From: a virus | Taxonomy: Duplodnaviria > Caudoviricetes | Virus record (IMG/VR): IMGVR_UViG_3300020037_002952 | Location: 49,330-113,329 of that record | DNA: 64,000 nucleotides | Reading direction: 5' to 3' (one strand) | Shown: positions 1 through 64,000 of the stretch, in pieces | Numbering within the stretch: position 1 is the stretch's first letter | How the letters are laid out: every line of letters starts with the position of its first letter | Notes under the pieces: model-generated | Told to the model about the DNA's origin: nothing | Databases searched by the model: none | What the model saw: only the letters and a program-made list of their open reading frames with translations | Made by a program: the position numbers and the translations under genes

Positions 1-1
1 C

Positions 2-913
2 CACAAAGACGAATATGAATGGCGCACCACAGAGACTCTTAATGGTCACTCTGAAATCCCGCTAGCAGCGACCTATGGTGAAGCTCCCATTGAGAAGGTT
101 TATAGTGATGAATTTGTAGAACTTGCTGCTTGGTACTACACTGAAGGCAGTTCAGATAGACGTGCAATCAACGGTGGATATTACAATATTTCACAGTCAC
201 CATCAGCCAATCCTAAAACAACACAAAGAATCAGAACTGTCCTCACCGCCCTATATGGCGACCCAGGCCCATTAGCGCGAGGAAAAAAGCTTGACCAAGA
301 TGCTGTAGACAAAGCGGTCGCATTGTTAAGTAATGGCTCACCAATCAAGAAAATTGCCTTGATAACAGGGATATCTCTAGAAACCATTCGACGATGGAAA
401 GTGGGAAAACGTACCCCCCCAACAAAGACGCACGCATGGACTGAACAGACCTACGAATCTGGCAAGTCTACTTTTGTTCTGGAAAAATCTATTGGTTTGA
501 AACTCCAAGAGGTAATTCAGACTTATGATAAAATCCCTAGTGCTGAGTTTCTCCTTTCTCTCACGGCTGGTCAGCTTGATCTTTTTATTGATACATGCCT
601 AAATGGTGATGGCTCACGCTACCAAAATTCAAGCGGCAATATACAAGAAGTTTTTATTCAAAAACACCATGAACGAATTGCTGCATTTGAGTTCGCCTGC
701 GTTCTGGCCGGACGAGCTTTCCACACTAGAGAACGTTCTGATTCTAGTGTTACAAGTTTACTTCGGACAAGTTCTACTAGTCCGGTTTCAGCTGCGAAAC
801 AGAGTGGGCGTCCCATTAAACAAGTTGACTATGACGATGTTGTTTGGTGCCCTCGCGTAAAACACGCCAACTTCTATGCTCGTCGGAATGGTACTGGCTT
901 TTTTACTGGAAAC
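2..913 (+). mobile_element. Intein (partial, N-terminus outside window) with LAGLIDADG-type endonuclease and an inserted HTH
   Basis: LAGLIDADG-like blocks ELAAWYYTEGS and FIDTCLNGDGS; block F/G VVWCPRVKHANFYARRNGTGFFTGN followed by Thr(+1) at 914. Confidence 0.85.
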
Positions 914-3900
914 ACCTATGAAGGTTACGGCGGACACTCTAACGCATTTACTTTTAAGTCTGTCCAAGAAAACCTCGACGATGAATATATTCTTCAAACT
1001 GGTACTTGGTTGATTGAATCAATCTCTGCCGGATCAGGTGGCGAACTTGTCTTAAATTGCAAAGACATGGGCAAACTTCTTATGGATCAGATTTGCTTTC
1101 CACCAACCGTTCCTGATGGTCTTTATCCATTAACACATTATCCAGAAGGCAAGTCAGTATTCGACTCTTTCTTCGGTGCTGTTCCAAAGGCTAGCATCTA
1201 TGTCTCGCCAGGTTCTATGGGTGAAATTCGTGTAGGTTATGAAAACTCTTCTTTGGACGAAGAGTTTGGCGTATATAACAAGAGCATCAATGGACATAAA
1301 CCGGCACATATTAAAGACGGCAACTGGACTACCTATGGATTATCTGAAGCCTATGAAGGTCCGGATGATGAAACTGTTTGGTGGGAATTTAACGTTGAAC
1401 AGGAAGTCAGCAAGCTAGTTATTAAGGGCTGGGCTGGTGGCTACGATTGTTGGATTTCCATGTCTAATGCTGATGATGAATGGCTTGGCACAACGAATGT
1501 TCCTGGTACTGGTGACGCCGTTATTCCGGCTGTCCAACACGTAAATATCCCGGTAGCTGTGCCGGATAATCAGGAACCACTTGTTAATATTGAGATCCCT
1601 CACAGATTTAAAGATTTGCCAGCTGGACCAGTCACAAAAACAAAGCTCTTCATTAATAAGATTAGAATTTCATTTAGACATCTCTATTACTCAGGTATCC
1701 CAGATGCTGATGACCATCAATATCGTGGTGGTATTCGAGATCTTCAATTATTCCGTGAAGGGAATAAAGTCGATGAGTTTACCGCAGGACCAGATAGCGT
1801 TCCTTGGACTTTTGCTATGGGAGCACACCCAACAAGAGGTTATTGGATTATTGATTATAACGGTACCGTTTATGGTTTCGGTGACGCCGCTGACTACGAT
1901 TCTTCAGCATGGGGTCCGGTTCCAATTCATACTGCCCACGCTAGAAATCAAGCCATTGCCATCGAAGGCCATCCATCTGGTAAAGGTTATTGGGTCTTAG
2001 ACCGAATGGGTAATGTTTATGCTTTTGGTTTAGCAGAACATCACGGTGACTATGAAATTGCTTGGCCTGGCGGTGAAATTTGGGGCGAGTATAGCACTAT
2101 TGCCGTTGGTCTAGCTGTTACTCATACTGGTGAAGGTTACTGGATTTGTTTCTCTAATGGCACAATCAAAGGCTTTGGCGATGCTGTAACTTCTGGCACC
2201 CCAGCAACAATCCATCTTCCAACAACAACTCTCACACAATATATGGATGCGTATACTGCCGACAGAGAACCATACAATTATTCAGTTCAACATAAAGCAA
2301 GAGCCATTGCTGCCCACCCAACTAAAATTGGCTTCTGGGTGACTTCCGGTTCTGGTGAAATCTTTACTTATGGCACCGACATGCATCAGTATGGTCAATT
2401 AAAGAACCGTGTTTACAATAAGGGTATGGCCAACACTTTCGAGCTCGGATCTGAAGAGTTCGCTACAGCGCTTGAGTCAACAAAAACTGGTAATGGTTAT
2501 TGGATTACTTTTGGTTCTGGTCATATTGCGGCATTCGGTGATGCTGTTAAACAGGGGCCGACTTATATTTGGCCAGTAAACAATGCAAACTTTGATGTGG
2601 CTATTGATGAAACAAATATCTTTGATTGGAGTTTCTATAAAGCTATCGTTTGGAGTATGGCAAGAGATCCTGATGGAACTGGTTTCTGGGTTCTTCTGGC
2701 GAGCGGTGACATTAAATGGTATAACGCAGAATTCTGGGGACAACCAGGATACACTGGGTTGACTGGCTATCGTTGGCATGATGGTTCGTTCGACGGAGAC
2801 TATACGAAAATTATCAAAGAGCTACTTATGTGGTCTGGCTTTACTTTCTATGATGCAACACTAGAAGACGATGAAGCTCCATCAGTTTATGGCGCTCTTG
2901 AATCAACTGGCATTAAAACCGACACTTATCTTGAAGCTGATAAATTCGATAAGCGCCCCATTCTTGACATCATTAAAGAGTTGTGTGAAGTTGTGGCGTA
3001 CAGATTTAGAATTCAAGAAGATGGATCGGCTTACTTAAGTTCGCCCAATCTTTGGAGCGCCGGTAACTTCGATATTGATGGACAAAGAATCTACGTTGAA
3101 GAAGGTACTTACAATAGGGTGGATAAGACTGATCCTGATGCCATCCCATTTATTCCCGTAATTGACGAAGAGGTTGACCTGTTTAACTACGATACAACCC
3201 TTGGCTCAGAATCAATGCGATCTGAGATTATCATTGGCACCGATCAACCAGATCCCAAAAACCCAAAGATCACTGGTTTCGTCCGCCATACTCCAAGATC
3301 TGGTAGTGAAGAAATCCGGCCAGGAATCAAAACTCTCCGCAACATTCCTCGGGTGGGTCTATGGATTAGCCAACTCTTCACGAACAAAGAAGAAGCGAAA
3401 CTTATGGCTGAACTTATCAGCATTAACGCATGGTTTGCTGAGCGAACTTCTTCGGCAACAATTGTAGCCAACCCTGCACTATCGCTTGGAGATCAAGTGA
3501 AGTTCATTGAACGAAACACTGGGGAGTTCAACATTCACTATATCAGCGGACTTAACTCAAATAACGATCTTGACTCTGGCGTTTGGACAATGAACACAAC
3601 GTCACATTGGCTTGGAGACAAAGATAACTGGGTTATTACAGCAAACAACTCTGATGCACCAGGGCCGACTCGTAGATGGCTGGAAGTCTCAGAACGTGTT
3701 GACCGTTGGCAAATCGCCACTAATAGAGAACTAGATAAGGGAGCGAAAGCGAACGGATCTGTCTCTAATATTGCTGAGTTTGATGGTGAGTTTGAGGGTG
3801 GTTCAATTATTGAAAAAGAAAGTTGGACATTTACTGGCAACCTGACTCTACGTAAACGTCTATTACAAACACCAATAACAATCGAGGCGTTGTCACCACC

Positions 3901-4171
3901 TCTTGGTACCGAGATATTTGTTCTCATCCACGATGTAACAGACTTAGCTAATCCTGTTATTTTCCAAAGACTCAATAGCGTTAGTGAAATTACTTATCTT
4001 CCAGCACTTGGAGTTAACGGTCAAACTAAAGAATATGTAGTTAAAATACTTGGGACAACAGTTTCCCCTGGCAACGGAATTTTAAGATTCTATATCACAA
4101 TTGATAACGAAATTGAACTGTCTGCTGCCGATACATTACTTGTGATCAAAGAACCTCCCGAGCTAACCTAA
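2..4171 (+). CDS. Large tail/baseplate-type structural protein with an intein (5' end outside window); C-extein has GYW...FGDA beta-propeller-like repeats
   Basis: Frame is open from base 2 (HKDEYEWRTT...), upstream of the tracked start at 323. Repeats include HPTRGYWIIDYNGTVYGFGDA, HPSGKGYWVLDRMGNVYAFG, GEGYWICFSNGTIKGFGDA and GNGYWITFGSGHIAAFGDA. The C-terminal ANPALSLGDQV motif resembles phage tail hub proteins. Confidence 0.7.
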   Translation, partial: HKDEYEWRTTETLNGHSEIPLAATYGEAPIEKVYSDEFVELAAWYYTEGSSDRRAINGGYYNISQSPSANPKTTQRIRTVLTALYGDPGPLARGKKLDQDAVDKAVALLSNGSPIKKIALITGISLETIRRWKVGKRTPPTKTHAWTEQTYESGKSTFVLEKSIGLKLQEVIQTYDKIPSAEFLLSLTAGQLDLFIDTCLNGDGSRYQNSSGNIQEVFIQKHHERIAAFEFACVLAGRAFHTRERSDSSVTSLLRTSSTSPVSAAKQSGRPIKQVDYDDVVWCPRVKHANFYARRNGTGFFTGNTYEGYGGHSNAFTFKSVQENLDDEYILQTGTWLIESISAGSGGELVLNCKDMGKLLMDQICFPPTVPDGLYPLTHYPEGKSVFDSFFGAVPKASIYVSPGSMGEIRVGYENSSLDEEFGVYNKSINGHKPAHIKDGNWTTYGLSEAYEGPDDETVWWEFNVEQEVSKLVIKGWAGGYDCWISMSNADDEWLGTTNVPGTGDAVIPAVQHVNIPVAVPDNQEPLVNIEIPHRFKDLPAGPVTKTKLFINKIRISFRHLYYSGIPDADDHQYRGGIRDLQLFREGNKVDEFTAGPDSVPWTFAMGAHPTRGYWIIDYNGTVYGFGDAADYDSSAWGPVPIHTAHARNQAIAIEGHPSGKGYWVLDRMGNVYAFGLAEHHGDYEIAWPGGEIWGEYSTIAVGLAVTHTGEGYWICFSNGTIKGFGDAVTSGTPATIHLPTTTLTQYMDAYTADREPYNYSVQHKARAIAAHPTKIGFWVTSGSGEIFTYGTDMHQYGQLKNRVYNKGMANTFELGSEEFATALESTKTGNGYWITFGSGHIAAFGDAVKQGPTYIWPVNNANFDVAIDETNIFDWSFYKAIVWSMARDPDGTGFWVLLASGDIKWYNAEFWGQPGYTGLTGYRWHDGSFDGDYTKIIKELLMWSGFTFYDATLEDDEAPSVYGALESTGIKTDTYLEADKFDKRPILDIIKELCEVVAYRFRIQEDGSAYLSSPNLWSAGNFDIDGQRIYVEEGTYNRVDKTDPDAIPFIPVIDEEVDLFNYDTTLGSESMRSEIIIGTDQPDPKNPKITGFVRHTPRSGSEEIRPGIKTLRNIPRVGLWISQLFTNKEEAKLMAELISINAWFAERTSSATIVANPALSLGDQVKFIERNTGEFNIHYISGLNSNNDLDSGVWTMNTTSHWLGDKDNWVITANNSDAPGPTRRWLEVSERVDRWQIATNRELDKGAKANGSVSNIAEFDGEFEGGSIIEKESWTFTGNLTLRKRLLQTPITIEALSPPLGTEIFVLIHDVTDLANPVIFQRLNSVSEITYLPALGVNGQTKEYVVKILGTTVSPGNGILRFYITIDNEIELSAADTLLVIKEPPELT

Positions 4172-4180
4172 GGAAAACTT

Positions 4181-4576
4181 ATGCAAAACATTAATCAATT
4201 CCGCAAGGTTCTTGCCAATGAGCAAACGAGAGCGGCTGATCTTCAGACTGTAAAAAGTGATGTAGCTGTAGTCCCTGGAAGAGTCATGATTAACAATGCT
4301 GGTGAGGCATATGTTGATGTAAACTTTCCGGTAAGGTTTATTACTCTCCCAAATTTCACGGCAGGGTTCGAAATCTTAGAGGGACAAGGAATTATTGAAG
4401 GCCAGATGCCGACAGCTTCGGCTCACGTTTCTGAATGGAAAACTATCGAGCGCCTTCCATTAAGCGTGTTTTATACTGGAGCAAAAATTCAAGTCGTAAC
4501 AATCGGCCAGTTCTATCAGAAAATGATTCTCAATTTTTCTTTCACTGGAACCTCTATCACGAATCCGAGTCTTTAA
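4181..4576 (+). CDS. Hypothetical protein, probably tail-associated
   Basis: 131-aa ORF with AAGGA RBS directly after the tail gene. Confidence 0.6.
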   Translation: MQNINQFRKVLANEQTRAADLQTVKSDVAVVPGRVMINNAGEAYVDVNFPVRFITLPNFTAGFEILEGQGIIEGQMPTASAHVSEWKTIERLPLSVFYTGAKIQVVTIGQFYQKMILNFSFTGTSITNPSL

Positions 4577-4577
4577 T

Positions 4578-5009
4578 ATGAAGGTATATCCAACCAACAA
4601 TCTCGTTCCTGTCAACTCAAAACAGAGACAACCAGAATCAATAACTATCCCTGTATTCAACTTTATGGGGATTCTAGATGATTCCTCGTTGTCGGATAAA
4701 TGGTACCCTTCCACAAACATCAAAATTACTGGTGGTTACGTTGCTACTACATCAACAGGGATTGATAACAACGAGTTCTATATTCTCCGAGGCAACATCT
4801 TTGAACAGAATATTGAGATAGGTGTTGCAACAATGGCTGCTGGCGATAACAAATCTACGTTTCAAATGAACAACATTGATTACCAGACAACTCCGCCTTA
4901 TCCTCAGGCAAACATTATGACGCCTTTTGATTACTTAACTATCTGGGCGGCTTTTCCATCAGAGCATGGTGGCATCACTGTTCAAATCTTTGGAGAGAAA
5001 GTTAATTAA
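4578..5009 (+). CDS. Hypothetical protein, probably tail-associated
   Basis: 143-aa ORF tightly coupled to the previous gene; beta-rich composition. Confidence 0.55.
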   Translation: MKVYPTNNLVPVNSKQRQPESITIPVFNFMGILDDSSLSDKWYPSTNIKITGGYVATTSTGIDNNEFYILRGNIFEQNIEIGVATMAAGDNKSTFQMNNIDYQTTPPYPQANIMTPFDYLTIWAAFPSEHGGITVQIFGEKVN

Positions 5010-5016
5010 AAGCGAG

Positions 5017-5045
5017 TTGACAAATTACATTTCATATGATATACT
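5017..5045 (+). promoter_or_regulatory. Sigma70/SigA-type promoter, probably leaderless mRNA
   Basis: TTGACA-N17-TATACT with TG extension; ATG at 5052 sits at the expected transcription start. Confidence 0.8.
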
Positions 5046-5051
5046 ATTTTC

Positions 5052-5510
5052 ATGACTGAAATAGTAGAGCGTTTAGAAAAGAGGTTGCCTCAAGCTCCTC
5101 GTGAAGAAATTATTGGTATCGCCAATATTCTTGAACGCTATGAGATTACTCCGACAATCGAAGCTCTTGATGGAAAAGGGTACTTGTTTACTGACTTAAG
5201 AGGAAGAACTGCAAGAGTTCGTGCTGGAAGTTACAGAGGCCAAACTCTATATATAGAAGATCCACTGTCAGACGTAGCTGTTATAATGACTGAAGGACTT
5301 ATGGCTGGCTGGATCGAAACAGAAAAGTTAGAAAATTTAGATGACAGATTCGCCGTTAAGCTAGGGAACTTATACCCACTCCCAGATATATTTTCATTTG
5401 ATCAACAATGTGGACATCTTCAGATTCACGGAGGGTTTTATAACGGCATCGATTGGATTTGTTTTGGATGCGAAAGAGAGTTAGTATTTAATGACAAACG
5501 CAGAGTTTAG
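5052..5510 (+). CDS. Hypothetical protein
   Basis: 152-aa ORF downstream of the promoter. Confidence 0.6.
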   Translation: MTEIVERLEKRLPQAPREEIIGIANILERYEITPTIEALDGKGYLFTDLRGRTARVRAGSYRGQTLYIEDPLSDVAVIMTEGLMAGWIETEKLENLDDRFAVKLGNLYPLPDIFSFDQQCGHLQIHGGFYNGIDWICFGCERELVFNDKRRV

Positions 5511-5724
5511 CTTCTTGATGAAATTCTTAAGAGAAAGATCTGAAATTTCCGCTAGAGAATTATCTTCAAGAGCGGGACTTTCTGCAAGTTACGTGAGTAA
5601 GGTCGAATCTGGTTCAGTCCTTCCTACGATAGAATCCTTCTCTAAGCTTATCTCAGAACTAAATGTAACAGATATGGAAATAGTTTATTTGATTAAACTT
5701 TTAACGAAAAAGGATATCTCTTGA
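5491..5724 (+). CDS. XRE-family HTH regulator
   Basis: LRERSEISARELSSRAGLSASYVSKVESG matches HTH_3. Confidence 0.9.
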   Translation: MTNAEFSFLMKFLRERSEISARELSSRAGLSASYVSKVESGSVLPTIESFSKLISELNVTDMEIVYLIKLLTKKDIS

Positions 5725-6536
5725 AAATAAGTCCATCTCAAGCGAAGCGTTGGGGCTCATGCTCACTCAGCGCTAAATACACTTATGTTGACAAGATCGG
5801 CGAATGGTCAACTGGATCTAGCGCTCACTTTGGCTCATCGGTTCACTCTGGTCTTGAGCTATTTCACAAGGGAGGAACTGAAGAAGAAGCGATCGAAGAG
5901 TTTTCAAGATACTTTAATTCAATCGAACCTGATTACTGGAACAGAACAACATCTTACACAAAGTTTAAAGATGCTGGTCCTAAGATGATTAAGGAGTATA
6001 TTGAATCTTATAAATGGACAACTAAAGTTACTCTTGGTGTTGAGCTTAGATTTATGGTTGACTTTGGCGAGCATCAGCTTAGCGGGATCGTCGATCATCT
6101 TTATACTGACCCAGATTATTCCAAGCTTGTAATTTCAGATTTGAAAACTGCCGCCAAACCAAATATGGATACATTACATCTTGATGTCCAGTGGACTTCT
6201 TATGATTGGGCTAGTCGTCAAAAAGAATTTTGGTGCGGCTATCCCGGCGAGGAAGAAAAATATACTGGTATAGAAAATGGCGAAGAACTCTGGGAGATAT
6301 TTAAAGACAAGCCAAGAGAAAACATTTGGTATGATCTCAGAAAGAATAAACCAATTAACGTAGGTGATCGAGGTGATCTTGATTATGGTAGACTTTACAG
6401 GTTGGTTGAACAGATTGCTAGAGCCATAGAGTTTGAAGTCTATGTTCCAAGTATTAGTCCGGATAATTGTTTGTGGTGTGACCATAAACCAATTTGTCCA
6501 GTCTATTTTGAGAAGCCAGTAGAAATAAATAAATAA
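5721..6536 (+). CDS. PD-(D/E)XK Cas4/RecB-like exonuclease
   Basis: SPSQ...C, GSSVH, GIVD, DLKT and a C-terminal CLWCDHKPIC Cys cluster. Confidence 0.85.
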   Translation: MKISPSQAKRWGSCSLSAKYTYVDKIGEWSTGSSAHFGSSVHSGLELFHKGGTEEEAIEEFSRYFNSIEPDYWNRTTSYTKFKDAGPKMIKEYIESYKWTTKVTLGVELRFMVDFGEHQLSGIVDHLYTDPDYSKLVISDLKTAAKPNMDTLHLDVQWTSYDWASRQKEFWCGYPGEEEKYTGIENGEELWEIFKDKPRENIWYDLRKNKPINVGDRGDLDYGRLYRLVEQIARAIEFEVYVPSISPDNCLWCDHKPICPVYFEKPVEINK

Positions 6537-6552
6537 CACAGAAAGAAGATAT

Positions 6553-7524
6553 ATGACAGTTACAATTCATAAAGCAGGGATAGATGATGCACCCAAAGGC
6601 GTTAGAGCCGTTTTGGGGACGGTTTCAGGGCTCGAAGCCACTAAGTGGGGGCTTGGTAGCAAGAATGCTCTTTGGGCCGTTACAGGGGCTGTGAGCACCC
6701 AATTAGCAAAGGCTGGAGCTAAGTATGTAAAGATCAATGATGAAATGGATCTTTATCGCCTTAAAGTGGCCTTAACTGGAAATGCCGAAGAAAGAGAAAA
6801 GAAATTTGGCTTCCCGGTCGATACATTAATTATCAGTAATCTCAGCGTTCTCCAAAGAACGTTGTTATCGAATCGCCTCGAAAACCAAAAGAGAGCAGAA
6901 ACAAACTACGATGATTGGTCGTGGCTAAGCTCTCGGCTCAAGGCAGTCTACGAAGGGATTAATGAACTAGAAGTAAACATCCTTACTATTTGTGACGTGA
7001 CAAATGTTCACGAAAGTACAGAGGTTAAACTTGACATCCAAGGAGAGTTTTGCAATCGGATTCATGAACATGTTGACTATAGTTTGTATCTTGGGATTGG
7101 TGAAGAGTATGCGTTGTTGCCTGAGGAAGTTAAAACAAGCATGGAGGGTAACGAGCTTATCATTGATGCCAGCCAGATAACTGGTTATACTTATATTTCT
7201 ACACGACCAACTAGAAATATTCCTTGGGTCCAAGATGACACAGAAACTTTGAATGAAACCATCGACTTGACAAATAGTGGATCATTTGATACACTTATTG
7301 AAGCAAGAAAAAATCTAACTCTAGCGGACTCATCAATTTTAGAAATTGAAGAGTCTGAACCAGAGGAAGAAACAGTAGCTGAGACAGAAGAAGTTGAAGC
7401 GCCTCTAAAAGAGGAAACACCTGTAGAAGTGAAAAAAGATGAAACTGTTCCCGGTATGACATCGACAACAGACATCAAAGCACTTCTAGCCCAAAAAAGA
7501 AATAGCATGAAAGGAAATAACTAA
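6553..7524 (+). CDS. Sak4/AAA_24-like recombination protein with degenerate Walker motifs
   Basis: Lies between exonuclease and SSB; DTLIISNLS, DDWSWL and LDIQG segments resemble AAA_24; no GKT/S. Confidence 0.5.
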   Translation: MTVTIHKAGIDDAPKGVRAVLGTVSGLEATKWGLGSKNALWAVTGAVSTQLAKAGAKYVKINDEMDLYRLKVALTGNAEEREKKFGFPVDTLIISNLSVLQRTLLSNRLENQKRAETNYDDWSWLSSRLKAVYEGINELEVNILTICDVTNVHESTEVKLDIQGEFCNRIHEHVDYSLYLGIGEEYALLPEEVKTSMEGNELIIDASQITGYTYISTRPTRNIPWVQDDTETLNETIDLTNSGSFDTLIEARKNLTLADSSILEIEESEPEEETVAETEEVEAPLKEETPVEVKKDETVPGMTSTTDIKALLAQKRNSMKGNN

Positions 7525-7525
7525 T

Positions 7526-8008
7526 ATGGCAGCAATTGGATTTTCACAGCCAACACAAACAAACGATGAGGAAAAGGAGAAGAAGGAATTCAAGCCTATT
7601 CCCGAGGGAACTTATAACGCTCAGGTGTTATCTGTCGAACATCGTTTCGTTGATAAGGAAGTTTGTTATTGGAAGAAGTATGACGAGGAAATCGTTTTCG
7701 AGTTTGTAATCACTGATGGTGACTACGCTAAGAGACGTTTCTGGAAAGATGTCCCGGCCTATTTGACCGAGGATTCCAACAATCGTCTTCGACTGTATCT
7801 ACAGGAAATCATTGGGATTAATAAGCTTCCCGATGACTTCATGTTCGATCCAGAAGAGGGTGAGCTTGTCGATGCTCTTTGTCGCATCAGAATCAACCAG
7901 TACAAAACAAAGAAAGGCGAAACCAGGAACGGCGTTGAAGATGTTCTAGGTGCGCTCGCTAGTCAGTATAAAGGGTCCTCAATCCAAGAGGCTGACGATT
8001 CGTTTTAA
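7526..8008 (+). CDS. Single-stranded DNA-binding protein (DUF669-like)
   Basis: FKPIPEGTYNAQV, FVITDGDYAKR and an acidic C-terminus ending DDSF. Confidence 0.75.
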   Translation: MAAIGFSQPTQTNDEEKEKKEFKPIPEGTYNAQVLSVEHRFVDKEVCYWKKYDEEIVFEFVITDGDYAKRRFWKDVPAYLTEDSNNRLRLYLQEIIGINKLPDDFMFDPEEGELVDALCRIRINQYKTKKGETRNGVEDVLGALASQYKGSSIQEADDSF

Positions 8009-8038
8009 ACGATCCCTATAGTAAGATGAGTAAGTAGA

Positions 8039-8074
8039 TAAGTGGGTCTTGGGTTTAGATCCAAGACCCACTTA
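8039..8074. terminator. Perfect 14-bp inverted repeat (terminator or processing hairpin)
   Basis: TAAGTGGGTCTTGG-N8-CCAAGACCCACTTA between SSB and primase. Confidence 0.65.
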
Positions 8075-8099
8075 CGTTTAAAAGGGAGAGTGTAAAAAG

Positions 8100-11000
8100 T
8101 TGGATATCGTAGAATATCTAGAGGAAAAAGGTTGCGAAGTCCGTCCAGCCGGTTCCGGAAACGTAAGAACTAAATGTTTTTTCCACGGAGAAGAAGGAAC
8201 GAATCAAGGCAGACTATACATCAACATAGAAGACCCTGACAAAGAAGGATTATTTTTCTGTTTTAGATGTCAAGAACGTGGTAACATCAATAAGATTCGT
8301 CAGCACTTTGGCGATCCAGCAATCAAAACCACTGCGGTTGAGTCAGATAATCCAATCTATGAAACAGCAGCAAAGTATTATCATGAAAGACTTTTCGAAA
8401 ATCCAGAGGCTTATAGATACCTCACAATGGAACGTGGCCTAACTGATGAAACAATTATTCAGGCAAGACTCGGCTGCGCTGATGGGGGCCTCTCCAATCA
8501 TCTTCTGGCACAAGGATATGTTCCGGAACTTATCAAGGACAGCGGTCTTGTAAACGCTTATGGACAGGATTACTTTCACGACAAAGAGATCATTTTCCCA
8601 TACTTAAAATTTGGACGTGCGGTTCAATTACGTGGCAAAAAGATCGGCGGCATAACAAAGGGTCTACAGGGCGTACAGACAATGCTGTACGGTACAGACT
8701 CAATGATTGGCGAACAAACCGTGATGCTGGCGGAAGGCGAATGCTTTCCTGGCGACGCCCAAGTTCTCACTAGGGATGGATGGGTATCTTTTGAAGATCT
8801 CGGAGATCAGGAAGTTGCTCAAGTCGATGAATCGCTACAAACAACATTTGTAAAGCCAATAGCAAAAATTGAAAAAGAATTTAATGGCGATCTGGTTGAA
8901 TACAGCAACTCTCAACGTTTTTACTCCTTGACAACCCCCAAACACAATATGGTCGGATGGCGAAAAGTAAATGGCAAAAGGGCATGGGCGAAACGAACCG
9001 CAGAAGAAGGGTTCCCCCATAACTACTCTACCCCAAGAATTGGTCTTATTGATGGGCCAGGGGTTCCAATTTCTAATACACAAATCCGATTTGCTCTTGC
9101 CGTAGCGGCTGACTTTTCTATTCGAGAAGGGGTAGGGTCACGCTATGTCCATGCTGGATTCCAAAAAGAGCGGAAGATTCTAGCAATCCAAGAAATATTG
9201 GAAGAGTTGGGGATTCCGTATAAAACTGCACCATACAAAACGAAAAAGGGAATCTATATACATTTCCGTTTACCAGACAGTTACTCAGACCCAGAAAGTC
9301 CGCTTTATGTAAGCAAATTACTGTCTTGGTCTTGGATCTCAGAAATGAGTTTAGAGCAAAAAGAATTTGTTATTCGGGAACAGGCTTTTTGGGACGGGAA
9401 CCATGTACGAGATCGCAATCAATTAGAATTTTCTTCAAAACATTACTCTGAGGCAGAGTGGATGCAGGCAATGTCTTCAACCGCTGGCTACTGTTCAACA
9501 ATCATGCCCCGTTCTAACCAATTTGGCGATTGGTATAAGGTTAGCATTCTTCTGGACAAGCAAACCACTAACTGGTTATCGCTTAACAAATCTAAAAAGT
9601 ACGTTCCCTACAGCGGACAGGTGTATTGTGTGACGGTCCCATCAGGAATGATTTTAGTTAGACAGGATGAATGTGTTAGCGTTTCCGGCAATTGCGATAC
9701 GCTCACTCTTCATCAAATGGGATTTACTGCGGTAGGCTTACCGGGAGTTCATACTTGGAAAGACGAGTGGACCGAAGACTTTGAAGATGTTAAACGAGCG
9801 TATATTATCTTTGATCAGGATGCTGCCGGTCGTTCTGGCGCAGAAAAACTTGCTGGCAAACTCGGCCCCAAAGCAAGAATTGTCGAACTTCCCAAAAAAG
9901 GAATTGATATTAACGATTGGTATGTTAAGTACGGTAAGCAATCAGAAGATTTTGAGTTCCTGTTCAGCAAAGCAAAAGGCGGGATGCTTATTACTGTAGA
10001 GATGTCTTATGATCGTTGGCTAGAAGTAGAAGGCAATGATCATTTAGCTGGATTAAGATTCAATATCGCTCCTCTAGATAAAGCTATGGGCTATGGAATG
10101 CTCCCTGGGCAAGTCCTAACAATCATGAGTCGTACAGGTTCTGGAAAGGGCCACCCACTAGACACTAGGGTGGTCACACCTAATGGTGTACGTTATTGGG
10201 GAGATCTTAAGGAGGGTGATTATATCTATGGCAGTCAAGGTCAGCCTACTCAAATAACAAATATCTATGATCGAGGAATCTTACCAACTTATAGGGTTTC
10301 GTTTACAGATGGAACCAATGTTTTATGTGATGGAGATCATATCTGGAATGTCCACAAAGATACTTGGAAAGATCGGTTCGATTTCCGAAATAAAACAACC
10401 TCAGAAATCTTAAAAGAGGGTATTTTGACCATCAAACATGGTGACAGAAATTCCTATAGGTTTAATATTCCGCTTACTCAGCCTATCCAATTTCCCAAAA
10501 AAGATTTGAAAATCGGGCCGTATACGATGGGAACTCTTTTGGCTAACGGGCATTTGAGTGGGACTTCTACTGACTTCAGAACTCCAGACGCAGAAGTTGT
10601 CGAACGCATTATTAAAGAAGGTCACGAAGTCAACTCAACTAAGCAATATGAAAATACTTGTCAAGGATATAGAGTTATTGGAGTAAGAGATTTTGTCCGT
10701 CAATACAAAGTTGACGTTAAGTCTGCGGATAAGTTTATCCCAGAGGACTATCTTTTTTCCTCGGTGGACGATCGGATAGCTTTACTACAAGGACTTATGG
10801 ATGGAGATGGGACTAATTTAGGAGTCACTCAAAAGGTTGCGTACTGCACTACTTCTCATCAATTGGCGTTGGATGTTATTCAATTAGTAAGATCCTTGGG
10901 CGGGACAGGAAGATATACTTGTTTGAATAGAGTCGGGGATAATGGTAAAGCATACAAAGATATTCATGTATCAATTATGATGTCAGAAAATATTCCACCT

Positions 11001-11921
11001 TTTAGTACCTCAAGAAAAGCCTTTGTTCCAAAAATCATACGCAAGCATCTTCCACGAAGAGCAATAGTTTCTATCGAAAGAGTAAAAGATCAAGAAATTC
11101 GTTGTATCACAGTTGATGCGAAAGACAGCTTGTATCTTATTGGCGAAGAAATGATTGTAACACATAATACGGTGTGGAGCATCAACATGTTCCATCGCAT
11201 GAGAATGGCGGACCCGAACTTTAATGTGCTCTTTGTTTCTTTGGAACAAACAAGAAATGAATGGTTCGAGCGTGCTCATAGAATCCATTCATTTTATGAA
11301 CCGGGCGTTACGATTATTGATACAGTTAATTACTGGAAAAATAATCTACTTCTCATAGATAAGAACAAGATTACCGAAGCTCAATTAATTGATTCGCTAG
11401 ACCAATATACTTACGAGATGGGCAAAGGCCCAGATTTCACTCTCGTTGATTATGTTGGATACTATGCTCGCTCATTCAAAGGCAACAGCAAAGAACAAAC
11501 GCAAGATGCCATCATGGGCATTAAAGAAATAGCTAAAGATTTTGAGACTGTCGTCGGTGCTCCTGCTCAGGCTAACAGAACTGGGGACATTGGAGAAGAG
11601 CTAACGCTAGAGATGTTTAAAGATGCCGCCAGTATCGAAGAGACTTCTGATATCGTTCTTAGCCTCTGGAATCCAGACATGAGAGTCAAACAGGATTCTA
11701 ATGAAGAAAATGCTGGAGTAGTTATGCAAAGACTTCTAAAGTCTAGAAATGGTGGAGTTGGAACTTTATTGAAATACCAATTTGCTCCACTTACTTTAGC
11801 TATGGTTTCTCATGATGATCCTCTTTACGATAGGGCAGTCAGAGAAAGAAGTTATGCTATGGCTGGCGATAGTTGGAAGGTTGCCGTTCAACGGCACTTG
11901 ACAAACTCTACAGAACTGTGA
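8100..11921 (+). CDS. DNA primase-helicase (zinc finger, TOPRIM, DnaB-like) with two inteins
   Basis: CFFH...CFRC zinc finger; EGE|CD TOPRIM; FDQDAAG; SRTGSGK|T Walker A; VDYVG; QANR; KSRNG. Confidence 0.92.
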   Translation: MDIVEYLEEKGCEVRPAGSGNVRTKCFFHGEEGTNQGRLYINIEDPDKEGLFFCFRCQERGNINKIRQHFGDPAIKTTAVESDNPIYETAAKYYHERLFENPEAYRYLTMERGLTDETIIQARLGCADGGLSNHLLAQGYVPELIKDSGLVNAYGQDYFHDKEIIFPYLKFGRAVQLRGKKIGGITKGLQGVQTMLYGTDSMIGEQTVMLAEGECFPGDAQVLTRDGWVSFEDLGDQEVAQVDESLQTTFVKPIAKIEKEFNGDLVEYSNSQRFYSLTTPKHNMVGWRKVNGKRAWAKRTAEEGFPHNYSTPRIGLIDGPGVPISNTQIRFALAVAADFSIREGVGSRYVHAGFQKERKILAIQEILEELGIPYKTAPYKTKKGIYIHFRLPDSYSDPESPLYVSKLLSWSWISEMSLEQKEFVIREQAFWDGNHVRDRNQLEFSSKHYSEAEWMQAMSSTAGYCSTIMPRSNQFGDWYKVSILLDKQTTNWLSLNKSKKYVPYSGQVYCVTVPSGMILVRQDECVSVSGNCDTLTLHQMGFTAVGLPGVHTWKDEWTEDFEDVKRAYIIFDQDAAGRSGAEKLAGKLGPKARIVELPKKGIDINDWYVKYGKQSEDFEFLFSKAKGGMLITVEMSYDRWLEVEGNDHLAGLRFNIAPLDKAMGYGMLPGQVLTIMSRTGSGKGHPLDTRVVTPNGVRYWGDLKEGDYIYGSQGQPTQITNIYDRGILPTYRVSFTDGTNVLCDGDHIWNVHKDTWKDRFDFRNKTTSEILKEGILTIKHGDRNSYRFNIPLTQPIQFPKKDLKIGPYTMGTLLANGHLSGTSTDFRTPDAEVVERIIKEGHEVNSTKQYENTCQGYRVIGVRDFVRQYKVDVKSADKFIPEDYLFSSVDDRIALLQGLMDGDGTNLGVTQKVAYCTTSHQLALDVIQLVRSLGGTGRYTCLNRVGDNGKAYKDIHVSIMMSENIPPFSTSRKAFVPKIIRKHLPRRAIVSIERVKDQEIRCITVDAKDSLYLIGEEMIVTHNTVWSINMFHRMRMADPNFNVLFVSLEQTRNEWFERAHRIHSFYEPGVTIIDTVNYWKNNLLLIDKNKITEAQLIDSLDQYTYEMGKGPDFTLVDYVGYYARSFKGNSKEQTQDAIMGIKEIAKDFETVVGAPAQANRTGDIGEELTLEMFKDAASIEETSDIVLSLWNPDMRVKQDSNEENAGVVMQRLLKSRNGGVGTLLKYQFAPLTLAMVSHDDPLYDRAVRERSYAMAGDSWKVAVQRHLTNSTEL
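8742..9692 (+). mobile_element. Intein (317 aa) in the TOPRIM EGxxD motif, with endonuclease domain
   Basis: Starts CFPGDAQVLT; TPKHNM block B; ends VYCVTVPSG...VSGN|C. Confidence 0.9.
10149..11168 (+). mobile_element. Class-3-type intein (340 aa) in the helicase Walker A, with LAGLIDADG endonuclease
   Basis: Starts Gly (GHPLDT); CDGDHIW (Trp); LLQGLMDGDG; IRCITV (Cys); VTHN|T. Confidence 0.88.
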
Positions 11922-11927
11922 TAGGAT
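11898..11927 (+). promoter_or_regulatory. Sigma70-type promoter, probably leaderless
   Basis: TTGACA-N18-TAGGAT with TG extension; ATG at 11934. Confidence 0.65.
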
Positions 11928-11933
11928 GATATT

Positions 11934-12308
11934 ATGAAAAATCTCACCGAAGACGGTATTGAAACAGTAGATGGTAGACCAGTTGAGGTCTATGAAGCTA
12001 AGATTATCAATGCCTTTGAAATGGAATGTGATGATGCTATTGGGATTTCTGATGGCGACCTTATGACATTCATTGTCACTGTTCGTGCTGAAACGCCCAA
12101 GTTTATCAGCGTCAAAAAATCCGGCATTCTTAAACGCCAGAATCAGTTTAGAGTTCAGGAAGTAAAAGTTATGGACTCTGATGTAGCAAAACTCGTATAT
12201 GATACCGCCGAGGTAGCAGTCAGCGGAGTTAATGCCGACCTCGTGAAAGTCTCACATATGAATACTAATGCACAACTTGGATTTAACCCAGAGGATGGAA
12301 AGCTATGA
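11934..12308 (+). CDS. Hypothetical protein
   Basis: 124-aa ORF after the promoter. Confidence 0.6.
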   Translation: MKNLTEDGIETVDGRPVEVYEAKIINAFEMECDDAIGISDGDLMTFIVTVRAETPKFISVKKSGILKRQNQFRVQEVKVMDSDVAKLVYDTAEVAVSGVNADLVKVSHMNTNAQLGFNPEDGKL

Positions 12309-12592
12309 CAGAAGAAGAAGCACCAGAAGAAGCACCAGATAAAATAAGCCTTCTACAAGAGGCGCTAGAATCAGATATGTTTATTTCTTCTATCTCTTTT
12401 GATACAGAGAGTTTACAATTTGATCTCGTTGACGATACTAAGCAATCCGAATCCGTTTTTGTCGGAGAAACAATGGTCCTTAAAGTCAAAGGAAACGAAG
12501 AGCTTGAAGAAGCATATTATCACTTGCAGGATTTGGCGCAGATTCTCGTGAGAGATGCTCATGTAACACGGAGAGAAGAATTAAATGGCTAG
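12305..12592 (+). CDS. Hypothetical acidic protein
   Basis: ATGA overlap with the previous ORF. Confidence 0.6.
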   Translation: MTEEEAPEEAPDKISLLQEALESDMFISSISFDTESLQFDLVDDTKQSESVFVGETMVLKVKGNEELEEAYYHLQDLAQILVRDAHVTRREELNG

Positions 12593-12749
12593 TAGACCAC
12601 TGAAAGAACAACTCATTACATATCTTGAAGCAAATACGACAAACCTTAACTTAAACGAGGTAGAGCGGACGGCAGATCAGATTATTGCGATTGTTTTACA
12701 GCACCTTGACGGCACACAACTTACTCTTCCAAACACATCTGATGACTGA
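12585..12749 (+). CDS. Small hypothetical protein (54 aa, not in ORF track)
   Basis: MASRPLKEQLITYLE...SDD* fills the gap exactly between neighbours. Confidence 0.55.
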   Translation: MASRPLKEQLITYLEANTTNLNLNEVERTADQIIAIVLQHLDGTQLTLPNTSDD

Positions 12750-13223
12750 ATGGCCAACGTCAGATGTGGTTTTTGTAAAACTTTCATACCTAAGGAGAGT
12801 GCTATTCCTTACGGCTTATCTCATTTCTGTAATTCAGATTGTCTTACGAGTAAGCGTTTTCAAAAACCACCCCCCCAAAAGTCGGTGAAAAAAAATGTTA
12901 AAAAGAAAACCAAAGCTCCAGGTCTTACAGCAGAAACGAGAGAGCAAGTATTACACAGAGACTCATACAGATGCAGGTTCTGCGGTACTCATCAAGATTT
13001 ATGTGTTCATCATGTGGTGTATAAGAGTGACCCAAAAAATAGACCGTGGGAAAATCAAACCTCGAATCTGATCACACTTTGCAACCAAATTTGCCACCTA
13101 AACAAGGTGCATGGCAACAAGAAGAAGTATCAAAAACTTTGCCTACAAATTATTTGGCTGGCAGAAGTTATGAATGATAAGCATACAACAATACAACAAT
13201 TGGAAAAACAAAATGATAATTAG
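12750..13223 (+). CDS. HNH endonuclease with N-terminal Zn motif (NinG/Rap-like)
   Basis: CGFC...FCNSDC; RDSYRCRFCG...VHH...NLITLC...CH...VH. Confidence 0.8.
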   Translation: MANVRCGFCKTFIPKESAIPYGLSHFCNSDCLTSKRFQKPPPQKSVKKNVKKKTKAPGLTAETREQVLHRDSYRCRFCGTHQDLCVHHVVYKSDPKNRPWENQTSNLITLCNQICHLNKVHGNKKKYQKLCLQIIWLAEVMNDKHTTIQQLEKQNDN

Positions 13224-13457
13224 TACACGAGAATATACGATAGTTACCACTAGGCGTACTCCACATTCTAATGTAGACTGGTCAATTAGGGGTACAGTTG
13301 GAGAAGAAATCGCTCAATCTAGTTCTTGGTTCGGATGTCCTACACATAGAAGCGCTCGAAAAGCGGCTAAGCGTTGGCTGAAGCAGAATGCTGCACCAGT
13401 CGATCAAAGGCCAGCTAAAGTAAAGACAACTAAATACACAATGAAATTTGAGGACAA

Positions 13458-13721
13458 ATGAGAATTAAGAACATATCTTTAGACGATGAGGAAATGCCGG
13501 AGATAATTCTGGCAGAGCTAACCATAAAAGAGCTTGCTCTGATTCACTTTTTAGTTGGAGGATTACGACCAGATCAACTTAACGAAGCATTGGGATTCGA
13601 TTATAAAATTTCGTCTGATATTTTCAACGGGGCTTGTCAGGTTTTTAATCGATTTTGGGATGACGGAGTGAACGAATATGCTTCTTGTAAATCGCCAACC
13701 GTTACTTTATCAAGGGGATAA
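13458..13721 (+). CDS. Hypothetical protein
   Basis: GAGG RBS and ATGA coupling. Confidence 0.55.
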   Translation: MRIKNISLDDEEMPEIILAELTIKELALIHFLVGGLRPDQLNEALGFDYKISSDIFNGACQVFNRFWDDGVNEYASCKSPTVTLSRG

Positions 13722-13917
13722 TAATGCATCATAAATTGGAAGACGTTAAGAAAGAAAGATCTTTGCCAGAACGATTAAGACGGGCGGCTGAGTTACATTC
13801 AGAGACTAAAGATTTACTTTTAGAAGCTGCTAATGAAATTGAAAGACTCAGACCACGAGTGGCCGCATCTGGTCCGAATCATTACAGTTTTCATAAAGAT
13901 ATGTGGGAGAACGACTG

Positions 13918-14217
13918 ATGAAGTCAATTCAAGATATGGTTATCGACGACATTGAAGAACGTAAGAAGATTGGCATCGAAACGTATGGCGAAGAACTTTT
14001 TCAGAATCGTCACGGAAGAAATATGCTTGTTGAAGCGTATGCCGAAGCGATGGATTTGGTGATTTATTTAAAGTGTGCTATAGTTGAACAAGAAGAAAAT
14101 GAGAAAGCTAAGGAATTTGGTGTGCCTACAGAAACCTCGATTCGTCACAGTGATGGATCGAAAGAAAATGTCATGCGAATTCCGCTAAGAGATATCTATA
14201 CGCCACCGACCTCTTGA
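13918..14217 (+). CDS. Conserved phage protein (GIETYG...EAYAEAMDLVIYL; possible MazG-like helical fold)
   Basis: Motif resemblance only. Confidence 0.45.
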   Translation: MKSIQDMVIDDIEERKKIGIETYGEELFQNRHGRNMLVEAYAEAMDLVIYLKCAIVEQEENEKAKEFGVPTETSIRHSDGSKENVMRIPLRDIYTPPTS

Positions 14218-14227
14218 AAAGAGTCAA

Positions 14228-17200
14228 GTGAAACAATTTGTTAACCTTCACGCACATTCATCTTACAGTCAATTAGATGGTGCTTCTAAAATCTCAGAAT
14301 ATGTAGCAAGAGTTAAAGAACTTGGTATGCCGAGCGCTGGTATCAGCGATCACGGGAACTTAAGTGGCATCATTGACTTCTATAAAGAATGTAAAAAACA
14401 AGAAGTAAGACCTGTACTTGGTATTGAGGCATATTTTACTGACAATAGATTCCTCCGGGAAGGCGTGAAACAAGAAGATGCTAATGGCGAAATCACTGGT
14501 AGTGATAAACGATATTATCATCTTAGTGTTTATGCTGAGAACAACGAAGGCTACCACAATCTTCTAAAGCTCTCTAGCGACTCTTACTTAAATGGCTTCT
14601 ATCATAAAGCTAGGGCTGACTATTCTTCGCTGGCACAGTATTCAAAAGGGCTTATTGTTGGCTCGGGCTGTCTGGGTGGCCCAGTTCTACAACCTTTGTT
14701 AAATGGAAACTTTCTTGCTGCCTTAGATACTGCACAGAGATTGCAGGACATCGTTGGGAAAGATAACTTCTTTATTGAGTTAATGAATCATGGACTCCCG
14801 GAGCAGAAGAAAACTAATCCTTTACTTTTAGATATCGCTAAAAGAATCGGAGCGCAAGCCTACGCTAGCCAAGATTCACATTATACTCATAAACATGATG
14901 CTCCTGCACATGAGATCCTTTTATGCTGCTCTACCGGAAGTCAGCTTTCTGATCCTAAGAGATTCCACTTTCATAACGATGAATACTATCTTAAGTCTTC
15001 TGAAGAAATGCGGACGATCTTTGCCGACAATGAAGAAGTTTGCGATAATACGTTAGTGATTGCAGAGCGATGCAATGTGGATATTGATTTTGATAGTCTG
15101 CACTTGCCTCAATTCCCTGTCCCAGAAGGATTTAAAGACGACGTAGAATATTTAGTTCATCTTGTGGTGAAAGGTATTCAAGAAAAATTCCCCAATGCTT
15201 CAGAAGAAGTTTGGGAGCGTGCTGAGTATGAACTTGGAGTCTTCCAGTCTATGGGTGTTTCTTCATACATGCTTATCATTTGGGACATCATTGAGTTTGC
15301 TAAACGAGAAGGAATGTTTATTTCTCCTGGTCGTGGATCAGTTGCTGGTTGTTTTGTCGCGTATTTATTAGGGATTACCAAAGTTGATCCATTAAAGTAT
15401 GGGCTAATCTTCGAACGGTTTCTTAACCCGAGTCGTATTGCTCTACCTGACGTGGACTTGGATCTCGAACAAAGGTACAGAGAAAAGGTTATCAACTATA
15501 CTATTGATCAGTATGGTCGAGACTTCGTTGCACAGATCACAACGTTTAACACGATTAAAGCAAGAACGGCTGTGAGAGACGCTGCGAGAGTTTTGGGTCA
15601 TCCGCCTCAGATGGGTAATCAGATCTCTAAACTCATGCCACAGCTTATCAGCGGAGTTGATACGCCTCTTTGGGCTTGCCTTGAAAAGAGTCCTAAATAT
15701 GAGCAAGGTTATCATAACGCTCAGGGATTGCGAGATCTGTATAACTCCGACAATAATGTAAAGATCATTATTGATGCTGCCGTTGGGATCGAAGGTCTTA
15801 TTAAATCTTCCGGCAAACATGCCGCTGCTGTGGTTATTGGTGATCGTCCCTTAAACGAACTCGTTCCACTTATGTATGATAAAGATGGTGGAGTTGTTAT
15901 CCAGTGGGGCAAAAAGACTGTTGAAGCTTTGGGTCTTGTAAAGATGGATTACCTTGGCCTAAAAAACCTTGACATTCTCTCCGACACTCAAGCATTGATC
16001 AGAAAAGATGATCCGAGTTTTGATATTGATGAACTGCCGATGGACGATCCAGAAACTTACGGGATGTTAAGAGAAGGCTTTTCACTTGGCTGTTTCCAGA
16101 TTGAGGGAAGTGGGATGAGAGAGCTTCTTAAACGGCTTAAACCAAGCGGGATTAACGATCTCTCGGCTGTTCTAGCTCTTTATCGCCCAGGTCCAATGGC
16201 GTCAAACTGGCATAATGATTATGCTGATAGAAAAAACGGGCGTCAAGTTGCGATACCATTCCACGAGGATGCTAGAGATATCCTTGAATCTACCTATCAG
16301 CTTTGTATCTATCAAGAGCAGATCCTAAAGATCGCCAACAAGTTCGCCGGATACTCTCTAACAGAGGCTGACAACCTACGGAAGATTATTGGTAAAAAAG
16401 AGATAGATGAAATGAAGGCAGAGTCCGGCAAGTTCATTGACGGATGTATCGATCAAGGTTATGAACCAGAGATGGCTCAGGATCTTTTCCATGCACTCGA
16501 AGGATTTAGTGCTTATGGATTCAACTCTGCTCACTCTATGGCGTATGCTTTCATCTCTTATTGGACAGCTTACTTAAAGAAGCATTATCCAAGAGAGTAC
16601 ATGGCCAGCCTATGCTCTGCTGTTATGGATGATCTTGATAGCACTGCTGTTTATCTCAATGAAGCCCGCAGAATGGGTCTAGCAATTTACCCGCCAGATC
16701 TAAATACTTCAGCGACAGAATACACAGTTGAGTCTGATGGCATTCGTATTGGTCTAAACACATTGAAAAATGTTGGTGAAGCTCCGACGGTAAAAATTAT
16801 TGAGGAAAGAACTATTAAACCATTTGATAGTCTCTATGATTTTGCATACAGAGTTAATCCTAATGTTAAGACCCTACGCTCTTTGGCTTGGGCTGGTGCT
16901 TTAGATCAGTACGGGACTCGTCAAGGAATCGGCATTGTTGCGGAAGACATTCTAAAAGCAACAAGAAAAGAACGTAAAAAGTCTGAGAATCAACTTGGTC
17001 TTTTCGAAGAAGCAGATGTTGGAGTAGATTTTCAGATCCCCAATACAGAATTCCAGTGGCATGAATTTCTTAACAAAGAAAAAGAAACGTTAGGACTTTA
17101 TGTTTCTGGTCATCCTTTATCAGATTACGGCGAGTACAAAACAGACGTAACGATTAGCGACATTAAATCTACTGATCAAAACAAATCATTCAAAGTTTTA

Positions 17201-17671
17201 GCTATGATTAATACGCTTGAGATTAAATACACTAAAAAGCAAGAGATCATGGCTATTCTTTCGGTAGAAGATGAGACTGGAACAATAGAAGTTGTTGTTT
17301 TCCCAAGCCAATATACTAAAGCTTGCAAAGATCTTATTGCTGGTGCTATCGCTCATCTTTGGATTCGTCCTGGATCTGATTACCGAGATGAAAAGAATTA
17401 TATTCTCGGTGGCGCAGAAGGAATTAAATCAAAAATCCAAGTTGCAACGGACGAAAGATTCGGAGTATTTCTTCCGAGAGGGTTAAATCGCAGCACAGAG
17501 CACATGGGAAAACTCAAAGCTATTCTTTTGCAAAATAAAGGAAGAACACCCATTGATGTATACATTAGTAGGTCTACAACTTTAAGTATGGAAGACGTAT
17601 TTCTTGTAGATGATAGTGAGAAATTCCGACTTGAAATCAAGAATCTTTTTATCGATTATGCGTCGATATAA
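14228..17671 (+). CDS. dnaE: DNA polymerase III alpha subunit
   Basis: PHP domain LHAHSSYSQLDG and SDHG; PGRGSVAG; FERFLNP; PDVDLD; KMDYLGL; YGFNSAH; C-terminal OB fold. Confidence 0.97.
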   Translation: MKQFVNLHAHSSYSQLDGASKISEYVARVKELGMPSAGISDHGNLSGIIDFYKECKKQEVRPVLGIEAYFTDNRFLREGVKQEDANGEITGSDKRYYHLSVYAENNEGYHNLLKLSSDSYLNGFYHKARADYSSLAQYSKGLIVGSGCLGGPVLQPLLNGNFLAALDTAQRLQDIVGKDNFFIELMNHGLPEQKKTNPLLLDIAKRIGAQAYASQDSHYTHKHDAPAHEILLCCSTGSQLSDPKRFHFHNDEYYLKSSEEMRTIFADNEEVCDNTLVIAERCNVDIDFDSLHLPQFPVPEGFKDDVEYLVHLVVKGIQEKFPNASEEVWERAEYELGVFQSMGVSSYMLIIWDIIEFAKREGMFISPGRGSVAGCFVAYLLGITKVDPLKYGLIFERFLNPSRIALPDVDLDLEQRYREKVINYTIDQYGRDFVAQITTFNTIKARTAVRDAARVLGHPPQMGNQISKLMPQLISGVDTPLWACLEKSPKYEQGYHNAQGLRDLYNSDNNVKIIIDAAVGIEGLIKSSGKHAAAVVIGDRPLNELVPLMYDKDGGVVIQWGKKTVEALGLVKMDYLGLKNLDILSDTQALIRKDDPSFDIDELPMDDPETYGMLREGFSLGCFQIEGSGMRELLKRLKPSGINDLSAVLALYRPGPMASNWHNDYADRKNGRQVAIPFHEDARDILESTYQLCIYQEQILKIANKFAGYSLTEADNLRKIIGKKEIDEMKAESGKFIDGCIDQGYEPEMAQDLFHALEGFSAYGFNSAHSMAYAFISYWTAYLKKHYPREYMASLCSAVMDDLDSTAVYLNEARRMGLAIYPPDLNTSATEYTVESDGIRIGLNTLKNVGEAPTVKIIEERTIKPFDSLYDFAYRVNPNVKTLRSLAWAGALDQYGTRQGIGIVAEDILKATRKERKKSENQLGLFEEADVGVDFQIPNTEFQWHEFLNKEKETLGLYVSGHPLSDYGEYKTDVTISDIKSTDQNKSFKVLAMINTLEIKYTKKQEIMAILSVEDETGTIEVVVFPSQYTKACKDLIAGAIAHLWIRPGSDYRDEKNYILGGAEGIKSKIQVATDERFGVFLPRGLNRSTEHMGKLKAILLQNKGRTPIDVYISRSTTLSMEDVFLVDDSEKFRLEIKNLFIDYASI

Positions 17672-17826
17672 TAAGTATGACAAACAGAAAGAAAGATATG
17701 AAAACTAAACAACAGGTGGCCGAGTCGTAATGGGAGACGGTAATCCGTGGTCTTATGATAAAAAGCAGGCCAAGAAGAAAAAGAAACAAATGCAAGCAAA
17801 TTGGTATAGAGAAACAGAAGAGGATT

Positions 17827-18795
17827 ATGGCCAAGACGGCAAAAAAAAGTCTCAGTGATATTGGTAACCTTGAACGGTTAGATGATATTGAAGATAGAGA
17901 AAAGATCCCAACAGGTATCTACAACCTAGATAAGATTCTCACAGGAGGGATTCCCAAAGGAACCATTGTTGAAGCTTTCGGCAAAGAAGGTGGAGCTAAA
18001 AGTTGTATTGGACTTCAACTTATCGGTCAAGCTCAAAATCATGGTGAATGTGTTTACTACGATCTAGAAAATGCTTTCGATCCTAAAAAGGCCGCTAACT
18101 CCGGCATCGACACAAAGAAGCTTTATTTTGGTAAGCCTTCTTCTGGCGAGGAAATGTTTGGTGAGCTTGAAGAAATTCTTGGAACTCCTGGTGTTTCTTG
18201 TGTTGTGATTGACTCAGTTGCAGCGATCCAAACAGAAGCGCAGCTTGCTGGTGATTATGGAGATGCTCTTGTTGCTAGTCTCGCTCGACTTATGTCTCCG
18301 GGCTTAGGTAAGTTGAATGACTTTATGCGTCAAAATAATCCTGACACCATCTTGTTCTTCATCAATCAGGTCCGAGAAAACATTGGTGGCTTCGGAGGCG
18401 GGTTTAGTTCTGGTCCTACAGAGTTTACTCCTGGTGGCCGTGGGCTAAAGTTTTATGCTTCTACTCGATTAAAGGTTGCTCGTATGCAGACCCTCAAGAA
18501 TAATGAGGTTGCCTATGGACAGAAAACTGTTGTTGAAAGTGTGAAGAGCAGATTCTCCCCTCCTTTTCAGAAGACAACTTTCGACTTATATTACGATACT
18601 GACATAGGAGTGAGTAACGAATCATCAATTTTCGATGACGCTGTTTCAGCGGGACTCATTAAGAAAGCAGGCTCGTGGTATAGTAACGCAGATGGCGAAT
18701 CTCTGGGCCAAGGAAAGGATAAGGTGCTCGCTAAAATGCGTAGTGAACCAGATTTTACTGCTGATCTATTGGCTAAAATTGAGGGTTCTGAGTAA
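17827..18795 (+). CDS. recA: RecA recombinase
   Basis: GGIPKG, DLENAFDP, VIDSVAA, ARLMS, FINQVRE, PGGRGLKFYAS, KAGSWY; GAGGA RBS before ATG 17827. Confidence 0.95.
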   Translation: MAKTAKKSLSDIGNLERLDDIEDREKIPTGIYNLDKILTGGIPKGTIVEAFGKEGGAKSCIGLQLIGQAQNHGECVYYDLENAFDPKKAANSGIDTKKLYFGKPSSGEEMFGELEEILGTPGVSCVVIDSVAAIQTEAQLAGDYGDALVASLARLMSPGLGKLNDFMRQNNPDTILFFINQVRENIGGFGGGFSSGPTEFTPGGRGLKFYASTRLKVARMQTLKNNEVAYGQKTVVESVKSRFSPPFQKTTFDLYYDTDIGVSNESSIFDDAVSAGLIKKAGSWYSNADGESLGQGKDKVLAKMRSEPDFTADLLAKIEGSE

Positions 18796-18800
18796 CCGAC

Positions 18801-18829
18801 TTGACAAAACTGTAACATTGTCGTAATAT
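18801..18829 (+). promoter_or_regulatory. Sigma70-type promoter overlapping a GTCGWWAWWW motif
   Basis: TTGACA-N17-TAATAT; GTCGTAATAT at 18820-18829. Confidence 0.65.
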
Positions 18830-18883
18830 ATAGGTAGAGTGTTTCACTCACCTCAAATCCAAGCCAGTGAGAATCTGGATGGT

Positions 18884-18916
18884 AAAGCGGTGGCTCTCGG
18901 GTCGCCGCTTTGTTTT
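18884..18916 (+). terminator. Intrinsic terminator-like hairpin in the 5' leader of the transglycosylase gene
   Basis: AAAGCGGTGGC-TCTCGG-GTCGCCGCTTT followed by GTTTT. Confidence 0.65.
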
Positions 18917-18939
18917 ATCCCACGACGGAAGGAATTTCC

Positions 18940-19362
18940 ATGTTACGAAAAACAAGTATAATTATCATTGCCCTATTAGCCCTAGTTTCTGTGTCATGCA
19001 CGAAACGTGAAGTTGAGATTTATAAACAGCTACATCCATACCAACAAGAGCAGGTCATCAAAGCCCATGCTCACAAACAACCAAAAGTAATTCAACGAGT
19101 TTCTCAACCAAGAAGTGTTGAGCAAATGATTCGAGATCGGTGGCCAGACGAACATGAAGATCGGGCAGTAAGGATTGCAAAGTGTGAAAGCGGGCTAGTC
19201 GCTACGGCTCGTAATCGTCATTCCTCCGCTTCGGGAGTCTTTCAAATGATCAAAGCGCACTGGCAGGGCCGATGGAACCCATTCGACGCAAAAGCTAATA
19301 TTGAGGGAGCATATCAGTTGTGGCTACGTTCAGGATGGCGTCCATGGGTCTGTAAGGGATAG
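18940..19362 (+). CDS. Lipoprotein with lysozyme-like/lytic transglycosylase (SLT/Rpf-like) domain
   Basis: Signal peptide with lipobox VSVSC; RIAKCESG catalytic Glu; SASGVFQ; GWRPWVC. Confidence 0.8.
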   Translation: MLRKTSIIIIALLALVSVSCTKREVEIYKQLHPYQQEQVIKAHAHKQPKVIQRVSQPRSVEQMIRDRWPDEHEDRAVRIAKCESGLVATARNRHSSASGVFQMIKAHWQGRWNPFDAKANIEGAYQLWLRSGWRPWVCKG

Positions 19363-19374
19363 GAGAAAATTTTA

Positions 19375-20025
19375 ATGCCTAAAATTATACGATACTTTCC
19401 TGGAGAAAGGTACGGAAAACTCATTTTCATCGAAGAGATCAAATCCAAAATTGGGTCAAATGGTTATAAAAAACGATTTGGAGAATTTCTTTGCGATTGT
19501 GGTAACATCTGTCAAGTATATATGGGAGATGTTAGAAGTGGACATACCAAAAGTTGTGGCTGCCTAGTTGCTGAAACTACGATTTTAAGATCTACTATCC
19601 ACGGAAAATCTAAAGGAGGTAAAAATGACCCATTATATCAATCCTGGCTTTCAATGAACCGGAGAACCTCGGAAAAATATTGGGTTAAAAATCCTAGTTA
19701 TACTGGAGTTTTGCGCGATGAGCGTTGGATGACCTTTCAAGGATTTATAGATAACCCACCTTCGGGAGAATTTGAGCCTGGTAAAGTTTTAGCTAGAACT
19801 GGAGATATAGGAAATTATTCTCCAGAAAATTGCAGGTGGGCCTCTAAGTCAGAAAATCTAGCAGAGTATATTGAACATAGCGAAACTAAATTGCCTGATG
19901 GACGTGGGGCAAGCAAAGTGGCCGCTGAACACGGAATACCTATTAAGCAATGGTGGGCAAGAGTTAACGTTCTTGGATGGGACATTGAGCGAGCAGTTAC
20001 TACACCAATCAAAAGTAAAAGTTAA
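19375..20025 (+). CDS. Free-standing HNH-like homing endonuclease
   Basis: GERYGKL...CDCGN...SGHTKSCGC, LYQSWLSM and GNYSPENCRWA, typical of phage homing endonucleases. Confidence 0.8.
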   Translation: MPKIIRYFPGERYGKLIFIEEIKSKIGSNGYKKRFGEFLCDCGNICQVYMGDVRSGHTKSCGCLVAETTILRSTIHGKSKGGKNDPLYQSWLSMNRRTSEKYWVKNPSYTGVLRDERWMTFQGFIDNPPSGEFEPGKVLARTGDIGNYSPENCRWASKSENLAEYIEHSETKLPDGRGASKVAAEHGIPIKQWWARVNVLGWDIERAVTTPIKSKS

Positions 20026-20051
20026 GTAAAGGATAGATTAAAATTTAACCT

Positions 20052-20106
20052 AGAACGCAAAAAATCCCCTGACTTTCCAGTAAATCTGGTGAGTCAGGGG
20101 ATTTTG
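20052..20106. terminator. Bidirectional terminator 1 at the strand-convergence point
   Basis: AAAATCCCCTGACT...AGTCAGGGGATTTT. Confidence 0.8.
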
Positions 20107-20301
20107 TCATATCTGAACGAATTTAGGCCGCCGTACAGCCTCTCTCAGAGGCTCCTGGGATAGCTGGGCGGGGGTAGGGGCGGACAGGTAGCCGAGGCGC
20201 TGAGCATGGCTCTGTGGGGCTCTGAGAGCACTGGCCACGAACGGACACGAACGATGGCTGTAAACCGAACCTGTGAGCGTTCTCAGGTTCAGAATGTCCC
20301 C

Positions 20302-20349
20302 AGAACGCAAAAAAGACCCAGAAAGCCGAAGCCTCCTGGGTCTTTTTTT
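20302..20349. terminator. Bidirectional terminator 2
   Basis: AAAAAAGACCCAG...CTGGGTCTTTTTTT. Confidence 0.8.
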
Positions 20350-20589
20350 ACTTTACCATTCCAATCGTCCAGCGCCGTCTTTCTTCTTCAATATTAAACC
20401 ATCTATTACTCATATCACCTTACCGTCTTCTGGTAGTCTTTAAGGATTTCAATAAGAACTGGAATTTCTTCTCGTTCAATTTCGAAATCTTGATTGGCCG
20501 TTGCCTCGCCATGAAAATCTCTTTTTAAAACAAGGGAAATACTTTTCTCTCCTGTATGTGTGTAATTAATTGTGGATTCAAAATTAAGT

Positions 20590-21150
20590 TTACTCATTTG
20601 CACTCTCCAGTGTTCGTGTATCAATTACTTTTTGCATTAGCTCTAGGTCTGATCTTGATAAACCAAACCGAGAATCTGGCCGAAATAATGCTGCCGTATT
20701 TAAATTCTCTAGAAAAAACTTATCCGAAATAGCGTCATCATCTGCCCAAATATAAAGCTCCTCTGGTTCTATTTCATATTCAATTGTTTCTTGCTTCCAA
20801 GGTGTTTCGTGCAAGGTCCAAGGACTTCTTCTAGTCGCATCAAGGACTGGACGTCTTCCTTCTAGACCAACCAGATCTTGAATTCTATGAAGATTATCTC
20901 CAAGTAGCCAAGTCGTTAGCCAAACAAAGTCACAATGTTCAGCAAGATCACGCACCATACTATCACGTTCAGGTGAATGACATACTGGCCAATAGTCTCT
21001 GGAAACAAAATCTGGTCCTGGCCAAAGAACCTCTTTCCAGTCATCAAATCCTGTAACACTTGTCAGCAAATCTTTGTTAGATGTTTGATGGAACGAGTTT
21101 AAAACTCCATCAAAATCGCAGTAAATACGCATAACTAAATCGACCTTCAT
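20590..21150 (-). CDS. HAD-family phosphatase (Swiss-Army-knife RNA repair type)
   Basis: YCDFDGVLN, WLTTW, WKQ, IWADDD. Confidence 0.8.
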   Translation of the reverse strand: MKVDLVMRIYCDFDGVLNSFHQTSNKDLLTSVTGFDDWKEVLWPGPDFVSRDYWPVCHSPERDSMVRDLAEHCDFVWLTTWLLGDNLHRIQDLVGLEGRRPVLDATRRSPWTLHETPWKQETIEYEIEPEELYIWADDDAISDKFFLENLNTAALFRPDSRFGLSRSDLELMQKVIDTRTLESANE

Positions 21151-21243
21151 TCTTTCTCTTTCTTTTTTTCTTTGGACTTCTGCTGCTGCGTCCACTCCTT
21201 CAAACCTTTAGAAAAGGTATCATAGTCTGGTTTATTTTTCCAG

Positions 21244-21651
21244 TTACTCATTTTCAAACCTCTTCTTTAGTCTTTCGTAATCTGCTCTATCTGCCTTTTC
21301 TTTGCGAGCCTTTTCTCTTTGGGTCCACTCGTCAAGTAACTTCTTATGGTTTTCGTACTTATACATCTGATCCTCATAGATTTTCATCTGAGATTCATAG
21401 TTCTTATTTGGTACTGGCTCGTTAGAGTAAATATCTAGATCTACATCAGAGTCACCATAGCTATTTTTATAAAAATCCCACTCTAGTCGGATATTTGACC
21501 CATACTTATCGTAGATAGCCTTTAAATTAAGAGTTCCACTAGAATGTATACTAGGAAAAGAATCTAGTAGCTCTCCGCTTTGGAGTGTTTCTAGTGGCGG
21601 GCCAAGAGGCTTAGCTGGCTTAATGGGCTTCGGGTCGTTATTCTTTGTCAT
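21244..21651 (-). CDS. Hypothetical protein
   Basis: 135-aa coupled ORF. Confidence 0.55.
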   Translation of the reverse strand: MTKNNDPKPIKPAKPLGPPLETLQSGELLDSFPSIHSSGTLNLKAIYDKYGSNIRLEWDFYKNSYGDSDVDLDIYSNEPVPNKNYESQMKIYEDQMYKYENHKKLLDEWTQREKARKEKADRADYERLKKRFENE

Positions 21652-22109
21652 GAAAGTTCTCCTAGTTTTACTACGATTGCATCTGGAATAAAGAACTCTA
21701 TAATTTCAGAGTAAACTTCCCAATCCCCCCCGCCAAGGCCACAACCCATTTGAAAAGGGACATACACTGGCAGATCCGTTTTGTTTAATTCTTCCAATTT
21801 ATTAGCCCGAATCAGCGCCATAGCTACAGCCCCGTAGTTCGTAAACCTTCCAGTTCTTCCGTAACCGACCTGTCCGAAAATATTCACAATACCCAAGTAG
21901 TTATTAATGGCAGTCATGTTGTACCAGCCAAGAATTTCTTCTGGTTCCCATTTCTTGCAAAAATACTGATATTCAGTATAGACTTGTGGATACTTTTCTC
22001 GAATTTGCTTGGCCAAACCAGAACCCATTACACCTCGACAATTAACTTGCTGAAGAATATATCCTTCTTCAATATCTAATATATTCCCTTCAATCATTTG
22101 TAGTGTCAT
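21648..22109 (-). CDS. Macro domain protein (ADP-ribose processing, Poa1p/DarG-like)
   Basis: QQVNCRGVMGSGLAKQI and MGCGLGGGDW. Confidence 0.9.
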   Translation of the reverse strand: MTLQMIEGNILDIEEGYILQQVNCRGVMGSGLAKQIREKYPQVYTEYQYFCKKWEPEEILGWYNMTAINNYLGIVNIFGQVGYGRTGRFTNYGAVAMALIRANKLEELNKTDLPVYVPFQMGCGLGGGDWEVYSEIIEFFIPDAIVVKLGELS

Positions 22110-22280
22110 CCTGGACTCCTATCAACATGTTGATTTGCTATTACTCTACGCTCTTGCTCTTGTAAAGCCAAAGCTAGCGTTGCATATCCAGTCCCTAGCT
22201 GGGTAAGTGTAGGAACGCTTGCCCAATGTTGGCATGACTCGGCACGCCCAAAATAAATGACTGCCTGCTTGATAGCTTTT

Positions 22281-22700
22281 TCACTTGTCATCATTCGACC
22301 ACTCCATCCATTGTTCGGAGACTCCCGGTAGACTTGAGTCCAAAGTCTTCAACCAGCCTCCGCCAATCTTACGCATGAGAACACCTGGACCGCCAGTTCG
22401 TTCACAAATAGTAAAAGAAAGATTCTCTGCATCTCGAATGATTCCGAAAAACTTTTTAATTTCTTCTTCCGATAATTCTGAACCAGGAGTTGCGTAGAAT
22501 CTTAAGCCACCAAACTTCTCTTTAATCTGAGCGATCTCAAAGTCAGGATCGATAACAACAAGAGCGTTGCGAAGATCCATAAGAAGATTGTCCCACCCAA
22601 TATCACAACCAATAAGTGGTCGCCATTGTGTTGGGAATCTTGCACGTAAATCTTCTAGCGCTGCTTCTGTATTGTCTATAATTTCTTTTGAATATGTCAT
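22281..22700 (-). CDS. Conserved phage protein (QIKEKFGGLRFY motif)
   Basis: Motif recognisable from many phage hypothetical proteins; GAGGA RBS. Confidence 0.65.
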   Translation of the reverse strand: MTYSKEIIDNTEAALEDLRARFPTQWRPLIGCDIGWDNLLMDLRNALVVIDPDFEIAQIKEKFGGLRFYATPGSELSEEEIKKFFGIIRDAENLSFTICERTGGPGVLMRKIGGGWLKTLDSSLPGVSEQWMEWSNDDK

Positions 22701-22870
22701 GATTCCTCTACAAGTCGGTAGGTTCGACCATCGACCCGATTTCATTTTGATAGCTTTCCATAATTGAAAGTCCTTAAATTTAGTTGTTAGTCGATATATT
22801 ATATGATACTAGCCCGGCGAGAGTAGGAGCCCTATGATGTTATCATATAGAGACGAGAGAGTCAACTGAA

Positions 22871-23227
22871 ATGTTCAACTCTCATCTGGCTAGTATTGAT
22901 ATCTTTATTATTATCCTTAACCTAATAGGTGTAATTGGAGCTATTTATTGGAACGTCAAAGCATCTAAGGATGGTATCTTTTCCAAAACGATGCTCAAAG
23001 TTGCTTCACTTGCTGGCGTATACCTCGTTGCATATTGTATTCTTCTTTTTTCAAATATTAACCCAGCAGACTGGTCCTCTATTTTCAGGGGCTTAGCCGT
23101 GCTAGTATGGTGGTATGTTTGGATTTTACCAGCGAGATCCTGGTATAAACAAGCACACGGCTTAAGTAAAGAGTTAGAAAATAAAATTTATGAACGAATC
23201 GATAGCTGGGGAATTGGAGATAAATAA
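22871..23227 (+). CDS. Three-TM membrane protein (holin-like)
   Basis: Three hydrophobic helices and a charged C-terminus. Confidence 0.6.
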   Translation: MFNSHLASIDIFIIILNLIGVIGAIYWNVKASKDGIFSKTMLKVASLAGVYLVAYCILLFSNINPADWSSIFRGLAVLVWWYVWILPARSWYKQAHGLSKELENKIYERIDSWGIGDK

Positions 23228-23547
23228 TGACGGTTTGGGGTCCAATCTTAGCAGCGTTGTTGGGCGGTGGTCTAGTTCAGATCATCGTCTCTTTAGCGAA
23301 TAGAAAGAAAACTGACGCAGAATCTACTAACCTTATTGCCGGGGCGGCTGAACGTATTGTCGGCAGACTTGAGAATGAGGTTAAAACTCTCCGAGATGAA
23401 CTTACACTCATGGCTGAAGCTCAGGCTAAACAAAATGAAGCAAGCTTACTGGAGATTTCTAAATTAAGAAACGAAATCGTTGTCCTAAGAAAAGAAATAC
23501 ACCGCTTGGGTGGAGATCCAGACCAAATTCCTTATGAAGGAGTATAA
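23227..23547 (+). CDS. Single-TM plus coiled-coil membrane protein (holin/lysis-associated type)
   Basis: ILAALLGGGLVQIIV followed by RKK and heptads. Confidence 0.6.
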   Translation: MTVWGPILAALLGGGLVQIIVSLANRKKTDAESTNLIAGAAERIVGRLENEVKTLRDELTLMAEAQAKQNEASLLEISKLRNEIVVLRKEIHRLGGDPDQIPYEGV

Positions 23548-23549
23548 GT

Positions 23550-23951
23550 ATGTTAAAGGAACTTACTGATGTAATCACAGAATCTAGAAAGAAGTCTGAC
23601 AGTATCACGAGTAGACTTAAAATTGGTTTTCACTTGGTCGTAATTGCCTTACTTTTGTTCTTGACTGTTATGGCTTGGAACGCCTCTGTTACAACCCATA
23701 ACCTTTCTGAGGTTATTAACCGTCGCTCGCCTGTTATTGAATATCTTTCATGTTATAATGCCCGAAATGCGGCTAACAATATTGCTGTGGATGAACTTGT
23801 TTTATTGTATACTACCGCAGATAAATCTGTTCCCGAAAGTGCGGATATTCAAAAGGCAGCGGACAGGCTTGTCGTAACTGGCAAAGCTCTAAAAGATGCT
23901 AACGATGCCAACTCCGACAATCCTTGTCCACATATACCAAATAGCAAGTAA
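23550..23951 (+). CDS. Single-TM membrane protein with two extracytoplasmic Cys
   Basis: TM segment IGFHLVVIALLLFLTVMAW; GGAG RBS. Confidence 0.55.
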   Translation: MLKELTDVITESRKKSDSITSRLKIGFHLVVIALLLFLTVMAWNASVTTHNLSEVINRRSPVIEYLSCYNARNAANNIAVDELVLLYTTADKSVPESADIQKAADRLVVTGKALKDANDANSDNPCPHIPNSK

Positions 23952-24293
23952 CTACCGACAGAGGAAAGTTTTGCCATGGAACTTGATGGCTGTATAGTCA
24001 TCTCGCAGTTCATCGGCAGCTTGCTCCCAGTCGATACATCTAAACGGCCATTCTTGAGGGATCTCGTAGCAATCTTCAGCCATTTCTTTTGTAAATGTAT
24101 CAAAGTAGTAGTCGTTGATTAGATTATCGCCGTACTCCCAGTCAGAACAATACTGTTCAGCTTCTTCATTGAGCGCAATGAGAGCAATGAGGTCCTCAGA
24201 GTATTCAATTTGATTGCTTTCTAATTCTTGAAGCTCTTCAATTGAAGCTTCAAGATCTTCTTTATTGATAAAGTTGTCGTATTCAGTTATCAT
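23952..24293 (-). CDS. Acidic protein resembling ArdA-type antirestriction DNA mimics
   Basis: Very acidic; IDWEQAADELRDDY resembles the ArdA C-terminus. Confidence 0.5.
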   Translation of the reverse strand: MITEYDNFINKEDLEASIEELQELESNQIEYSEDLIALIALNEEAEQYCSDWEYGDNLINDYYFDTFTKEMAEDCYEIPQEWPFRCIDWEQAADELRDDYTAIKFHGKTFLCR

Positions 24294-24590
24294 AATTAAT
24301 CCAATCCATTTATTTTACAGAAACGATAAGCACAAAATCCGATTAAACAGGTTTGAAAAGAGGCAATCAACGCTGCCCAACCATTCAGAGATATGTTTAT
24401 CACTAACCAAAAAAGATTAAACACTATTAGGCACAGCCATAGATACGATAAATCTTTCATTCGTCCTCCTCAATGAGACGAAGAACTACAAAGCATAATC
24501 CCGCTGCAAATAGGTTTAAGGTCATAGGACCATAGGCTCCAATGGCAGCCATTAAAATGACAAACAATACGTTAAGTGTAAACATAATCC

Positions 24591-24959
24591 TTAAGATGAT
24601 AGCCATTTTGAACGCTCCTTTAAAATCACGCTAAATCTAACCAAAGCTAGCAGTGTCCAGAATACCGCTGCCAGAGCCCTATCTTCGACAATGGCATCGA
24701 CGACTAGGCCAATACCAACAACTCCCCAACTGATCCAACAAATTTCATGCCATGTTGAACTCTCATCAAAGAGAAATGGCCAATACCTTCGGCACTCTTC
24801 TGCGGCCACAAAGATAAGGGCAGCAGCCATAATAGCCCAGAAAAAACCGCCGGTCATTAGACATAGGAGAGCAGAAATTGCACTTATTGGCAATGAAATT
24901 ATCCAAAATCCTTGAAAGATTCTATCAAGAAACGAAATTGACTTTTTATTTTCAAACAT
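24591..24959 (-). CDS. Four-TM membrane protein in a run of small hydrophobic ORFs
   Basis: Hydrophobic helices; similar small ORFs flank it from about 24300 to 25130. Confidence 0.55.
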   Translation of the reverse strand: MFENKKSISFLDRIFQGFWIISLPISAISALLCLMTGGFFWAIMAAALIFVAAEECRRYWPFLFDESSTWHEICWISWGVVGIGLVVDAIVEDRALAAVFWTLLALVRFSVILKERSKWLSS

Positions 24960-25302
24960 TTTCTACCACTCTTCCGATTCGACGATTAGCTCGCAGGCTA
25001 CATACCAGCACAAAGAACCAACTATAAAGTTGAGTAAATATGTTGGATTTCCCGTTGAGCTGAGTCCAATAACAAAGACAACATAATTAACTATAGCCCA
25101 TAGAATATTTATTACAATCAAAAATTTAGTCATACCTCAACCACCTTGTATACAAAATTAGCCACAGCGCCATCTGCGTTTGTGGGTGAACCTTTATATG
25201 TCGCATCACGTTGAACACATTTCAACGTAAACTTTCTACTTGGATTCTCTACCATAGCTTCTACAACTTCTGGTGAAGCATCTACAACAACATTAACATC
25301 AA

Positions 25303-26088
25303 TCATAAAATCATTTCCTTATTTATAGTGAGATCATCAAGCTGATCTATCGTGCATTCTTCTGGTAACTTGTCAGTTCGCCGCATTGGCTTGGTCGGCT
25401 GGTAGACCTTACCACCTTCCATAACATAAAGCAAGGAGATCTTACAAACTTCTCCTGGCTGTAACGTGGGGCCATCTCCGGCCATAGAGGTTACTTTACT
25501 TACTGGCACAAGGACGCCGTTATCGTACATGCCTACAATGAGGTTGTTTATTTCTGTGCCACGTTCCATAACAACGCAGTCAACATCTTTCGTAAACTTG
25601 TATTTCAAGAGACTCCCAGTTTTGCCTGGTTTCCAATGAGCATTGAGTTTTCGGAAGATTACTCCCTCGGCATTATTTTCCTTAAACTTCTCAAAAACTT
25701 CACGCTTATTTTCTTTGTGGAAAGGAACAGCTTGAACATGTTCTGTTCCCCACGTCTTTATGACGTACCATAAAAGCTCTTGACGCATTTCAGTACGAGC
25801 TTTTTTCATCCGTTCGCTGAGAAAATCAAACACATAAAACGTATTACCGATTAACTCTCCATCAAGGATTACATCATTCGTAATGTACCATGGATTCTGT
25901 AAAAACAACGGGACATTACGAGGTTCACCGCTACGATTATAGCCATGTCCAATAGTAGGTCCGCCCTTTTCGCAGCGTACATCAAGAACAAACCTCTCTC
26001 CATCCATCTTCTGTTGCATTCCCCAAGCTTCTGAATCAAGATAGAAATTAGGGCTTGAAATAGTTTTAGGTAGTTGAACAAAGCTCAT
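25303..26088 (-). CDS. Minimal ATP-dependent DNA ligase
   Basis: QQKMDGER (motif I), LDGEL, FYVFD, EGVIFR, LKYK. Confidence 0.85.
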   Translation of the reverse strand: MSFVQLPKTISSPNFYLDSEAWGMQQKMDGERFVLDVRCEKGGPTIGHGYNRSGEPRNVPLFLQNPWYITNDVILDGELIGNTFYVFDFLSERMKKARTEMRQELLWYVIKTWGTEHVQAVPFHKENKREVFEKFKENNAEGVIFRKLNAHWKPGKTGSLLKYKFTKDVDCVVMERGTEINNLIVGMYDNGVLVPVSKVTSMAGDGPTLQPGEVCKISLLYVMEGGKVYQPTKPMRRTDKLPEECTIDQLDDLTINKEMIL

Positions 26089-26610
26089 AGCTGATCTGTA
26101 ATCTCGCGGAAAACTTTATCGTATTCAATTTGATCAAAGTCTTCTGGTTTAATAAGGGCTCCCGGCAGTACATTGAGGTTAAACGATAATGTATCTTGAA
26201 GCTCGTTCAATGTCAAGTTCAAATCCTCTCCGACTTCTAAGCCTAGTTCGTCAAGGGCAGATTGGATTTGTTGTTTGAGTCTTTTCGCTGGGTCTAACGC
26301 ATCCATTAAGCAATCCTCGTTCCCCTGAAAGTTAAATCGTATTCAGCAGCGAACCCTTCGTAAACAGATTCAATTTGTAAATCCTCTGGACTATATTGTT
26401 CTAGCTCAATTTCTTCTAGCTCAAGGTCGGTAGGATCTGGAAGTTCTTCTAGGTCGAAACCTAAACTATAGCTCTGTTTCATCATTAACTATTCCTAACG
26501 TTTGTATATTGTGGGCATGTTCCAGCCACAGATAATCTGCTTCTGTGGAATCTGGAACAACTTCTGCCTCGTCACACATTTCAATATAAAGTTTCCGTAA
26601 AACAGTCGGG

Positions 26611-27405
26611 TCAAACACTGAGGAATGCCTCTAGCTCTTTCGCCAGATCAAAATCATCTGTCTGCTCTGGCTTAGCATCCAGAAGACCCACAGAACCGCC
26701 CTGCAAGCTCACTAGACGCTCTACAACGACATCCTTGTAGGAGGATGGCTCAAACGACTCCAAAAGCTTCCTAGACGCCTTCACGGCTGTCTCACGCAAT
26801 TCGGGCGCAAGTCCCGGTGTAGCAAAGTCAAACTGATTAAGATTCTCAGGATACAACTGCTTTTGAACAATGATATGGCCCTGATACAAGCTGAGACGGA
26901 AAAGTCCCTCGTAGCTCTGAAGATTACATTCACCGATCAAAGCGATATCTCTATTCTCTTGCAGAACCGCATTGATAAAGTCATGCCACTTCAAGTTGAT
27001 CGGATCGTCAATAATCTTTTTGCCCTTTTTGATAATCGGCTGGAATACATAAGCGTTATTATCAGAAGGGAAAATATACTGTGAGATAGCATCAACACTA
27101 TGAACGGTAAGATTCAAAGTATTGAGTGGGAGCTTAGACTCTTTTGCTTTCACCACATCCTCAATTGGAACCGGCTCAAGTTCGCCATCAACAATTCTAG
27201 CCCGACCAAGATCTTCACGATCATAAATCTTGCCATTCTCATCAATGTAAACCTGTCGAACAGGCTTCGCATCAGGAGTGCAGTATTTTAGTTCTGCTTC
27301 CTTCGGCTTAGATGCTCGGAGAGAAACGAGTCGTCCAGTTGTTGTGGCTGGACCGAGACGCATTGTAAAATCTGAACAGTATGCTTTTGGTAGTTTTGTT
27401 TCCAT
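26611..27405 (-). CDS. ku: Ku-like DNA end-binding protein
   Basis: MRLGP...RLVS, PVRQVY, FEPSSYKD and DLAKELEA resemble prokaryotic Ku; close to the ligase gene. Confidence 0.65.
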   Translation of the reverse strand: METKLPKAYCSDFTMRLGPATTTGRLVSLRASKPKEAELKYCTPDAKPVRQVYIDENGKIYDREDLGRARIVDGELEPVPIEDVVKAKESKLPLNTLNLTVHSVDAISQYIFPSDNNAYVFQPIIKKGKKIIDDPINLKWHDFINAVLQENRDIALIGECNLQSYEGLFRLSLYQGHIIVQKQLYPENLNQFDFATPGLAPELRETAVKASRKLLESFEPSSYKDVVVERLVSLQGGSVGLLDAKPEQTDDFDLAKELEAFLSV

Positions 27406-27407
27406 AG

Positions 27408-27800
27408 TTATTTACTTTCTGGTAGGTAAATGATTGTGGCTGCTGACGCGTAACTAGAAAGAAGCTCAGTCCATGCCCGTAGGCAATATTTGTGATTTAC
27501 TTTACAGGCAAGCCCTAGTTTTGTCACAAAGTATAGACTACCGTATGTACTTTTTAGAATTGCTCCAACTGGTAGTGTGTGTGTTTTTTCCCAGCGAATC
27601 GTGTCGCCGATATTGATATTGAATCCTGGCAATTCCCTAATTTCGTAAAGCCTACCATCTATTGGTTTCTTCTCATAAACAAAGCGACCATCAATAATAG
27701 AACCATTAATTGCACTATATCCACGATAGGTTACCTTAGTGTGATCTGGAAGAGTTTTTAACTCTGCATCAGTCACTAAATCTCCAACATTAATCTTCAT
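27408..27800 (-). CDS. 'VGD...LPxGS' duplicated-domain paralog
   Basis: VGDLVT..LKTLP / IGDTI..LPVGAI..IIYLP. Confidence 0.65.
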   Translation of the reverse strand: MKINVGDLVTDAELKTLPDHTKVTYRGYSAINGSIIDGRFVYEKKPIDGRLYEIRELPGFNINIGDTIRWEKTHTLPVGAILKSTYGSLYFVTKLGLACKVNHKYCLRAWTELLSSYASAATIIYLPESK

Positions 27801-28728
27801 GCGTAATCTCCTCTGGTTTGGTGGCTTTCTTAAACGCTAGAAGTCCGGTTGGCATAAGCTCTCTGCCGGACTTTGAAATCTGAACATACTCTCGCTTGAC
27901 CAAGAGTTTCTCCAAGTCTTTGATAATCTCTTTGGATCGACCGGAATGATTAGCAATACTATCAAGTCCGGCACTCATCCCAAGGTTCTTCAGTGACTCA
28001 AGATATGCAATGTGATCTACAGTTAGACCGTCTTCAGTAATCTCTGTGGCTCTTAAAATTGGTTGTAGATCCATTGACTGAAGATCTCTCGCAACTTTAA
28101 TGAGTGCCTTTGCCTGACGTGGCGATCCGGCAGAAGCTTTACCAATTCGTAAACATGTTTCACGAGTCGGCTCTAGCCCAACTTTGTACGCCATACGTTC
28201 GACGATCTGAGCCATCTCTTTCTCTGAATATTCTCCGAGTCTATATGGAGCACCAAACCGTCCAACAAGAGGCTTAATCAAGTCTTGTGGTTCAGTTGTG
28301 GCAGCGACGATAGTAATCGGATGTTCAAAGTAAATCTTTTTGCCGTTATCCAAAGCTATATAGTTATTTTCTAGAATGGACAGAAGGTAATGCTGGTCTT
28401 TTTTAGAAAAGTTGTGTACCTCGTCAAGAAGAACAATACCACCCTGCTCTTCTTCAATGAAGTTAAGAAGGATATTATTGAACTTCGGAATCTTCAATCC
28501 GGGGGTAACCATCAAAGGCAAGAAAGCTAGCTGATGCTCATCTGCAATAAGGTTAGCCAAACTTGTTTTGCCTGAACCAGATTCGCCAATTAAGAGACAG
28601 TGGTCAAGCTGTTGATATCTTGACATCGCCGCCTGAATCTTCATTTGGATAAGCTCTTTAACCTTGGACTGGCCAATGTATGACTCCCAAGACTCCGGTG
28701 CGAGGCTACTATCTGTATATTCTGTCAT
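27790..28728 (-). CDS. ruvB: RuvB-like AAA+ ATPase
   Basis: WESYIGQ, LDHCLLIGESGSGKTSLA, LLDEVH, AATT, GSPR, DGL. Confidence 0.85.
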   Translation of the reverse strand: MTEYTDSSLAPESWESYIGQSKVKELIQMKIQAAMSRYQQLDHCLLIGESGSGKTSLANLIADEHQLAFLPLMVTPGLKIPKFNNILLNFIEEEQGGIVLLDEVHNFSKKDQHYLLSILENNYIALDNGKKIYFEHPITIVAATTEPQDLIKPLVGRFGAPYRLGEYSEKEMAQIVERMAYKVGLEPTRETCLRIGKASAGSPRQAKALIKVARDLQSMDLQPILRATEITEDGLTVDHIAYLESLKNLGMSAGLDSIANHSGRSKEIIKDLEKLLVKREYVQISKSGRELMPTGLLAFKKATKPEEITHED

Positions 28729-28951
28729 TCGGTTTCATCTTTCTTTTTGGAATTCTTTAGTTGGTCAAATGGCCAAACGTCATGATGTAAAAAGTGTCTG
28801 CTTGGAACTGAGGGGAGCCAATCAAGATCATTAATAATCTCCTCAACATCTCCACAGCTACACCAGATTTTTATAATGGGATCTTCCTCTGAGTCCGCCT
28901 CAGGAATAAAAAGATACTCGTATTTAAATTCGTGATGTTCTGCTACAGCAC

Positions 28952-29521
28952 TCATGAATGAGCACTCTTCAAAACACAAACCTGTGAGTATCCATCAGAC
29001 GGAACATCTACTCCGCCAGCTTTCTTTCCAGTGAAGCATAGCCCTTGGATAATTGTTCCATCTGCTACAGTAATAACGTCAGCTTTAATAGTTGAACTAA
29101 GATTAAGACTTGTAACAAACCTAGCTGCCCTCTCCCGATAATCAGGAGAAGACGATTGATCAGCATGGACAACGATTAGAGTCCTATGTGATCTTGGGGG
29201 TGAGTTAAGAATAGGACCCTTAAACCCATTGTCTAATTTCTCTTTAAGAATCTGAAAATTCTTGATTGCATCATTTTCTGCCATAACTTCTTCTTCTTTC
29301 GTCGGGTATGCAATATAGTTTGCTAACGGATGGTTTTTGGTGTAATAAGTGTTTGATGCATTTATCCACTCTGATGGTCCCTTATAATCGCCGTAAGATA
29401 CTGAGGCTTTTGCTATACCATCTAATGTTAGCCATTTAGTTGGGGTTACGTCAGACTCTGTAGCCACCCATGCCACTCCAATGCCTTCTTCTTTTTCTTC
29501 TTCGTTTATGTTGTCTTCCAT
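28952..29521 (-). CDS. Hypothetical protein
   Basis: 189-aa ORF. Confidence 0.5.
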   Translation of the reverse strand: MEDNINEEEKEEGIGVAWVATESDVTPTKWLTLDGIAKASVSYGDYKGPSEWINASNTYYTKNHPLANYIAYPTKEEEVMAENDAIKNFQILKEKLDNGFKGPILNSPPRSHRTLIVVHADQSSSPDYRERAARFVTSLNLSSTIKADVITVADGTIIQGLCFTGKKAGGVDVPSDGYSQVCVLKSAHS

Positions 29522-30345
29522 AAGTCTAATACTTTCTTTCTTAGATTCCGTAAGCTGCTATGAGTTATATCCATATTGAGAGCTTCAGAATAATGATGGA
29601 GACGATCAGATAGATAGTTAATCTCTTTGCTCCAATCGTTCAACTTTTTCGCCGAAGGATTCGACCCTCCAGCTTCAACAAGACGAACAAGATCTGAAAC
29701 TTGGATATCAAGATATTCTTTTAAAGCTGCTGATACCATTTCTTTTTGTTCTACTGTGTTAACCAATGGAGCCATTAATACTTTAGCACCTTCGATGCTG
29801 TTGATCATCTCGGCCAGAGCCTTCAGTCCACTATACTCGCTTTCCGTGACAAAGTAAACCCCGCCGCCCTGTTTTACTAAGACGCCTCTCAGGTTATCCT
29901 CAATAGCTTTACGCGCCGCCTCACGAATAGGTAGACTGTGAATAGAATAACGATAAGTGTCAATGAAGTCAGAAACTTGAAACTTCACAATTTCTGTATA
30001 CGAAACACAGTCGTCATAAGAAAGCCATGTTAGCTCGCCATCTGCCTTACTCATGGTGGCACTAGCAACAGCTTCTGTTTTACTAGCGCTGGATCGAACA
30101 AGATCTCTCTTAACGTAGAGTTTATCGAAACCTTGATCAATCATTCTATAGCGCCAACTACCTTGTGTCCCGTCGATACTCTCGCAAGCTCGACGGAACA
30201 CATTCACTAGCTTTGGCTCTTTAACCAATTTCACTGGCGCTTTAGTTTTTCGAGCCAGTTTATTAAATGCCTTATAGTCGGTAATTGTTTCTTGCGAAAC
30301 ATTATACCAAACTAAATAGCCGATAGAGTCAATGTTATTTTTCAT
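29506..30345 (-). CDS. Conserved phage protein (GYLVWY...FRRAC...GGGVYFV; DUF6744-like)
   Basis: Motif resemblance; AAGGAG RBS. Confidence 0.55.
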   Translation of the reverse strand: MKNNIDSIGYLVWYNVSQETITDYKAFNKLARKTKAPVKLVKEPKLVNVFRRACESIDGTQGSWRYRMIDQGFDKLYVKRDLVRSSASKTEAVASATMSKADGELTWLSYDDCVSYTEIVKFQVSDFIDTYRYSIHSLPIREAARKAIEDNLRGVLVKQGGGVYFVTESEYSGLKALAEMINSIEGAKVLMAPLVNTVEQKEMVSAALKEYLDIQVSDLVRLVEAGGSNPSAKKLNDWSKEINYLSDRLHHYSEALNMDITHSSLRNLRKKVLDLWKTT

Positions 30346-30422
30346 CTATCTCCTTTTCATCCCTTCTATAAAACACCATACACAAAATCCAAAAACGAAT
30401 GTATAAGCGAATAGCATACTAT

Positions 30423-32372
30423 TTAAATTTTCCCCGTAACGTATTTGTAGTAAAGGAAAGTCATCTTATTAGCAAGTAGTTTGCCCTGTTCAATTGTAAA
30501 GTCCTTTGGTAGGTATCCTGAATAACAAGTCAGTGCATATCCACTATTAAAATCCAATGTGAATTTAATGAATTTACCCTTGTTATGTTCTTCTAACATT
30601 AGGTTAGAAACTTTATATCCAACTTTAGGAGTCTTACCCGTGTACGCATCGATACTAGAGTCAGGCTTAATGGTGTGATTATTTCCAAAAGTCATTGCTT
30701 GACTACCCTGTGTTACGGTGTTCATAATCGGCCACAGGTCTGTCGGCTTACCGGAGGAAGTTTCATCAGACTTCTTCTTCTTAACAATCTTGCTTGCTTC
30801 TGGGAGAAGATCGATCTGTTCCAGAATAAGATATCCAGCATATGCAATAGCGCTAAACCAAGCATAGCCAGCCTTGTAGATATCCTTGGTTTTATATTTC
30901 ACACCAAGTCCATTGATTAAGCCCTGCACCACAAAGGTATTTCCATCGCCAGACCACGTAGTGACACCGTAACACTTTGCGTCAACTTCCTCTGGTATTT
31001 TCCCTCCGTAAAAGACTGGATCAATATTAATATACCCAATGGAAAGACTGGGCATGTCTACACCACCAACCCACTTACTCACGCCTTCGGGCAATGGATC
31101 TAGATTATGATAGACATGGGACTTGCCTTGTTGGAAAGACAAGTCGAGAGGATCAGGAAAATTTGGCGCTGGCATTAAATCTAGGTTGTTGAAAGTCCCT
31201 AGCTCGGGTGGGTATAGCGTATCAGCAACCTTGTATAGCTTGTCACTATCTTTGTATAGCGTGTCAGCAACAATTTTATCATCTTCCTCTTCCCAATTAA
31301 TTGTAGAAGAAAAAGACTCAACGATTATTGGCTTGGGCTTTTCTTGAATCGCCCCGTCCCATTTTCCCTGGACAGCAAACCCAGAATTAGTAGCTAGAGC
31401 AAAATAATCACCAAGAAGCTTTTGAACGCCAGTTGAAGCGTGAGCGTGTAGTGTATTAAGATCAACAGGGTTGGCTGCGTGAGCAGTCAGAACTGTATTC
31501 TGCATGTAGTTATCATAGATAGCATCAGTTGAAGCTCCCGAGCGACCTTTACGATGGTTAGCCCAGTTCAATTTATTAAGAATACACCCGTTGTTATGTT
31601 CCAGCGAGAAAACTCTATCAACAAAAAGTTGCTTAGTAGTAAACTCGTCGGGACCAAGAGTAAATAGCTCTCTCTCTCGTAGGATGTCGGCAGCGTTTGC
31701 CCAAGGAGGACCACAATAACCACCACCACCACACTCTCGGAAATATTTTGCCATTACCGCCAATGCATCCGGTCCCTCTTTTTCAAAGATATGAAACCAT
31801 CGCGTCCAAGCAGTACGACGATTACCTCCATAATAGCCGTGGACACCAATAGCTTGATGATGTCGCAACTCACCGCCACAAGCGAGGTGAATATATTGAC
31901 GGAAGGATTCATCAAGAAAGTTCACATGAGTTACAAACTTATCGTTAGCTTCGCCAGCAATTTCTGTAAGTTTATAGATCGGGTTATTAGTTCTTTCAAT
32001 AGAGAACTCTTTGATCCTGGTATTGATAACCTTCTTTGTCAACTGCAAAGTTGTCCCCGCTGCCATGACTTCTTCATTTGATGGGATCACAGATGTATCA
32101 AAGTGGACGAAAGAGTTGGTAGAGATACCATAAAGAAGGTAATAATCTGCCGCCGCTACAGCGGGATCAATCTTCTCGTTATTGACTCCATTCCAAACCT
32201 TTTTCCAGGAGTCTTTCTTACTAGTATCAATAAGCCATTTGTCGTCTAGATGTGACATATCCCAAGGGAAGTTATATGACGTGCCACCACCTTCCGTTGA
32301 CTGTTCTTCTTCTGCTTCTTCTAGACATTCCTCGCACTCGCAATAATCATCATCATAATCGTCTTCATGCAT
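30423..32372 (-). CDS. Large hypothetical protein with GGYCGPPW...VDRVFSLEHNNGCILNK domain
   Basis: 649 aa; translationally coupled to the phosphatase and PPDK-like genes. Confidence 0.65.
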   Translation of the reverse strand: MHEDDYDDDYCECEECLEEAEEEQSTEGGGTSYNFPWDMSHLDDKWLIDTSKKDSWKKVWNGVNNEKIDPAVAAADYYLLYGISTNSFVHFDTSVIPSNEEVMAAGTTLQLTKKVINTRIKEFSIERTNNPIYKLTEIAGEANDKFVTHVNFLDESFRQYIHLACGGELRHHQAIGVHGYYGGNRRTAWTRWFHIFEKEGPDALAVMAKYFRECGGGGYCGPPWANAADILRERELFTLGPDEFTTKQLFVDRVFSLEHNNGCILNKLNWANHRKGRSGASTDAIYDNYMQNTVLTAHAANPVDLNTLHAHASTGVQKLLGDYFALATNSGFAVQGKWDGAIQEKPKPIIVESFSSTINWEEEDDKIVADTLYKDSDKLYKVADTLYPPELGTFNNLDLMPAPNFPDPLDLSFQQGKSHVYHNLDPLPEGVSKWVGGVDMPSLSIGYINIDPVFYGGKIPEEVDAKCYGVTTWSGDGNTFVVQGLINGLGVKYKTKDIYKAGYAWFSAIAYAGYLILEQIDLLPEASKIVKKKKSDETSSGKPTDLWPIMNTVTQGSQAMTFGNNHTIKPDSSIDAYTGKTPKVGYKVSNLMLEEHNKGKFIKFTLDFNSGYALTCYSGYLPKDFTIEQGKLLANKMTFLYYKYVTGKI

Positions 32373-34428
32373 TTGAATCTACCTCTTTGTCTGTGTCAGG
32401 AGTATCTTCCTGGAATTCAATAACTTTTGCTTCGTTGTATTCTGCTGGGGTTGGGTAAACCTTTTCGATAAGATACAAAGTCATCTTACTTTCGTGCTGA
32501 CTCTGGGTCTTCTTTTTGCGGTAGCCAGCAAGATCCTCTTCCCACCATTTACATTCTTCTTGATGCCAAATACATTCCCTATGATCCATCCGCAACATGG
32601 CGAAGTGTTCATATGGTTGACACGTATGGTTAGTATCGTTTGTTAGCTCAACGCCACCATATTCAAGCTCGTAATCAGACAGCTTATTAACAGCCGCATT
32701 CTTAGCCCAAGCCTGTTGGTTCTTACCGTAATCATTAACATCAATAGTAAATCGTTTACAATCCATCTTATGCTCACACATTCTGTGACCACGGAGATAC
32801 ATTGCAAGGTGCGTTGTAAGAGTGCAAACCTTAGGATTCTTACTTGCGTTTGGAGTGTATGTAGGAGCAGCGGGCTCTTCTGGGACAGGAGTCTTAAAGA
32901 AGTAACCAGCAGCATAAGCTACAAACCATTCTTGCTTTTTGGTTTCAATAGCGTGTTCACAGTAATTCTTCCAAACAAACTGATGGCACTCGGTCGCTGA
33001 GACTTTGCCATCCTTGGATAGAAGATACATGATAGCTAGAATTGTTCCGGTTCTACCATGAGCGCCGATACATCCGATATCAATATCTTCACCGTTAACA
33101 GCACGCTCATAAGCGCTCTTGATCTGCTCTAGCGCCAAATCATAATCGCTGGGCAAGCTCATGTCTGGCCAAGCGATAAACTCATTACGCCAAGTGCAAA
33201 TACGGTTCCAACCAGAATCAGCGTACAGTCCAAATCCTGGTTTGATATTCTGAGCTTTCAAACCATGTGAATCTCTGCTTGCCGTAGTATGAACAATTAC
33301 TCCGTTGCCCAATGTTACTTTATGATGGACGTGAGTGCAATTTTTATACCAAGATTGATTAACAGCGCCCGCATTGTTATTAGGTGTTGTTGTTGACGGT
33401 GTTGATGATGCTGACTTTTTCTTTGAGAATGTCTCGTTCGATAGAAGATCGCCGTACTCCTCTTCCCAAGGATCGTAAATGTCAAAGTCATCATCATCAA
33501 AGTTAGACATATATCCTTTGGAATAATTTGTATTATCATCATCAAAATTGAATGTCTGCTCCTGAGATAGCTCAAAGATTTTATCTATAATAACATCTTT
33601 CTCTACCTGAACATAGGCTAGCTTACGTCGATTTGCATCGTCTTGTGGTAGAGCAGCCTTGTTGTTGAGTTCGATGATTCGAATTACTTCAGCATATTTC
33701 TGAATAAGATCCTGCACTTCATCAAGTCGCTCATCCAACACTGATGTTCCAGCTTGAATAATCTGAAGCTCTTCTTCAACATCATATTGGATTCGCAACA
33801 GGGAACGCAAAGCAGAAACCTCTGGGTCACCCCACTTTTCGTCACTCTTTATTCTTAGGATACCTTGTTCGATTGCTCCTAGACGCTCCCATGCTTCTTC
33901 GTTATCTTCTTCGTTATCTTCCTCCATATCATCAACCTTATCTACTTCTAAGAAATGGGCAATAGTTTTATAAAAGTCTAAAAACTCTTGCGCCTCAAGT
34001 CGGATCGCTTTGATCTTATTGCTAAGTGTTTGTGCTTTCGCATCATCTTCTGCATTTTTATGCTCTAGGGTTAGTTCTGTATCTTCTTTTTGTAATGCGG
34101 CTATCTTCGTTGAAAGGAATCGCATGACAGAAGCTGGCTTATCTAGATCTTCTTCATAATTAAATCCAGAATACCTTATCCCACTAACCGCCCAAGCCCA
34201 ACCAGATTCACGTAACCCTTCACGTAGCTTGATGAAAGACGTGTAGTCCTGATCATACAAAATTTTCCAATCATTAAAATTAGAAAAAATATCATCGATG
34301 GTCGCAGTTTCCACATAGTCATTCTGCAATTTCTTTGCAAGTGCAGCCATTTTACGCTTATGGACGCTTTCTTGTTTTATTGACCGCTGAGTTTTCTTCT
34401 TTGTTGCAGTTGAAGCCATCACATCCAC
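32365..34428 (-). CDS. Coiled-coil plus CX5R (PTP/dual-specificity-type) phosphatase with Cys/His-rich tail
   Basis: WPDM acid loop; IGCIGAHGRTG P-loop; AIETKKQ Q-loop. Confidence 0.8.
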   Translation of the reverse strand: MDVMASTATKKKTQRSIKQESVHKRKMAALAKKLQNDYVETATIDDIFSNFNDWKILYDQDYTSFIKLREGLRESGWAWAVSGIRYSGFNYEEDLDKPASVMRFLSTKIAALQKEDTELTLEHKNAEDDAKAQTLSNKIKAIRLEAQEFLDFYKTIAHFLEVDKVDDMEEDNEEDNEEAWERLGAIEQGILRIKSDEKWGDPEVSALRSLLRIQYDVEEELQIIQAGTSVLDERLDEVQDLIQKYAEVIRIIELNNKAALPQDDANRRKLAYVQVEKDVIIDKIFELSQEQTFNFDDDNTNYSKGYMSNFDDDDFDIYDPWEEEYGDLLSNETFSKKKSASSTPSTTTPNNNAGAVNQSWYKNCTHVHHKVTLGNGVIVHTTASRDSHGLKAQNIKPGFGLYADSGWNRICTWRNEFIAWPDMSLPSDYDLALEQIKSAYERAVNGEDIDIGCIGAHGRTGTILAIMYLLSKDGKVSATECHQFVWKNYCEHAIETKKQEWFVAYAAGYFFKTPVPEEPAAPTYTPNASKNPKVCTLTTHLAMYLRGHRMCEHKMDCKRFTIDVNDYGKNQQAWAKNAAVNKLSDYELEYGGVELTNDTNHTCQPYEHFAMLRMDHRECIWHQEECKWWEEDLAGYRKKKTQSQHESKMTLYLIEKVYPTPAEYNEAKVIEFQEDTPDTDKEVDSNA

Positions 34429-35930
34429 ACTTCCCCGGTCTTGCCGTTGATCTTAATAAGATTGCCGGACTCATAGGTCTGACCTTTACAAACAAAACCT
34501 TCATCTGTAACATCTGTGATTTCTTTGAAGCCAACAACACAGGAAATATCCCATGAGCGAGCAATCACTACAGCGTGGCAAACGCCGCCACCCTTAGAAG
34601 TGAGGATACCAACAGCATTTTTCATCTGTGGAACATCATCCGGAGCGGTATCTTTTGCTACGTAAATGTATGCTTCTTTCGCTGCAAAGTAGGCGTCAGC
34701 CTGCTCGTGATTCGTAGCAATTTTACCAACAACACAATTATCTGTTGCGCCTAGACCCTTGCCCACAAAGGCTAGAGAACCAGGATCTTGTGCTCCTAAG
34801 TCAGAAGCAGGAAGCAACTTGATAAATCTTTGGGTTGCTTCTTCTACAGAGATTTCTCCTTCACGATTCATGTCAAGAATAGTTCTGACACTAGCATTAC
34901 GTGATCGCTTAGCTATACGCCACTGGAGAAACCAAAGCTCGCCATTTTCGATCGTAAACTCTACGTCAAGAATATCACGATGCTTTTGGTAAAGTTTACC
35001 AATACCAGCCTGCAAAGCCTTACCAGCAACAGCAAGATCTTTGTCATGCAGAATGTCGTTGATCGGCTGTACGTCATGTGTACCAGCTACAACATCTTCT
35101 CCCTGAGCAAGCTTACGATAATCACCATACCACTGCTTTACTCCCGAAGAAGGATTATGAGTAAACACAACGCCGGTAGCACTCTGAGGATTCAAGTTAC
35201 CAAAAACCATCCGTTGCACAGTGGCAGATGTCCCCATCTTATGATCAATTCCCTCAATCTCCCGATACTTGTAAGCTTTCTCGCCGAACCATGAACTAAA
35301 GACTGCATTGCAAGACTCTAGTAACTGAATCTTCGGCGAAGTAGGAAACTGCTCTCCAGTCTCTTCGATATAAACATCATCGAAAAGATTGATAACATGC
35401 TCAAGTCCTTGGACCGGAAGATCGCTCCCCCAAAAAACAGTTGCAGCATCATAGATATCACTGAATCTCTTCGGCGCAATCCCCTTCACTGTAACGCCAT
35501 ACATTTGGATAAGTCGGCGGTAACAGTCAAGTCCAAATTCTGGAGTCGCTTTATAATACTCAACAAAGTTGTCAAGATTATCAAGCGTCAAACCAATGTT
35601 GAGGATAGTATCCATCATCCCTGGCATGGAGATTGGTGCGCCCGATCGAACAGAAACAATAAGCGGTGGCTTAGAATTGGTTGTTCCCCAACCAAGCCCA
35701 GAATTCTGAGCGAGATATCGAATATGAGAATCCAATGAATAAGCAAAGTTACTATGCTCGTCATACTTTTCTCCATTAGAAAAATCACGCATGAAACAAT
35801 TTGAAACTAGGGCGGTAAAAGCTGGAGGAACCTTAAACCCAGCCTTTACCATTTGATTAAGATTTGCTGCCTTGCCTCCAACATCTGCGTTTGAAAGATT
35901 TGACAAACCATCTAGCGTAACAATACTCAT
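34419..35930 (-). CDS. PPDK-like protein (ATP-grasp plus phospho-His swivel; no PEP/pyruvate barrel)
   Basis: GGKAANL, VSVRSGAPISMPGMMDTILNIG, VQRMVFGN, AQGEDVVAG, DVEFTIE, GGGVCHAVVIAR; ends at NGKTGEV. Confidence 0.9.
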   Translation of the reverse strand: MSIVTLDGLSNLSNADVGGKAANLNQMVKAGFKVPPAFTALVSNCFMRDFSNGEKYDEHSNFAYSLDSHIRYLAQNSGLGWGTTNSKPPLIVSVRSGAPISMPGMMDTILNIGLTLDNLDNFVEYYKATPEFGLDCYRRLIQMYGVTVKGIAPKRFSDIYDAATVFWGSDLPVQGLEHVINLFDDVYIEETGEQFPTSPKIQLLESCNAVFSSWFGEKAYKYREIEGIDHKMGTSATVQRMVFGNLNPQSATGVVFTHNPSSGVKQWYGDYRKLAQGEDVVAGTHDVQPINDILHDKDLAVAGKALQAGIGKLYQKHRDILDVEFTIENGELWFLQWRIAKRSRNASVRTILDMNREGEISVEEATQRFIKLLPASDLGAQDPGSLAFVGKGLGATDNCVVGKIATNHEQADAYFAAKEAYIYVAKDTAPDDVPQMKNAVGILTSKGGGVCHAVVIARSWDISCVVGFKEITDVTDEGFVCKGQTYESGNLIKINGKTGEVWM

Positions 35931-36534
35931 TCTTCATCACCTTCTTTATTCATCATCTGAAGATTCGTTGACATAAAATACTTCTCTAGAGCTTCCTTCG
36001 GATCTTTCTCGCCCGTAACAGCGGCAGAAAAGTAGAAGAAGTGCAGGAACCATCTGATGTTCCAGCGTAGAATTCTTTGCAGATCTTCTCTCGTGTAATC
36101 AGCGTATAGCATTTCTCTTGTCTCTTTATCATCCTGAGACATCGCTGTGATTATCTCCATGAGAGCATGAATTGCTTCTTCTTCTGTCTTAAGTGTTAGT
36201 GCCATGATCTATTCCTCTTCGTCATTGTGCCCGAGAGCATTCAAAATATCTAGCATGTGATTTTCGTAGTCGGTCCTCGTGACTATAGTCGTTGTACCGA
36301 GAGAAGCAAGTCGCTCCCTGAGAATGCTCTCAGCATTGGCTCGTCGCTGGGGTTTAGAAATAATTGCTTCAGGAGTCTTAATTCCAAACTTATGAAAAAC
36401 TTCAGCAGAAGTTAGACCGGAGAAATTTCCAATAGGAACAACTCCGGTATCTCGAACGCTTACGAGAGCGGCTTTCCAAAGATCACCATCTTCTGACACT
36501 TGAACTTTCACTGTATGCAATGCTTCTAGAATTG

Positions 36535-36960
36535 TCATAGTAAATCATCTCCAAAATCTACATCGTCGTAATCACCATAATCTTCGTAATCGTATTCTTC
36601 ATCATCTTCAATATCATCATCGTAAAAATATCCTTGGTCTGGACAATTCTCCGATGGCAGATAATTTTCGTAGATTGCATTCTCATTAAAGGAAAACTTT
36701 AATGGAAATTCGATAAATTCACCACTAAAATGAAGAGCAATACCCTGATCCCGGCCAGCGGTATTCCCTAGTCCATTAGCCTCAGCTAGCCAAACGTATG
36801 CGTCAACCCCACCAAAGTCTCCATAGCCTTCATAATTGTCTTCTTTAATTGATGGTTCCCCATTAGGCTGTAGAAGATAAACAGTCTTTGCTCCACGAGA
36901 AGAGAACTGATTGGAAATACTTTCATTTGTATCACACGTCATCCAACTAAAAAATCCCAT
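36535..36960 (-). CDS. Conserved phage protein (MGFFSW...YEGYGDFGG)
   Basis: Recognisable N-terminal motif and acidic tail. Confidence 0.6.
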   Translation of the reverse strand: MGFFSWMTCDTNESISNQFSSRGAKTVYLLQPNGEPSIKEDNYEGYGDFGGVDAYVWLAEANGLGNTAGRDQGIALHFSGEFIEFPLKFSFNENAIYENYLPSENCPDQGYFYDDDIEDDEEYDYEDYGDYDDVDFGDDLL

Positions 36961-37373
36961 TAGTTGCTCGTTTCTGGTAGGTAGTGAAGAGTGTATGTTA
37001 GATACGTAACAAATTTATCAAGACTAACAAATCTGGTGCCATAGGTGTTCTTCGGACCTTCTGATGTTACAATAATTTCAACAAGGCAGCCAAGGCTGGT
37101 CTTATAGCTAAAAATAGAACCGAGGGGTAGGTTTTGAAGTTCTTTAGCAGGGACAATTCGCCCGACTTTCAAAGACTCCGGTGGGGTTTCTGGCAAATAC
37201 TGAACCGTATAATCAATGGAGTATGGAAGTTCAAGGTGTAGCTTTAGATCGAATGCATCCCAACCCAACTTAGTGCTAATCCAAGTTTTCTTCCCGCAAG
37301 TAATAATGCTTCCAATGGGGAAGCCGTCAACATTTGTCATTGTGTCCCCGACCTTAGTGTCTTTGTTATACAT
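36960..37373 (-). CDS. 'VGD...LPxGS' duplicated-domain paralog
   Basis: FPIGSII..VQYLP..LKVG..LQNLPLGSI..HYLP. Confidence 0.65.
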   Translation of the reverse strand: MYNKDTKVGDTMTNVDGFPIGSIITCGKKTWISTKLGWDAFDLKLHLELPYSIDYTVQYLPETPPESLKVGRIVPAKELQNLPLGSIFSYKTSLGCLVEIIVTSEGPKNTYGTRFVSLDKFVTYLTYTLHYLPETSN

Positions 37374-38415
37374 TTTGCTCCTTAGGTTCTAGTTGTTTCC
37401 AAATCATTTTGCTATAATCTTTCCCATCTAACATTGCAAACAGGATGGATTTGTTATCTTTCTTCACTGCTTTTTGGGCAAACTTTTTGCGGCTTGTTTT
37501 AAACTCACGAAGATCATGGAAGTCTAGTTTCGCCTGAGCTTCAATCTCCGAATAAGCAAAGGTTAAATCAGTTTGGATCTGATGTACCAGTTCATAAAAC
37601 TCATCTGGTACAGTATCAAGAACTTTAAGAAAATCAATTCCTTCACTCATCGCCGCCCAAACTTTCTTCGGCGAGAAGTTCGTAATGATTCCGTGGAGCC
37701 GAACGTACTCTTCTTCTTTCAGTTTCAAAAGTTGAAGTCCATCCTTCGGGTCAAGGAATCTAAACACGTATCCTTCAAGGTTTCTTGGCGGTGCCTGAAC
37801 AGCTTCCTCGATATTTCTGTACTCGAAAACTTCCGTTCTTCTACCATTCCAACCGTCTAACATTGGATTATTCGGCCCTAGGATTGTTCCGGTGAGTATA
37901 TCTACTCCACATAAAAGTACCAAATCTTCATAATTATAATTGATTACGATTCGATTTTGCTTGTATATGATCTCAAATATTGGCGTTAGGTTTGCCGGGA
38001 ATGTGTGGTCTATGGTGCGAATTTTAGTTGTCGCCCAGATAGCCTGCTCTGAACTAAAGGACCCCCTCGTAGCTATAGAGGGTTGTCCATTAGAGTCAAG
38101 ATAATAAATCCCACAAGATCCATCAAGCTTATCTGTGACTTCCACGGGAGAATTATAATTTACCACGAATGGCTGTGGCTCAGACAAGTTAAAGAATTTC
38201 TTAATTGGTCTAGCTTTAATTTCTAAGCTTCCATCTAGGGCGTAGATTAGACCCCTAGATTGCAATGTTTCTGGCGTCCAAATTCTTTCATACGAGGCTT
38301 TAGCTGTATAGTTTGCTATAACAAGCTCTTCTTTTTCATGTTTCCTTATCGTAATATACCCTTCTCGGACGAATTCATGGAACTTGTCTATATCAAGTAT
38401 TTCATTAAGTTTCAT
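37366..38415 (-). CDS. RNA ligase, T4 Rnl1-like
   Basis: SRGLI, KKFFNL, TDKLDGS, ATRGSF, FEII, EGYV, KLK. Confidence 0.9.
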   Translation of the reverse strand: MKLNEILDIDKFHEFVREGYITIRKHEKEELVIANYTAKASYERIWTPETLQSRGLIYALDGSLEIKARPIKKFFNLSEPQPFVVNYNSPVEVTDKLDGSCGIYYLDSNGQPSIATRGSFSSEQAIWATTKIRTIDHTFPANLTPIFEIIYKQNRIVINYNYEDLVLLCGVDILTGTILGPNNPMLDGWNGRRTEVFEYRNIEEAVQAPPRNLEGYVFRFLDPKDGLQLLKLKEEEYVRLHGIITNFSPKKVWAAMSEGIDFLKVLDTVPDEFYELVHQIQTDLTFAYSEIEAQAKLDFHDLREFKTSRKKFAQKAVKKDNKSILFAMLDGKDYSKMIWKQLEPKEQNV

Positions 38416-39307
38416 TGGCTTTCTCTATCTTGATTAACATTGTCTTGCCCCGTTTGTACCATAGTGGCATCCATTCTTTAAATTCTTCCAGTGTTTGGTT
38501 ATATTTAATGTTGTTTACTCTTGTAGCACAAACCAGTAGATTCCCCTCTACATACCCCCTTTCAGTATCGAATCTATCGAATGAAAGATTATCTGGTTGT
38601 GACCCGTTACCAGTTATAGATTGAACTGGAATAAGAGTATAGACACATTTAAAATCTTGAAATTCAGCTAGATACTCCAGATATTCTGGAGATACATCAA
38701 ACTCTAAACCTCTTTTTCTGGCGCTAGTTTGGAGTCCGTTATGCTTGGATGACCAGCTTCTTGGCTTTCCCAATTGACTCTTAGACTGTTTTTCGATGCA
38801 ACAGCTTTTACATACCGATCTGATTTTATCCCCAGATCGGTAAAAAGACTCTATCGACTTGATTTCATCACAATCATTGCACCGTATAGAATTTTTATCT
38901 ACCCAGTTTACTCCTAGCTGGGGCCCAAATCTATTGGTGTCTAGCTTCAAGTAATCTTCCATATACTTAAGCACGGTAGAACGCCCTAATCCGTAGTCTC
39001 TCGCAATGGCCGTAACAGATTTTCCATTAGAGTGATGGGTTATAATTTCTTCCCGTAACGGATCTAGAATTGCAAAATTCTCAAGAGATATTCCTCTTCG
39101 GATACAGCCACAACTTTGGGTTTTCCCCGAAATTAAAATATCCCGTTTTCTTACAACCATCTCTCCGCATTCACATAAACAATTCCATGCTCTGCGGATG
39201 CGTTTTTTTGTTTTTCCATCTACGATTGGATCTGCTTCGTCGATCACAGTTAATTTTCCGAAAACTTTCCCTGATAGATCAGTTTCCGCTTTTGATACTC
39301 CAGCCAT
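38405..39307 (-). CDS. Free-standing homing endonuclease (Zn-knuckle/HTH plus HNH/EndoVII-like)
   Basis: DLSGKVFGKLTV...CECG...SCGC; CNDC..CKSC; CVYT...SFDRFD...GYVEGN...VNNIK. Confidence 0.8.
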   Translation of the reverse strand: MAGVSKAETDLSGKVFGKLTVIDEADPIVDGKTKKRIRRAWNCLCECGEMVVRKRDILISGKTQSCGCIRRGISLENFAILDPLREEIITHHSNGKSVTAIARDYGLGRSTVLKYMEDYLKLDTNRFGPQLGVNWVDKNSIRCNDCDEIKSIESFYRSGDKIRSVCKSCCIEKQSKSQLGKPRSWSSKHNGLQTSARKRGLEFDVSPEYLEYLAEFQDFKCVYTLIPVQSITGNGSQPDNLSFDRFDTERGYVEGNLLVCATRVNNIKYNQTLEEFKEWMPLWYKRGKTMLIKIEKANET

Positions 39308-39353
39308 TTTAACTATCCTTTCTTTAGGGTATAGTTAAAATAACGACAGAAAT

Positions 39354-39413
39354 TTAACCTTTGGTTACAAATACGCCTTCAGCTTGTAGTTCTTCTAGTG
39401 TGAACGGTAACAT
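39354..39413 (-). pseudogene. 19-aa stub, possible orphaned N-terminus of a displaced RNA ligase allele
   Basis: MLPFTLEELQAEGVFVTKG* with GAGG RBS; loosely like HEFVREGYITIRK of the ligase downstream. Confidence 0.35.
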
Positions 39414-39625
39414 GTTAAACCTCTGTCTGATAGGTTTCATTCTGAGACTTTCGATGCTTCCTACGCTCTGCGGCTCGGACCTTTCTTGCGGCCCAACGTT
39501 TAGCTCCAGATTTAGTCCAGGTGAGTTCACAGTCTAAGCACTCCCCGTTTTTATGTATCCATACGGTCCATGGAAAGTTGTACCATGCTCGTCGTTTAAG
39601 TATTTCAACAGTGTATACCGTTTTA

Positions 39626-40120
39626 TCAGTATCCACAATCATACTCTTCTACTCTAATCTTTTCTGGGGTAACAATAATGAGAGAATTCTCACCGAAAAG
39701 ATCTTCCATTAGTTGAGTTTCAGAGTTGATGAAGCTATAAATGGTCTTAGCAGCTGGGATAAAGTTCGGATTAGGTGACTGAACCGTTTTCTTAGTTTCA
39801 GAATCATACTTATATAAGATCTCGTCGCAAACCTGTCCGCGCCCACTATAGTCTTCTAAATCATACGGGTTAGTAAACTCTTCCCAATTAATTTCTGTAG
39901 ATGTACTGAAGTAAACATCGCCAATGCTAAATAAGCAGGGGTCGCCATCATTAAACCCTGGAATATACTGTGACCAAACAATTCCAGTTACCTGGGGATT
40001 CTCGGCAAAGAAGTTATTGAAAATATCTTTCAGTCCGCCGTTCTCTCGGATGCGTTTTACAGCCTCATCATATTCGTTACGAATAGCTTTAAACTCTTCT
40101 GTGATCTTACTAATGTCCAT
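39626..40120 (-). CDS. Conserved phage protein (WSQYIPGFNDGDPC)
   Basis: Motif resemblance; next to the DUF6915-like gene. Confidence 0.6.
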   Translation of the reverse strand: MDISKITEEFKAIRNEYDEAVKRIRENGGLKDIFNNFFAENPQVTGIVWSQYIPGFNDGDPCLFSIGDVYFSTSTEINWEEFTNPYDLEDYSGRGQVCDEILYKYDSETKKTVQSPNPNFIPAAKTIYSFINSETQLMEDLFGENSLIIVTPEKIRVEEYDCGY

Positions 40121-40129
40121 AATTTTCTC

Positions 40130-40480
40130 TCAGTCTACTAAAGTGTATGTCGTGGTTTTTCTTGCAGGTCCGCCGAGCCAATCATAAAAAGGCATATCGC
40201 CTAGATAGTCTTGGACTGTTGGAATTCTTTGCATGTCTTCAATAACGTGCTCTTCTAAAATGTCTCGAACAGAAAGTTCTCTACCATCAGAATTCGTAAA
40301 GGATACTCCAAAAACCTGTTCGCCAATGTAAATACCAAATGAGCTATGAAGCAATGCTCTATGTCTCATGTCTGGTACGTGAGCTTTACTTGAATCCATC
40401 CAGTCATGAAATGGTAAATAGTCTTCTACTTTACCGCCGTGACGTTTCACCGAGTTTTTAGCATGAAGTAAAGGTTTCAT
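40130..40480 (-). CDS. DUF6915-like His-rich protein
   Basis: HAKNSVKRHGG, HDWMDSSK, RHRALLH, EEHVIED. Confidence 0.7.
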   Translation of the reverse strand: MKPLLHAKNSVKRHGGKVEDYLPFHDWMDSSKAHVPDMRHRALLHSSFGIYIGEQVFGVSFTNSDGRELSVRDILEEHVIEDMQRIPTVQDYLGDMPFYDWLGGPARKTTTYTLVD

Positions 40481-41007
40481 AATTCATACTTCTTTGAGAA
40501 TCGAATGTCAGCAACTTCTTCCAACATATCTTCGATAGTAACAACTCGCTCAACATTGAAGTCTTCAACAATCTTTGGTAGTTCGGTCTGCATGGTTGCG
40601 AGTCGTGCAAACATCCGTTTCATTGCTTCCTCTGGCACAACTGTTCCAAGCTCCTGGCGTTGTGTAGACTTATTCTGCGCCTCAATTACTTCACGCTTCA
40701 ACGATGTTATCATCAAAGTGATTGGCTGTCCAGCGGCGGCAGTAAGAACATTCTTAAGATCCTTCGCCGTGAGATTGGTTGCGTTCAAGTAAACGTCCAA
40801 GTTATGCTGCAAACGTGTCCATACAATTGTATCAACGATCTTGAAAACTTTGCCGGTGACAGTTTGATTTGTTTGATCGCCAGTCAAGATTCGCCGGTAA
40901 TGGTCAGATGACACAACAGCATCTTCTGTAATCATATCAATCTCAAGCATTCGACTTGCAAGATAATCTTTGCCGCATCCTGGCGGTCCAATAGGGATAT
41001 ACAACAT
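40477..41007 (-). CDS. Polynucleotide kinase-like P-loop protein (AAA_33)
   Basis: GPPGCGKD, SSDHYR, NATN, VPEE. Confidence 0.8.
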   Translation of the reverse strand: MLYIPIGPPGCGKDYLASRMLEIDMITEDAVVSSDHYRRILTGDQTNQTVTGKVFKIVDTIVWTRLQHNLDVYLNATNLTAKDLKNVLTAAAGQPITLMITSLKREVIEAQNKSTQRQELGTVVPEEAMKRMFARLATMQTELPKIVEDFNVERVVTIEDMLEEVADIRFSKKYEL

Positions 41008-41484
41008 TATGCTCCTGCTTTCTTAGTCCAGTCAGGGTTCTTATCTTCAACCCAATCACATGCTTCTTCTAGAAGTTTAATATATTCACGTATAGTTGCA
41101 ACGTTATGTTGTGTGTTATTTATAAGGATTGTTCTACGATGAGCTTGCGCTGAAATTCGTAGATCAGACCTAAAATTAAAGTTCAGACAATACTTTCTCT
41201 CTAGTTCGCGTAGCTCTTCCCATGCGTCCATTATTTCTCCTTAAGATTCGAATTAAGCATTATGCTTTCTTATTTCTTCTAGCATCTGCCGTTTTTCTTG
41301 TTCAATTTTATTGAGATCAATCTCGAAATATTCAGCGAGGATTTCCTCAATAGATTTATGGGGAGGTAAATACTCGTCTTCTCCCTGATGAAATTCACAT
41401 AAAGTATAGTCACTACACTCTAGAAACCAGCCGATAAGTTGAGACTCGTCAGCGATCTGTCGCATTTTTTCATGTTCAGGATAA

Positions 41485-42690
41485 TCAGCCATTATTACGC
41501 CTCCCCTCAATAAACTGATGAATAGCAACTTTTGCTTCTTTTGGATCTTTGTTTACTTTAAGAATTTCTGCAATATCTGACATAGAAATACTGAGATCAA
41601 AAATCTCATCCTTCATTGTCATACGCTTCTCATAAAATCTCTCATAAAGACGTTCAACCTGCTCTGATCGAGCATAATCAATCTTCATTTTGAAGTCAAT
41701 CCGCCCAGAACGGATAAGTGCAGGGTCAAGTTTATCTTCATGATTTGTTGTCATGATTGTAATAAGACCATGTGGTGTTGTGATTCCATCCAAAGCATTC
41801 AACAATGCCGATAGGGAAGCTCCAGCCCCGTCTTCTCTAGATGTAGCGGCAGAATACACGTCAATATCTTCAAGAACAAGAATAGCGTTACGAACGTTAG
41901 CTATCAACTGTAGTAGTGTACTATCTTTTTCGATATCTTTCAATGAGAGATATGCGATAGACTTATTAAAGTGTCTACCAAGAGCTTTAGCGAAGGAAGT
42001 TTTGCCAGTTCCTGGTGGCCCATAAAACAAATAGCCTCGGTGATACGGAATGCCGATCTCAGAGTAACGTTTCTCATCATCAAGAAAGTCTTGCAAGTCA
42101 TTTACGATAAGTTCTGCTTGGCCTTCGGCTAGGATAACTGAATCCATTGTTCTTGGTGGTAACTGTGTAGCACTTTCCCACTCACCATAAGAACTAGGGA
42201 TTTTAATAAATGGCGGAACTAGTTGCAACAGTTGTTCTTTAATCATCATTTCAATATGATCTAAAACCAATTTTCTTGCTTCAATAGTTTCGCAAACAAA
42301 AGTTACGTCAGGAGTTTTTTTCAAAAGACTTGATTCCCAGCGCTCTGATTTCGCTGCTTCACCATCGGACAGAAAGAATTTAATCTGGTGACCCTTAAAG
42401 ATGAAAGTATGTTCTACCGCAGAAGGCAAAGAGAAATATAAACCACGTTTTGCATTATCAGCATTAAAAGTGCTCGTTTTAAGCATCGGCAACGGATCAA
42501 CCTCAATTTGAGAGATAGCCCACTGAACAACTTCATTATAGATTTTGTCAGTCGATTGCATATTAATCTTGTAGGTATCTTTAAGTTTTCTATCAAGATA
42601 GAGGTCTTTGCCTTTTTCATACAAGGCAAATCCTGCTGTAATTGTTGCAATGGCCTTATGCACCTTATCGGCCTTGTCATTAAACTTCAT
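41485..42690 (-). CDS. BCS1-like AAA+ ATPase
   Basis: GIPYHRGYLFYGPPGTGKTS, LEDID, LSALLNALDG, MTTN, LDPALIRSGRID. Confidence 0.88.
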   Translation of the reverse strand: MKFNDKADKVHKAIATITAGFALYEKGKDLYLDRKLKDTYKINMQSTDKIYNEVVQWAISQIEVDPLPMLKTSTFNADNAKRGLYFSLPSAVEHTFIFKGHQIKFFLSDGEAAKSERWESSLLKKTPDVTFVCETIEARKLVLDHIEMMIKEQLLQLVPPFIKIPSSYGEWESATQLPPRTMDSVILAEGQAELIVNDLQDFLDDEKRYSEIGIPYHRGYLFYGPPGTGKTSFAKALGRHFNKSIAYLSLKDIEKDSTLLQLIANVRNAILVLEDIDVYSAATSREDGAGASLSALLNALDGITTPHGLITIMTTNHEDKLDPALIRSGRIDFKMKIDYARSEQVERLYERFYEKRMTMKDEIFDLSISMSDIAEILKVNKDPKEAKVAIHQFIEGRRNNG

Positions 42691-42726
42691 AAAATACCTC
42701 ACTCATATTTGTTTTGGTTTAAGTTG

Positions 42727-42839
42727 CGGGGCGCATAGGATTCGAACCTATGAATAATAGCTGTTGTTATTGTCAGGTAACCGCCAATGACGCATTACGT
42801 CAGAGCGAAAGGACTATTATTCCACCTTAAAGACGCCCC
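42727..42839 (-). ncRNA. tRNA-like ncRNA (113 nt) with acceptor and T arms but no canonical D or anticodon arm
   Basis: GGGGCGT/GCGCCCC acceptor; ATAGG-TTCGAAT-CCTAT T arm; GAATAATAGT/GCTATTATTC 10-bp stem; inner TGACG-TAATG-CGTCA hairpin. Confidence 0.75.
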
Positions 42840-42847
42840 AGTTTTAT

Positions 42848-43033
42848 TTAGGCGTTAGCTCGCCGAAGTCGGAGATTCCAGTTCCTCACGGTGGACTCTG
42901 GGATACCTAGTGAAACTGCCAATCGCTTCTGATCGCCAGCTTCCTTAATAAGCTTAGCAAGCTTTGAACGTGACAAAGTGCCGAGACGCTCTGTCTTAAT
43001 CTTCACTGTCTGCTTCTTCACTGATGTAGTCAA
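42848..43033 (-). CDS. Small HTH protein
   Basis: QKRLAVSLGIPESTVRNW. Confidence 0.7.
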   Translation of the reverse strand: MTTSVKKQTVKIKTERLGTLSRSKLAKLIKEAGDQKRLAVSLGIPESTVRNWNLRLRRANA

Positions 43034-43067
43034 AATATTCTTCCTTTATGTGTTGGTTATTTTTCTC

Positions 43068-43457
43068 TTACGAGACTTTTTCTTTGCCGATCGAGCGGAA
43101 AACTTCAGCCTGTGGTGTAATCCCAAGCTCTAGCTTGATCTTTTCTGAACGCTGCTTACGTAGTGCAATACTTTCCCGAGATGCCTTATCCTGTGCATCC
43201 CTCAAAGCATCACGTTCTGCAACAATTCGCCGAGCATTCTTTTCGATCTTGCGACCGATTTCCTTGAGTGCTCGTGCTGTTGCAAGATCTTCGCCAAGAT
43301 CCTCATCATAAACATCCGGTCCATTACAACGACTAGAACCAACTGCTGATAGAACCTTACCATCCGAAGCATAGTAAGTAACCTCAGCTGTAGTAACTCG
43401 AAGCCTTGGATCGGAAATAACAACTGCAAGTGTATTATTCTCTAGTGAATCTTTCAT
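43068..43457 (-). CDS. DUF1876/Rv2632c-like (dsRBD-fold) protein
   Basis: AVGSSRCNGPDVYDEDLGEDLATARAL. Confidence 0.6.
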   Translation of the reverse strand: MKDSLENNTLAVVISDPRLRVTTAEVTYYASDGKVLSAVGSSRCNGPDVYDEDLGEDLATARALKEIGRKIEKNARRIVAERDALRDAQDKASRESIALRKQRSEKIKLELGITPQAEVFRSIGKEKVS

Positions 43458-43458
43458 T

Positions 43459-44493
43459 TTATTTCTCCTTAAGTAGAAACTTGTTATTGATTGCTTTAAA
43501 ATTACGATACTCATGTCCATAGAGCCACCAAACAATACCTTCAGCTTGACGCTGGGGACTGATAAGCGACTTAATTCCTTCAACTTGTTCGATGGCCTCA
43601 TCAGGTGAGTCTGGTAGTTCAAGATCCTTATAAATTGGAACTTGAATGCCAGGAATCGTCTGATGATCCATACCGAGAACTGCCGAATTAACAGTATTAT
43701 ATCCAAACTGGAGATTAAACGCTGAAAACTTCTGACCCTTAACTCCAAGAGGGTTGTTCTGGATTCCCTCGCCAAAGATTTCTCCCTGAAGCACCACCGC
43801 TTGCTCTCGGAACTCATCGGAAAATGATCGCAGGAACTCTTCGATTTCAAGTTCCCGAGCAATCTTCCAGTAAAGGTTGCCCTCCGTTTCCTTTAGCGCA
43901 AGGTTTCTTGAACAAACCCAGAACTTTCCAGTGGAGTCAAGACCATAGCTGGCAGATGTGCCATCAATCTTTTCAGTAGCAATGGCAGCAGTAACTTCCA
44001 ACGGGAAAATACTTCCAAGATTCTGAACTCTTTCTGCATCTGTTTTCTTCATAAAGAACGTGGGGAAAGACCCTTCCACTGAACCAGAAAGTTGTGCTGG
44101 AATCGGCGGTTCCCATTTTTCAATTTTGAGTAGCTCGGTAACGTCACTACCCTCAAAAATAAGATCCGGCGTAATTTCTGGGAAAAGTTTAAGTGGAAGA
44201 ATCAAACCCTGAGAGTATGTCTTCTTCAAACGAATAGTTCTCAGAACATGGCCCTGTTCACCAGCACTATTTGTTTTCAATCCTCGCTCTGCAAGAAACT
44301 CAAATCTTGAGTCTGTCACATCAATAAAGGAATCAATCTCAAAGAATACACAGAAGTCATTCACGGCCCAGTTATTGTCTTTTTGTGACACAACAGGCCA
44401 GCCGCCAACTGTGAGTTTAACAATCTGATCGGCGTCAGGGATTGGCTCTAATTTCTTAATTTGCTGGACACTTGCCAGCCTTCTTTCAGACAT
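43459..44493 (-). CDS. RNA ligase, Rnl2/DRB0094 family with N-terminal OB/tRNA-binding domain
   Basis: LEPIPDAD, YSQGLIL, KTDAERVQN, TEKIDGTS, VCSRN, QGEIFG, EGIV, FKAIN. Confidence 0.92.
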   Translation of the reverse strand: MSERRLASVQQIKKLEPIPDADQIVKLTVGGWPVVSQKDNNWAVNDFCVFFEIDSFIDVTDSRFEFLAERGLKTNSAGEQGHVLRTIRLKKTYSQGLILPLKLFPEITPDLIFEGSDVTELLKIEKWEPPIPAQLSGSVEGSFPTFFMKKTDAERVQNLGSIFPLEVTAAIATEKIDGTSASYGLDSTGKFWVCSRNLALKETEGNLYWKIARELEIEEFLRSFSDEFREQAVVLQGEIFGEGIQNNPLGVKGQKFSAFNLQFGYNTVNSAVLGMDHQTIPGIQVPIYKDLELPDSPDEAIEQVEGIKSLISPQRQAEGIVWWLYGHEYRNFKAINNKFLLKEK

Positions 44494-45089
44494 GAGACAA
44501 CCCAGGAATTAGGGGAGTATTGCCAAGCTTTCCGGCGAGAGCTAATTCTGCCGCCGCATAAGCATAAGCATTCAAAGCAAGATGTCGATTCCAGTTACTT
44601 TCAGAAGCATCAAGTGTATCAGCAATAAGAATCTGATACGATGCATCTTCAATAAGCATTGGATATGTTTCGCCCGTTTCGGGATCTACCAGTTGACTAC
44701 GTTCAGTTTTGTAAAACTCAAATAGCTTGATATAATCCTGATGAGCTTGCTCTGCTGTAGTGAGTTTCTTTTTTCTAAATAGGCTCATAGTTGTCTCCCA
44801 ATAATATTCAGAATGATCAGACGTAACTCTTGAATTGCTTTTTTGCTGTAATTTTTCAATCGCTTGATCCTAAATTTAAGAACTTCACGACTATCATCTA
44901 TCAAACGATACTCATTCTTAAAGAGATCAAAAGAACCATTATCATTTCGCCCAGCGGCAATCGACTTCTCGACGGTCCCATCGAAATCAAATGTCCAGTC
45001 AACAACATCAACGATGTCTCCTTCGGAGACAATATTTTCATGCTGCTTGAATCCTTTTAGAATTTCAGCTTTCATTTTTCTCCTTAAAT

Positions 45090-45491
45090 TTATGGTAGCC
45101 AAACACCATATTCAGAATCACTGATAGTATAGACTACTCGTTTAATTCCTGCTGCGGATATTTCTTTCTGGCATTGTTTACATGGTTTCGCCATACCAAT
45201 TTTCCCATTGCGTCCAATTCTCGCCACATACAGCACTCCACGAGAGGCTCTAGGAGCCCTTCTCAGGGCTTCAATCTCAGAGTGCGCCGATACCCTAGGT
45301 CTAGCCTTAAAGGCGCTGAAATCGGCTGTGGTCGGGTCTGAGAGCAGCCTACTAACTCCGCTACTCAAAGTAGAACCGCCGAGAGTAATTACTGCTGCAA
45401 GTCTCCATTTAGGATACTTAGTATTTTGTCCAGCAAGTTTTACTGCTCTTTGTAGTGGTCGTGGAAAATCTTTAGGCTTCGTCTCGTTCAC
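45090..45491 (-). CDS. Zn-dependent cytidine/dCMP deaminase-like protein
   Basis: HSE...PCKQC; AGIKRVVY. Confidence 0.85.
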   Translation of the reverse strand: MNETKPKDFPRPLQRAVKLAGQNTKYPKWRLAAVITLGGSTLSSGVSRLLSDPTTADFSAFKARPRVSAHSEIEALRRAPRASRGVLYVARIGRNGKIGMAKPCKQCQKEISAAGIKRVVYTISDSEYGVWLP

Positions 45492-45930
45492 TTTGGATGG
45501 ATGGAAGCAGCAGCTGGCTTACTAAGCATTGTATAGATAACACCCAGCCAAAATGCTGTTGGAAAGAAACCAATTGTTGGCGTGTCAATTGCCGAGTGCA
45601 AAATTCCTGCACCGATCATCAACAACCATCCATTGAATACTCCAAATAGAATCAGTCCAATAAGAAGTATTGTAAGATCACTTGCTTCGTTAGACATCGT
45701 TTTATTCACGATTAGTCCCTCACATTCGTAGAACTACCACCAACAAGCAAACCGATGATTATGCCGAGTGGAATTGTTGACCAAAACCCTAGCGGCGGGA
45801 CTGAATCAGAAATACTTCCGTGAATAACACCGAGCAAAAGCATGATAAGCCAAGTTGACCAAGCAATACTAATTGCAAGAATAATAAACACTAGAATAAT
45901 TACGCCTAGAAAGTTAAGTACAGATTTCAT
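45488..45930 (-). CDS. Two tandem paralogous small membrane proteins (45488-45709 and 45712-45930)
   Basis: WLLMIGAGILH..PTIGF versus WLIMLLLGVIH..PPLGF. Confidence 0.6.
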
Positions 45931-46168
45931 AATGTTTCTCCTTAAAGACTGTCTGTTAGTGCATCCAGAATGAGCTTATCATAGTCTGATGCGTTGATAT
46001 AAAATGGATCTTGCTTGTTATAAATTTTGGAAAGGTCGGCCAGATCAGTTGAATCTGGATCAATATAATGTTCAATAATGCTTTCAATGGCACTGTCGGA
46101 AAGCTTTTCACCAACCGGCAAAGCCTGAATTTCTTCGAGCACTTCATCAATTGTCATTAAAGTAATCA

Positions 46169-47492
46169 TTATTTTTCCTCCGGTAGATAAAGAATTGTCA
46201 TAGAATCTGTAAATAGTCCAAGCTTATCAATTTTGAATGAAGAGTGGTATGTGTCATCTCCAATTACACATACTCTTCCATCTCCATTGCAGCGATAGAT
46301 TTCTTCATAGCCACCACTATAAAATCGCACAACAGAAGCCTTCGGCAAACTTGAAAGCTCTCCTCGTGTGGAAATCTTATCTCCAACCTTGAAAATTTTC
46401 GCAGGCTCTTTAGGTGGTGAGGGGAGATATTCAACTCGTCGAGAGAGAGAAGCGAGGTTGCTGGTAATAAAATGCCAACTAGGGTATTCTTCCCAGCCGT
46501 TGAGAGTCTTAAGGTAGACTCCCACTCGACCAGATAAAATGGTCCCGGGCGGGAACTCAATATCTCTTCTGATTTTACAGCCAGAGTAAAATTCGGCAGC
46601 TTCTTCAAACTGTCCCGTATCAAAGACTCCAACATCGCCTTCGTTAATAGTCATAATCAATCCTTTGGTAGATGTAGAAGTTTCAGTGTGCATTTTTTGG
46701 ATCTATCAAGATCCTTAAGAGCCCAATGCCCATCGTTCGTTGGTTTGGTTAAAGAATCGTTCATGAAATTCATTTGGCCGCCGCCTCTCATAATCCAAAC
46801 GCGAATTGATCCGCTTATTTTACCAGTAACATGCACAACTGATCCTTTTGGCAATCTTTCAAGATCATCGTATGTAATCTCTTGTCCTTCTTTCAAAGGC
46901 TCTGGTGGAACGTACACAACCCTGACCGGATCGTTTGCTTCCCAATCGTTGCTTATGTCTACTGATTCCCACGCCATACCTGTGTCAATACGAATCCAAG
47001 CTCGATAGCTGCTAGCGATAATCAAACCAACTGGAATATCTTCACTCCACTGGTATTTTTGTCCAACTTCATACTTCATGATGTTTCTCCGATGTATTCG
47101 ATGTATAATGGTTGATTATCAAATCCATATTTATGGATTTTAACATTCGTCGAATCCAATCTATAGAGATTGGCATCTTCACATATCAAATAAAGATAAT
47201 CTTTGCACATTTTTTTTGGAAATCTTACTATGCTCCCCAATGGAAGCTTTTGTAGATTTTCTGCTTTAATCTTATCTCCAACTTTAAAAGGTTCAGTCGG
47301 CTGGTATACAATTTTTGTGTCAGGGTAAAAGTTGTAATTCGGTACAGAAGTACATGGGGACCATGAACCGTCATCTGACCAAACCCTAATCATTTTATTA
47401 TTAGATAGAATTAGGTAATGTAAACCTAAACCTTGAGGCTCTATAATTATTGTTCCTGGCGGCAATTTGAGATCAGGATCTTTAAAGTTCAT
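46169..47492 (-). repeat. Three tandem 'VGD...LPxGS' paralog genes (46169-46654, 46657-47079, 47076-47492)
   Basis: Each has two copies of the P(x)G[ST]I...[IL]xYLP module. Confidence 0.7.
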
Positions 47493-47520
47493 ATTTTCTC
47501 CTAGTGTTTTAAATTGGTTG

Positions 47521-47556
47521 AGCGCCCGGTGGGATTCAAACCCACGGCCTGAAAAT
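47521..47556 (-). pseudogene. 3' half of split tRNA-Arg(UCU)
   Basis: AGGCC-GTGGG-TTTGAAT-CCCAC-CGGGCGC; CGGGCGC pairs with GCGTCCG at 48270-48276. Confidence 0.8.
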
Positions 47557-47576
47557 TCTCAGCATTTCTGTCGTTA

Positions 47577-47611
47577 TATCAAGTATGGGAAAGAGACTCC
47601 CATACTTGATA
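47577..47611. promoter_or_regulatory. Perfect 14-bp hairpin directly after the CTGTCGTTA motif
   Basis: TATCAAGTATGGGA-N7-TCCCATACTTGATA. Confidence 0.7.
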
Positions 47612-47613
47612 GG

Positions 47614-47690
47614 TGCGGACGACAGGACTTGAACCTGCATGTGTCCAGTTACCCTTTCAAGTCTTTAGAAGAGACAGGGGATACGTCCGC
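47614..47690 (-). ncRNA. Non-canonical tRNA-like RNA with UCU (Arg) anticodon loop and no D-arm
   Basis: GCGGACG TAT CCCCT GTCT-CTTCTAA-AGAC TTGAA AGGG TAACTGGACACAT GCAGG-TTCAAGT-CCTGT CGTCCGC A. Confidence 0.8.
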
Positions 47691-48242
47691 ATGGAAGCTA
47701 TCTGTTCAAATGAATCGTGTTTAAAGCAATTCAAGGTGTTACGTGGATCTACCGGAAAGTATTGTTCTAAGTCTTGTGCTGCCAAAGTTAACGGTTCTAA
47801 GTACCCCAAAAGACATTCCTTGTATCAGTGTAAGGTTTGTGGGATTAACATCAGAGGAGAACAAAGTAAAACAACTGGAGTATGCACTGCTCATCGCCCT
47901 ACACCTGAAGAGAGAAGGCAAACGAAAATACAAGAATGGATCAATGGGAGTTGGTCCGGGGGCAGTGATCGTAAACTCTCTAACATAATCAGAAATTACT
48001 TACTTGACTTAAGTAATTATTGTTGTCAAGAATGTGGCTTTAACACTCCGCATCCAAGCGACGGTAAGTCTATTTTAGAAATAGATCACATAGATGGCAA
48101 CGGGACGAATCATACCCCAGACAACTTACGTGTTCTCTGTCCAAACTGCCATGCGTTAACCCCTACTTACAGAGCTAGAAATATGGGATTTGGTAGAGCT
48201 TATAAATATATAAGAGTTCCCATAAAGAAGTCTGAAGACTAG
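47691..48242 (+). CDS. HNH homing endonuclease, antisense to the surrounding genes
   Basis: CSNESC..YCSKSC; CQECG...LEIDHIDGNGTNH..NLRVLCPNCH; AGGGGA upstream of ATG 47691. Confidence 0.9.
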   Translation: MEAICSNESCLKQFKVLRGSTGKYCSKSCAAKVNGSKYPKRHSLYQCKVCGINIRGEQSKTTGVCTAHRPTPEERRQTKIQEWINGSWSGGSDRKLSNIIRNYLLDLSNYCCQECGFNTPHPSDGKSILEIDHIDGNGTNHTPDNLRVLCPNCHALTPTYRARNMGFGRAYKYIRVPIKKSED

Positions 48243-48276
48243 AAAACCTTTGCTCTGTTCACTGAGCTACGGACGC
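48240..48276 (-). pseudogene. 5' half of split tRNA-Arg(UCU)
   Basis: GCGTCCG TA GCTC-AGTGAACA-GAGC A AAGGT TT TCT A, then HNH antisense sequence. Confidence 0.8.
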
Positions 48277-48284
48277 AGACTTTA

Positions 48285-49101
48285 TCAGTTATTGACGTAA
48301 ATGGTTCTCCATTTATAGCCATCATCTAAATTTTGGTTTAGAATTCTATGATTATGACCAATACCATAAACGCCTAAGCTAGTCACAAATCTGGGACTTG
48401 ACTCGTTCCATCCTTGAACCAACGACCCGATAGGGACGATTTTCATTATATCCTTACTGCGAACCCAAGATCCAACAGGGATCTTCTTCGGCGGCAAATT
48501 CATATGTGCTGAAGTTACTTCAACACCCTCGAAATCATATCCTCCGCAATTAAGTTTGATCCCATCATCTCTTGGGGCAAGGATATAATCAAACACTCGT
48601 TGAAGTTCCGCTTTATTAACTGGCTTGCCGTTTGCTTCAAGTTCTACTGTGAGGTTAACTGTAATTTTACTCATCAGTTGCTGCCAAGTAACTAAGAGAG
48701 ACTTTTCGGTCACGAGAAATAACCATAGAAAGTTTCATTCTATTGGGATAACACGAACAGAGGCAAAGATTGCCACCTAAGATTAAGAGATTATGAGGAG
48801 CTCTACTATTATGAAGGTAGTGTTCATACGACACAATACTTCCAACAGGCAAATCTCCAAGATCTTCGCGACTCAGAATTTGTCCTTCTGCTAGTGGAAC
48901 ATACATGTTCTCAAATTGACCTGATTTCAGATTAATATCTGATTGACTCTCTAGTGGAACGGAGACTCCGATCCAGTCGTTAGAGTCTAGTCTTAAATAA
49001 TGTTGCCCATGTCTATTTCTACAGATAGACCCCGACACTTTAATCTGTGGTTTGCCGTGGTCCCATGTATCGCCAGTTCTTAGAGTTTTAGACTCGTTCA
49101 T
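48285..49101 (-). repeat. Two more 'LPxGS' paralogs (48285-48674 and 48667-49101)
   Basis: IPVGSW/VPIGSL and EGQIL..LGDLPVGSIV. Confidence 0.6.
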
Positions 49102-49295
49102 TTGTCCTCCGGAAGATAAAGAATAGTGAGTGTATATTTGCCTGGGTTATCAATTTCTACATTATGGAATGCACCATTAACATTCGCTGCATTAAATCTG
49201 CCATTTCCCGTACACATGTATACGCAGTTAAAATTTCCCATCTGCGCTTGAAAGATAGAGTGCTTAGGCAGCAAAGATGCTTGTTCTGCTGTAAT
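49098..49295 (-). pseudogene. Headless C-terminal half of an 'LPxGS' paralog
   Basis: ITAEQASLLPKHSIF...TLTILYLPEDK*, out of frame with the NadM-like ORF. Confidence 0.6.
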
Positions 49296-49644
49296 ACTGT
49301 GCGAAAGAATCCCTAGAATGATAAAGCGTTACTTGCTCGTCATGGATGAACATACTGTCTAGAATTTTATCATCAAGATTCTGGGACCAAACACTATCAT
49401 CGGGGTGGTCATCCAAGGAAGTTATAGTGTCACCATAATAATTAATTGATTCGAGATACTCTTTTACCATATTCATTCTGGACTCAACGGGCAGCGGATT
49501 ATTTGCGGAAGTAGGAAGGGGATTATTTCCAATGACTATTGCAACCTTGTCGCTCTTCCTTGCAACTTCCCGAATAATTGCTTTGTGTCCAGCGTGCAAT
49601 TCTGGCACTTGGAAACGTCCAACAATAACTCCAATTTTAGTCAT
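49264..49644 (-). pseudogene. Truncated NadM-like NMN adenylyltransferase (HxGH nucleotidyltransferase)
   Basis: GVIVGRFQVPELHAGH, NPL..R, DSVWS, SRDSF; ends early with no SxT motif or NUDIX domain. Confidence 0.7.
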
Positions 49645-51017
49645 TTTGTTTCTCCGAGATAGGCAATTGTGTAAACTTTGTCGAGGTAGTTGGGATTTTT
49701 TACGAAATATCCATCTGACTCCAGATACCAACCGGTGCCGCCGCCTCCGAGATAATAACCACCACTGTTATTACAAACCAATGACCCTGCCGGAAGTTTT
49801 TGAATTTCATTCCAAGTTACTGCATCGCCAACTTCTAGGGGCTTTGGTGGTAGGTATTCCAAATAGAATCCATAGTTAGGTGTACTTTTGGCTTTATATG
49901 TAAAAGCCGATCGCTCCCATTTACATGCAAGGTCTACACGCAGCCATAGTTCATCATACATGTTGCGAATAATTGAACCCAATGGCAACTCGGAGAGTTC
50001 TTTGTCTGTAAGTTTTTGTCCAATATAGTGTGTCAGCATATAACTCCAACTTCTAGAAGATATTTGATTTTGACTGTCTCAATGCTCTTGTGCATGATGT
50101 CCCAATTATGGATAATTTCTTCCTCGTCCTCTTCGGCTTCTTCATCATAGTCGTCACTGGCGATAAATAATCCGCCAGTAGTTACAAGAACACTCCACTC
50201 CCGACTAAAGAAGTAAGTAAAGACTGTTCCAACGGGAAGATTGTTAACATCTTTTTTCGAAATTTCATCGCCAACCTGTAGCAGCTGTGGCGGAAGATAC
50301 TTAATTGTATAGTTGGCAGACAAAAAAGCTATAGAAGCAATTCGTTCTTTTGCACAATGCCAAACCGAACCGTTTTTTAAAACGAGCACTATGTTTGTTC
50401 TATTTGGAAGGCTGTGAAGAATTGTGCCAACTGGCAGATAGTTAGCTTGATGCGGATTGATTGTTTGACCTAATTTAAACTTCATAATCTCTCCTTTAGC
50501 GGATCGGTAAATAGAAAAACTGGGGGAAGGTTAGCGTTTATGCCCACCAACTTCCCCCAGTTTTTCAGAACTTTACCTACTTTGTGTCAGGGACGTACAC
50601 AAGAGTAAGAGTCTTGGAAGAACTCCAATTCTTTTCCTTACCCTCTTTACCATCCTGGCAGATGGTGGACTTGTCGCCCTTCACCATGTAAATCTTGACA
50701 TCACCCTTAAAGCCAGTACCGGGAGGAAGATTAACAATGTCTGCGGGATAAACGACATCGCCCTTCTTGAAATTCTTCTTCTCGGTAAGACCAAGAGCCT
50801 TATAGGCCCGAGTGATTCCCTCTGAGCAAAACTTAAGCCCCGAGTTACGGTTATCCTCAAGATAAGTCGTGAACTTGTTCTCGGTACTTGTAGTGCTATC
50901 TCCAACATTGTAAATGCCTGCTGCTGCTAGTGCAGTAGCCATTTCTGCCGGATAAGTCCGAGCGGGGTCGGCAAGATACGTAAGGACCTTCTTCTGTGCT
51001 GCATTCAATTTACTCAT
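49641..51017 (-). repeat. Three more 'LPxGS' paralogs (49641-50039, 50033-50485, 50577-51017)
   Basis: LSELPLGSII, LPVGTIL, NLPPGTG, YLPP. Confidence 0.7.
50514..50566. terminator. Bidirectional intrinsic terminator
   Basis: GAAAAACTGGGGGAAG...CTTCCCCCAGTTTTTC. Confidence 0.85.
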
Positions 51018-51112
51018 AGTTATTTCCTTTGTTTGTGTTTGTTGTTAACAACTCTATTGTTTTACCAATAGATCTTTTGGAGGGACTTTCCCTCTCGAAT
51101 TTGAACTATACT

Positions 51113-51142
51113 AGACTATCATGGATCACGTCGCCGAAGCAA
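51113..51142 (-). promoter_or_regulatory. Sigma70-type promoter
   Basis: TTGCTT-N18-TAGTCT with TG extension in a ~210-bp intergenic gap. Confidence 0.5.
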
Positions 51143-51231
51143 GTCGGAAACTGTGAGCACTCTCAGATATAAACTTCTACAAACTTGTAATCGAAATCAG
51201 TTATATCTCCCTGGTGGGTCAGAACAAACTG

Positions 51232-51786
51232 TCACTTCTTAATATTCACTTCGGCAGTTGACTTGCCGGTAGATTCAATTTGGTGGGTAGTCTTATTCCA
51301 TGTTGCTTCACCAGTTTCGGTTTCTACTGGACCTTCCCAATATGTAATCCGGCCATTACCTGAATCATCGACACAAATAACATATGTGCCGGAAGTATCA
51401 CCAGTATAAACGCCAGTTGTTTCCTGCTGGGCAACGACATGATCTTCACTATACCGAGGAGAGTCAATAAGTTTCTCAGGGTTGGTAAGCTGATAGGTCG
51501 CTGGGATAGGAAATCCGATGGATGAACATTCCTTTACCGGATTGGGATTACCCATATGAAACATAAAGGTGGTTGTTGCAGTAGTTCCAATTTGTGCGGC
51601 CTCAATATCAATGAGATTCTGCCGCAACTGACTCCATGCTCCGGTTGGTGCTGGCTGACCTTTTAGTTGTTGCTTTTCATTTCGCTCAACAACTCGTCGC
51701 TCCTGATTGGTAGCGGATGGTTCTGAATCAGAGCAACCAACAGCAACAAGAATAACTAGAGCAACGCATGATAGAATTTTCTTCAT
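51232..51786 (-). CDS. Lipoprotein
   Basis: Signal peptide with lipobox VAVGC. Confidence 0.7.
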   Translation of the reverse strand: MKKILSCVALVILVAVGCSDSEPSATNQERRVVERNEKQQLKGQPAPTGAWSQLRQNLIDIEAAQIGTTATTTFMFHMGNPNPVKECSSIGFPIPATYQLTNPEKLIDSPRYSEDHVVAQQETTGVYTGDTSGTYVICVDDSGNGRITYWEGPVETETGEATWNKTTHQIESTGKSTAEVNIKK

Positions 51787-51798
51787 ATTTATTTTCCT

Positions 51799-52107
51799 TT
51801 AACAGTTGCGTGCAGCAAAGGTTGCCACATCGGTTGGGACAATACTAGTAACTTCAATGTCATAGAAAGCAGCACAAACACTCTTAGTGATATTGGCTTT
51901 TTGTGGGGAATCGCTTAGGCTTTCAAGCTCAACAATGTCATCTCGAATCTTTTCGATGCGTGACGTAACAAAAGCTGTGCTCTGCCTGTCAATGGTCGTC
52001 TGACGATTCACGGAATCTTCCTGCAACCACCATCCACCAAGATATCCACCGACTGTTATCACTACGATAATGACAACAACGGCAATTCCGGCTAGTGCAT
52101 TCTTCAT
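51799..52107 (-). CDS. Membrane-anchored protein
   Basis: N-terminal TM helix and two Cys. Confidence 0.6.
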   Translation of the reverse strand: MKNALAGIAVVVIIVVITVGGYLGGWWLQEDSVNRQTTIDRQSTAFVTSRIEKIRDDIVELESLSDSPQKANITKSVCAAFYDIEVTSIVPTDVATFAARNC

Positions 52108-52135
52108 ATATTCTCTCTTTCTTTTGGGGTTATCT

Positions 52136-52164
52136 ATCTTATCTTAAATCTTAATCCTTGTCAA
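52136..52164 (-). promoter_or_regulatory. Sigma70-type promoter
   Basis: TTGACA-N17-TAAGAT. Confidence 0.7.
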
Positions 52165-52743
52165 TTACTTAAGCAGCGGATTTACCTTTCCGAAATACTC
52201 CTGGTAAGAAGATGTACCTGGCAGTCGGAAGTTGATGCTATTTTCGCGGTCAAGAATTGTCTTGTAAATTTCGTTCAAATCCTGATCAAGCAAATATACT
52301 TCATCCTGTGAATCCTTTAGCTCTTTAGCTGCCTGCATGATCGTTTTAGAAGACTTCAATTCTGGATAACTAAAAAGAATCTCGGGCGTGATATTCTCTA
52401 AAATATCTTTCTCAATATCTGGATACTTCCGCAACTCTTTCACAACAACCTTTTCAACGGTCTGTGTTCTAGTCACCAAAATTTCACGATCATGTTTCAA
52501 TTGAACCGTCTCGTTAAGATCTGATGTCTGGTCATTAGCCATTGAAATGCCGCCAGCAATGAAGATCAGAGAAATGCCCAAAGCGATAGCAATAGTCCAC
52601 AGACCAGTCCACAAACTATCTTTGTATGTGGGGATAGTCTGGTAACGTCGGTTATACTGTTTGCCTGCCTTAGTCCCATCTATCAGAAATACAGCTCCTA
52701 CAATGACTACGATGCTCAAAAAGATCATCATTCCTATAAACAT
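52165..52743 (-). CDS. Two-TM membrane protein with coiled coil
   Basis: Two hydrophobic helices; YPELKS motif. Confidence 0.6.
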   Translation of the reverse strand: MFIGMMIFLSIVVIVGAVFLIDGTKAGKQYNRRYQTIPTYKDSLWTGLWTIAIALGISLIFIAGGISMANDQTSDLNETVQLKHDREILVTRTQTVEKVVVKELRKYPDIEKDILENITPEILFSYPELKSSKTIMQAAKELKDSQDEVYLLDQDLNEIYKTILDRENSINFRLPGTSSYQEYFGKVNPLLK

Positions 52744-54918
52744 GTTATTTCTCCTTATTTGTTATGAGTCTTCTTTTTCTAGAACTTCTGTTGGGTAATT
52801 TGTTCCTTCAAGGTCTTCGGTAAACCATTCAATATAATTTTCTGTAATAAGCTCCTGTTCATTCCTACCAGAGGTAGAAAGCCAACCGATGTTAATCAAC
52901 CTACCGCCGAAACGTATAATGTCATGGCTTGTTTCAGGCGTAATTTGATACGCACAAAGTTTCGGTGAACGCTCATCTGAATTTGGCAACTGATTATAAC
53001 ACTCAGGATTAGAACACTTAAAGACTACTTGTGTTATTCCTAGCTGAGCGTTATGAACAATTGTTAGGTCTGTTCCTTGATGCGCCTGGTCTTTCTTACA
53101 ATCAGAACACCTTAAACCAAATAGTTTACCCTGAAAGGACTTGTTCGTTGTTGTCATATTTCCCTGACTCAAAGAATTGGTTGAGAGCTTCTGTTGGTGA
53201 GCATCTGTTGTTGTAGAAGTACCACCAGTGGAAATCCGGTAACTCTTCCAAAGAGATACCAAGCGTAAAATTAATCTCATCATCTATCTCCTTTAGCCAG
53301 TCATCGAATAGTTTAGATTTCATGATCGTTCTCTCTCATATTGCAATGGTTCTTCTTTACTATAGGAGGTTTGTGGTTCCACTTTGGGACTCCTTGTTTG
53401 GTTTGAAAGAATCTTCAACAACAAAAGACTTGCCGAGAGATTCACGAACCGGCTCTTTAGCGAACGGCTTCTTTAAAGCAGCCCGAATTGTCTTTAGAAT
53501 CTGCTCACGCTTGGAGCGATCAAAGGGAGCAGATGGTGAATCTTTCCAGGCTGGCTTCCCTAACTTAACTGGATTTTTCTTAGCCTCTGCATAAAGCCGC
53601 TCCAATTGCTCAATCTGCTCAGGTGTCCGTTCTTTAATTAGAGCTTTTGGACAATTATCAAGGCGAGTATCAAAGTTACCCGAACCATCTCGTTCTCGTG
53701 CCAGAACTGCTTCAACTTCTGCTTCATCTGGATTTCTCATGCTGTCACCGTTTCTACTAGAGCTTTTGTATGAGGAACATATGCTTTCTTGGGAAATACT
53801 AAACCGACTGTCCCCCGCAAAAGCGCTGGGCCGATATGAGAAACTGTCATAACTAAAGGAGCTTGCGTTCCGTTAGTCCACACTTTCACATCAACTTTAT
53901 AGCCATCGTTTTTGACCCATTCATTGTAGGCTTCTCGTGCATCTTTGTCGCCTAACAGAGCCATTCTCAACGCTTCTACGGGGTCCATATGTCAGTCCTT
54001 TGGTGCTTTAGATTCAACCAACGAGCGAACTCGGGCAAAATCCTCTGGCTTATACTTTCCACCACGGTCCTTATGCAGACCGGAATCGTGCTCGGCATTA
54101 AACTTCAGCATATCTGCCAAAGTACATGCAATTCCCGGTGTTACGTTCTCGAACTCGAAGGTATACGGCTCAAAAGAACCATCCTTCTGTGCGATATCTC
54201 GGGTTACGCTGTAACCGTGGACCTTGATGTCAGTTGCAGTTGTCATGTATCTCTCCTTGTTTTGATTTAGTAGGAATTGTTCTTAGTTAGTTACGCATCG
54301 AACGGTATCGTAAATGTCTGACTTCTCTGTCTTGGAATATCCGACAATCTGAAATAGATTCTCTGGGCTATCATCAATGTACCAAATACCATACCCATCA
54401 AGCAACCGAAAATGGGCATCAGAGTTTTCAAGGTATTTACCGTACAGTGATTCACCTTCGGCTGGGACTAGAGGAACACATACTGATTCTCCAAGAGCAT
54501 AGCCCATCAGACCAATTAAAGCAACAGCTGCTATGCAATAGCAACCAAACAGCAGATCGCTCAATAGCCTTCTCATCGTGAAGATCCAACAAGTAGACGC
54601 AACTCTTGACGAATCTGCGAACGTTGACTACGATCCTTTTCTTTACCTTGACGACCTAGCACACTATTGTCACTAGTCCGATTACCGGCGTACTTAACCT
54701 GCTTGATTGTCATTTTAGTACAACTCCATCATGAGAATGGCTTCAATTTTCTCGAAAGAGAAACCGTAGTCCCACAGGCTTTCAGCCAGCTTAAGTTCCT
54801 CAAGGTTCTCCAGCTTTATTCGTGTAATCCATTCACCATCGGGCGAGAACTTTTCTTGCAGGAGATATTCAGGAGACGTAGTCTTACTGTTGTAGAATCT
54901 AACTTGGTAGTACATTCG

Positions 54919-55632
54919 TTAACCTTTCAGGGTTGCTTCAAGTCGAAGATTGTTCTTAAAGATTACATTCAGCATGAACGGCGGGAGAAAGTGATGGAGA
55001 AACTTCAAGGTAGCTACCGTATCATGCTTCAACATTTTGTTCAGTTCTTCACGAATCCGCTCCGAAGAAACAGAATCGCTAAGAAGTGCTCTTTCTGCTT
55101 CAAATGAAGATACTGCTGCAAGAGTTTCAGATTCCATTGTAAACCCACGAACAACACAAAAACGAAATGCCCGCATAACTCGCAGTCCATCCTCATTGAT
55201 TCTATCAAGAGGATTGCCAACAAATCTCAGCGTGCGAGTATGAATATCATCAATCCCATTATGAGGATCAAGCCATTCGCCAGTCTCTGGATCTTTCGCT
55301 ATTGCATTTACCGTAAAATCTCGACGTGCAAGGTCGGTCAAAATGGTTCCAGGCTCAACAAATTCCGGTCTACGACCATCAGAAGTCTCGGAATCACTAC
55401 GGCAGATAACAAAGTCTGCATCTTTCGTTTCTTTGTAAAGAGGATGATCCTTAGGAACTCCCGCTCTTACGGTAAGAAACTCTTCTTTAATTACATGAAG
55501 AACAAACCCTTGTCGAGTAAGTTCTTTGACCATTTCTTCAAATGAGTTTGCCTCAACAGCAAAGTCAACATCTTTCGTGGGGATGCCAAGAATTTCATCT
55601 CGATTACATCCACCAACTCGCCAGAATTTCAT
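54919..55632 (-). CDS. Class II tRNA nucleotidyltransferase (CCA-adding/poly(A) polymerase family)
   Basis: VGGCNRD, KDVDF, DLARRDFTVNA, EDGLRVMRAFRF, ERIREEL. Confidence 0.93.
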   Translation of the reverse strand: MKFWRVGGCNRDEILGIPTKDVDFAVEANSFEEMVKELTRQGFVLHVIKEEFLTVRAGVPKDHPLYKETKDADFVICRSDSETSDGRRPEFVEPGTILTDLARRDFTVNAIAKDPETGEWLDPHNGIDDIHTRTLRFVGNPLDRINEDGLRVMRAFRFCVVRGFTMESETLAAVSSFEAERALLSDSVSSERIREELNKMLKHDTVATLKFLHHFLPPFMLNVIFKNNLRLEATLKG

Positions 55633-55644
55633 GATTACTTCTTT

Positions 55645-56253
55645 CTATGAGTTATCTCGAATAAGTTGTGCTACTGCTTCAATTGGAATTGGATGATAAC
55701 GCTCTACCCCATACTTTTCCCAATTCGCGTCAACCCCTACGTGTGCCATGCGTTCTCCGTAAAGAGCTAAATCACTGTGGCAATGGCCGTGGATCAGCCA
55801 TAAACCATTGTCTTCGGGCCGAAAATCCGTGTACCTATCGCTTTCGTGCGAGTCGCCGAAATACGGGAAGTGATTCATTTCCACAACATTACCATCAATT
55901 TCAACGGTACCATGGATCTGAATATCTTCAAAGTACACATCGTATTTCTCAAACCACTTTGAAGCATTCTTATTCTTGGGAAACGGATTATCGTGATTAC
56001 CAAGAATCAAGCGCTTGTGGCCGTCAAGCCAATCGAGTAGTGGAAGAGTTTCGCTTCTTTTGCCCATACAAACATCGCCGACAATGTAAACCAGATCTTC
56101 CGCTCCAACAACAGAATTGAAGTTGTCAATCAGCGCCTCATTCATGTCTTCAATAGAAGCCCAAACCGTATGGCGATTTGTATATTCTAGAATATTTTGG
56201 TGCCCAAAATGGAGCTATAGATCTGAGGTAAAAAATACATCAGACATTGGCAT
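55645..56253 (-). pseudogene. Calcineurin-like metallophosphoesterase with an in-frame TAG in motif I
   Basis: FFTSDL*LHFGH (TAG at 56215-56217); VGDV, GNHD, NHFP, HGHCH, HVGVD. Confidence 0.75.
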
Positions 56254-56975
56254 CACCTTTCTTTCCGGCGCTTCGGTACGCCTTTACTATTCTTACCTTT
56301 GAATGTGGAAGTTTGACTATGGCAGTTGGGGCATAAGAACCTAAAGTTCTCCAGTCTATCGTCCAACTTATCGCCGTTTATATGGTCTAATTCTAAAACT
56401 AGCTCTTGTCCTAGCCACTCCGGGTTCTGTTTGCAAACAGAACATATGTATTCTAGTAAACCATCTCTTAAAATGATTCTTCTAGGAATCCTAGACCTAG
56501 CCCCAGTATATCTCTTAACTAGAAACTCTTTAGCATCTGCCTCAAATCTGTCTCCTGCGGCTCGCCAACCCTTAGTTTTCCCGGTGCGAACCATATGAGA
56601 AACATCTGGTTTGTGTGTTTCTATGTACTTGGCTACGGTGTTACGAGAGCAGTCAAGTTTTCTAGAGGCTTCAACCACCGATCTACTCTCAGCGATTATC
56701 TTTTCGATGTCATCGTTTCGTTCGTTATGGGAGCGTTTCTCTCCTAAATGAAATCCAACGTTGGCACATGTAGCACATTTTGCAGAACGGTAGTCTTTAG
56801 ATCTTCCGCATTCGCAAACAATATTAGAATCGCGAATATTTTTGTAGTTTGGATTGTTGGGACCAGCCCAATGCTTTCCCATGCAAGCTTTACTACAGTA
56901 ACGATTAGCTCGATTTGGATAATCGTATCTTTGAAACTCGTCTTCGCAGAACTCGCAAATATAAGTCTTTTTCAT
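56253..56975 (-). CDS. HNH homing endonuclease
   Basis: CEFC..YCSKAC; CSVC...LELDHINGDKLDDRLENFRFLCPNCHSQT. Confidence 0.9.
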   Translation of the reverse strand: MKKTYICEFCEDEFQRYDYPNRANRYCSKACMGKHWAGPNNPNYKNIRDSNIVCECGRSKDYRSAKCATCANVGFHLGEKRSHNERNDDIEKIIAESRSVVEASRKLDCSRNTVAKYIETHKPDVSHMVRTGKTKGWRAAGDRFEADAKEFLVKRYTGARSRIPRRIILRDGLLEYICSVCKQNPEWLGQELVLELDHINGDKLDDRLENFRFLCPNCHSQTSTFKGKNSKGVPKRRKER

Positions 56976-57051
56976 TAAACCCTCCTAGTATAGTAACTAG
57001 TTAATTTAACGACAGACTTACATATATAACAACTACCCTATTTTACTCTTT

Positions 57052-57102
57052 TTAGTTGGCGTGACCGAAATGGATGTCTGACCAGAACCATGTGCTACTC
57101 AT
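57052..57102 (-). pseudogene. 16-aa stub: duplicate metallophosphoesterase N-terminus
   Basis: MSSTWFWSDIHFGHAN* carries the DxHFGH motif. Confidence 0.8.
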
Positions 57103-57285
57103 TTAAATCCATCCTCGGCCAATAACGATAGATGCAGCAATAAATCCGTAGACCACGCCCACAGCGAAAGCCCCAGTATCACCTAGATTGAATAACACTG
57201 ACGTTAACCCGGCCAACACTGTGCCAATAACGATGACAACTACAGCCTTTAACACGTTCATGCTTTTCTCCTTTATTGTTTTGTT

Positions 57286-57361
57286 TGGTAGGGGTGGAAA
57301 GAATTGAACTTTCTACGCAGGTGGAATAAGCACCTCGCTCTGACCGATGAGCTACACCCCC
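57286..57361 (-). tRNA. tRNA-Ile(UAU) with unusual U37; CCA encoded
   Basis: GGGGGTG TA GCTC ATCGGTCA GAGC G AGGTG CT-TAT-TC CACCT GCGTA GAAAG TTCAATT CTTTC CACCCCT A CCA. Confidence 0.8.
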
Positions 57362-57974
57362 AAATCTTTTAAGCCGAAAGTTCCCCCACTTTCTTTGCAA
57401 AGAACTCTCGGGCTTCCTCGACAGTATCAAACGACTCCCAACAAATACGCTTCATTCGACCATGATCGTGAACACGAACATGAAACACACCTTCAAGCCA
57501 AAGCCTTACACTTGTTGCTTCAACGTCAAGACACTCAACGTAACCACAACCTAAAGCATAAAGGTTAAGCCAACCTTCATTAGTGTAACCAACTTCATTC
57601 TTACTGCCTTTACCATGTAGGTGTGGTTCACGGTTGAATGCATTGCATCCTTCTGGGGCTTTCATGATTCTCCTTCGATTTCTGGGTCGTCACATCCGGT
57701 ATCTTCTTCGTGTGAATAGATGACACCATATTCGGCATCTATGTCAGCAACAAAGATATGTCCTTCACAGTTAGCGCATTGAAATTCCCGTTCTTTCGCC
57801 TCGAATGCATCACAAATCTCTTCCGCAACATGCTCCTTCTCACATGAGAGTTTTACATGCCAGCCTTTATCATTAATATCTTTGGCGATGACATGATACT
57901 TCTCCGCCACCGAGTCATAACAAACTGCATATTCAGTCATCTTCTTCTCCTTAGATTCGCGAATGTTGTGGTAG

Positions 57975-58047
57975 TGCGCCCCCCGAGACTCGAACTCGGA
58001 CCTGACAAATTAAAAGTTTGTGGCACTGCCAATTATGCTAGAGGCGC
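57975..58047 (-). tRNA. tRNA-Lys(UUU)
   Basis: GCGCCTC TA GCAT AATTGGCA GTGC C ACAAA CT-TTT-AA TTTGT CAGGT CCGAG TTCGAGT CTCGG GGGGCGC A. Confidence 0.92.
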
Positions 58048-58100
58048 TTGCATTACCGATAGTTGTTCATTAGGCTCGGTAATCACACCTAGTTGGAGAA

Positions 58101-58445
58101 TCAACCGTACTTGATTTCCCCAAAGATTGCAAACTGAACAATCACATCTGCATCTTCTGCATCAAGTTCACCGGCATCATTATCCCGGTTTGCTTCGGCA
58201 ATTCTCTTGCGGTATTCATTCTGTGGCCGCAGATGCTCCAGATAAAGAGCGATGCCTTTTGCAATCGAATCAATATCAACATAGTGCGGACACTCATCTT
58301 CTTCCGCTTCTTCTAGCAGAACAGCAGCATCCTTACTTGGAGTATGGATATACGCATCTGCATAAGCCCAATAATTCACTCCACCTTCGACGGCAGTTGT
58401 AAGAATATCTGCCAGAAATTCTTCTCGTTCGGGACTTCTTGTCAT
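58101..58445 (-). CDS. Conserved acidic phage protein (AVEGGVNYWA...DADVIVQFAIFGEIKYG)
   Basis: Recognisable motif; AAGGA RBS. Confidence 0.6.
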   Translation of the reverse strand: MTRSPEREEFLADILTTAVEGGVNYWAYADAYIHTPSKDAAVLLEEAEEDECPHYVDIDSIAKGIALYLEHLRPQNEYRKRIAEANRDNDAGELDAEDADVIVQFAIFGEIKYG

Positions 58446-59440
58446 GACTGCTTCCTTTCGATTGTGATGGATGGAAGGATACAACCTGTCCCATCATCAA
58501 AGCTTGTTCCGCCAGAATCCCGACAAATTTCTTGTAGGGTCCGCTGATTGTCCATTGAAATCCATGCTACGGCAACCAAAGTGACTACCATAACAATCGC
58601 AAAAATTGTAAGGGCCGGACCAAAGTAACGATCAGTCCTCTCTACACGACGCTTCATCTTTTCTTCATCAACCCAGTATTGATCCCATGCATTCATTTCA
58701 TCTCCAATCTGATATTGTCGAGGCCATTACGGCAAACGTTAAAGCTGGCATTACCTGCATTCCACCTTCGCTTTGGATGGCTTCTATGCTATATCCTTCT
58801 TCTGGCGAACCAAGAAGGAACGCAAATGTTTCGTCAACTTCAAGCATCGGAGCATTTGCTGGCCCGTAGTAGTTTCTTTCTACCGAGCCAAAGGGTTTGG
58901 AATTTCCTTTGGTTACGTTTGGACAACTCAACTGACTCATCGCTTTCTCCTGTTTGGTTTCGGAACTCGTGAAGGATCATTGTGATCCACGAACTTTGCA
59001 ACAGCGAATAGAATCATTACCCCGATAATTATCCAAGGCAAATAGAACCAGAACGCTGCAATGAGAATGTTTAAAGCTACTGAGGCGATCATTAGTTCCA
59101 TCTCGCAATTTCTTGGAGGGTATATTCCGAAGTTGACAACGCCAACTCCATCTGAAGCATTGATTCTTCAACTGCTACCAATGCTGATGAGACACGCAAA
59201 TCAAATGGATTCTCTTTCAAAGCGAGAAATATCGTTTCTCGCAGAGCCAAAGCTTCCAAATAGTCTCCCCGAACTTTTTCCATGCACTCAAGCATTCTAC
59301 GGATACCCGGAGTCATTTGCTATTTCCCTTCTAGGAATGCAAACAGAACTTCTGCTCGCATCTTTTCTTCACAGTTGATCTTTCCCATAACCCACATTGA
59401 AGTAATGAGAATGCGAAACTCTTTCACTTGTCTTGCCTTT

Positions 59441-59773
59441 CTAAACCAGTGTTGGCAGGGGAATCCTGCGAGCTTTATAGCCAGCTTTACGCAGAACTTG
59501 AACGATCCATTCGGTTGTAGGATTCTGACTATGGACCCAAACATTGCTTACCCAAGGGACTCCACCTAGACAAACAAGAAAATCAACAACAATACGAATG
59601 TCTTGATTCTCTCCCAAATCATGGTCAAGATAAAGCTCGATTGCTGGACCATATCGCAAACTTGCTTCACAATATGTTCGTGCAAGAAATGCCAGAGCCT
59701 CATTTTCTGTTCGCAGATAAACAATCTCGTCATCTGTATCGAATGTTCTTTCGTCGTCAATAACAACGATCAT
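59441..59773 (-). CDS. Cyclic-phosphate-processing receiver-like domain protein
   Basis: VIDDER, LDHDLG, VHSQNP. Confidence 0.75.
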   Translation of the reverse strand: MIVVIDDERTFDTDDEIVYLRTENEALAFLARTYCEASLRYGPAIELYLDHDLGENQDIRIVVDFLVCLGGVPWVSNVWVHSQNPTTEWIVQVLRKAGYKARRIPLPTLV

Positions 59774-60084
59774 TTTCAGAACCTTTCTAGTAGGGCGGCT
59801 GAATCTTTGCACAGTTGGCAGTATTCCAAATCCCTGCATCTTCCTGCAAGGTATATCCAAGGATGTGCTTTGCACCATTCCATTTGGCATTGCCATACCA
59901 AACGGCATATCCTTTCCTTCCAACAAGATCGAAGTTGGAATATCCAGGAAAGGATTTCTGAATCGGAATGTGTGGAGCACTTGCGTATGGTGGCGCAATT
60001 TCAATGCAACCATTTCCAGGTTGTGGTTGGCAAGCAGTTGCACCGATTACCAGGATTACCATTGCTGCAAACTTCTTCATTTGA

Positions 60085-60411
60085 TCACCATTCTTCTCTG
60101 AGGGTTTTGGGTGGGCTGGTATTGCTCTTCTTCAACTTGAATGCGGGAATAACATCCCACCATTCGCTTCCATCGTATTCTCCACGGAACATTTGCGTTC
60201 CATCTTTGAACACGATGGTAAGATCTCTCTTGATTTCCTGCCCGCCATATCCACTGTCGTATTCGATGTTGGCAAGTTGACGAAACTTTGGCCAACTCAT
60301 GGAGTATTCCTCTTGCGAGGTATCTCCAATGTAAATGATGTCACCGACCGTCAATCCACGGTCTTCCATCACAAATTTCGTTTCTGCCAGCAAATTTCTC
60401 TTGTCGGTCAT
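60085..60411 (-). CDS. Conserved phage protein (YDSGYG...EYDGSEWW)
   Basis: Recognisable motif. Confidence 0.65.
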   Translation of the reverse strand: MTDKRNLLAETKFVMEDRGLTVGDIIYIGDTSQEEYSMSWPKFRQLANIEYDSGYGGQEIKRDLTIVFKDGTQMFRGEYDGSEWWDVIPAFKLKKSNTSPPKTLREEW

Positions 60412-61121
60412 TTTGTCTCCTTCTAAAGCTCGTAGTCGTCCAAGAACAACAACAAGTCAAGAAACTCCTGCTCGTTGTCGATTTCGTTCTGCTCGATTTC
60501 GTTTCGCAACTCTCGCTTCAAACGAGTGCGGAGAGTCTTTCGTTCGTATTTCTTTCCACCGTTCAGTCCACGATGGTCCTCATTGCGTCCCAAACCGAAT
60601 CGGATATACAAACCGTGGGAATCGTTCTTCCTCGATCCGTTGTTCTTTCCGCAGATGGAACAACGACACTTTGCGCCGCCGAAATCTTCGTTGTCCCATT
60701 CCTTGATCTTTTCGGCGAACCGAATGGGAAACGGCTGATCCTTCAAAGTCCTGCTCATTGCAGAATCCTTTCTCAAACTTCCCTGAGGATGAATGGTTCT
60801 TCATATCCGCTAGGTGTGCGGAGATAAACCGGCTTGCCTTCAAGAAGCAATTCAAATGCTTCCATCTTTGTCAAACGAACTCGATTCTCGTTTGGCAATG
60901 TTCTGGCAGTATCGTTGAATTCGATACCGGAATAGAACTCGATTGTCCCGCTCATTTCAAACTCCCTACTTTCTTCCGACTTGCCGAATTGCAAACCGGG
61001 ATTGCGGATATGCATGAGCCAATTCTTTCTCGGCTCTTTCAATCGTGGAGAAACGCTGTCCACGATCTTTCGGATTCTCTTTGTCGTAAAGCTCGTACTT
61101 GATCGGCATTTACTTTTCCCT

Positions 61122-61904
61122 TCAAATCTTGTTGATACAAACGGGACCAATTCCTCGTTCGATACTTTCGGGATTTGTCAACTCACGACTACAAACAATG
61201 CATACACCATACAGTTTCCCATATGCCGCTGCTTCCTCGATTGTAAGCCGTGTGAGATTCTTTCTTGTGATTCCGGGAGTGTAAACCCATTCATCACCAT
61301 CATGAACAGAACCGTAAATTGATGTTTGAGCTCTATTCATCTTGACTTTGACAATTTCGTCATCATCGGTGCGATACATTCCCGGTTCGTAAACCGTGGA
61401 CTTTTCGCCAGTCTCTTTCTTCAAAGACCAGAATGTATCTTGTCCAACTGTTTGGAGCAGTTTATCCAAACAAACTGTTTGTTCTTCGCCGGAAGATTTC
61501 TTTACAACTACTTCATCTCCAGGTTGAAACTGCCCAGCAATACGAACAACCCAATTGTTCTGAACTTTCGCCCATCGACCGAAGCTCACAAGAACAGGAA
61601 GCTCTAGTAAACGCTCAATCTCTTGTTGAGCTTCACGCTTACTCTTTACCTCTACTACTGGTTGACCACGTTCGGCGCAAAGTTTGGCGATAAACGCTAT
61701 CTGCTTTTCGGTAGCGCCATTACTCGATGATCCAGAGCTTCTGCCAGAACCTGAACCAGCAAACTCTTTCACTCGTTCCATTGTTGAAACTCCACCTTTC
61801 CAGGTAGAAGATTCTAAACGAGTTGAGTTGTTTGCCACCAGATATGAATGGACACATTCTTCACATTCAAAGTCTGGCGTACAATTTTCGGCTGAACAAC
61901 TCAT
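61122..61904 (-). CDS. DUF6011-containing protein
   Basis: ATEKQIAFI; CIVCSRELTNPESIERGIGPVC. Confidence 0.75.
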   Translation of the reverse strand: MSCSAENCTPDFECEECVHSYLVANNSTRLESSTWKGGVSTMERVKEFAGSGSGRSSGSSSNGATEKQIAFIAKLCAERGQPVVEVKSKREAQQEIERLLELPVLVSFGRWAKVQNNWVVRIAGQFQPGDEVVVKKSSGEEQTVCLDKLLQTVGQDTFWSLKKETGEKSTVYEPGMYRTDDDEIVKVKMNRAQTSIYGSVHDGDEWVYTPGITRKNLTRLTIEEAAAYGKLYGVCIVCSRELTNPESIERGIGPVCINKI

Positions 61905-62087
61905 ACTGCTTTGAGATCAGAAGGGTTGTAGTTGACTCCACAAGCGTAACAATACACTGTCTCATCCGTGTTCTTGTGTAGCGATACGTGGTCTTGTGGG
62001 CATTTATACGAACAAGTGCAGTCTCCCTCGGGAGTCATAGCGTGATATTTGCACTTATTTACGATTCCGTCCATCTCTATTCCTTTC

Positions 62088-62146
62088 TAAACAGTTTAAG
62101 AGAACATTCCAGACTCTTTCAAATTCGGAATGTCCCCTTAAACCGC
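62088..62146 (-). repeat. Intergenic hairpin repeat, copy 1
   Basis: GTTTAAG.GAACATTCC...GGAATGT..CTTAAAC, just upstream of an AAAGGA RBS on the minus strand. Confidence 0.6.
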
Positions 62147-62564
62147 ACAAATCACTAGGATTTGTTTAGGTTCATATTAGATGTAATCGCAGATGTCTCC
62201 ATCTCCAATCAAATCTTCCAAAGCATCCCAATCTCCAGATGCAATGAACTTGTCTGCTACTTGAACTTTCTCAGTTGCAGACATTTCGACAGGAACAAAG
62301 TCCCGATCTTTCATCGTTCCGATTGAAAGATTTGCGCCCATTGTTTCGGCGCAAGATGCGCACATATTTGCCCATTGTCCAGAAACTGTGGGAGCATCAA
62401 TCTTTCCACAGTCCCGATGGGAACAAATGTCACACTTCGGGTATTCCCCTTCCCATGCAATCTTCTTCATGTTCTGGAGTTCTTTCAGCATTACTCTCTC
62501 TCTTTCTATTTGAATGGACAAAGAAAGATTCCGAAGTCGCATTTCGGAATCAAACTTTACCGAT

Positions 62565-63248
62565 TCAAATCTGCTTCATGTGTCCCGTGAAGGAACTTGC
62601 CGCTTGTCTTGCAGCAGAACGTCCGGTTGATTGCGTGGACAAACTTCTTGCTTTGCCAGCATTCGGAAATGCTTGCCGGTACTCTTGTTGGACTTTCTTC
62701 TTGTCATCAACAAGAACCAAAGCAGTTGATTCCGAAACATTCTTCAAAGCCTCATCTTCGCCGGCTTTCAAAGAATCTTCAAGAATCTTTCGCAAAGCTT
62801 GTCCGTATTCCACGATGAAAGATCGGCGGAAAGATCTTGCATGTCCCACCGAATCTGTGTTGTAGACAGTTCTCATCATGTGAATTTCCGCTTGAACCAT
62901 GATGTTCATTGCCATTTCTTTCACCGATTCTGTGGCGAAACATTCCATCTTGAGAATCTTTCCATTCTCATCACTTCCGGTAAGGATGACTTTAGCACCC
63001 AAACCCATGAGAATGTTTCCTCGCATTCTCTGACGTTCTGTCTTGTATTCCTGTCCGGTGCGAACTGTCCACCGAACAACTTTCGTGTCTTTCAAACTCC
63101 CGGCAGAACGCAAAGCCGCTTCATCAATGGAATACTTTCCCATCAATTCCGCCGCTTTCGCAAAGAATGCGTCCGCTTCTTCTTGAAAGCTTGTTGAAGT
63201 TGCTTTATCCAACAAACCTTGAATGATCTTCATCTTGGAGTCGTTCAT
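62565..63248 (-). CDS. DUF2786-domain protein
   Basis: KIIQGLLDKA...EEADAFFAKAAELMGKY. Confidence 0.75.
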   Translation of the reverse strand: MNDSKMKIIQGLLDKATSTSFQEEADAFFAKAAELMGKYSIDEAALRSAGSLKDTKVVRWTVRTGQEYKTERQRMRGNILMGLGAKVILTGSDENGKILKMECFATESVKEMAMNIMVQAEIHMMRTVYNTDSVGHARSFRRSFIVEYGQALRKILEDSLKAGEDEALKNVSESTALVLVDDKKKVQQEYRQAFPNAGKARSLSTQSTGRSAARQAASSFTGHMKQI

Positions 63249-63624
63249 GCCGAAACTTCTTCCTTTGTTTGATCTACCGAGTAAATGCAATCGTCGATAT
63301 TGCAGTCCCAATCTGCAAATACCATCATGAACTCCATGATTCCCCAATCACGGATTGTTTCCCATTCCAGTTCGGAACGTTCCAGGTATATCTCCTGCAA
63401 ACTTCTCTTTGTCGCCGGGAGATACTTCTCGATTGTTACTTCAAGAGCGGTTGAAGTAACTTCAACATGCCCATAACCCTCGATTGTGATTGAAACTTTG
63501 TTCACTGAACTTCTCCTTCTATTTGTAGTGAGGACTGTCGATTTGCGAAAGTTCCATCGGGTCCAAAGACTCGATCCAGGCAATGAGTGAACGAATGAGT
63601 GCAAGCACTTTCTTTCTCCTTTGT

Positions 63625-63683
63625 CTAAACGAATTAAGAAACATTCCAGCCTAGCCTGCTGGAATGCTCCTTGATCTATTTAG
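63625..63683 (-). repeat. Intergenic hairpin repeat, copy 2
   Basis: CTAAAC..ATTAAG.AACATTCCAGC...GCTGGAATG..CTTGAT..TTTAG, upstream of an AAAGGAG RBS. Confidence 0.6.
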
Positions 63684-64000
63684 ATGGTTCTTTATCTAAA
63701 TCAGTCCACGATAATCACTCCTTTCAAAGTGACTCCAAATCCTATTTCTAGGATCGACTTGTTAGGCCAGCAATGCTGAAACAAACTCTGTAGCTCTGGT
63801 CCGCTCAGCCACAAGAGCGTCGACCACAGAATTCATATTCCCTTCAAGCAATGCAATCCTCGCATTTGCTTGACGCAATTCGTCGGTAGCATCACAGAAT
63901 TTGCGATACAGGTTGTCGTTCTGACGTTCCGCATAGTCGCAATCAGACTCAAATTCGATTTCCGCCCTAAGCATATCAGCAATATACTGCTGTGCTCTCA

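Follow-up and report, generated by a model that had tools for sequence, protein, structure and literature searches.

Comparison with a syntenic relative indicates that, in a virus of the Caudoviricetes (IMG/VR record IMGVR_UViG_3300020037_002952), a 690-nt cassette comprising an antisense HNH endonuclease gene, a non-canonical tRNA-Arg(UCU) and a hairpin replaced seven anticodon-arm bases of a tRNA-Arg(UCU) gene. The locus was analyzed within a stretch of 64,000 nt (positions 49,330 to 113,329 of the record), referred to here as the window. The insert is probably a homing-endonuclease cassette of the free-standing kind, lodged in the tRNA gene that it targets and providing a substitute of different build; cleavage, homing and charging of the substitute are all putative.

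An interrupted tRNA gene and its intact allele

Both parts of the interrupted tRNA-Arg(UCU) lie on the minus strand, with 690 nt between them. The 5′ half (48240..48276; tRNA positions 1-37) comprises the acceptor and D arm, the 5′ strand of the anticodon stem and the loop as far as A37, ending in ...AAGGT-TTTCTA; the 3′ part (47521..47549; positions 45-73) comprises the end of the variable loop, the T arm with its TTTGAAT loop, the 3′ acceptor strand and U73. Run with introns allowed at its default threshold, ARAGORN called a split tRNA with a 680-nt insert at 37/38, which, like the intact allele described below, bears out the preliminary description of two halves of one tRNA lying far apart. 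ARAGORN gave this split tRNA a CTA anticodon; an amber suppressor identity was rejected because the intact gene in the relative (L014) reads UCU. An identical 821 nt (100%) occurs in two further metagenome assemblies, so the split is no assembly artefact. Copies L004 and L005 are identical and hold no covariation information. Since AGA is the commonest arginine codon of the phage (36% of Arg; 17.4 per 1000) and ARAGORN found no other tRNA-Arg in the whole record, the phage needs a UCU tRNA function.

Insertion into a formerly whole gene had been proposed earlier, with a search for relatives carrying an intact tRNA-Arg(UCU) at the locus as the suggested check, and L014 carries one. There, the same tRNA lies uninterrupted between the same genes (Rfam tRNA, 65.8 bits), and five flanking genes keep their order at 27-49% amino-acid identity to those of the window. 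The halves match the intact gene at 36/37 and 29/29 positions (65/66 identical), compared with approximately 65-70% in the 60-nt flanks, and the remaining differences cluster at the right junction, a pattern consistent with recent insertion or with a co-conversion tract. Because L014 has the gene unbroken at this position, the split is judged to be beyond chance, and comparison with this single, distant intact-allele relative indicates that the whole gene came first and the cassette later. Searches with two flanking proteins returned no relatives from IMG/VR, and GenBank phages contained no near relative of the locus. Three further candidates, L001-L003, matched the T arm and acceptor by exact words and were set aside as unrelated tRNAs or att sites.

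The intact allele also revises the account of the 3′ half, which had been described as decayed. The T-loop TTTGAAT and the discriminator U of this half are both native, being present in the intact gene of L014. The half had been placed at 47556-47521; its end at 47521 was correct, but homology begins only at GGCC (47549). The ATTTT noted where ACCTT is expected does reflect a change, in that ...GAGAATTTTCA stands where the intact gene has C38-ACCTT-T44, although again the 3′ homology starts at 47549. The replacing sequence is the right end of the insert, TAACGACAGAAATGCTGAGAATTTTCA (47550..47576, minus strand). At 47576-47568 it contains TAACGACAG, the complement of a motif reported earlier as CTGTCGTTA. 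Between this segment and the inner tRNA, directly 3′ of the latter, is a hairpin (47577..47611, minus strand) that had been given as 14 bp and folds with 15 bp. The 92-nt segment that holds it (47521-47612) has a folding energy of -37.3 kcal/mol (z -5.4); no U-run follows the hairpin on either strand and no terminator-like site was found there.

The carried RNA belongs to a family of rewired tRNAs

The inner RNA (47614..47690, minus strand; 77 nt) was identified by covariance model R1 as a tRNA-Arg(UCU) with a non-canonical, 'rewired core'. Its acceptor has 7 bp and its T arm is normal; there is no D hairpin, and the extended anticodon arm, with the loop CTTCTAA, is followed by a D-loop-like UAACUGGACACAU segment. 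We built R1 from 66 sequences with the inner RNA as row 1 of the alignment, so its score of 93.5 bits (E 1.2e-23; the only match in the 113-kb record) is partly by construction. The family structure consists of a 7-bp acceptor, UA, a helix of 11-13/37-39 plus C14-G33 around a 4-bp anticodon stem, the segment UAAYUGGAYACAU and a 5-bp T stem, all of which the inner RNA possesses. Of the paired cells in the alignment of 66 distinct members, 98.9% are standard, and covariation reaches 0.80 vs 0.21 in shuffles; columns 11-39 hold A-U in 41 members and C-G in 25, and are unpaired in none. Arg anticodons occur in 64/66, many members encode CCA, and members are found within tRNA arrays, sharing their strand and in places lying only 1-10 nt from the next tRNA.

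Standard searches gave little indication of this identity. The sole Rfam match of the inner RNA was to tRNA-Sec at 22.3 bits (threshold 47); it fell short of the RF00005 gathering score, received no ARAGORN call and, as a sequence, had no match in GenBank phages. The family covariation and the tRNA arrays nevertheless indicate that the RNA is no decoy and is a member of a widespread, conserved phage tRNA family, and they uphold the earlier recognition of a 77-nt tRNA-like gene with a UCU loop at 47690-47614. It is plausibly a functional tRNA-Arg(UCU), built on a different plan from the canonical one. We found no description of the rewired tRNA in the full-text literature, and phages are absent from a review of non-canonical tRNAs.

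The family is common in phage tRNA arrays, mostly without any HNH gene, and therefore has a value of its own. This raises the alternative that spread is driven by the cargo: the rewired tRNA-Arg would be kept for escaping a host defence that cuts tRNAs, with the HNH mainly mobilizing or amplifying it and breakage of the resident gene being incidental. There is precedent in SegB, which amplifies a phage tRNA acting against Septu, a defence that cuts tRNAs (PMC13096335), and the phage carries ligases of the tRNA-repair type. We nonetheless assign this alternative a low probability, as neither a defence system nor a nuclease target has been identified here and breakage of a gene with the same anticodon is left unexplained. 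It is also compatible with homing rather than opposed to it.

The HNH gene and its tRNA neighbors

The HNH endonuclease gene (47691..48242, plus strand; 183 aa; Pfam HNH E 2.8e-5) is antisense to both tRNAs. As first noticed, its TAG stop (48240-48242) overlaps the old anticodon, being the complement of C35-U36-A37. We identified 555 homologs at E<=1e-10; relatives of the HNH in IMG/VR number 329. The protein keeps 56/56 invariant columns of its clade, including EIDHIDGNG..NH..NL.VLCPNCHALT, and by this conservation the gene is judged intact. At the C terminus, the usual clade end is lost and an extension of 3-4 residues reaches into the junction. The start codon directly adjoins the inner tRNA and the promoter-like spacer of about 30 nt seen in other cassettes is missing, making expression of the window copy uncertain. 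The gene belongs to a homing-endonuclease family with a conserved catalytic motif, its insertion is absent from the same locus in L014, and it lies outside any self-splicing intron or intein, in that no Rfam intron was found at E<=10 and the ORF is antisense.

In 13/13 contexts examined from the close HNH clade (≥47% identity), a UCU-anticodon tRNA adjoins the 5′ side of the HNH gene. This neighbor is a rewired tRNA in divergent orientation in the window and in L007, L010, L080, L063, L104 and L109, and a rewired tRNA on the same strand as the HNH in L106; it is of a variant type in L009 and L100, and canonical in L013, L098 and L102. More distant relatives adjoin other tRNAs. In T5-like phages and GAP32 they are found within or beside tRNA clusters, and at eight loci they lie in sense orientation at U34/A35 of tRNA-Leu(UAA); no group I intron was matched by Rfam at these recurrent tRNA-Leu(UAA) loci, where the junctions look intron-like. 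The HNH and rewired-tRNA module occurs in unrelated gene neighborhoods, which fits a mobile module. In L063/L092 the module is flanked by acceptor strands that match each other and by a T arm, and in L080 and L010 it adjoins 5′ fragments of tRNAs. We counted as nested only the window, supported by L014, and L063/L092, supported by acceptor and T-arm pairing. The outer tRNA of L063 is labelled Leu(CAA) by ARAGORN, a weak assignment from in-silico joins. ARAGORN calls of split tRNAs at other loci were rejected, being mostly artefacts that reuse a neighboring whole tRNA.

As cassettes are found at other positions of other tRNA-like genes, such as the D-loop in L080, insertion may be less site-specific than in classical homing. 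An unlikely rival is a one-off illegitimate event, in which tRNA-like sequences recombined by chance and so brought the module in, with no site-specific cut in tRNA-Arg(UCU), and in which it persisted because the phage still had a UCU tRNA. Fusions to tRNA fragments elsewhere, at the D-loop in L080 and a 13-nt stub in L010, fit such an event, as does the cassette of L007, which adjoins an intact tRNA-Gly. The loss of seven bases and the differing junction sequences are untidy for precise homing, and short conserved tRNA strings, for example GTAGCTCAGTGAA in the window and L080, could seed recombination. What tells against chance is the link of the close clade to UCU tRNAs, set against the other tRNAs of distant clades, which argues for specificity, together with an intact and conserved HNH gene and a break placed precisely within the anticodon loop, in a tRNA sharing the anticodon of the cargo.

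Splicing and rejoining

Group I introns with homing endonucleases are found in tRNA anticodon loops, for example in bacterial tRNA-Leu(UAA). The window resembles them in having an endonuclease ORF inserted in an anticodon loop, and distant relatives of its HNH lie in tRNA-Leu(UAA); it differs in the lack of a detected core, the antisense ORF, the seven missing exon bases and the second tRNA inside. Rfam found no group I intron or other relevant RNA family across 47300-48500 (1.2 kb) at E<=10, and no group I core (RF00028) at the gathering score in the whole window. No pair of borders combined an exon-end U and an intron-end G with a normal 7-nt loop and 5-bp stem on joining. The sole join giving a 7-nt anticodon loop is after A37, with C38-ACCTT-T44 missing. 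Split or permuted tRNA genes in the archaeon Nanoarchaeum and the alga Cyanidioschyzon are rejoined at a bulge-helix-bulge (BHB) motif by a splicing endonuclease; halves encoded apart and a break at 37/38 are shared with the window, whereas neither BHB nor splicing endonuclease was found in its phage. In the best cofold, a 5-bp helix lies between bulges of 1 and 8 nt instead of the 3-4-3 motif, with pairing no stronger than in shuffles (541/2000), and BHB-type splicing was rejected as lacking its motif; neither the endonuclease EndA (PF01974) nor the ligase RtcB (PF01139) was found in the phage record, which is 56% complete. This lack of any splicing signature agrees with the element having been described as splicing-independent. 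Contigs of four DNA sequencing runs gave pieces of the locus only and no joints, which weighs neither for nor against rejoining.

It is nonetheless conceivable, if highly improbable in our estimation, that the insert behaves like an intron, the halves folding together and being cut and re-ligated as RNA, for example by a host nuclease and phage RNA ligases. Canonical and rewired tRNA-Arg(UCU) would in that case be produced side by side. The halves are nearly unchanged with acceptor and T arms intact, and two RNA ligases, one Rnl1-type and one PF09414, are encoded 3-10 kb from the locus. Cofolding showed that GACAGAAA (47572-47565) is able to pair with the old anticodon loop and ATTTT (47556-47552), with two G-U, with the 5′ strand of the old anticodon stem; the two C-to-U changes leave G-U pairs, which function solely in RNA from this strand. 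Pairing of UUUCU(A)GUC with GAC-AGAAA can add another helix that closes the insert, by 8 Watson-Crick pairs or by 9 pairs of which 3 are G-U. The duplex energy of this closing helix was not above that of shuffles (541/2000 in the window, 227/2000 in L063), and so we dropped it as evidence. Against such rejoining, besides the intron core and BHB motif that were not detected and the enzymes that were not found in the 56%-complete record, an antisense ORF fills the insert as far as the 5′ junction, and joining the halves would give a variable loop of 6 nt and an anticodon stem with two G-U pairs.

A putative homing cassette among known systems

Under the preferred reading of a homing cassette with a substitute tRNA, the HNH would cut cassette-free tRNA-Arg(UCU) genes of co-infecting relatives and recombinational repair would copy the cassette into the cut gene. 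The broken tRNA would stay unjoined and the carried tRNA would maintain AGA decoding, its gene presumably too divergent in sequence to serve as an HNH target. The idea of a homing element with a compensating tRNA came from the preliminary description; the insertion, the missing splicing signature, the credible tRNA and the consistent UCU link favor it in part, with cleavage of the intact allele, immunity of the substitute gene and homing itself putative, and the supposed decay of the T-loop and discriminator falls away. If the mechanism is true, the locus would be a naturally occurring 'cleave-and-rescue' element that acts on an RNA gene. In synthetic cleave-and-rescue gene drives, a nuclease destroys a needed gene and a linked, recoded, uncuttable copy rescues it. 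The logic is the same, given putative cleavage in the window, whereas the engineered drives use Cas9 on animal protein genes and the window holds a natural HNH in a phage tRNA gene. More tentatively, we suggest as a possibility short of an even chance that an HNH clade specialized on tRNA-Arg(UCU) acts as such a drive, destroying the resident gene through insertion into its anticodon loop and paying with a tRNA of the same L-shape whose re-threaded core shares too little DNA sequence for cutting. In the modelled re-threading, the 5′ strand of the D-stem and the D-loop would have moved behind the anticodon arm. Escape from homing endonucleases could then be one force behind a new tRNA topology.

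A close natural parallel is T4 SegB, a homing endonuclease encoded among clustered tRNA genes; the site that it recognizes contains a conserved tRNA motif (PMC2330249). Like the window cassette, SegB (GIY-YIG; T4/T6) is a nuclease gene among tRNA genes without intron or intein, present in some related phages and absent from others. SegB, however, lies between whole tRNA genes and takes neighboring tRNAs along, whereas the cassette lies inside a tRNA gene, destroys it and delivers a tRNA that shares its anticodon but not its structure. The T5 tRNA region has free-standing homing endonucleases of the HNH kind, and relatives of the window HNH are found in a T5-like phage, within its tRNA cluster. 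'Fractured genes' are protein genes that a homing-endonuclease gene has cut in two, with repair by split inteins (PMC2677866). They share with the window a host gene halved by a free-standing endonuclease gene with function kept (in the window, as proposed). They differ in relying on protein trans-splicing, whereas in the window no rejoining signal was found and function is proposed to come from a separate carried gene. We found no description in the full-text literature of a cassette in a tRNA gene that carries a replacement tRNA.

To our knowledge, homing endonucleases are thought to persist in essential genes only via self-splicing introns or inteins, or else beside genes. A cassette that kills a tRNA gene and carries a differently built replacement would, if true, be a third solution to survival. 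The locus also puts a widespread family of phage tRNA-Arg with non-cloverleaf core wiring into a concrete setting. Because this family is missed or mis-called by standard finders, phage tRNA counts, arguments from codon usage and views of the substrates of aminoacyl-tRNA synthetases and ribosomes are affected. Among GenBank phages, a member at 75237-75313 of Streptomyces phage Jay2Jay, NC_029098, is unannotated and another, with anticodon UCG at 91367-91442 of Mildred21, NC_042008, is labelled tRNA-Phe; with members in cultured Streptomyces phages, the tRNA part is directly testable.

Interruption of a phage tRNA-Arg(UCU) gene

The window, 64 kb long, lay at the end of a virus record of 113,329 bp, and coordinates at the locus are read on the minus strand unless otherwise given. 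Downstream of a gene ending at 48285, the 5' half of a tRNA (48276-48240) comprised the acceptor strand GCGTCCG, UA, a D arm (GCTC-AGTGAACA-GAGC), A26, AAGGT and UUUCUA. It was followed by a plus-strand HNH ORF (47691-48242, 183 aa), whose TAG stop was the complement of C35-U36-A37, a 77-nt tRNA-like gene (47690-47614) with its first base adjoining the HNH start codon, a 15-bp hairpin (47611-47577), the linker TAACGACAGAAATGCTGAGAATTTTCA (47576-47550) and the 3' part of the tRNA (47549-47521; GGCC-GTGGG-TTTGAAT-CCCAC-CGGGCGC-T); the next gene started at 47492. ARAGORN called no tRNA at this locus in normal mode; once introns were allowed, it joined the halves at its default threshold into one tRNA interrupted at 37/38 by 680 nt. 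The same 821 nt occurred with zero differences in two further metagenome assemblies (L004 and L005) and the layout is therefore real; being identical copies, these held no comparative information.

The sole homolog found for the downstream gene (P0122) was on a 3.3-kb contig, L014, which matched window positions 49101-46169 over five genes in conserved order (27-49% amino-acid identity). Between its second and third genes, L014 carried an ordinary 73-nt tRNA-Arg(UCU) (65.8 bits, Rfam tRNA model) with the anticodon arm AAGGT-TTTCTAC-ACCTT. The window tRNA was identical to this gene at 36/37 positions in its 5' half and 29/29 in its 3' part (GGCC through the discriminator), and the 60-nt flanks were about 65-70% identical. 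C38-ACCTT-T44 of the intact gene was missing in the window and replaced by ...GAGAATTTTCA, so the insert is 690 nt long (48239-47550). The real alteration of the window tRNA is small. The comparison also establishes the polarity of insertion, with a tRNA gene that was whole before the cassette arrived, and it settles the anticodon of the broken tRNA as UCU. The anticodon CTA, as read by ARAGORN from the split tRNA, was ruled out by the UCU of the intact gene. The preliminary description of a tRNA-Arg(UCU) split by an HNH and tRNA-like insert was thus confirmed, whereas the TTTGAAT T-loop and U73 that it had taken as signs of decay were native, both being present in L014. The same T arm and 3' acceptor strand, TTTGAAT T-loop included, were also found in an unrelated viral contig (L001, 5104-5177), in a class I-shaped tRNA that had the serine anticodon GCU, no long arm and a D-loop without GG.

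Rejoining of the two halves as RNA would agree with their nearly unchanged sequence, with the ability of ATTTT still to pair with AAGGT via two G-U pairs and of GACAGAAA to pair with UUUCU(A)GUC, and with the presence close to the locus of two minus-strand RNA ligase genes, one of T4 Rnl1 type (PF09511; 37366-38415) and one of PF09414 type carrying a PHA02142 OB domain (43459-44493). Such RNA ligases are used by phages to mend cut tRNAs. However, the insert matched no intron family at E≤10 and was occupied up to the 5' junction by the antisense HNH ORF, no U/G junction pair restored a normal loop, and the best fold had bulges of 1 and 8 nt and was not a bulge-helix-bulge motif. Neither the splicing endonuclease EndA nor the ligase RtcB was found in the phage record, which is 56% complete, and a helix between the cassette ends was no stronger than in shuffled sequence. 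A look for RNA data sets containing the locus turned up none. We found no support for RNA-level repair, and consider it improbable.

A family of rewired tRNAs

Homologs of the 77-nt RNA adjoined HNH relatives in contigs L007 and L010, with compensatory changes in every helix. Searching IMG/VR with a pattern made from the conserved single-stranded segment alone returned 79 loci, yielding 66 distinct RNAs of 76-77 nt, here called rewired tRNAs. The proposed structure begins with a 7-bp acceptor, UA, a helix of 11-13/37-39 plus C14-G33 and an AAA bulge, and continues with a 4-bp anticodon stem, a 7-nt loop, a 13-nt UAAYUGGAYACAU segment and the T arm. Standard pairs filled 98.9% of the 1,320 cells of the 66-RNA alignment, and the covariation score was 0.80, compared with 0.21 for shuffles and ≤0.135 when partners were slid. 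The column pair 11-39, of which column 11 lay outside the search pattern, was A-U in 41 RNAs, C-G in 25 and unpaired in none; a further swap, at pair 13-37, came from Streptomyces phage Mildred21. We infer that the D-stem 10-13 strand and D-loop were relocated behind the anticodon arm, giving a probable chain order of acceptor, 22-25, anticodon arm, 10-21 and T arm, and that the re-ordered chain could form the same stacked core.

Anticodons in the alignment were ACG (30), UCU (25), CCU (8), and UCG, GCG and GAU (one each), and a further locus outside it (L054) had UCU. Rewired genes formed part of phage tRNA arrays and shared their strand; in some cases the neighbouring tRNA was just 1-10 nt away, and canonical tRNA-Arg genes with other anticodons were often close by. 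R1, a covariance model made from the 66 RNAs, found exactly one copy in this phage (93.5 bits), itself among the sequences from which R1 was built. A blastn search for rewired-type tRNAs matched 45 GenBank records (42 Streptomyces phages and 3 Microbacterium phages). Among cultured Streptomyces phages, Mildred21 (NC_042008, 91367-91442; L185, 1195-1270) encoded one with anticodon UCG (R1, 87.9 bits), annotated as tRNA-Phe(gaa) and directly following an HNH gene, and Jay2Jay (NC_029098, 75237-75313; L184, 1195-1271) an unannotated one with GAU (81.3 bits).

The HNH gene and its tRNA neighbours

The HNH ORF had a Pfam HNH match, and its relatives at E≤1e-10 numbered 555. In an alignment with seven of 51-55% identity, it conserved every one of the 56 invariant columns, zinc-binding cysteines and HNH motif among them. 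Its C-terminus was 3-4 residues longer than usual and its stop codon was formed from tRNA letters, thus placing the left edge of the cassette within the last codons of the gene. Other cassettes had a conserved ~30-nt spacer with a TATAAT-like box between the HNH start codon and the tRNA; the window copy lacked it, and its expression is therefore uncertain.

For HNH relatives with ≥47% identity, 13 distinct contexts were examined, and in each the HNH gene was flanked on its 5' side by a tRNA whose anticodon was UCU. This was a rewired tRNA, divergent in the window, L007, L010, L080, L063/L092, L104 and L109 and on the same strand in L106, an 83-nt variant in L009 and L100, or a canonical tRNA in L013, L098 and L102. 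More distant relatives (32-45% identity) were also within tRNA clusters beside other tRNAs, commonly Thr(UGU), and also Lys, Ser and Leu; in GenBank, the family was found within a T5-like phage's tRNA cluster and beside a tRNA in GAP32. This pattern is as expected if HNH sub-clades have specialised on particular tRNA genes, and is not proof of cleavage. The 83-nt variants (L009, 2398-2480; L100, 1907-1989) were directly upstream of HNH on the same strand, had the same acceptor (GCCTCCT/AGGGGGC) as canonical tRNA-Arg(UCU) in L098 and enclosed the anticodon arm in a helix of GCGA/UCGU type; from sequence, they look like intermediates between canonical and rewired forms. In L013, a manA RNA (RF01745, 64.4 bits; 3651-3837) lay within the phage tRNA cluster beside the HNH gene.

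AGA, at 36% of Arg codons (17.4 per 1000), was used more than any other arginine codon in the phage, and the only other tRNAs called by ARAGORN in the record were Ile(UAU) and Lys(UUU). With the canonical gene broken, the rewired tRNA would be the sole phage-encoded decoder of AGA. We propose that the HNH enzyme cuts the intact tRNA-Arg(UCU) allele, that the substitute gene would be immune to it, and that the substitute tRNA may be charged. In T4, the homing endonuclease SegB lies within a tRNA cluster, recognises a tRNA motif and drags tRNA genes along (PMC2330249), and can amplify an anti-defence tRNA (PMC13096335). In 'fractured genes', protein genes are split by endonuclease genes (PMC2677866). 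Neither full-text literature searches nor a review of odd tRNAs described the rewired tRNA, or the interruption of a tRNA gene by a cassette of nuclease and spare tRNA.

Other split or adjoining tRNA genes

In L063/L092 the module was flanked by CCCCAAT on one side and, on the other, by a T arm and ATTGGGG, and the cassette thus splits a second tRNA-like gene. The HNH stop in L080 fell within the D-loop of a tRNA 5' fragment, the contig ending before any 3' piece; L010 retained only a 13-nt tRNA stub, and L007 had a whole tRNA-Gly as neighbour. The module therefore moves between contexts, not always tidily. In L137/L143 (1418-2159), a tRNA-Lys(UUU) 5' piece spanning positions 1 to about 33 preceded an HNH gene in sense orientation; next came an odd tRNA of 81 nt and then a second, nearly complete tRNA-Lys(UUU), which lacked a matching 5' acceptor strand and whose 3' acceptor strand paired with the far upstream 5' piece. 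ARAGORN called tRNA-Leu(UAA) with a 690-790-nt insert holding a distant HNH relative at eight of eight loci (L160, L169, L171, L172, L175, L181, L182 and L183). In the one inspected, L171 (1001-1877), the ORF was sense and the insert, ending in G after an exon ending in U, sat exactly between U34 and A35, the classical group I intron site; L171 did not score with the Rfam group I model even at E≤1.

The window tRNA locus was surrounded by small paralogous genes of 130-175 aa, at least six of them in tandem (46169-50485, minus strand); these shared 24-55% identity with one another and with the L014 genes, and there was no Pfam family match among the members scanned. Uncalled by ARAGORN and Rfam, a 113-nt tRNA-like RNA (42727-42839, minus strand) combined a GGGGCG/CGCCCC acceptor with a T arm that was perfect (ATAGG-TTCGAAT-CCTAT), and enclosed 53 nt within a helix of 8 bp, AATAATAG/CTATTATT.

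What the first reader, a model, noticed from the sequence alone, without database searches (positions are those of the whole stretch)
47614..47690. tRNA with rearranged architecture: no D-arm, extended anticodon arm, D-loop-like segment in the variable region
Seen: a perfect 7-bp acceptor stem and a normal T arm. After U8-A9 it goes straight into CCCT/AGGG plus a TTGAA bulge plus the GTCT/AGAC stem, with a canonical 7-nt loop (C32 U33 UCU A37 A38). TAACTGGACA, which resembles a D-loop with its GG, lies 3' of that arm. Length is tRNA-like (77 nt). Inference: the L-shape may be rebuilt with the GG/T-loop contact supplied from the other side. Standard tRNA scanners would probably miss it.
Basis: partly seen in the sequence, partly recalled or inferred. 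Interest (0 to 1): 0.85.

Follow-up and report, generated by a model that had tools for sequence, protein, structure and literature searches.

The report
Rewired-core arginine tRNA in phage
This 77-base phage gene is very probably a working arginine tRNA whose inner parts are joined in a different order from the universal cloverleaf; it belongs to a large, phage-specific family that I could not find described, and here it sits inside a nuclease cassette that has split the phage's ordinary arginine tRNA gene.

Summary
On the minus strand, 47690-47614 has a perfect 7-bp acceptor stem, a normal T arm and a CUUCUAA anticodon loop (UCU, Arg). It has no D hairpin, and a D-loop-like UAACUGGACACAU lies 3' of the anticodon arm. 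It is not a wreck. More than 118 IMG/VR stretches match its motif, and 100 distinct sequences share the layout. All four helices covary: 94.5% of cells are paired against 60% in shuffles, 0/500 shuffles reach this, and RNAalifold finds the same fold. A model built without this window scores it 88 bits (E 1e-22); canonical tRNAs score 28 bits or less. A 3-bp helix (11-13/37-39) encloses the anticodon arm and acts as a strand-swapped D stem. The base after GG is A in 35/35 Arg members and U in 64/65 Ile/Met/Val members, which matches ArgRS identity element A20. Members lie in phage tRNA arrays, in Streptomyces phages and in Felix O1, mostly unannotated. ARAGORN misses 116 of 119. Locally, this gene and an antisense HNH gene form a 682-nt insert splitting a canonical-type tRNA-Arg(UCU). 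Expression and charging are untested. Earlier agents of this scan found the same family on other DNA; I found no paper describing it.

The parts
47614..47690 (-). T1: 77-nt core-rewired tRNA-Arg(UCU). Column i of alignment A3 equals window coordinate 47691 minus i.
   Evidence: 90.5 bits with R1, and 88.3 bits with R2, which was built without this window.
47684..47690 (-). Acceptor stem, 5' strand (cols 1-7). It pairs with 47615-47621. The discriminator A is at 47614.
   Evidence: helix 1 is 98% paired and all 7 pairs show changes on both sides.
47678..47680 (-). CCC (cols 11-13), 5' strand of the D-stem-like helix. U8 A9 U10 lie at 47683-47681.
   Evidence: 11-39, 12-38 and 13-37 are 99.3% paired, with 3-4 pair types each. 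RNAalifold predicts the same helix.
47660..47676 (-). Anticodon arm (cols 15-31): a 4-bp stem plus U.U, and loop CUUCUAA. Anticodon UCU is at 47669-47667.
   Evidence: pairs 16-30 to 19-27 covary. U33 is present in 99/100 members and A37 in 100/100.
47655..47659 (-). Linker UGAAA (cols 32-36), with G33 invariant. It is inferred to fill the roles of positions 44, 45 and 9.
   Evidence: for conservation (partly imposed by the search pattern). The roles are inference.
47652..47654 (-). GGG (cols 37-39), 3' strand of the D-stem-like helix.
47639..47651 (-). UAACUGGACACAU (cols 40-52): a D-loop-like segment (A14, A15, G18 G19, A20) plus a connector ending in U48.
   Evidence: col 47 is A in 35/35 Arg members and U in 64/65 others. 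The 15:48 covariation is.
47622..47638 (-). T arm (cols 53-69): GCAGG, loop UUCAAGU, CCUGU.
   Evidence: helix 4 is 99.4% paired.
47691..48242 (+). HNH endonuclease gene (183 aa), antisense to T1's strand. Its Shine-Dalgarno AGGGGA lies inside T1's complement. Its TAG stop is the complement of C35-U36-A37 of the split outer tRNA.
   Evidence: Pfam HNH 24.6 bits against a cut-off of 21.4. 555 homologs with E<=1e-10.
48240..48276 (-). 5' half of a canonical-type tRNA-Arg(UCU): acceptor GCGUCCG, D arm GCUC-AGUGAACA-GAGC, and the anticodon stem and loop through U34 C35 U36 A37.
   Evidence: ARAGORN -i; sequence.
47521..47557 (-). 3' half of the same split tRNA: A38, AUUUU, variable loop, T arm GUGGG-UUUGAAU-CCCAC, acceptor CGGGCGC, discriminator U.
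47577..47611 (-). 14-bp perfect hairpin between T1 and the 3' half. On the + strand it lies in the 5' leader of the HNH gene.
47566..47576 (+). Motif TTCTGTCGTTA. Its core CTGTCGTTA occurs exactly three times in the window, each time upstream of an endonuclease gene. It is a candidate phage promoter for the HNH gene.

Best explanation
T1 is an intact phage tRNA-Arg(UCU) of a non-cloverleaf, core-rewired class. The order of its parts is: acceptor, U8, A, 3-nt strand X, one nucleotide, anticodon arm, a 5-nt linker (WGAAA), 3-nt strand Y that pairs with X, a D-loop-like segment (U A R Y U G G N Y A C A U), T arm, acceptor.

Inferred mechanism of the fold: the X/Y helix stacks on the anticodon stem where the D stem normally sits, but with its strands swapped, so that X takes the place of 22-25 and Y of 10-13. 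The stack counts 4 bp + U.U + one 26/44-like layer + 3 bp + U.U, which is 10 layers, the same as in a canonical tRNA. The segment after Y supplies A14 (partner of U8), R15 (partner of the Y just before the T stem, i.e. 48), G18 G19 for the T-loop elbow, and position 20. The L shape is therefore kept with a different chain path.

Inferred function: T1 is transcribed on the minus strand with its neighbours and released by RNase P and 3' trimming. Its CC is completed to CCA by the host enzyme or the phage nucleotidyltransferase at 54919-55632. Host ArgRS charges it through A20, C35, U36 and A73. It reads AGA, the phage's commonest Arg codon.

Local context: T1 and a divergent HNH homing-endonuclease gene form a 682-nt insert in the anticodon loop of a canonical-type tRNA-Arg(UCU) gene. 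T1 is therefore the only intact AGA reader found in the 113-kb record.

Shown: sequence anatomy, family membership, covariation of all helices, identity-position correlation, tRNA-array context, virus specificity. Inferred: 3D fold, processing, charging, decoding.
For: Family and covariation:
They yield 106 unique full-length elements.
- Alignment A3 holds 100 distinct sequences. 94.5% of cells are paired against 59.9% in shuffles; the covariation score is 0.90 against 0.22; 0/500 shuffles reach either value; slid controls give 37-48% paired.
- RNAalifold independently returns the same four helices.
- Model R2, built without the window, scores T1 at 88.3 bits (E 1.1e-22). Canonical tRNAs score 16-28 bits.

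Identity signals:
- Position 20 is A in 35/35 Arg members and U in 64/65 Ile/Met/Val members.
- The discriminator is A in all 65 Ile/Met/Val members and A/G/U in Arg members.
- U33 is present in 99/100 and A37 in 100/100.
- These match the bacterial identity sets for Arg (A20, C35, U/G36, A/G73) and Ile (A73, U20) in PMC9976931. The A20 rule also holds in divergent members that fall outside the search pattern.
- 15:48 covaries: A:U, or G:C in three sequences.

Context:
- 76 of 119 members lie within 300 nt of a canonical tRNA, always on the same strand and often 4-11 nt away. Only 4 loci also hold a canonical tRNA with the same anticodon.
- AGA makes up 35% of Arg codons in the phage.
- No other tRNA-Arg was found in the 113-kb record.
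- The region is identical in two other metagenome samples.

Plausibility: E. coli HisRS, EF-Tu and the ribosome accept even a D-arm-less tRNA without adaptation (PMC11551756).
Against: - There is no evidence of expression, CCA addition, charging or decoding.
- The anticodon stem has only 4 Watson-Crick pairs plus U.U, and the D-like helix has only 3 bp.
- The MFE z-score of T1 alone is modest at -2.16.
- T1 has no evident promoter of its own. Its complement carries the HNH ribosome-binding site, so part of its sequence is under a second constraint.
- CCA is not encoded; CCU follows the discriminator.
- Several conserved columns (GAAA, UAA, GG, ACAU, GUUCRA) were imposed by the pattern used to collect most members, so their invariance is not independent evidence.
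- The record is only about 56% complete, so another tRNA-Arg could lie in the missing part.
Confidence: 0.75

Rival explanations
1. T1 and its family are tRNA mimics that are not used in translation. They would serve as RNase P/RNase Z cutting signals that punctuate phage transcripts, or as decoys for host tRNA-targeting nucleases or modification enzymes.
For: T1 sits inside a transcription unit between an antisense gene and a downstream gene. The core is unusual, and nothing shows charging. Other agents of this scan report non-decoding tRNA look-alikes in phages (e1-1968745).
Against: A cutting signal needs only the acceptor and T arms. It does not need U33/A37, a 7-nt loop restricted to sense anticodons, an A20-versus-U20 split that follows the anticodon class (35/35 against 64/65), or A73 in all Ile/Val/Met members. 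Members replace, rather than duplicate, the isoacceptor in their tRNA arrays: only 4 of 119 loci hold a canonical tRNA with the same anticodon.
Confidence: 0.12
2. T1 is part of an intron-like RNA. The 682-nt insert would be removed from the split outer tRNA-Arg, by self-splicing or by cleavage at T1 followed by sealing with the phage RNA ligases. T1 would act mainly as the processing handle.
For: The outer halves still form a 7-bp acceptor stem. A second locus, L012, has the same nesting of a T1-type gene plus HNH between halves with a perfect 7-bp acceptor. Earlier notes report RNA ligase and kinase genes in this phage (e1-5905345, not checked here).
Against: No group I or group II intron match was found at any threshold. 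The HNH gene is antisense and fills almost the whole insert, leaving no room for a ribozyme core. The outer D loop lacks G18 G19. Most family members (108 of 119) have no HNH gene nearby, and none of the others examined is nested in a split tRNA. The family's function therefore does not depend on nesting.
Confidence: 0.06
3. T1 is a dead, scrambled tRNA remnant produced by HNH-mediated breakage and sloppy repair. One route would be a chimera of a tRNA-Leu-like acceptor and T arm with a stray hairpin.
For: It lies next to an HNH gene inside a disrupted tRNA gene. Its acceptor and T arm are identical to those of a canonical tRNA-Leu(UAG) in L003.
Against: The same non-cloverleaf layout recurs in more than 100 distinct sequences with compensatory changes in every helix, with several anticodons, in tRNA arrays without any HNH gene, and in cultured phages of unrelated hosts. 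T1 itself has no broken pair.
Confidence: 0.03

Closest known systems
Canonical bacterial and phage tRNA-Arg(UCU), e.g. E. coli argU; Rfam RF00005
   Same: 7-bp acceptor stem, 5-bp T stem with a UUCRANY loop, 7-nt anticodon loop with U33 and A37, anticodon UCU, A20-like base after GG, A73, 77 nt, placement in phage tRNA arrays.
   Different: There is no D hairpin between positions 9 and 26. The D-stem-like helix encloses the anticodon arm, and the D-loop-like segment lies 3' of it, where the variable loop should be. T1 has no RF00005 match. Other members reach only 30-42 bits or fail, against 45-71 bits for neighbouring canonical tRNAs.
Metazoan mitochondrial D-armless tRNAs (e.g. mt-tRNA-Ser(AGY), Ascaris mt-tRNA-Ser(UCU)) and the synthetic D-arm-less mini HisT (PMC7609411, PMC11551756)
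   Same: No D hairpin at the canonical place. The acceptor connects to the anticodon arm through a few nucleotides.
   Different: Those tRNAs lose the D loop and the elbow contact, and they fold into a flexible or Y-shaped form. T1 keeps a full-length 77-nt body, a 3-bp D-stem substitute, and G18 G19, A14 and R15:Y48 equivalents. It occurs in phages of bacteria, not in organelles.
Allo-tRNAs and (8/4) tRNA-Ser/His of bacteria and their phages (PMC5389517)
   Same: Naturally occurring non-standard tRNAs that were found by metagenome mining and sit in phage tRNA clusters.
   Different: Those keep the cloverleaf order and change only stem lengths (8/4 or 9/3 acceptor/T). T1 keeps 7/5 and changes the order of the core elements.
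Circularly permuted tRNA genes of Cyanidioschyzon merolae (from my own knowledge: Soma et al. 2007; not checked here)
   Same: The order of tRNA segments in the gene differs from the textbook order.
   Different: There the 3' half precedes the 5' half in the gene, and processing through a circular intermediate restores a normal cloverleaf. In T1 the acceptor ends are already at the termini, and the mature RNA itself would be non-cloverleaf.
Free-standing homing endonucleases in phage tRNA clusters (from my own knowledge: T4 SegB; T5 F-TflI, II, IV)
   Same: An HNH gene embedded among tRNA genes. Nearly all of the 80 loci holding homologs of this HNH carry tRNA genes beside it.
   Different: Here the endonuclease gene and a tRNA gene together lie inside another tRNA gene, which they split in the anticodon loop. 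The HNH stop codon is supplied by the old anticodon.

Membership tests
Canonical tRNA (Rfam RF00005 / cloverleaf) | D stem-loop between positions 9 and 26, 5' of the anticodon arm | tested here: not met
   Sequence. ARAGORN default makes no call. No RF00005 match at the gathering score or at E<=10.
Canonical tRNA (Rfam RF00005 / cloverleaf) | 7-bp acceptor stem with discriminator; 5-bp T stem with a 7-nt UUCRANY loop | tested here: met
Canonical tRNA (Rfam RF00005 / cloverleaf) | Anticodon hairpin with a 7-nt loop, U33 and a purine at 37 | tested here: met
   CUUCUAA loop. The stem has 4 bp plus U.U instead of 5 bp.
   88.3 bits, E 1.1e-22 with R2, built without the window; all 20 pairs are standard.
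Bacterial tRNA-Arg identity set (PMC9976931) | A20, C35, U/G36, A/G73 | tested here: met
   In T1, col 47 is A, the anticodon is UCU and the discriminator is A. Across the family A20 is present in 35/35 Arg members. Recognition by ArgRS itself is not testable here.
Mitochondrial-type D-armless tRNA | D arm replaced by a short connector, with loss of the G18 G19/T-loop elbow contact | tested here: not met
   GG is invariant in 100/100 members, with A14, R15 and Y48 equivalents and a covarying 3-bp helix.
Group I intron-interrupted tRNA (for the outer split gene) | Ribozyme core (P3-P9) within the insert | tested here: not met
   No Intron_gpI match in the window at the gathering score or at E<=10. 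None in three other loci, L087, L024 and L028, where ARAGORN -i called intron-split tRNAs. The insert is almost entirely an antisense ORF.
HNH homing endonuclease (neighbouring gene) | HNH motif / Pfam PF01844 | tested here: met
   24.6 bits against a cut-off of 21.4. The motif is visible in the translation. Cleavage activity and target are not testable here.

The most novel reading that the evidence does not exclude
T1 and the HNH gene form a break-and-replace selfish module. The nuclease would target canonical tRNA-Arg(UCU) genes at the DNA level. The cassette inserts into the anticodon loop and destroys the gene, and it carries its own AGA-reading tRNA. That tRNA's rewired core makes its gene a non-target, which would leave the phage dependent on the cassette. 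More broadly, core rewiring would be a way for phage tRNAs to escape nucleases, whether homing enzymes on DNA or host anticodon nucleases on RNA, while still fitting class Ia synthetases, EF-Tu and the ribosome.
Probability: 0.22. Interest if true: 0.92.

Novelty: new variant of a known kind. Interest (0 to 1): 0.85.

Why it matters
The cloverleaf order of tRNA elements is treated as universal outside animal mitochondria. A 2024 paper states that all known bacterial tRNAs adopt it (PMC11551756).

A large natural family that keeps the tertiary-contact nucleotides but threads the chain through them in a different order would show that the L shape can be reached by a second topology. It would offer a natural scaffold for orthogonal tRNA design.

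It would also mean that phage tRNA repertoires, including those of Felix O1 and about 77 Streptomyces phage records, are under-counted by standard annotation.

The local arrangement, a nuclease cassette that breaks a tRNA gene and brings a differently built isoacceptor, makes a selfish-element hypothesis directly testable.

Tried and rejected
Searches that led nowhere:
- Megablast of the region against cultured phages found nothing.
- Exact-word scans of IMG/VR gave no relatives. The T arm plus acceptor hit only a canonical tRNA-Leu and a tRNA 3' fragment; the inner segment and the outer 5' half hit nothing.
- The proteins of the two flanking genes have no relatives by pattern search and no Pfam family.
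- Contigs carrying the identical HNH protein are 100% identical over 821 nt, so they add no covariation.
- RNA evidence: no RNA holder listed for this stretch.
- The promoter/terminator scan gave no terminator and only weak sigma-70-like sites, nothing decisive.
- Six full-text literature searches and three papers read found no description of this layout. Subscription journals are not covered.

Ideas considered and dropped:
- An inverted internal segment. The D-loop-like motif is in the sense orientation.
- GTG 47613 as the HNH start. There is no ribosome-binding site, and homologs start at the position of ATG 47691.
- ARAGORN's reading of the outer tRNA as a CUA suppressor. Standard numbering, with a single base at position 26, gives UCU.
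- A strict link between the family and HNH genes. Only 11 of 119 members have an HNH homolog within 300 nt, and most of those were fetched through the HNH gene.

Full report
**1. What is at the coordinates.**
The tRNA-like strand is the minus strand. From 47690 down to 47614 it reads as follows:
- acceptor GCGGACG, then U8 A9 U;
- CCC, then C;
- a hairpin (U)GUCU-CUUCUAA-AGAC(U);
- UGAAA, then GGG;
- UAACUGGACACAU;
- T arm GCAGG-UUCAAGU-CCUGU;
- CGUCCGC, then A. CCU follows the discriminator.

ARAGORN with default settings reports only tRNA-Ile(UAU) and tRNA-Lys(UUU) in the window. Rfam at gathering score reports only the Lys tRNA. A permissive Rfam search gives T1 nothing better than tRNA-Sec at 22 bits against a cut-off of 47.

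**2. It has many homologs with the same odd layout.**
Close relatives of the phage gave nothing useful. I therefore searched around homologs of the adjacent HNH protein. My own scan looked for a 7-bp acceptor plus T arm that ARAGORN does not call. It found elements of 75-77 nt with the same order of parts and different helix sequences in L006, L009, L011, L012, L014, L027, L055 and L078.

These gave 131 elements, 106 of them unique.

**3. Covariation.**
Alignment A3 holds 100 distinct sequences in 77 columns, which equal T1 positions. I tested the structure with four helices: 1-7/70-76, 11-13/37-39, 15-19/27-31 and 53-57/65-69. Results:
- 94.5% of cells are paired against 59.9% in shuffles.
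- The covariation score is 0.90 against 0.22.
- 0 of 500 shuffles reach either value.
- Sliding the 3' partners by 1-3 columns drops pairing to 37-48%.

The new helix 11-13/37-39 is 99.3% paired. At 11-39 the pair types are CG 66, AU 18, GC 12, UA 4. At 12-38 they are CG 60, UA 33, GC 5, UG 2. The search pattern did not constrain these columns.

Position 15-31 is U.U in 87% of members. RNAalifold predicts the same helices on its own. Model R1 separates members (46-99 bits) from canonical tRNAs (28 bits or less). Model R2 was built only from loci L089-L188, without the window. It scores T1 at 88.3 bits, E 1.1e-22, with no non-standard pair. T1 is the only member in the 113-kb record.

**4. Evidence that these are tRNAs that get charged.**
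The anticodons in A3 are Ile UAU 52, Arg UCU 17, Arg ACG 10, Ile GAU 9, Arg UCG 6, CAU 2, Val UAC 2 and Arg CCU 2. U33 is present in 99/100 and A37 in 100/100.

The base after the invariant GG (col 47) is A in 35/35 Arg members and U in 64/65 Ile/Met/Val members. The pattern allowed either base. For bacterial ArgRS, A20 in the D loop is the main determinant, together with C35, U/G36 and A/G73. For bacterial Ile, the listed determinants include A73 and U20 (PMC9976931). The discriminator is A in all 65 Ile/Met/Val members and A/G/U in Arg members. More divergent members found only by the model obey the same A/U rule.

Col 42 (R15-like) and col 52 (the base before the T stem, Y48-like) are A and U throughout. 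In phage Coruscant, L214 and L235 they are G and C, which is the behaviour of a Levitt pair.

**5. How it most likely folds (inference).**
- The chain goes from U8 through one A straight into strand X. X runs towards the anticodon stem, as 22-25 do in a normal tRNA.
- After the anticodon arm, a 5-nt linker with an invariant G (like G45) and three A's leads into strand Y. Y runs back towards the elbow, as 10-13 do.
- Y is followed by U, A14, R15, two pyrimidines, G18 G19 and position 20. Four or five further bases end in Y48 and lead into the T stem.
- The stacked layers number 4 bp + U.U + one 26/44-like layer + 3 bp + U10.U40, giving 10. A canonical tRNA has 5 + 1 + 4, also 10.

The anticodon-to-elbow distance and the named tertiary contacts can thus be kept while the backbone takes another path. 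No 3D tool for RNA was available, so this is a model, not a result.

**6. Distribution.**
- 76 of 119 members lie within 300 nt of a canonical tRNA, always on the same strand and often 4-11 nt away.
- ARAGORN overlaps only 3 of 119.
- Only 4 loci hold a canonical tRNA with the same anticodon.
- The same pattern hits just 30 stretches in one genome for each of 185,579 prokaryote species. 29 of these are in metagenome-assembled contigs. The family is therefore essentially viral.
- In cultured phages, about 77 Streptomyces phage records carry an Ile(GAU) member. It is unannotated in Jay2Jay and called tRNA-Leu in EGole.
- Salmonella phage Felix O1 has an Arg(UCU) member at 25951-26029 (60.2 bits). 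It is unannotated and overlaps the annotated start of an HNH gene.
- The Rfam tRNA model passes its cut-off for 4 of 8 members tested, at 30-42 bits. Infernal-based tools will therefore catch some members weakly.

**7. The surroundings in this window.**
ARAGORN with intron search finds a split tRNA. Its 5' half is at 48276-48240 and its 3' half at 47557-47521. The acceptor strands GCGUCCG/CGGGCGC pair, with one G.U. With standard numbering the 5' half ends U33 U34 C35 U36 A37, so it was a tRNA-Arg(UCU). Its D loop lacks GG.

The 682-nt insert holds, on the + strand:
- the motif TTCTGTCGTTA (its core CTGTCGTTA occurs exactly three times in the window, each time before an endonuclease gene);
- a 14-bp hairpin;
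- the complement of T1, which contains the HNH ribosome-binding site AGGGGA;
- the HNH gene 47691-48242, whose TAG stop is the complement of C35 U36 A37.

No intron ribozyme is detectable.

T1-type genes abut divergent HNH homologs in L006, L010, L012, L014 and L009 too. In L012 the pair again lies between halves with a perfect 7-bp acceptor and a T arm. AGA makes up 35% of the phage's Arg codons. The arrangement is identical in contigs from two other samples.

The simplest reading is this. A mobile T1-plus-HNH unit inserted into the resident canonical gene, and T1 now supplies AGA decoding. Whether the nuclease targets canonical tRNA-Arg genes, and whether rewiring gives immunity, is open.

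**8. Novelty.**
None of the following describes this layout:
- the 2020 review of non-canonical tRNAs (PMC7609411);
- the allo-tRNA paper (PMC5389517);
- a 2024 paper stating that all known bacterial tRNAs are cloverleaves (PMC11551756);
- six full-text literature searches.

It is not in Rfam 15. Earlier agents of this scan reported the same family on other DNA, namely Felix O1-like Arg and an Ile(UAU) member. I verified the Felix O1 case myself.

**9. Limits.**
- There is no expression, charging or structural data.
- Most members were collected with a pattern that fixes part of the 3' core.
- The identities seen so far (Ile, Val, Met, Arg) are all served by class Ia synthetases. This is suggestive but may reflect that sampling.

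Noticed in passing
L012:1322-1989 (minus strand): This is a second case of nesting. A T1-type tRNA-Arg(UCU) (1396-1472) and an antisense HNH homolog lie between a 5' piece starting CCCCAAU (1989) and a 3' piece with a T arm and AUUGGGG (1322-1340), giving a perfect 7-bp acceptor. The HNH stop TAG again sits at the junction. The outer gene is not clearly canonical: ARAGORN calls it only at a lowered threshold.
   Followed up: partly
window 42727-42839 (minus strand): My acceptor-plus-T-arm scan also flagged a 113-nt element with a perfect 7-bp acceptor stem and a T arm, but with a long non-tRNA interior.
   Followed up: no
window 54919-55632 (minus strand): The phage nucleotidyltransferase is only 237 aa. 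It has the PolyA_pol head domain (76 bits) plus a short RNA-binding piece, and it lacks most of the body/tail region of usual CCA-adding enzymes. In Streptomyces phages Jay2Jay and Coruscant a 'nucleotidyltransferase' gene lies immediately upstream of the rewired tRNA-Ile.
   Followed up: partly
family-wide (98 distinct members): The base after the discriminator is C in 97 of the 98 members with a full 3-nt trailer (the remaining one is cut at 'CC'). The full CCA is encoded in only 29. C74 therefore looks conserved even where CCA is not encoded.
   Followed up: no
family-wide: All anticodons seen (Ile, Val, Met/Ile2, Arg) belong to amino acids charged by class Ia synthetases. No class II identity was found among about 130 members. 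This may be a sampling bias of the search pattern.
   Followed up: partly
L241 (Felix O1, NC_005282) 25951-26029 versus CDS 26003-26395: The annotated start of HNH endonuclease ORF45 overlaps the 3' third of the unannotated rewired tRNA-Arg(UCU). The CDS start is probably mis-set.
   Followed up: no
L066, L080, L082, L049, L051, L059 and others, just upstream of HNH homologs: ARAGORN calls many unusually long 'tRNA-Ile(UAU)' genes (88-95 nt) and 'tRNA-Lys(UUU)' genes (84 nt) directly before HNH genes. Models R1/R2 do not match them, so they may be another non-standard class or mis-called boundaries.
   Followed up: no
L009:1235-1327 (minus strand): A 93-nt element with a 7-bp acceptor stem and a T arm, but an unclear core, lies directly downstream of the T1-type gene.
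   Followed up: no
window 39341-39349 (-), 47568-47576 (+), 57007-57015 (-): CTGTCGTTA occurs exactly three times in 64 kb. Each occurrence lies 31-36 nt (here 114 nt, because T1 intervenes) upstream of an endonuclease start. It is a candidate phage-specific promoter or cassette end.
   Followed up: partly
L003:11497-11579: A canonical tRNA-Leu(UAG) in an unrelated viral contig shares T1's acceptor stem and its entire T arm, 25 identical bases at the 3' end. This suggests exchange of tRNA modules between genes, or convergence.
   Followed up: no
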